Made by a program: the position numbers and the translations under genes | The notes under the pieces: model-generated | What the model was told of the DNA's origin: nothing | Database searches by the model: none | What the model saw: the letters and a program-made list of their open reading frames with translations, nothing else | In this document: one piece after another, positions 1 to 11,714 of the stretch | How the letters are laid out: every line of letters starts with the position of its first letter | How positions within the stretch are numbered: position 1 is the first letter of the stretch | NCBI GenBank assembly: GCA_019748295.1 | Contig: JAIEPT010000297.1 | Location: 1-11,714, forward strand | DNA: 11,714 nt | Reading direction: 5' to 3' | Source: Gemmataceae bacterium | GTDB lineage: Bacteria > Planctomycetota > Planctomycetia > Gemmatales > Gemmataceae

Positions 1-111
1 TGCGGGGGAGAGGGGAAGCTTTGCTGCCTCCACCAAGCCTCCGCATGCGATAGAATTCAGGCGACATCTCTCCTGTCGGTCCGAATCCGCACTGGATGGA
101 GGAACCGAGCC

Positions 112-1008
112 ATGAAGGACGCACCGCTCGTCGAATACGGCGCCCCCATTGATCCCGAGATCATGGTGAAGCCGCCGGATGTATCGGAACTGGAACTCGA
201 ACCCGGGCATCCGGGACTTGGCGACGAGGCATATGTGAAGCGTCGTCGCGAACTGTTCGCCCTTTGTCGACATCACCGCCTTGATCGACTTGGCCCGCCG
301 CACATCGATTACACGGACGAAGAAACGCGGATTTGGCGCGACGTCAGTCCCAAGCTGGATGCCTTGCATCGCCAATACGCGTGCAGCCTCTACCTGCAAG
401 CGAAGCGCGAACTCGCCATCAACGAAGCGGAAATCCCGCAACTTCGCACGCTGAGTCAACGGCTCGAACGCGAAACCGGCACGCATCTGGTCCCGGCCGA
501 GGGGGCGTTGCCGTATCGCACCTTCTACGAGTACATCGCCCAGCGCGGCTTCCCGGTGACGCAGTTTCTGCGGCATGGATCGCATCCGGAGTTCACGCCG
601 GAACCGGACATCGTCCACGATTGCCTGGGACATGTGCCGCCGATCATGAATCATGATTACGCGGAACTGCTGCATCTCATCGGCAAAGCGGCAGCTGCCA
701 CGCCGCACGGCGATCAGGTGCTGGCGATCAAACGCTTCAGTTGGTTCAGCATCGAGTTCGGATTGATCGAGGAAGCGGGGGAGACGAAGGTTTTCGGAGC
801 CGGCATCCTGTCGTCCACCGGCGAAATACCGTTTTCGATCCATTCGCCCGATGTGGTGCGAAAGCCGTTCGTGACCGAGGTCGTGATCGAGACGGACTAC
901 GACCCATCTCGGATGCAGGACCACCTGTTCATCGCGCCGTCGTTGCCGTTTCTTCGCCGCGAGTTGGAGAACCTCGTTCGCCGATTTGCGATCCCCGTGT
1001 TGTTCTGA
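112..1008 (+). CDS. phhA: Phenylalanine-4-hydroxylase (biopterin-dependent aromatic amino acid hydroxylase family)
   Basis: The 298-aa ORF carries the catalytic-core signature of bacterial PAH. The iron-binding His pair is in PEPDIVHDCLGHVP, and the iron-binding Glu lies in the conserved block RFSWFSIEFGLIEE..KVFGAGILSSTGE (compare Chromobacterium PAH YWFTVEFGL...YGAGLLSS). Size matches single-domain bacterial PAH. A GGAGGA Shine-Dalgarno sits 7-12 nt upstream of the ATG at 112. Confidence 0.85.
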   Translation: MKDAPLVEYGAPIDPEIMVKPPDVSELELEPGHPGLGDEAYVKRRRELFALCRHHRLDRLGPPHIDYTDEETRIWRDVSPKLDALHRQYACSLYLQAKRELAINEAEIPQLRTLSQRLERETGTHLVPAEGALPYRTFYEYIAQRGFPVTQFLRHGSHPEFTPEPDIVHDCLGHVPPIMNHDYAELLHLIGKAAAATPHGDQVLAIKRFSWFSIEFGLIEEAGETKVFGAGILSSTGEIPFSIHSPDVVRKPFVTEVVIETDYDPSRMQDHLFIAPSLPFLRRELENLVRRFAIPVLF

Positions 1009-1132
1009 CGCCGCTCTGACTTGGCGTTTCCGCCATGTCGTTCGTGCAGGTCCTTTCGCTTGCGGCTTGGCGATCCGAACGTTCCATCTCGAGCGCCAAG
1101 CCCCAAGCGGCGAATCGCGGAGTGTGGACGCG

Positions 1133-1179
1133 CGTGGCGGTACGCGCCAATTTGCGCGGAACGCCACGGAGGGCGTTCC
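1133..1179. terminator. Cluster of overlapping GC-rich stem-loops in the convergent intergenic region between phhA and the minus-strand lipoprotein gene (possible bidirectional terminator)
   Basis: The inverted repeat cgtggcg(1133-1139)/cgccacg(1162-1168) encloses cgcgc-caattt-gcgcg (1143-1158). It overlaps an 8-bp stem ggaacgcc(1158-1165)/ggcgttcc(1172-1179) with a 6-nt loop. A moderately T-rich tract follows (tgtgttgtgg). There is no strong U-run, so this is weak. Confidence 0.25.
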
Positions 1180-1238
1180 CTACAGCGCATGTGTTGTGGC
1201 AAGGTCGATGTCTGTCTGTCTCGGTTCGCCAAGGCCCG

Positions 1239-3731
1239 TTACCGCAGCTTCCACTCCGTGAACAGTCGCTGCTCGCTTTCCTGCTCCTGGCAGAAGATGC
1301 GGACGCGATGCACGTCGTCGAGCGTCGCCCAACTTTGCACGTGCGGACCTTGAAAATCCTGCCGAACGGGCCAACCTAGCGTGGCGGCATCCCGGCTCCA
1401 GGCGGCGAGCAAAGCTTGCATGGCTCGATCGGGAGCGGCCAGTTCCTTGCCTTCAATGCGATGGCGGGCGAGAACGCGAATAGCGCGATCGCCGGCGAAC
1501 CAGGCCATGTACCCGTCGTAGTGCGGGTCGTTGACGGCGACGAAGTAGCCGTCATCGAGCTTGGCGGCCCCTAGCTTTTGCAGGTCGGCGAGCGACATGC
1601 CGACCTGCACCTTCGACGTTCCGCCCGGCAAATACGCGAGAGGCGGCAGCGCGACCCCGGCGGCGTGCTCCAGCGGGCAATCGCGAAGGATGAGTTCCGT
1701 CGATCCGCTTTGCGTGACCACCAGCAGCGTCATGTCGTCGTGCCAGCCGAAACGCGATTCCGGACGGCTCGCCGGCAGCTCCTTCCAGGTCGTGGCATCG
1801 ATCGGCAATGCCTCGGCGGGTCCGAGCTTCGCTTTGATCCCATCGACGATTCTGGCAGCCGGCCCGTCATAGCGCACACGCACTTCGACCGCTCGACCCG
1901 CGTCATCGAAACGGGCAGACCACTGGCGAACCACGGATTCCGCAGGCGACTTAGGCGAACCGACAAACGCGGCGACGACTCCGCCGGGAATGTCGCGAAC
2001 ATGCATCTGCGGCGATCGTGGCAGCAGGGCGGCGAATTCGGCCTTCGTCATGCCCAGGCGGAACCCATCGACCTCTCGTTGGACCCGGCGAACCGGCTTG
2101 CCTTCAGCAAGACGCGTGGCACGGTCTTCCGCATCGCGCTTGGTTGCAGCTTCCTTGCGTAATGCGAGATCCGAGTGCACGCTGGCGGCTTCAAGTACAA
2201 CGGCTTGGCTCTGGGCCGCTGGGAATTGCAAGGCGAGCCTTGTTTTGCCGTCGTTCCAAACCAGATGAATGCTTCGACTGGCCGGAACCATTTCGATGTC
2301 GGCGGGTCCGAAGGTTCGCCATCCCTCGGCGGCGACTTGGCCAAGCGTCGTGCGCTGTTTCGGTCGTTCCGTGAGGATGAACGTCGCCTTTCGCACGAGG
2401 TCATGCGAATCCTCGCGCTCGAGCTTCCCTTCCGCGAGGAGGCGTGCGGCAAACGGATGACGCACCGCGGCAAGCGCCGGCGTGTCCGCAGTCACGGACG
2501 ATTGCCTCTGCTTCCACGCAATGAGCCGTCGGCCATGCTCGAAGCCGCGATCAAGATGCACGATGCCGAAATCGCGCGGCAAGGGCGTCGTTGCCGGGAT
2601 GTCGAAGGTCACGCGCACCAGAGCCCCGACTAGGGCATGAGCCGGCGTGACCACCATCTCCGTCTTGGCGGCGCCGAAGCGATACGTGACACGGCGAAAC
2701 TCCGGCATCGCTTCCGCATGCGTGCCGACGCCGCGCTCTTTCCAACAGGGCGCCAGCTGGTCCGGCGTGTGCCATTGCGAGAGCGTCGGCCCGTAAGCCA
2801 GCACCACTTCGGCCGCTTTACGATCTTTCCCGACAAAAACGAGCGCGGCATCGATCCCTTCGAAAGGCAAATCGAGTGCGAGAAGATCGAGCAAGCGATC
2901 GGGATTCGCGATTTGGACCGCCGTGTTGTCGGTGGATGCGTCAAGCCAATCAGCAAGGGCCAGGTGATTTGGAAGTTCCGGGGTCCACGTCGGCGTTTCC
3001 AAACCGGCGAAGAAGCGATCCACTTGGTCCGCCAGATCGCCCCGACCGCGTTCGCGATACGCCTTGGCCGCATCCTTCAAAACGCCAAGGCCCCGCGTCA
3101 GCAGCGTTTGGCCGAGCGGGCTTTTGCGAACGGCTTCCGGAAGCAGTTCGCGCAACTGTCGATGCATGCCGATGAGTGTCGCCGCCCCTTCTTTTTCGTC
3201 GGACGCCACGCGATACTCCGCGTGCAGCAGATGCAGGCCGACGAGGCGAGTCCACTCCAGCGGGTAGTTGCGGCCCACGCGATATTTCTCAAGCGTTGCC
3301 GTGTCGCCGAATTTTGCCGCTGCTTCGAAATCGCCGTGTCGCGCGAGATGCCAGCTCACGGCCGAATCGCGGTCGGCGTCTTTGAGATCATCGGGAACGC
3401 TGACGCCATGCTTGTCGGACCACGCCGCCTGGCGGAAGACGGGGACGGTCAGCGGAAAGCGAGCATCCGGCAGCAACAGAAACGGGGCGGATCCTTCTTG
3501 CCGGCAGCGCTCAAGCGTCGTGAGTTTCGTTTCGACCGACCCGGCCATGGCAGCGAGTTCTTGGCGAGGCCTCTGCAACAGGGCGCCCAGATCGACGACG
3601 TCTTTGCCTGACAGCAAATCGAAAGGAACCTTCGTGAGCGTCACGGCAACCGCGTCGGGTCCCTTCTCGGGGGGCGAGCCGCATCCCATGAGGGCAACAC
3701 ACAAGGCAAGGGCGACATACGGTCGGCGCAT
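1239..3731 (-). CDS. Hypothetical lipoprotein (~830 aa), no recognisable domain
   Basis: An uninterrupted minus-strand reading frame. The internal ATG at complement(3729-3731) is preceded by AGGAG 9-13 nt upstream (revcomp of 3732-3750 = ggatctcaggagttgcccc). It opens with a lipoprotein-type signal peptide MRRPYVALALCVALMGC (lipobox-like LMGC). The opposite strand across this span is broken into short ORFs. Upstream of this ATG the same frame runs on as an antisense artefact through the ATPase gene. Confidence 0.7.
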   Translation of the reverse strand: MRRPYVALALCVALMGCGSPPEKGPDAVAVTLTKVPFDLLSGKDVVDLGALLQRPRQELAAMAGSVETKLTTLERCRQEGSAPFLLLPDARFPLTVPVFRQAAWSDKHGVSVPDDLKDADRDSAVSWHLARHGDFEAAAKFGDTATLEKYRVGRNYPLEWTRLVGLHLLHAEYRVASDEKEGAATLIGMHRQLRELLPEAVRKSPLGQTLLTRGLGVLKDAAKAYRERGRGDLADQVDRFFAGLETPTWTPELPNHLALADWLDASTDNTAVQIANPDRLLDLLALDLPFEGIDAALVFVGKDRKAAEVVLAYGPTLSQWHTPDQLAPCWKERGVGTHAEAMPEFRRVTYRFGAAKTEMVVTPAHALVGALVRVTFDIPATTPLPRDFGIVHLDRGFEHGRRLIAWKQRQSSVTADTPALAAVRHPFAARLLAEGKLEREDSHDLVRKATFILTERPKQRTTLGQVAAEGWRTFGPADIEMVPASRSIHLVWNDGKTRLALQFPAAQSQAVVLEAASVHSDLALRKEAATKRDAEDRATRLAEGKPVRRVQREVDGFRLGMTKAEFAALLPRSPQMHVRDIPGGVVAAFVGSPKSPAESVVRQWSARFDDAGRAVEVRVRYDGPAARIVDGIKAKLGPAEALPIDATTWKELPASRPESRFGWHDDMTLLVVTQSGSTELILRDCPLEHAAGVALPPLAYLPGGTSKVQVGMSLADLQKLGAAKLDDGYFVAVNDPHYDGYMAWFAGDRAIRVLARHRIEGKELAAPDRAMQALLAAWSRDAATLGWPVRQDFQGPHVQSWATLDDVHRVRIFCQEQESEQRLFTEWKLR

Positions 3732-3956
3732 GGGGCAACTCCTGAGATCCGGGCCTCGGTTCTCGCGCGCAACTATAGGTCGCGTTTCGGAGAGAGGCGG
3801 ATGCCGGCGCGGATTTGGTGAACGGTCCATCCCGCCTCCGCATCCGTTGAGCGCTTCACGCCGCCGCCGCTGTGGGCGCGGCCTCATTGACCCGCTGTTT
3901 TCGGCGTCGTAGGATGAAGTTTCGCCAGCCACGCCTCCTAGCCGCTCTCGGCCCGA
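3732..3956. promoter_or_regulatory. Divergent promoter/leader region between the lipoprotein gene (-) and the ATPase-SPFH fusion gene (+)
   Basis: A 225-bp non-coding gap between two divergently oriented start codons. It contains a 7-bp inverted repeat cggatgc...gcatccg with a ~38-nt spacer and a duplicated gcggat motif. No promoter consensus can be assigned with confidence in this lineage. Confidence 0.3.
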
Positions 3957-5970
3957 ATGCATCGCGAACTGTCTCACGCTGATTCCGCCTTCGCTCAAGA
4001 ACGCCCCTATGCCCTTTATCTGGGCGCCGCGTTTCTGGCGCTCTTGCTCGGCCTCGATCTGGCTCCGCGCATCGGAGCAATGTTTGGCGTTCCCACGCTG
4101 TCTGGACTTCCGAACGGCATTTGGGGCTTCCGCTTCGCCTTGATCGCCGCGGTGCTCGGCGGAGCCCGCGTCCTTTACGGCTCGCTTAATTCGCTCATGG
4201 AAGGCCGGCTTGGAGCGGACGCCGCTCTCGCCATCGCCTGCATCGCCGCCATCATGATGAACGAGCCGTTGGTGGCGGCCGAGGTCGTGTTCATCGCCAT
4301 GGTGGGCGAATGTCTCGAAGCGTTCACCTTCGATCGAACGCAACGAGCCGTGCGGAAGATCGTCGAGGTCTTTCCCATCCGCTGCTGGCGGCTCGAAGAA
4401 GGGAAGGAAACGCGGGTCTTCACGCGCGATTTGCGCGTCGGCGATCTCATCGTCGTCAAACCTGGCGGCAAAATTCCCATCGATGGCCTCGTGCAATCCG
4501 GCCGATCGGCCGTCGATGCGAGCCCGCTCACCGGCGAAAGCCTGCCGCTCGATAAAGGCCCGGGGGACGAAGTGCTGGCGGGGTCGATCAACCTGCACGG
4601 CGCGCTGACGATCCTCGCCCAGAAAGTCGCGGAACAAACCGTGGCCGGGAAGGTGATCGAACTCACCGCCCGGGCTCTCAAGGACAAAACCTCCGGCGAA
4701 CGCATTGCGGACCGGATGGCGCGGTGGTTCCTGCCGGTGCTGCTCGGCCTGGCGCTGCTGACGTTTTTTGGCGCCCTGATTCATTTCGGCGGCGGCGTCT
4801 TCCGCGGAGCCAACATGCCGCGCCTCGGTTGGGGCCAGGCGGTAAGGTCGAGCATGATCCCGACGCTCGCGGTGCTTGTCGTCGCATGCCCCTGCGCGTT
4901 GATCCTCGCCACTCCCGCCGCCGTCATCGCGGCACTCGGACGCTTGGCGGGAACCGGCGTCCTTATCAAGGGAGGCTCCGCCCTCGAGCGACTTGCCGGA
5001 GTGACGGCATTCGCTTTCGACAAGACCGGCACCATCACCGAAGGAAAGCTCGAACTCGGCGATGTGTTGCCGATGCTCGGCGTGGAGGAGAACGAACTGA
5101 TCCGCGTGGCCGCGTCCGCGGAACGGTCGAGCGAGCATCCGCTCGCCCGGCTCGTGCTTGAAGAAGCGAAACGCCGTGGGTTGCAGGTCGAGGACGCGGT
5201 CGATGATTTCGTAGCGTTGCCCGGAGCCGGGATTTCCGCACGTGTCAACGGCTCGACGATCCTTGTGGGCGGAAGGCGATTGCTCGAAGAGCAGGGGGTT
5301 CGCTTCGACGACGCGGCACAATCGCTGTTGGCCCAGCTCGATGCCGAGGGTCAGACAACGCTCTTCGTCGCCCGTGATGGCCGGATCCTTGGAGCGATGG
5401 GGGCACGCGACCGGGTGCGTCCCGAAACCGCGGGCGTCGTCGCCAAGCTGCGTTCGCTGGGCATTGGGCCCATCGTGCTGCTCACCGGCGATCGCTCGGC
5501 CGCGGCTCAAGCGGCGGCGCGCGATCTCGGATTCGATCACATCCGTTCCGAACTCCTGCCGCAAGACAAGGCGACGCATCTCGACGCTCTGCGGATCGGT
5601 GGCGGCAAGGTCGCGATGGTCGGCGACGGCATCAACGACGCCCCCGCTTTGGCTCGCGCCGATGTCGGACTGGCTCTGGGCGGTTCCGGCGTCGATCTGA
5701 CGGCCGAGGCGGGCGACATCATCCTCATGGGGGATCCGATCCGCACGCTGCCGCTCTTGGTCCAGCTCTCGCGGCAAACCGTTCGCATCATCCGCCAAAA
5801 CATTCTCTGGTTCGCGTTCGGCGTCAACATCGTCGGCATCCTGCTCACCAGCTGGCTTTGGCCGTTCATTGCCCCGGCCGGCTGGTCCGATCAATCGCCG
5901 CTCGCCGCGGTGGTGTATCACCAGTTCGGCTCGTTGCTGGTGCTGCTCAATTCGATGCGGCTCCTCTGGT
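3957..5970 (+). other. P1B-type ATPase module of the fusion ORF (8 predicted TMs, A/P/N domains)
   Basis: Motifs TGES, CPC, DKTGT, HP and GDGINDAP in canonical order. No N-terminal CxxC heavy-metal-associated domain. TM7/TM8 show neither a clean Cu+ (YN...MxxSS) nor Zn2+ (K...DxG) signature (TM8 = HQFGSLLVLLNSMRL). Confidence 0.7.
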
Positions 5971-7205
5971 TCGAGCGCGACGCGCGGCAAGGGACGCCTT
6001 CCGCCTGGAGGCGAATGGACGCTTGGTTGGAAAAGCATGTGGACGTCGATGCGTGGATCCACGGCATCGAACATCACGCGGGCAAGGTCGCGGCGTCGGT
6101 AGGTTTCTTGTTCGCCGGAGGGTGGCTTGCGAGCGGCGTCATCGTCGTCGGCCCCGATGAGCATGCCGTCGTTGCTCGGTTCGGCCGCCCGATTGCGGAC
6201 CTCGAAACGGGCTGGCATGGGCGTTGGCCTTGGCCCATCGACGCCGAGCGCCGCGTGACTCGACGTGTGCGGACTGTGGAAGTCGGTTTCCGCGAGGCGC
6301 AAGAACAGACGAAGGCGGCTGCATCGTGGACGTGGACCAGCGCGCACCGCAAAGAGAATCGCCTCGCCCACGAGTCGACGATGATCACGGGGGACAACAA
6401 CCTCGTCGAAGTACAGGCCATCGTCCGCTTCCAGATCGCTGACCCGCGCACCTACTTGTTCGAAGCGAACGGCGCTGAGGAGATTTTGCGGGCCGACGCG
6501 GAGGCCACGCTTCGCACGTTGATCGCAGGCGAAACATTCGCCGAGCTGCTTACTTCGGGCAGGGCGACATTGCAGACGGAGACGCTGCGGCGTTTGAAGG
6601 AGAAGGCGGCGAGCTATGGACCGAAAGGACTCGGCATCGAAATCGAAGGCGTGTCGCTGATCGATCTGCATCCGCCAGGCGAGGTGGTCGCTTCCTATTA
6701 CAACGTGGCCGTCGCCATGCAAGGTCGTGATCGCCGGGTGAACGAGGCGAAGACCGGAGCCTGGAAGATCCGGGCGGATGCCGAGGCGGATGCCCAAACA
6801 ATCGTTCGCCGGGCGCAGGCGAGCGCGACGGAAAAGGTGCAGACGGCGGCGGGCGAGGCCGTGCGGTTCACGGAACTCAGCAATGCAACGCGCGGACTTT
6901 CCTGGCGGGACGAAGGACGCCTTTGGCTGCAAGGCGCCTGGCAAGCGATGCGCGGCGAATCGTTCGATGCGATTGGGCGCCAGCAGGAAGTGGAAAGGCG
7001 ATCGCTCGTCGAACAACAACGGCTGCTCGCGGAGTTTCGGCTCTTCTGGGTCACGCTTGGCTCGGCGTTGCAACGACGCGACGTCATCTTTATCGACAGC
7101 GACAAGGCAGGCGGGCGACGGCAGTTGTTCCTGACGGACCCCGAACTGCTGCGAGGGCCCAATCCCCTCATGCTCGCGCCGCAGTCCAAAGACGGCAACC
7201 GGTGA
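3957..7205 (+). CDS. Fusion protein: P1B-type heavy-metal-translocating P-type ATPase (N-terminal ~670 aa) fused in-frame to an HflK/HflC-like SPFH (band-7) membrane protein module (C-terminal ~370 aa)
   Basis: Single 1082-aa ORF with no stop. ATPase motifs: actuator TGES (4530-4541), transmembrane CPC in VVACPCALI (4886-4894), phosphorylation site DKTGT (5019-5033), SEHPLA, hinge GDGINDAPAL (5622-5645), and two N-terminal extra TMs typical of P1B pumps. After the last ATPase TM pair there is a linker and one additional TM (VGFLFAGGWLASGVIVV). A region alignable to E. coli HflK follows: DEHAVVARFGRP~ERGVVTRFGK, ETGWHGRWPWPIDAERRVTRRV~EPGLNWKPTFIDEVKPVNV, MITGDNNLVEVQAIVRFQIADPRTYLFEA~LTSDENVVRVEMNVQYRVTNPEKYLYSV, HPPGEVVASYYNVAVAMQGRDRR~RPPEEVKAAFDDAIAARENEQ, and a C-terminal VIFIDSDKAGGRRQLFL~KVLVNDKGGNLMVLPL. 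Confidence 0.85.
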   Translation: MHRELSHADSAFAQERPYALYLGAAFLALLLGLDLAPRIGAMFGVPTLSGLPNGIWGFRFALIAAVLGGARVLYGSLNSLMEGRLGADAALAIACIAAIMMNEPLVAAEVVFIAMVGECLEAFTFDRTQRAVRKIVEVFPIRCWRLEEGKETRVFTRDLRVGDLIVVKPGGKIPIDGLVQSGRSAVDASPLTGESLPLDKGPGDEVLAGSINLHGALTILAQKVAEQTVAGKVIELTARALKDKTSGERIADRMARWFLPVLLGLALLTFFGALIHFGGGVFRGANMPRLGWGQAVRSSMIPTLAVLVVACPCALILATPAAVIAALGRLAGTGVLIKGGSALERLAGVTAFAFDKTGTITEGKLELGDVLPMLGVEENELIRVAASAERSSEHPLARLVLEEAKRRGLQVEDAVDDFVALPGAGISARVNGSTILVGGRRLLEEQGVRFDDAAQSLLAQLDAEGQTTLFVARDGRILGAMGARDRVRPETAGVVAKLRSLGIGPIVLLTGDRSAAAQAAARDLGFDHIRSELLPQDKATHLDALRIGGGKVAMVGDGINDAPALARADVGLALGGSGVDLTAEAGDIILMGDPIRTLPLLVQLSRQTVRIIRQNILWFAFGVNIVGILLTSWLWPFIAPAGWSDQSPLAAVVYHQFGSLLVLLNSMRLLWFERDARQGTPSAWRRMDAWLEKHVDVDAWIHGIEHHAGKVAASVGFLFAGGWLASGVIVVGPDEHAVVARFGRPIADLETGWHGRWPWPIDAERRVTRRVRTVEVGFREAQEQTKAAASWTWTSAHRKENRLAHESTMITGDNNLVEVQAIVRFQIADPRTYLFEANGAEEILRADAEATLRTLIAGETFAELLTSGRATLQTETLRRLKEKAASYGPKGLGIEIEGVSLIDLHPPGEVVASYYNVAVAMQGRDRRVNEAKTGAWKIRADAEADAQTIVRRAQASATEKVQTAAGEAVRFTELSNATRGLSWRDEGRLWLQGAWQAMRGESFDAIGRQQEVERRSLVEQQRLLAEFRLFWVTLGSALQRRDVIFIDSDKAGGRRQLFLTDPELLRGPNPLMLAPQSKDGNR
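6090..7202 (+). other. HflK/HflC-like module of the fusion ORF: single TM + SPFH/band-7 domain + coiled-coil + HflK-type C-terminal tail
   Basis: TM at ~6090-6150 and SPFH core at ~6150-6880, ending in the A/E/R/Q-rich coiled-coil segment RADAEADAQTIVRRAQASATEKVQTAAGEAVRF. The C-terminal tail has the HflK-like DxDKxGxxxxLxL block. Boundaries are approximate. Confidence 0.65.
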
Positions 7206-7258
7206 CGCTTCATCGGCAATCAGACCGCGAATGCGCCCCAGGTGGCACGTGCAGTTTG

Positions 7259-7374
7259 GGTGGCACGCCCTGAGTGCAGCGAAGGGCGTGGAAAACCCGC
7301 TGAAAGTTCATTGCAAGTCGGATGCTGCCCCAGCACCGCTTCCACGCCCTTCGCCACACTCAGGGCGTGCCACC
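7259..7374. repeat. 35-bp near-perfect inverted repeat (2 mismatches) with 46-nt spacer in the intergenic region downstream of the ATPase-SPFH gene
   Basis: Left arm 7259-7293 ggtggcacgccctgagtgcagcgaagggcgtggaa. Right arm 7340-7374 ttccacgcccttcgccacactcagggcgtgccacc. Its reverse complement differs from the left arm at only 2 positions. A partial direct copy, caggtggcacgtgcag, lies at 7239-7254, just upstream of the left arm. Confidence 0.6.
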
Positions 7375-7592
7375 GGGGGAATGCTTGGGCGCCAATTTTT
7401 GGGCGGACGGTCCGGACCGCGAACGCCAAGGGCTCTCGTTGAGGTACCTTCGCCTGAACATTTGCCGCACCCCTTGACCGTGTCTGCCCCTTGCGGGGTT
7501 CGCGCCAAACGTTTATCCTTAATATCGAGTTCGTGCCCTCCTGCTTGTCTCGTCCTCGCCGATCCTTGATCGGTCCCGCCTGAGGTTTTCGG

Positions 7593-10079
7593 ATGCGTGT
7601 CGTCGGACTACTCTCCTGCGCCCTCGCTCTCGTTGCGCCAGCTATCTTAATCGCGGCCGAGCCGGTTCGCGGCAAGTTGATCGTCCATCCCGAGAAGATC
7701 GAACTCGTCGGAGCGACGAGCCGTCATGCGTTTCTCGTCACGCAAGTTCAGCCCGACGGTTCGCGTCGCGACGTGACCGCCAAAGCGAAGGTCGTCACCA
7801 GCAACCCGGCCATCGTTCGCCTGGAGAAAGGCGAAGCGATCGCGGCGGCCGATGGAACGTGCGATCTTCAAGTCGAACTCGACGGCCTCGCGGCTCAGCT
7901 CCCAGTAACCGTCCGCGATTCCGGCAAAGCGACTCCCCCTTCGTTTCGCAACGACATCGAACCGCTGCTGACGCGCTTTGGCTGCAACATGGGGCAATGC
8001 CATGGCAAAGGCGCGGGCCAGAACGGCTTTCGCCTTTCGCTCCGCGGCTATGCGGCCGAGTGGGATTACTTTTGGATCACGCGTGAATTCGACAGCCGGC
8101 GGGTCAACTCCAGCGAACCCGATGCAAGCCTGCTGCTCCGCAAACCGCTTGGCTTGGCTCCCCACGAAGGGGGCAAGCTTTGGCAATCCGGCGGTCGCGA
8201 GCACCAGCTCGTGCTCGATTGGATCAAGGCGGGCGTCCCGGGCATCTCGAAGGAAGACCTCGCACTCAAGAACATCGAGATTTTGCCGGGCAATCGCATT
8301 CTTAGGGTCGGCGAAGAGCAGCAATTGCTCGTGCAGGCCGAGTTCGCGGACGGCCTCAAACGGGACGTGACTTGGCTCACGCAGTTCGTTTCCAACGACG
8401 GCCTCGCCGAAGTGTCGCCGACCGGACTCGTGAAGATCGTCCGCCCCGGCGAAACCGCCATCCGGGCCACGTTCCTGGGCCAGGTGTCCGTCATCACGGT
8501 CGCCTCGCCTTACGATCAGAAGTTCGATCCCGCGACGCTCGCCAAGAAAAACAACTTCATCGATGAGCATGTTTTCGCGAAGCTCGCGGAACTCAAGGTT
8601 GAAGCGTCCGAACTGTGCAGCGACGAAACCTTTATCCGCCGAGTGTTTCTCGACGCCATCGGCCTGCCGCCGACTGCGGTAGAAATTCGCACGTTCCTCG
8701 CGGATCGTGATGCGACCAAGCGGGCAAAGCTGATCGACCGCTTGCTCGAACGGCCCGAGTTCGTCGATTTCTGGACGTTGCAACTCAGCGATCTTCTGCA
8801 GAATCGCAAGGAAGCGGACCACGACGTGCGCGGCGCCAAGGGCGTCCGCGACATGCACAACTGGATCCGCGGGCAGGTTGCCATCAACCGGCCGTGGGAC
8901 GAGATGGCCCGCGAACTGCTCACCACGACCGGCGACGTCAGCGAGAAGCCGGCCGTCGGCTATTACATCGTGAACGTCGGCGAACATCGCGATTCGCACA
9001 AGTCCACGATCGTCGCCAATGCGGCCCAGACCTTCCTTGGCGCCCGCATCGGCTGTGCCCAGTGCCACAACCATCCATCCGAAAAATACACGCAAGATGA
9101 TTACTACCATTTCGCCGGGTTCTTCTCGCGCATCCGCCTCGATCGCAAGGACCCGAAGCAGGGCGTCACGAAGCTGATGGTTTCGACGGCGGATCAGAAT
9201 CAGAACAAGCAGCCGGTGGGCGTCTCGCAACCGCGGACGAACCAGTTCCTGCCGCCGCGTCCGCTGGACCGGACCGAGACGCCGGTGAAGCCGGGCGAAG
9301 ATCCGCGCGAGAAGTTGGCCCAATGGATCACGAATCCGAACAACGAACACTTCGCGGGCGCGATGGTCAATCGCCTGTGGGCCCACTTCATGGGCGTGGG
9401 CCTCGTGGAACCGATCGACGATCTCCGCGTCAGCAATCCTCCTTCCAACCCTGGTCTTTGGAAGGCGCTGGGCCAGGAGTTCGTCGCCAAGAAGTTCGAT
9501 CGCCGGCACATGATCCGCACGATCCTCAACTCGCGTACCTACCAGCTCAGCTCCGAAACCCGGAGAAGCAACGAGCGCGACCTTCGGTTCTATTCGCACT
9601 ACTATGCTCGCCGACTACCTGCCGAAGTGATGCTTGATGCCATCTCCCAGGCGACGGGCGTCCCGGAAAAGTTCGAGGGCTACCCCGTCGGCCTGCGAGC
9701 CGCACAGGTTCCGGACCCCGCGGTGAAGTCGTACTTCCTAGGACTCTTCGGCCGCAGCGAGCGCATCACCGCCTGTGCCTGCGAACGCAATAATGAGGTA
9801 ACGCTGCCGCAACTGCTCCATGTCAGCGGCGGCACGACGATCGGTCAAAAGATCGCCGATGCGAATGGCCGATTGACCGACTTGCTCAAAGCGAAGAAGA
9901 GCGACACGGAATTGGTCGATGAGTTGTTCCTTACAACGCTATGCCGCCTGCCGCGTTCGCAAGAACGGCAACTGGCGGAAAACGATCTCAAGTCGGCGGA
10001 GCCGACGGAACGCGAACAGGTCTTCCGCGACCTGTTCTGGGTGTTGATGAACACGAAGGAATTCGCGTTCAATCATTAA
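7593..10079 (+). CDS. Secreted Planctomycete-type multidomain protein: signal peptide – Big_2 – PSCyt1-like (CX4CH variant) – Big_2 – PSCyt2/DUF1549 – PSD1/DUF1553
   Basis: 828 aa. N-terminal Sec signal MRVVGLLSCALALVAPAILIAA. Two bacterial Ig-like (Big_2-type) segments (res ~25-110 and ~225-305). A cytochrome-like segment with CNMGQCHG (nt 7983-8003) ends in LVLDWIKAGVP. The DUF1549 core is FIRRVFLDAIGLPPTAVEIRTFLADRD...LIDRLLERPEF. The DUF1553 region holds CAQCHNHP (nt 9054-9077). GAGG lies 7 nt upstream of the ATG. The partner DUF1501 gene follows immediately, as is typical. Confidence 0.85.
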   Translation: MRVVGLLSCALALVAPAILIAAEPVRGKLIVHPEKIELVGATSRHAFLVTQVQPDGSRRDVTAKAKVVTSNPAIVRLEKGEAIAAADGTCDLQVELDGLAAQLPVTVRDSGKATPPSFRNDIEPLLTRFGCNMGQCHGKGAGQNGFRLSLRGYAAEWDYFWITREFDSRRVNSSEPDASLLLRKPLGLAPHEGGKLWQSGGREHQLVLDWIKAGVPGISKEDLALKNIEILPGNRILRVGEEQQLLVQAEFADGLKRDVTWLTQFVSNDGLAEVSPTGLVKIVRPGETAIRATFLGQVSVITVASPYDQKFDPATLAKKNNFIDEHVFAKLAELKVEASELCSDETFIRRVFLDAIGLPPTAVEIRTFLADRDATKRAKLIDRLLERPEFVDFWTLQLSDLLQNRKEADHDVRGAKGVRDMHNWIRGQVAINRPWDEMARELLTTTGDVSEKPAVGYYIVNVGEHRDSHKSTIVANAAQTFLGARIGCAQCHNHPSEKYTQDDYYHFAGFFSRIRLDRKDPKQGVTKLMVSTADQNQNKQPVGVSQPRTNQFLPPRPLDRTETPVKPGEDPREKLAQWITNPNNEHFAGAMVNRLWAHFMGVGLVEPIDDLRVSNPPSNPGLWKALGQEFVAKKFDRRHMIRTILNSRTYQLSSETRRSNERDLRFYSHYYARRLPAEVMLDAISQATGVPEKFEGYPVGLRAAQVPDPAVKSYFLGLFGRSERITACACERNNEVTLPQLLHVSGGTTIGQKIADANGRLTDLLKAKKSDTELVDELFLTTLCRLPRSQERQLAENDLKSAEPTEREQVFRDLFWVLMNTKEFAFNH

Positions 10080-10094
10080 CGCGATATCCCCAAG

Positions 10095-10187
10095 CCCCAG
10101 GGTAAGCGCTAGCGCACCCTGGGGTTCCCGACGGTGAACGAAGTGATCGGGAAAGATCCCCAGGGTGCGCTAGCGCTTACCCTGGGG
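10095..10187. repeat. Perfect 30-bp inverted repeat pair (33-bp spacer), each arm itself an internal palindrome, between the DUF1553 and DUF1501 genes
   Basis: 10095-10124 ccccagggtaagcgctagcgcaccctgggg and 10158-10187 ccccagggtgcgctagcgcttaccctgggg are exact reverse complements. Each contains the half-sites ccccagggt/accctgggg flanking the self-complementary core gcgctagcgc. Both are preceded by atcccc(a). Confidence 0.8.
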
Positions 10188-10221
10188 CTTGACGCGAACG
10201 ACTGAAATCAAGGATCCGACC

Positions 10222-11529
10222 ATGCTCGATATTTTCAGCGACCGCTCGAATCGCCGCGATTTTCTTCGCGTCGGCGCCCTCACCGGCCTGGGCCTGAGTT
10301 TGCCGCGGCTGCTCGAAGCGCAGTCGGCGGGCGCCGCCGAGAATCGCCGGGGGGCACGGGCGAAGTCGGTCGTCCTCGTCTACCTTGGCGGCGGCCTGTC
10401 GCATCATGACAGCTTTGATCTGAAGCCGGATGCGCCTTCGGAGATCGCGGGCATCTACAAGCCGATGCGCACGAACGTTGCGGGCACGAACATCGGCGAA
10501 CTGCTGCCGCGGTTCGGCACGATCATGGACAAGGTCGCCCTCGTTCGCTCCGGCGCCCACAACAACGATCACCACGAAACCGCCACCAACTGGGTGCTCT
10601 CCGGCCGATTCGGCTCCCCCTTCGGCGACTTCCCCGCGATCGGCGCCGTCGTCGCCCATCAACTCGGCTTCCGCGGCGTGCTGCCGCCATACGTGTCGGT
10701 GCCCCGCAATCCGTCGTTCACCTGGGAACTCGGCAAAAGCGCCTGGCTCGGCGGACGCTTCGAATCGTTCAAAACCGGCGATCCGAATCAGCCCGGCTTC
10801 AAAGTGCAGGATGTCGCCCCGACGGAAAACCTGACTCCCCGCTCGGCGCAGCGCCGCCAGAGTTTGCTTCAGGCAATGGACGGCCTTGCTCGCAACATTC
10901 AGGGGAACGACCAGATCCAGACCTACGGCGAATTTCAACAGAGGGCCGCCAGCCTGCTGCTTTCGCCCGAAGCTCGTTCCGCGTTCGACATCGACCTCGA
11001 AAGTCCAACACTCCGCGATCGCTATGGCCGCAACACCTTTGGTCAAAGCTGCCTCCTGGCCCGCCGACTCGTGGAACGGGGCGTGCGATTCGTCACCGTC
11101 AACTACGGCGGCTGGGATCACCACGGCAATATCTTCCCAGGCCTCAACCGCAAGCTGCCGGAATTGGACACCGGCTTCGCGACGATGATCGAAGACATGG
11201 AGACGCGCGGCCTGCTTTCCGATACGCTCGTGGTGATGATGGGCGAGTTCGGCCGCACGCCGCGGATCAACAAGGACACCGGCCGCGACCACTGGGGCCC
11301 GGCCGCATCGCTGATTTTCGCCGGCGCCGGCGTCCGCGGGGGCCTGGTGCTCGGCGCCACCGATCGCCAGGGCGCCTACGTGACGCGCCGCCCCGTCTCG
11401 CCCGCGGATGTGGCTTACACGATCTATGAAGCCGTCGGCGTCGACCCCCACCGCTGGCTCACCCACCCCGAAGGCCGGCCGATCGAAATTCTGGACCAGG
11501 GCGAAATGGTGCGCGAGCTGTACGCGTAA
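10222..11529 (+). CDS. DUF1501 family protein (alkaline phosphatase/sulfatase-like superfamily), Tat-exported
   Basis: Preferred start is the ATG at 10222, with AAGGA 8 nt upstream. The TTG at 10189 in the ORF track overlaps the inverted repeat. Twin-arginine signal SNRRDFLRVGALTGLGLSLPRLLEA. Characteristic DUF1501 blocks: VVLVYLGGGLSHHDSFDLKPDAP, NNDHHETATNWVLSG, VNYGGWDHHGNIF, MMGEFGRTPRIN..GRDHWG. Its position directly downstream of a DUF1549/DUF1553 gene is the canonical Planctomycete pairing. Confidence 0.85.
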   Translation: MLDIFSDRSNRRDFLRVGALTGLGLSLPRLLEAQSAGAAENRRGARAKSVVLVYLGGGLSHHDSFDLKPDAPSEIAGIYKPMRTNVAGTNIGELLPRFGTIMDKVALVRSGAHNNDHHETATNWVLSGRFGSPFGDFPAIGAVVAHQLGFRGVLPPYVSVPRNPSFTWELGKSAWLGGRFESFKTGDPNQPGFKVQDVAPTENLTPRSAQRRQSLLQAMDGLARNIQGNDQIQTYGEFQQRAASLLLSPEARSAFDIDLESPTLRDRYGRNTFGQSCLLARRLVERGVRFVTVNYGGWDHHGNIFPGLNRKLPELDTGFATMIEDMETRGLLSDTLVVMMGEFGRTPRINKDTGRDHWGPAASLIFAGAGVRGGLVLGATDRQGAYVTRRPVSPADVAYTIYEAVGVDPHRWLTHPEGRPIEILDQGEMVRELYA

Positions 11530-11558
11530 TCGGCGGAGCGCTTGATCCAAATGAAGCG

Positions 11559-11601
11559 AAGGCTGGCCGCGATCTCCATCGCCGCCAGCCTTTTCTCTGT
11601 T
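11559..11601 (+). terminator. Putative rho-independent terminator downstream of the DUF1501 gene
   Basis: Stem aaggctggccgcgat (11559-11573) / atcgccgccagcctt (11578-11592): a 9-bp perfect GC-rich outer stem plus partial inner pairing, with loop ctcc. A T-rich tract ttctctgtt (11593-11601) follows. Confidence 0.5.
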
Positions 11602-11714
11602 ACGTCATTCGTCAGGCCACGTCTTGCAGTTTGTTGGCGAAGTAGAGTCGAGAGGTAGCGCGGTGGTTTAGGGGCGGCCTATCCGTCCGGCCCTTTCGGG
11701 TGCCGGGGCCTCAA

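Follow-up and report, generated by a model that had tools for sequence, protein, structure and literature searches.

A single gene in the window (the whole stretch of DNA analyzed here, 11,714 nucleotides from a Gemmataceae bacterium, contig JAIEPT010000297.1) encodes one polypeptide in which a complete P1B-type transition-metal export ATPase is joined to an HflK-type SPFH module, and this fusion is both ancient and widespread. The gene lies at 3957..7205 on the forward strand, as are all features below unless stated otherwise, and is supported by its open reading frame, Pfam, homologues and AlphaFold2. What the fusion does can only be inferred, since there is no experiment on any member, and the reading I favor, by a modest margin, is of a pump tethered to a periplasmic cage of the HflK/C type, possibly with a metal site on its exit side. 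No published description of a pump-SPFH architecture was found in the full-text literature searched, in keeping with the first-pass annotation, made before any database search, which had not recognized the architecture as a described one.

One reading frame, two modules

The open reading frame listing gives an ATG start, a stop codon at 7203-7205 and 1082 amino acids, and the translation contains zero internal stops. The chain runs from the P1B-type ATPase (aa 1-674) through a linker (675-707) and a ninth transmembrane helix, TM9 (708-727), to the SPFH module (728-1039), and the AlphaFold2 model (mean pLDDT 87.6) shows eight long pump helices, two short helices within 682-706, a ninth membrane helix at 708-725, an SPFH alpha/beta domain at 728-905, a 72-residue helix at 908-979 and a second long helix at 1003-1039. 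The first-pass annotation had claimed that a whole P1B pump and a whole HflK-like SPFH module are genuinely fused in frame through one extra membrane helix, and had allowed that the claim would fall if profile searches found no Band_7/SPFH domain in the C-terminal part or if homologues universally encoded the two parts as separate genes. The claim held: Pfam detects E1-E2_ATPase (aa 140-331, 5e-47), Hydrolase (aa 350-569, 2.7e-32) and Band_7 (PF01145, aa 730-933, 1.5e-20) in the one product, and homologues from approximately 50 independent loci match it by tblastn as a continuous single frame from residue 1 to about 1075.

Upstream, a promoter-like site (TTGACC-17-TAGGAT, 3887..3915) lies in the 225-bp divergent intergenic region 3732-3956; it is the sole sigma-70-like match within 3600-7700, where shuffled sequence averages 0.3, and it is weak evidence because planctomycete promoters may differ from the sigma-70 consensus. 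An opposite-strand reading frame of 1944 aa (1239..7073) was set aside as an antisense shadow, except for its last 830 codons.

A conserved and selected fusion

The combination of E1-E2_ATPase, Hydrolase and Band_7 is not rare, occurring in at least 120 protein clusters at 90% identity, and NCBI nr already lists this very protein with a generic name. The fusion is conserved across Planctomycetota and also present in an Acidobacteriota MAG; 121 representative homologues score E<1e-30, many of those listed being 1000-1150 aa long with the SPFH match at ~690-1090. Both halves are under purifying selection, with dN/dS against the nearest relative (87% identity) of 0.066 in the pump half and 0.074 in the SPFH half (313 SPFH/coiled-coil codons, dS ~1.5). 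A referee might object that two genes have been joined by a chimeric assembly, a frameshift or an overlooked stop, and indeed the gene is split into 2-5 frames in contigs L001, L002, L004, L023, L031, L050, L055, L065 and L072, and is also split in the short-read MAG contigs L036 and L071. However, nearly all of these contigs are long-read (nanopore-type) assemblies with frame changes scattered along the gene rather than at the junction, the ~50 loci that read through include that of the cultured Gemmata sp. IIL30, and the junction sequence (LLWFER, linker, HWxxHH, TM9) is itself conserved across homologues, so that an artefact is all but excluded.

The pump and its likely substrate

The pump module (3957..5978), with eight membrane helices and A, P and N domains, scores 540 bits against TIGR01525 (cutoff 346), its Foldseek matches are P1B pumps (E 1e-44), and the AlphaFold2 helices and a match to the solved pump sCoaT agree. 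All of the P1B motifs read in the first-pass annotation were located: TGES, the A-domain dephosphorylation motif (aa 192-195, 4530..4541), whose G193 and E194 are invariant in alignment A2; the CPC metal-binding motif in M4 (aa 311-313, 4887..4895), present in 149 of 150 homologues; the phosphorylation site DKTGT (aa 355-359, 5019..5033), also invariant in alignment A2; the HP motif as SEHP from residue 392; and GDGINDAP from residue 556. In M6/TM8, the motif YHQFGS (aa 654-659, 5916..5933) contributes His655, kept in 150/150 homologues and aligned (against 7qbz) to the H of 'HEGST', at the position of the sCoaT counter-ion H657 (PMC8880997). Pfam found no heavy-metal-binding (HMA) domain in the fusion protein; its N-terminal cytoplasmic motif MHRELSH (3957..3977) carries His2 and His7, conserved in 142 and 124 of 150 homologues respectively, and P1B-4 pumps have an N-tail rich in metal ligands (PMC8880997).

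Since CPC in M4 is combined with a P1B-4-type M6 histidine and with no heavy-metal-binding domain, a divalent substrate of the Zn/Co/Cd type is likely, an inference from sequence alone. The pump passes the cutoff of the Cd/Zn subfamily model and falls below that of the Cu model, which leaves the JGI label 'Cu+-exporting' unsupported. Metal specificity is nonetheless unresolved, as CPC together with H-Q-x-G-S fits no classical P1B-1, -2 or -4 signature.

Crossing the membrane once more

Between the modules, a cytoplasmic linker of 33 residues (aa 675-707, 5979..6077) forms two short helices (682-694 and 697-706, pLDDT 62-75 in AlphaFold2) and ends in the histidine motif IHGIEHH (6060-6077 being aa 702-707), where H702 is found in 132, H706 in 107 and H707 in 78 of 150 homologues; the span from R674 to G727 holds 52 residues here against a homologue median of 56. 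Within it is an in-frame ATG with GGAGG upstream, at 6015..6017 rather than ~6016 as first noted. The suggestion that the SPFH part might also be expressed independently from it finds no support as a family feature, because this start codon, Met687, is not conserved: at most 5 of 150 homologues carry Met, which does not rank among the eight most frequent residues at this site (L38, A35, V25, F19 and so on).

TM9 (aa 708-727, 6078..6137), seen by hydropathy and in the AlphaFold2 model, aligns with and is equivalent to the single N-terminal membrane helix of canonical HflK, and aligns also with that of the partner genes described below. The initial topological argument is supported, namely that an exporter with an even number of membrane helices ends inside and one added helix places the SPFH domain outside, and the pattern recurs independently in SPFH fusions to CDF transporters as 6 TM + 1, the established CDF topology being six. 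Counts of K+R flanking TM9 run contrary to the positive-inside rule (1.9 before, 2.7 after), an excess caused by an RRFGR box that is common to canonical periplasmic HflK. The periplasmic location of the SPFH domain remains a prediction.

An HflK-like module with residues of its own

The SPFH (Band_7) domain (aa 728-905, 6138..6671) is HflK-like by profile, sequence and fold: the C-terminal 396 aa score 136.9 bits against the NCBIfam HflK model TIGR01933, under its cutoff of 159.4, and the C-terminal part matches E. coli HflK chains by sequence at E 2e-19 and by fold at E 4e-18 (Foldseek, top matches 7vhq_E and 9cz2_XA). The leading fold matches (HflK, HflC, stomatin, QmcA, prohibitin, erlin and flotillin) have been solved as oligomeric domes or cages. 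Beyond this domain come the long coiled-coil helix CC1 (aa 908-979, 6678..6893; pLDDT ~76-95), which corresponds in alignment to the wall helix of HflK; a second helical stretch (aa 983-1039, 6903..7073; AlphaFold2), including a Planctomycetota-specific insertion of roughly 45 residues that is absent from Acidobacteriota and CDF forms; and a C-terminal tail (aa 1040-1082, 7074..7202) with the conserved box IDSDKAGGRRQLFL, the nearly invariant D1047 and R1055, and a disordered end (pLDDT <55).

What marks exporter-fused copies is a flexible insertion of ~34 residues in the SPFH domain (aa 778-811) containing W793-T-S-A-H797 (6333..6347), with W793 in 150/150 and H797 in 149/150 homologues, in a loop of low pLDDT in both models. 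The W-x3-H pattern occurs in ATPase- and CDF-fused SPFH copies; the HflC-like and HflK-like genes lack it, as does canonical HflK. Similarly, H905-P-P at the SPFH/coiled-coil junction (6669..6677) has a histidine specific to exporter-fused copies, found in 150/150 homologues and, as [DESRT]-x-H-P-[PST], in 14/14 CDF fusions, whereas canonical HflK reads ARPPEEV at this position and the partner genes carry N, S or T there.

Partners, and other exporters

In 37 of 60 informative loci, those with enough downstream DNA, the fusion is followed by an HflC-like and then an HflK-like gene, with start and stop codons overlapping or abutting in L080 and L081, and by NCBIfam typing the second gene passes the HflC and the third the HflK cutoff in Acidobacteriota and CDF systems. 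The ancestral context is exporter-HflK', then HflC-like, then HflK-like gene, which refines the first picture of the locus. Neither partner was found beside the window's gene, nor within the available sequence of its 87% relative, and because of this a hetero-oligomer model cannot be demonstrated in this genome.

It could be argued that the SPFH tail here is a decaying remnant, a functionless leftover on a working pump, as the window and L075 are nested within a clade whose other members retain both partner genes. Against this, the dN/dS of the SPFH part is as low as given above, the family-invariant residues (W793, H797, E806 and H905) are all retained, and a large partner-less clade (Gemmata, Frigoriglobus and Urbifossiella) also keeps the full module, making decay very unlikely.

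Furthermore, in other bacteria the same SPFH clade is joined to CDF transporters, and also to a Cu/Zn efflux permease of the SO_0444 type (NF033936, 352 bits, cutoff 300), each followed by the same Band_7 gene pair in the loci examined. In CDFs of the Zn/Co/Cd type, two H-x3-D motifs typically make up an HD-HD site, and both (in TM2 and TM5) are present in 10 of the 14 CDF fusions. A W-x3-H search found no match in the fusion P0177, in which HPP is present.

What the fusion may do

In the cage-tethered reading, the SPFH module would sit in the periplasm and build a ring or cage by oligomerizing, as HflK/C, stomatin and QmcA do; with partners present the fusion would co-assemble with them, and in this genome it would assemble alone or with unlinked partners. 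Such an assembly would therefore hold several pump units at or inside a fenced membrane patch, a placement that is itself inferred. Taken jointly, without a multimer model, these three steps seem to me more apt to be right than wrong, though not by much, and transport proteins held in an SPFH dome have a precedent in stomatin with AQP1 and UT-B (PMC12407830; PDB 9zd2). Because W793-x3-H797 and H905 are restricted to exporter-fused copies and common to three unrelated exporter folds, they might contact the one feature that the three exporters share, the exported divalent metal (Zn/Co/Cd-type most likely), acting as an exit-side acceptor or as a sensor of the product in the periplasm, by which metal load would be coupled to the assembly. 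This part is more doubtful, and I lean slightly against it; the conserved histidines could possibly serve partner contacts or lipid binding instead. The consequences first proposed for the fusion (oligomerization, microdomain targeting and quality control) likewise remain inference.

A possible alternative is FtsH-coupled turnover, in which the HflK-like module places the exporter in an FtsH-HflK/C supercomplex where FtsH degrades or spares it by metal status, with cytoplasmic histidine motifs (N-terminal MHxxxSH, linker HWxxHH) as a metal-sensitive degron. In its favor, the partners are bona fide HflC and HflK by the NCBIfam cutoffs (Acidobacteriota and CDF systems), the best-matching solved HflK/C structures contain FtsH (7wi3, 9cz2), and cytoplasmic histidines are conserved adjoining TM9 and at the N-terminus. 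FtsH is also known to control levels of the P-type ATPase MgtA, and the yeast P1B pump Pca1 is rescued from degradation by its own substrate. However, no ftsH was found among the neighbor clusters or locus gene tables examined, the fusion-specific W793, H797 and H905 are predicted to be periplasmic whereas the protease and ATPase domains of FtsH are cytoplasmic, and the linker histidine motif is weak or absent in CDF fusions. This alternative is compatible with the cage-tethered pump and does not exclude it.

Less likely still is a purely cis-regulatory periplasmic domain, a lid or sensor on the exit pathway without higher-order assembly, akin to stomatin modulating channels. The strong purifying selection on an SPFH domain without adjacent partners and the conserved His/Trp loop within it would suit such a role, but the coiled-coil wall helices and C-terminal box that build the cage in HflK/C are fully retained, the ancestral context holds two additional SPFH genes, and a single docking surface for a lid is hardly conceivable on three unrelated exporter folds. 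I consider this unlikely and retain the cage-tethered pump.

Comparison with known systems

Among bacterial SPFH assemblies, QmcA-YbbJ (an SPFH-NfeD pair; 8z5g, 26 chains of the matched sequence in the entry) is a multi-chain assembly whose QmcA is among the fold matches, but the fusion has no NfeD partner, and QmcA has the opposite orientation and no transporter attached. The human stomatin dome enclosing AQP1 and UT-B (PMC12407830; 9zd2, 9oh9) is likewise an SPFH oligomer physically associated with transport proteins, and its chains are among the top fold matches; its association is non-covalent, however, stomatin is monotopic and cytoplasm-facing, and its clients are water and urea channels rather than metal pumps.

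For the pump, the best solved relative is sCoaT, the Sulfitobacter P1B-4 ATPase (7QBZ/7QC0; PMC8880997; E 4e-100, aa 50-674 to 64-676), which shares eight membrane helices, the lack of a classical heavy-metal-binding domain, a short N-tail with metal ligands and the M6 histidine. It differs in having SPC for CPC in M4 and H-E-G-x-T for H-Q-x-G-S in M6, and lacks the ninth helix and ~375-residue periplasmic extension.

For the SPFH module, E. coli HflK/HflC, the FtsH modulator (7VHP/7VHQ, 7WI3, 9CZ2), is the closest system, HflK being the best match by both sequence and fold, and has the same order of parts: one membrane helix, an SPFH domain outside the cytoplasm, the long wall helix of the coiled coil, a second helical stretch and a closing segment at the C-terminus. 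Loci related to the window carry hflC-like and hflK-like partners. Unlike HflK, the fusion has a whole 8-TM pump in place of the cytoplasmic N-terminus, the extra W-x3-H loop, HPP instead of RPP, the insertion of the Planctomycetota forms, a score under the equivalog cutoff and no hflC adjoining in the window; the FtsH link is known for HflK/HflC and merely hypothetical for the fusion.

Finally, the CDF- and SO_0444-SPFH fusions (P0108, P0135 and P0117 from Ca. Tritonobacter lacicola, and P0177), which NCBI names 'FtsH protease activity modulator HflK', belong to the same SPFH clade and show roughly 30-35% identity to the SPFH part of the window protein. Like the window protein they have HPP in all cases, W-x3-H in the CDF fusions and a one-TM connector, and like the ATPase family they have the downstream Band_7 pair (hflC-like then hflK-like in CDF system L076), but where the window protein has a P-type ATPase they have a secondary transporter, either a CDF membrane domain for which no cytoplasmic C-terminal domain was matched or a permease of the ArsP_1 type. 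One scaffold module is thus carried by two further, unrelated kinds of exporter, which connects scaffold cages with metal efflux in a way that appears not to have been described.

One gene, one polypeptide

The gene at 3957..7205 (+) runs for 1082 codons from an ATG start with zero internal stops. A profile search of its 1082-aa product, as proposed by the first-pass annotation, finds by Pfam both ATPase domains, E1-E2_ATPase (aa 140-331, E 5e-47) and Hydrolase (aa 350-569, E 2.7e-32), together with Band_7/SPFH (aa 730-933, E 1.5e-20). The catalytic motifs lie where that annotation had placed them (TGES at aa 192, CPC at 311, DKTGT at 355, SEHP at 392-395 and GDGINDAP at 556), and DKTGT, TGES, the HP motif and the GDGxNDxP hinge are invariant across 150 homologues. 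A whole-protein AlphaFold2 model built from 150 homologues (mean pLDDT 87.6) contains eight pump transmembrane (TM) helices (aa 18-43, 60-81, 87-100, 104-136, 246-279, 292-330, 598-633 and 644-671), two short linker helices (aa 682-706), a ninth TM helix, TM9 (aa 708-725), an SPFH alpha/beta domain (aa 728-905), a 72-residue helix (aa 908-979) and a second long helix (aa 1003-1039). The annotated single extra TM after the pump is thus upheld both by the AlphaFold2 helix at 708-725 and by one additional hydrophobic segment (~aa 711-734) C-terminal to the pump.

NCBI nr already lists the same protein under the title 'MAG: cation-translocating P-type ATPase family protein [Gemmataceae bacterium]', and it holds at least 120 separate clusters (90% identity), ~1030-1150 aa long, that carry the three Pfam domains, with identities of 53-87%. 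A genome scan (one genome per species, with an alignment as the query, a single-protein query having returned zero matches) gave 72 loci, nearly throughout from Gemmataceae or other Planctomycetota and including the cultured Gemmata sp. IIL30; its MAG labels 'Kuenenia', 'Alcaligenaceae' and 'Thermoleophilaceae' perhaps reflect mis-binning. An assembly artefact, which would make the joined frame spurious, is all but excluded, since ~50 of the 72 loci read through as one continuous single-frame HSP (q1-~1075 by tblastn with the 1082-aa query) and the junction is conserved: ...YHQxGSLxVLLNSMRLLWFER is followed by a linker with D.W...D...HWxxHH, by TM9 and by SG..V.PDE, and the stretch R674-G727 is most often 56 residues long among homologues. 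The gene falls into 2-5 frames at nine loci on long-read (nanopore-type) MAG contigs (L001, L002, L004, L023, L031, L050, L055, L065 and L072), and L036 and L071 are split too, though on short-read MAG contigs; because the frame changes are scattered gene-wide in nearly all split loci, those of the long-read MAGs, they bear the signature of indel errors. Protein databases consequently contain false 'stand-alone' ATPase and HflK genes called from such contigs, and two candidate stand-alone SPFH proteins, P0012 and P0013, were rejected as pieces of frameshifted long-read contigs.

Selection acts on both halves. Compared with the orthologue at L075, the 87%-identical nearest relative, the pump has a dN/dS of 0.066 and the SPFH plus coiled-coil region one of 0.074, with the linker and TM9 together at 0.17; the value of 0.074 contradicts the rival view of the SPFH module as a functionless remnant in this lineage, which I regard as very unlikely. 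The first-pass claims of a genuine in-frame fusion therefore hold, and its proposed proteome search shows the ATPase-Band_7 order to be widespread and the junction conserved. Its suggestion that the SPFH part may also be expressed independently from an internal ATG (placed at 6016, corrected here to 6015) fails as a family feature, since the corresponding Met687 occurs in at most 5 of 150 homologues and a search near it found no promoter-like site. This is one polypeptide, with both halves conserved and under selection.

An HflK-type fold behind the pump

The best NCBIfam model for the SPFH half is that of HflK (TIGR01933, 136.9 bits, below the 159.4 equivalog cutoff), with the HflC model reaching merely 17 bits. 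E. coli HflK chains are the top PDB matches by sequence (E ~2e-19), and Foldseek with an AlphaFold2 model of aa 687-1082 alone (pLDDT 84.5) again places HflK chains first (7vhq_E at 4e-18, and 9cz2_XA), next returning HflC, stomatin, QmcA, prohibitin, erlin and flotillin. An HflK-type fold is present in the fusion, so that the HflK-like module read by the first-pass annotation stands by Pfam, best HMM match, sequence and fold, with the equivalog cutoff not reached. The Foldseek matches are proteins solved as oligomeric domes or cages, and the alternative that the SPFH module is purely a cis-acting lid or sensor, forming no cage, is unlikely.

A P1B pump without an assigned subgroup

The pump scores 540.4 bits with the heavy-metal P1B model TIGR01525 (cutoff 346) and fulfils the P1B criteria of eight TM helices (MA, MB and M1-M6) and a Cys/Pro motif, CPC (311-313), in M4. 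It also passes the broader Cd/Zn subfamily model TIGR01512 (422.5 bits, cutoff 313.5), but not the Cu subfamily model TIGR01511 (379.7 bits, cutoff 397), which leaves the JGI label 'Cu+-exporting ATPase' unsupported. P1B-1 (Cu+) pumps are further marked by YN in M5 and MxxSS in M6, and the fusion matches neither, M5 reading FAFGVN and M6 YHQFGS. Nor does it fit P1B-2 (Zn/Cd/Pb): that signature is an M5 Lys counter-ion with M6 DxG (K693/D714 in ZntA; PMC8880997), whereas the relevant helices here hold N624 and H655, and DxG is absent from the M6 stretch (aa 645-670) in the 150-homologue profile.

By sequence the closest solved relative is the P1B-4 pump sCoaT (7qbz, E 4e-100), with whose H657, the built-in counter-ion of the HEGxT motif (Grønberg et al., PMC8880997), the invariant M6 His655 is aligned. 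A further likeness to P1B-4 is the lack of a classical N-terminal heavy-metal-binding domain: Pfam matches no HMA domain in the fusion protein, whose first TM begins at ~aa 18 behind a conserved tail, MHREISH (H2 in 142 and H7 in 124 of 150 homologues). However, sCoaT and P1B-4 pumps carry SPC in M4 (PMC8880997) where the fusion family has CPC in 149/150, and HEGxT in M6 where the family has Y-H-Q-x-G-S with an invariant His. With CPC and the P1B-4 histidine in one protein, the family may represent a P1B subgroup not yet classified. From the HMM scores, the similarity to sCoaT, H655, CPC and the missing metal-binding domain, I infer from sequence alone a P1B ATPase with P1B-4-like chemistry and no assigned subgroup, and on the same basis a divalent substrate of Zn/Co/Cd/Fe type is more probable than Cu(I). 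Rfam at gathering thresholds found no riboswitch or other regulatory RNA in the window and seven related loci, its sole match there being one tRNA in the CDF-fusion locus L076, and hence there is no RNA clue to metal specificity.

Partner genes and other exporters

When flanking ORFs of all related loci are clustered, the sole conserved neighbours are two SPFH genes directly downstream on the same strand, the first HflC-like and the second HflK-like, and no ftsH, metallochaperone or regulator is among the clustered neighbours. Of the 60 loci whose sequence extends 2.3 kb or more downstream of the fusion, 37 have both partners, 4 only the first and 19 neither, this last set including the window, L075 and the Gemmata/Frigoriglobus/Urbifossiella clade; the module thus has HflC/HflK partner genes in most lineages. 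In the planctomycete locus L006 the HflC-like gene 2 passes TIGR01932 (142.8 bits, cutoff 134.4) and gene 3 stays below the TIGR01933 cutoff at 122.8 bits, whereas outside that phylum both partners pass clearly (217-249 bits). A 496-aa SBP_bac_11 periplasmic solute-binding protein (5165-6655 (+)) lies directly upstream of the L006 fusion and is not conserved across loci. At three Limnoglobus loci (L038, L042 and L044) and at L033 only the HflC-like gene follows, which gives an 'HflK-HflC pair' whose HflK member bears the pump.

No partner-like sequence was found in the window or within 10 kb in L075; the rest of the window's genome was not covered. In neighbour-joining trees, which are rough, distance-based and used for gross grouping alone, the window and L075 are nested in a clade whose remaining members retain both partners, and the missing adjacency is therefore a secondary loss in this lineage. 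The gap after the fusion (7206-7592) holds no remnant of an HflC-like gene, only unannotatable ORFs (7231-7569 (+) and 7220-7675 (-)) without a Pfam match. Synteny is rearranged between the window and L075. The flanking genes, a biopterin-dependent aromatic amino-acid hydroxylase (112-1008 (+)), a PSCyt2/PSD1 (DUF1549/DUF1553) protein with a Big_2 domain (7593-10079 (+)) and a DUF1501 protein, its usual partner (10189-11529 (+)), are ordinary planctomycete genes with no evident metal connection. On the opposite strand, a 1944-aa ORF (1239..7073 (-)) was rejected as a gene because, bar its last 830 codons, it is an antisense shadow through the whole ATPase gene; those codons form a real conserved gene (1239-3731 (-)) with a lipoprotein-like start, MRRPYVALALCVALMGC, no Pfam family and 68-73% identity (tblastx) to an 831-aa gene beside the orthologous fusion in L075.

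The SPFH fusion recurs with other metal exporters. An SPFH-half search, exhaustive over representatives, gave 121 matches at E<1e-30 and returned, besides proteins of ~1000-1150 aa, a set of ~550-620 aa. CDF fusions, in which a Cation_efflux (CDF) membrane domain is followed by one TM and Band_7, form 14 clusters at 50% identity within the top 150 matches, one of them from Candidatus Tritonobacter lacicola (Auribacterota), and two Band_7 genes follow at all three CDF loci with enough downstream sequence (L076, L077 and L079), typed at L076 as HflC-like, then HflK-like. Both H-x3-D motifs (TM2 and TM5) are present in 10/14; in CDF proteins this pair makes up site A, of the HD-HD kind that typifies Zn/Co/Cd-type members. 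A third exporter, the SO_0444-family Cu/Zn efflux permease P0177 (NF033936 at 352 bits, above 300; Pfam ArsP_1), is fused to the same module and again has two Band_7 genes behind it. Scores of 183-223 bits put the CDF- and SO_0444-fused relatives above the TIGR01933 cutoff, and outside Planctomycetota an ATPase fusion occurs in a Bryobacteraceae (Acidobacteriota) MAG, with start and stop codons overlapping across the three genes. A fourth SPFH architecture of 650-690 aa (P0040, P0041, P0043 and P0046) has ~six predicted TM, one further TM and an HflK-like SPFH; its N-terminal part has a conserved FYRPR...SRLLGL..EPGG...DYQFGF.VS.TWFY region, matches no Pfam family and may possibly be another transporter type.

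Residues of the fused copies and a possible exporter cage

When ATPase- and CDF-linked SPFH modules are aligned against the HflC-like and HflK-like partner genes and a canonical HflK, two features occur in fused copies alone: a ~25-35-residue SPFH insertion with W-x3-H (here W793-T-S-A-H797), and the His of D-[LV]-H-P-P at the SPFH/coiled-coil junction (H905), at a site that reads ARPPEEV in canonical HflK and holds N, S or T in the partner genes. Across 150 ATPase fusions neither W793 nor H905 varies, H797 is present in 149, and an HPP-type match is found in 14/14 CDF fusions, the counts having been made with regular expressions on data in which many entries are fragments. In a search for a stand-alone SPFH gene with these motifs beside a separate exporter, the one candidate checked, P0192, was rejected: its contig is only 1 kb long, and the protein is probably fragmentary. 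Since the predicted periplasmic residues are common to three unrelated exporter folds, the exported metal is a simpler shared factor than a protein docking surface; this remains an inference, with loop pLDDT low and proximity of H797 and H905 unproven.

P1B and CDF proteins have an even number of TM helices with the C-terminus inside, and HflK is an N-in type-II protein, so the pump C-terminus is predicted to be cytoplasmic and the SPFH module periplasmic. The K/R count around TM9 does not support this topology and is uninformative, the RRFGR box behind that count being present in periplasmic HflK as well. The SPFH module would then oligomerize into an HflK/C-like ring or cage, taking the places of HflK protomers where partners exist and keeping several pumps within a fenced membrane patch. 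I lean modestly towards this scheme as a whole, which rests on neither experiment nor multimer model; the stomatin dome enclosing AQP1 and UT-B offers a precedent, though a non-covalent one (PMC12407830). More tentative is the inference that the His/Trp residues peculiar to fused copies accept or sense metal on the exit side, which has no metal-binding data behind it and on which I would not yet bet. A rival compatible with both the cage and the metal site is metal-dependent exporter turnover coupled to FtsH, which I rate as less likely, FtsH binding or modulation being only inferred; ftsH is absent from the neighbour clusters and the locus gene tables examined.

A bolder reading, which taken whole I hold to be more doubtful than not, is that exporter-HflK' fusions are an unrecognized class of 'caged' metal-efflux systems, in which a periplasmic cage of fused HflK paralogue, HflC and HflK would bear P1B, CDF or SO_0444 exporters in cis and the fusion-specific periplasmic His/Trp sites would receive or sense exported Zn-type metal. 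If true, the cage would be a periplasmic metal-handling or metal-sensing compartment, possibly gating FtsH-dependent exporter turnover.

Significance and comparison with known systems

Beyond FtsH, few clients are known for bacterial SPFH cages, and covalent fusion with three unrelated metal-exporter families directly identifies a client class while giving structural and genetic studies a handle tagged 1:1. To my knowledge no other P1B pump has a large periplasmic C-terminal domain, and if the periplasmic His sites do bind metal they would represent a new coupling of efflux to exit-side sensing or hand-off. Annotation is a problem as well, since pipelines differ in how they name this one family: 'Cu+-exporting ATPase', 'cation-translocating P-type ATPase' and 'HflK' are all in use. 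The first-pass annotation did not recognize the architecture as a described one, and this holds within the literature searched, where no description of such fusions was found (coverage is incomplete and absence is not proof) and where the terms 'fused', 'fusion' and 'stomatin' are all absent from a 2023 P-type ATPase review; the proteins themselves are already public under generic or misleading names.

Like HflK, the fusion has its Band_7/SPFH domain after one TM and before coiled-coil helices, and unlike HflK, which is encoded beside hflC and joins its product in a hetero-oligomer, it has no adjacent hflC in the window or in the 10 kb around the L075 fusion, the window copy being a partner-less member of the exporter-SPFH fusion family. 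The parts are thus of known kinds, and what is new is their covalent coupling, the three-gene module and the recurrence with three exporter families.

Follow-up and report, generated by a model that had tools for sequence, protein, structure and literature searches.

A palindromic element, probably of the REP-dimer type, between PSD1 and DUF1501 genes of a Gemmataceae bacterium

Introduction

The biology of REPs and REPINs has been derived almost entirely from Proteobacteria, from units with a GTAG foot, and from RAYT enzymes. REP dimers and REPINs as such occur in Proteobacteria and other phyla, and are mobilised by RAYT (TnpA-REP) enzymes of the HuH/Y1 type (PMC3116915, PMC3733652, PMC6006769). 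The RAYT gene is usually present in a single copy, with the same REPs on its flanks. In head-to-head (HH) REP dimers, the two units are separated by spacers of 20-100 bp with complementary ends, and the units either fold separately or form one large stem-loop (PMC3733652). HuH/Y1 enzymes recognise REPs, as well as the ends of IS200/IS605 elements, on single-stranded DNA, and hairpins of the REP type are known for stabilising mRNA, terminating transcription and influencing translation (summarised in PMC6006769).

Two other described systems are relevant to the present work. Genes for 'class 3' TnpA-Y1 enzymes are rare, are found mainly in Planctomycetes and Acidobacteria, and have non-GTAG hairpins with a CnGA foot alongside; about 600 copies of the class 3 type were reported for S. 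usitatus (PMC6006769). Correia elements (CREE/NEMIS) of Neisseria and other hairpin-forming MITEs are intergenic sequences of roughly 100-150 bp whose inverted ends give rise to a long RNA hairpin upon co-transcription; in Correia elements, RNase III can bind this hairpin and cleave or protect it, which alters the expression of neighbouring genes (PMC2649163).

Here we analyse an element in an 11,714-nt stretch of DNA from a Gemmataceae bacterium (the window), which is the 3′ part of the 34.6-kb source contig k127_4759 (ENA ERZ1079237); 21.7 kb of this contig were read. A preliminary description, made from the letters of the window, had reported an exact 30-bp inverted repeat between two functionally linked genes, and had listed three candidate explanations: a dispersed REP/MITE-like element, an intercistronic RNA hairpin that sets the stoichiometry of the two partner proteins, and a tandem operator. 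Our results make it likely that positions 10091-10191 represent a copy of a palindromic element of the REP-dimer/REPIN type, non-autonomous and dispersed, and not a switch specific to this gene pair.

Results

The element lies in a 142-nt gap that separates a PSCyt2/PSD1 gene (DUF1549/DUF1553; 7593-10079) from a DUF1501 gene starting with the ATG at 10222, and both the genes and the gap are as previously described (Table 1). The two arms are indeed exact reverse complements with 33 nt between them, and the repeat is larger than had been claimed. It is exact over 34 nt (10091-10124 and 10158-10191) once the CAAG and CTTG feet are included, and a repeat finder traces the arms over 37 nt (10091-10127 and 10155-10191) with a single mismatch. 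Each arm is itself palindromic, in that a 9-bp stem encloses AA and the 10-bp palindromic core GCGCTAGCGC. The element thus contains four identical 9-bp half-sites and two cores, as had also been recognised, and the cores recur at a distance of 53-54 bp (start to start), or about five helical turns.

Table 1. Positions of the element, its parts and the flanking signals in the window
Feature	Position	Strand	Description
TAA stop codon of the PSCyt2/PSD1 gene	10077..10079	+	11 nt to the hairpin foot
Stretch without counterpart in the closest relative (L052)	10080..10210	+	Delimited with blastn; the 101-nt element (10091-10191) lies within it
Left foot, CAAG (NAAG tag)	10091..10094	+	Abuts the 5′ side of the left stem; AAG nearly invariant in 30 tag-oriented arms
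Left REP-like arm	10095..10124	+	CCCCAGGGTAAGCGCTAGCGCACCCTGGGG; stem CCCCAGGGT 10095-10103, loop AAGCGCTAGCGC 10104-10115, stem ACCCTGGGG 10116-10124
Spacer, 33 nt	10125..10157	+	Complementary ends TTCCCGA (10125-10131) and TCGGGAA (10147-10153) lengthen the long hairpin
Right REP-like arm	10158..10187	-	CCCCAGGGTGCGCTAGCGCTTACCCTGGGG; left-arm unit on the opposite strand, exact reverse complement
Right foot, CTTG	10188..10191	-	CAAG on the minus strand; both feet outward, i.e. a head-to-head (HH) dimer
Shine-Dalgarno-like AAGGA motif (10210-10214) and DUF1501 ATG (10222)	10210..10224	+	Outside the hairpin, conserved in the relative

Between the end of the element and the DUF1501 ATG are 30 nt, and the AGGA at 10211-10214 stays outside the hairpin. 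This ATG had been the preferred start in the preliminary description; the database gene call agrees with it, and homology to the closest relative resumes at 10211 with the AGGA and the ATG. The alternative start, a TTG at 10189, was rejected: it falls inside the CTTG foot of the element, and the homology to the relative begins only at 10211.

As RNA, the 101-nt element folds at -91.8 kcal/mol (z -15.3), and as DNA at -56.4 kcal/mol (z -15.7); no shuffled sequence equals either value. The 37-nt arms with their feet also fold when taken alone, the left one at -25.3 kcal/mol as RNA and -13.0 as DNA, the right one at -22.6 and -12.6 kcal/mol, respectively. The stem pattern has no match in 200 shuffles of the window, and a chance origin of the inverted repeat is excluded.

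A search of the element against Rfam found nothing at the gathering thresholds. The matches at lax thresholds are to generic miRNA-precursor hairpin models, on both strands and far under the cut-offs, and were set aside as structural coincidence. Consensus scans for promoters, and for terminators over 9800-10400, also found nothing. The element does resemble a Rho-independent terminator in being a GC-rich stem-loop a few nucleotides past a stop codon. However, the sequence 3′ of the hairpin, ACGCGAACGAC, has no T/U tract, the stem comprises about 45 bp rather than the 5-15 bp of such terminators, and the flanking genes are apparently co-transcribed in relatives.

The closest relative that we found (locus L052) has a DUF1501 protein with 95% amino acid identity and coding flanks with 82-86% nucleotide identity. 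Its blastn alignment with the window halts at the PSD1 stop codon (10079) and restarts at 10211, 11 nt before the ATG. In between, the relative has a gap of 173 nt with an unrelated inverted repeat, which has 37-nt arms of the CACAGAG type and a 75-nt spacer. The element entered the PSD1-DUF1501 spacer, or replaced content of it, after the split from this nearest sampled relative. Other DUF1501 homologues, with about 80% identity (P0003, P0004, P0005 and P0007), proved to be non-syntenic paralogues without an upstream PSD1 gene, and are therefore uninformative on the junction.

We compared 60 further PSD1-DUF1501 junctions, from metagenome relatives at 42-69% protein identity. Most of them (about 50) have gaps of 7-60 nt without significant structure. 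In the others (about 10), the gap is longer and forms a very strong hairpin (z at or below -5); these hairpins belong to mutually unrelated sequence families. As most gaps are unstructured and the hairpin families are unrelated, there is no conserved intercistronic hairpin for PSD1 and DUF1501, and the arrival of hairpins is sporadic. The mark of a locus-specific cis-regulatory RNA, namely sequence and structure conservation at orthologous junctions or membership of a curated RNA family, was not found.

These junctions bear directly on one alternative, in which the hairpin is a selected intercistronic RNA structure (a processing site, a stabiliser or an attenuator) that tunes the ratio of PSD1 to DUF1501. 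Any strong hairpin would suffice for this role, so different lineages could have recruited different sequences, and the strong but unrelated hairpins in L052 and in about 10 of the 60 homologous junctions would fit this. It would fit, too, that the hairpin begins 11 nt past the stop codon and does not reach the ribosome-binding site, and there are precedents in the known action of REP-type hairpins on mRNA stability, termination and translation (PMC6006769) and in the cleavage or protection of Correia elements by RNase III (PMC2649163). However, the roughly 50 short and unstructured junctions indicate that the gene pair needs no hairpin, the focal element is also found in unrelated junctions such as nuoL/nuoM (see below), and strong hairpins are equally frequent in other gaps of the source contig, so that no special selection is needed to explain this one. 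We consider such a selected role unlikely, and the earlier suggestion that the hairpin evolved to set partner-protein stoichiometry found no support, with most junctions unstructured and the other hairpins unrelated.

The genomic background is rich in comparable structures. Strong hairpin doublets occupy about half of the intergenic gaps in this Gemmataceae contig: 8 of the 15 gaps of at least 40 nt have a fold z of -5 or below, and the corresponding figure for the L052 contig is 4-5 of 15. The doublets of the source contig form at least four sequence families, i.e. at least three besides the focal one, with arms that are nested palindromes. One family (CACGCCCT..AGGGCGTG) is represented at 7259-7374 of the window and at about 6409-6512 of locus L002. 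Another (ACAAGTT..AACTTGT) occurs at 4940-5009 and 5460-5551 of L002, in and just past the ATP synthase operon, and a third (CCCTCTCCC..GGGAGAGGG) at three sites in the source contig. Of these doublets, none is as perfect as the focal one (97-100% vs 81-94% in the others), which fits a recent arrival. The preliminary description had taken such perfection in an intergenic gap to imply that the repeat is not neutral; youth, that is recent insertion, is the better explanation.

To find copies elsewhere, we ran a stem-only scan with the pattern CCCCAGGGT-N12-ACCCTGGGG, in which the stems are fixed and the loop is free, over one genome per species. It yielded 46 loci, 16 of them in Planctomycetota, with several MAGs matched two to four times. 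About 30 of the 46, in unrelated phyla (Streptomyces, Pseudomonas, Hymenobacter and others), were discarded as noise, being longer palindromes of an ordinary kind in which the stem runs on through the 'loop'. Among the stem-only matches, the focal loop was found only in the Gemmataceae MAG STL-PLA17, at two loci (L043 and L027). The copy in L043 (3290-3390) is full-length, lies between nuoL and nuoM, and has 84% identity to the focal element over 102 nt. It has CCAAG...CTTG ends as in the window and folds at -83.7 kcal/mol. Its spacer also measures 33 nt and has about 58% identity to that of the window; the ends of this spacer differ (ATAC/GTAT), yet they are complementary, and the continuity of the hairpin is thereby kept. 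In the copy in L027 (3242 to about 3305), between transporter-like and peptidase-like genes, the left arm is intact and the right arm has decayed. CCAAG is common to all three copies of the focal family (window, L043 and L027), which also have one orientation relative to their co-directional flanking genes (n=3).

Overall, the focal loop family is thus known from three loci in two genomes, with one copy in the 21.7 kb read of the source contig, while a sister family (see below) has at least five sites in one MAG. No exact match to the 20-nt loop core GGGTAAGCGCTAGCGCACCC was found in the JGI metagenomes, and the 113-nt stretch 10085-10197, which includes the element, has no blastn match in plasmid or phage collections. 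Scanning viral contigs with the stem pattern gave one unrelated simple hairpin and nothing related. The element is dispersed, and its copy number looks low as far as we have seen. The first of the earlier candidates, a dispersed element of the REP or MITE kind, is supported by the copies in two unrelated STL-PLA17 junctions, by the absence of the element from the orthologous junction in L052 and by a hairpin superfamily that extends across Planctomycetota.

Dispersed copies could further suggest a classical MITE with terminal inverted repeats (TIRs), i.e. a deletion derivative of an IS with a DDE transposase that moves by cut-and-paste via these repeats. Long terminal inverted repeats, a length of about 100 bp and the lack of coding capacity agree with this possibility. 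However, no direct repeat is visible next to the feet in any of the three copies (0 of 3); no clean empty site was recovered, and both the limits of the insertion and the lack of a target duplication are read from these three flanks. At nuoL/nuoM, the relative of STL-PLA17 with 87% identity has a different, nested pair of hairpin elements, with homology to the STL-PLA17 gap only in the last 40 nt or so before the ATG, and another relative, with 72% identity, is too diverged to align. Moreover, each of the supposed TIRs forms a conserved hairpin of its own, in which compensatory changes occur. Single units and tail-to-tail pairs also exist, as is expected of REP units and not of TIRs, and no related IS was seen in the loci examined. 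A MITE of this kind is improbable.

Most of the Planctomycetota matches combine the same 9-bp stem and foot with a different 12-nt loop, GAGGTACTCCGA, and constitute the sister family. Its members include spaced HH dimers (L007 and L042) and compact palindromes with three half-sites (L018, L019, L025, L037, L046 and L047). A contig binned as Terriglobia (L012) has a tail-to-tail (TT) dimer and a singleton, and one binned as Acidobacteriaceae (L013) has a singleton. We compared feet and stems in 30 arms, which were oriented by their foot. The three bases that abut the stem on its 5′ side are almost always AAG, and the one preceding them is variable (NAAG). Standard pairs account for 97.7% of the stem cells in the 30 arms. 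Three of the nine stem pairs are changed on both sides (17 cells), with exchanges among CA, TG and CG and between CCCAGAGGT and ACCTCTGGG. The observed covariation is reached by none of 500 shuffles, and it collapses in slid controls. This shows that the unit hairpin is maintained by compensatory changes, of which the CA/TG part amounts to a local half-site inversion and so could partly have arisen by DNA-level exchange between arms. The nearly invariant AAG foot and the covarying stem define a basic unit of foot plus hairpin, as in REPs.

Gene positions around the copies were derived from a crude GC3-based gene call. Among the 13 junctions with co-directional genes, 12 have the copy closer to the stop codon upstream than to the start codon downstream (binomial p about 0.002). 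In these, the distance to the stop ranges from a 3-nt overlap with the end of the gene to 22 nt, and that to the start from 19 to 501 nt; most copies are located 5-25 nt past a stop codon. Of the other copies, two are between convergent genes and two between divergent genes. The copies thus show a preference for the region just after stop codons.

Position and covariation are both difficult to reconcile with the tandem operator, in which the two GCGCTAGCGC cores and four CCCCAGGGT half-sites would be bound as duplex DNA by a dimeric or tetrameric DUF1501 regulator. The perfect dyad symmetry and the repetition of a palindromic 10-bp core some five helical turns apart are what such an operator might look like. 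However, there is no promoter-like site nearby, all three copies are located just past stop codons inside operons, between co-directional genes of unrelated function, and the orthologous junction in L052 lacks the element. In addition, the sister family retains the stem and swaps the core, and the stem covariation points to pairing and not to base-specific readout of a duplex. The operator proposal is therefore unsupported and very improbable. An incidental palindrome or an assembly artefact, which might be suspected in a metagenome assembly because assemblers can create or collapse hairpin repeats, is scarcely credible, given that the same 102-nt architecture was assembled independently in a MAG from another project (L043), that the chance expectation is zero and that the fold z is about -15.

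Finally, we looked for a candidate mobilising enzyme in the approximately 0.9 Mb of loci available. No ORF with an HuH...Y motif was found there with the class-specific patterns of PMC6006769, and no RAYT match was found by tblastn with an approximate probe sequence; both are weak negatives. An ORF with the class 3 motif was likewise not found near any copy in the loci examined. The supplementary tables of PMC6006769 do not contain CCCCAGGG, CCCTGGGG or the taxon and class names that we tried. The stem pattern has no match in genomes titled Solibacter, in a scanned collection that may not include S. usitatus.

Discussion

The element works like a REP dimer or REPIN, although it is not a canonical member of this class, as its foot differs, no RAYT gene was found in the approximately 0.9 Mb of loci and its copy number looks low. 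Its anatomy matches the definition of a REPIN (PMC3116915). Each arm is a short stem-loop-forming imperfect palindrome (about 20-40 nt), and two inverted units with a short spacer (34-nt arms and a 33-nt spacer, alike in L043) form a larger hairpin. Further properties shared with REP dimers, BIMEs and REPINs (PMC3116915, PMC3733652, PMC6006769) are a unit of 30-40 nt whose stem has a 4-nt foot at its base, an inverted HH homodimer whose spacer falls in the 20-100-bp range and has a conserved length and complementary ends, and the capacity to fold as two hairpins or as a single long one. The copies are extragenic and dispersed, singletons and TT dimers accompany them, the stems have compensatory changes, and several families coexist in a genome. 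Target-site duplications are absent, as judged from three copies without an empty site.

On the other hand, the foot is NAAG (CAAG in the window) and not GT[AG]G or CGTC, the focal loop family was detected at one or two loci per genome where classical families have tens to hundreds, and no RAYT gene was found or linked in the roughly 0.9 Mb of loci. The host belongs to the Gemmataceae (Planctomycetota), and one stem is common to families with different loops.

The element is composed of two inverted 34-nt units, each with an NAAG foot, a 9-bp stem and a 12-nt loop, which face outward with their feet and flank a 33-nt spacer. Such an element could have spread as single-stranded hairpin DNA that is handled in trans by an HuH/Y1 (RAYT-like) enzyme, without target-site duplication; we suggest this mode because a foot combined with a hairpin also characterises IS200/IS605 ends and REPs. 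Co-transcribed with its neighbours, the element would form a stem-loop of -92 kcal/mol that begins 11 nt past the PSD1 stop codon, ends 30 nt short of the DUF1501 start codon and does not cover the ribosome-binding site. It would probably break the tight coupling of the two genes that is seen in relatives. The hairpin might act as a barrier to 3′ exonucleases, as a site for RNase III (a double-strand RNase) or as a partial block to transcription, any of which would favour the upstream cistron. An incidental effect of this kind at the RNA level is plausible, by analogy with the described systems, and the uncoupling would then be a by-product of insertion rather than a conserved regulatory design. 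Liang, Rudd and Deutscher are also said to have reported, in Mol Cell in 2015, that REPs at most 15 nt from a stop codon stall terminating ribosomes, and the 11-nt distance between stop codon and foot in the window is within this range.

The best model for the likely consequence at the RNA level is provided by the Correia elements and other hairpin-forming MITEs, which the focal element resembles in its size, its intergenic location and its inverted ends that form a long RNA hairpin, and in which RNase III cleavage or protection can affect the neighbouring genes (PMC2649163). However, three features of Correia elements, namely a TA target duplication, IHF sites and promoter-forming ends, were not seen in the focal element, and the inverted repeats of Correia elements, taken singly, are not conserved hairpins.

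The class 3 hairpins are like the CCCCAGGGT-stem superfamily in being non-GTAG, in having a tetranucleotide foot, in that they can be multi-copy, and in occurring in the same two phyla. They differ in their CnGA foot and weaker structures, where the focal superfamily has an NAAG foot and very strong structures. We regard a link between the element and class 3 TnpA-Y1 enzymes as a lead only. A much more far-reaching reading is that hairpins with an NAAG foot and a CCCYRGGGT stem, with the interchangeable loop modules AAGCGCTAGCGC, GAGGTACTCCGA and GAGCGCAGCGA, make up an undescribed REP superfamily of Planctomycetota and Acidobacteriota, mobilised by the uncharacterised class 3 TnpA-Y1 enzymes of these phyla or by an unknown enzyme, which has a real preference for sites after stop codons (within about 25 nt) or for pre-existing hairpins at such sites and systematically remodels operon junctions. 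In this full form, the reading is rather unlikely.

For the gene pair, the consequence is that the palindrome should not be taken as a dedicated PSD1/DUF1501 regulator, as the two genes are normally 7-60 nt apart with an unstructured gap between them. More generally, the operons that bear such doublets include that for ATP synthase and, with L043 of STL-PLA17, the nuo operon. One superfamily among them combines a different foot (NAAG) with a low copy number per loop variant. The type of element is a routine one, from a phylum that has been little studied; if the cognate enzyme were identified, the REP/RAYT paradigm would be extended to Planctomycetota, and there would be a way into the class 3 HuH enzymes, on which little work exists. 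In practical terms, such elements break short-read assemblies, seed spurious ORFs and lead to false-positive calls of structured RNAs in Planctomycetota MAGs. A minor observation concerns the sister family, whose loop ends in CCGA just 5′ of the second half of the stem; this may be a coincidence.

Further hairpin doublets on the source contig

The element between the PSD1 and DUF1501 genes is accompanied by other hairpin doublets, both in the window and upstream of it on the source contig, L002 (see the table). The second REPIN-like doublet, in the window itself, has 35-nt arms with 94% complementarity around a 46-nt spacer, and each arm contains a nested hairpin of the form CACGCCCT-11 nt-AGGGCGTG. 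Folded as RNA, it reaches -84.2 kcal/mol (z -9.8). A sibling copy occurs at L002 ~6409-6512, about 10.7 kb further upstream on this contig. Doublets of the two further families are located in gene gaps of the ATP synthase operon. Of the 15 gaps between genes on the source contig that measure 40 nt or more, 8 have a fold z of -5 or lower.

Repeat elements located on the source contig and on sister-family contigs
Feature	Location	Context
Second REPIN-like doublet	window 7259-7374	gap upstream of PSD1 gene
Doublets, two further families (ACAAGTT..AACTTGT; CCCTCTCCC..GGGAGAGGG)	L002 4940-5009, 5460-5551, 1824-1984	upstream of window
Inverted repeat, 286 nt	L002 9641-9926 (window part 1-37)	flanked by the genes for pyruvate kinase and aromatic amino acid hydroxylase
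Sister family, loop GAGGTACTCCGA	L012 4002-4031, 6758-6846; L013 149-178	contigs binned as Terriglobia and Acidobacteriaceae

The 286-nt inverted repeat has 104-nt arms with 85% complementarity, and the first base of the window falls within its right arm. Since another sample yielded a short Logan contig of this organism (L005) that begins at exactly this base, the repeat is suggested to be a point where assemblies break.

Hairpin families at other loci

Compared with window 7267-7293, an arm at another locus (L050 6129-6157, CCCCAGGAT-GAGCGCAGCGA-TTCCTGGGG) joins the stem type of the focal family to GAGTGCAGCGA, a loop that belongs to the other family in the window. AAGCGCTAGCGC, the loop of the focal family, differs from AGCGCAGCG solely by one inserted T. 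Judged by these sequence comparisons, stems and loops look modular across hairpin families.

The sister family, which shares the focal stem, occurs on L012 and L013 as singletons and one tail-to-tail dimer, reflecting either spread across phyla or mis-binning. The two phyla concerned, Planctomycetes and Acidobacteria, are also those from which class 3 TnpA-Y1 enzymes have mainly been reported (PMC6006769).

In an 87% relative of the Gemmataceae MAG STL-PLA17, the nuoL/nuoM gap (L139 374-573) holds a CCCTCTCCCC..GGGGAGAGGGG doublet that encloses a CCTCACGC..GCGTGAGG doublet; older hairpin elements at one junction seem to have been entered or replaced by newer ones. Two homologous PSD1/DUF1501 junctions (L052 9837-9985 and L074 4643-4796) carry long inverted repeats with arms of 37 to ~45 nt, made of short CACAGAG / CGCAGAG-type motifs, which are a further recurrent Planctomycetota repeat family.

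Other features of the window

The P-type (E1-E2) ATPase (1082 aa, window 3957-7205) carries an SPFH/Band 7 domain at its C-terminus, an uncommon fusion. A database-called gene on the minus strand (window 1239-3731) encodes an 830-aa product with zero Pfam domains. The 3′ end of this gene faces the convergent hydroxylase gene across a hairpin with 19-nt arms (window 1057-1109).
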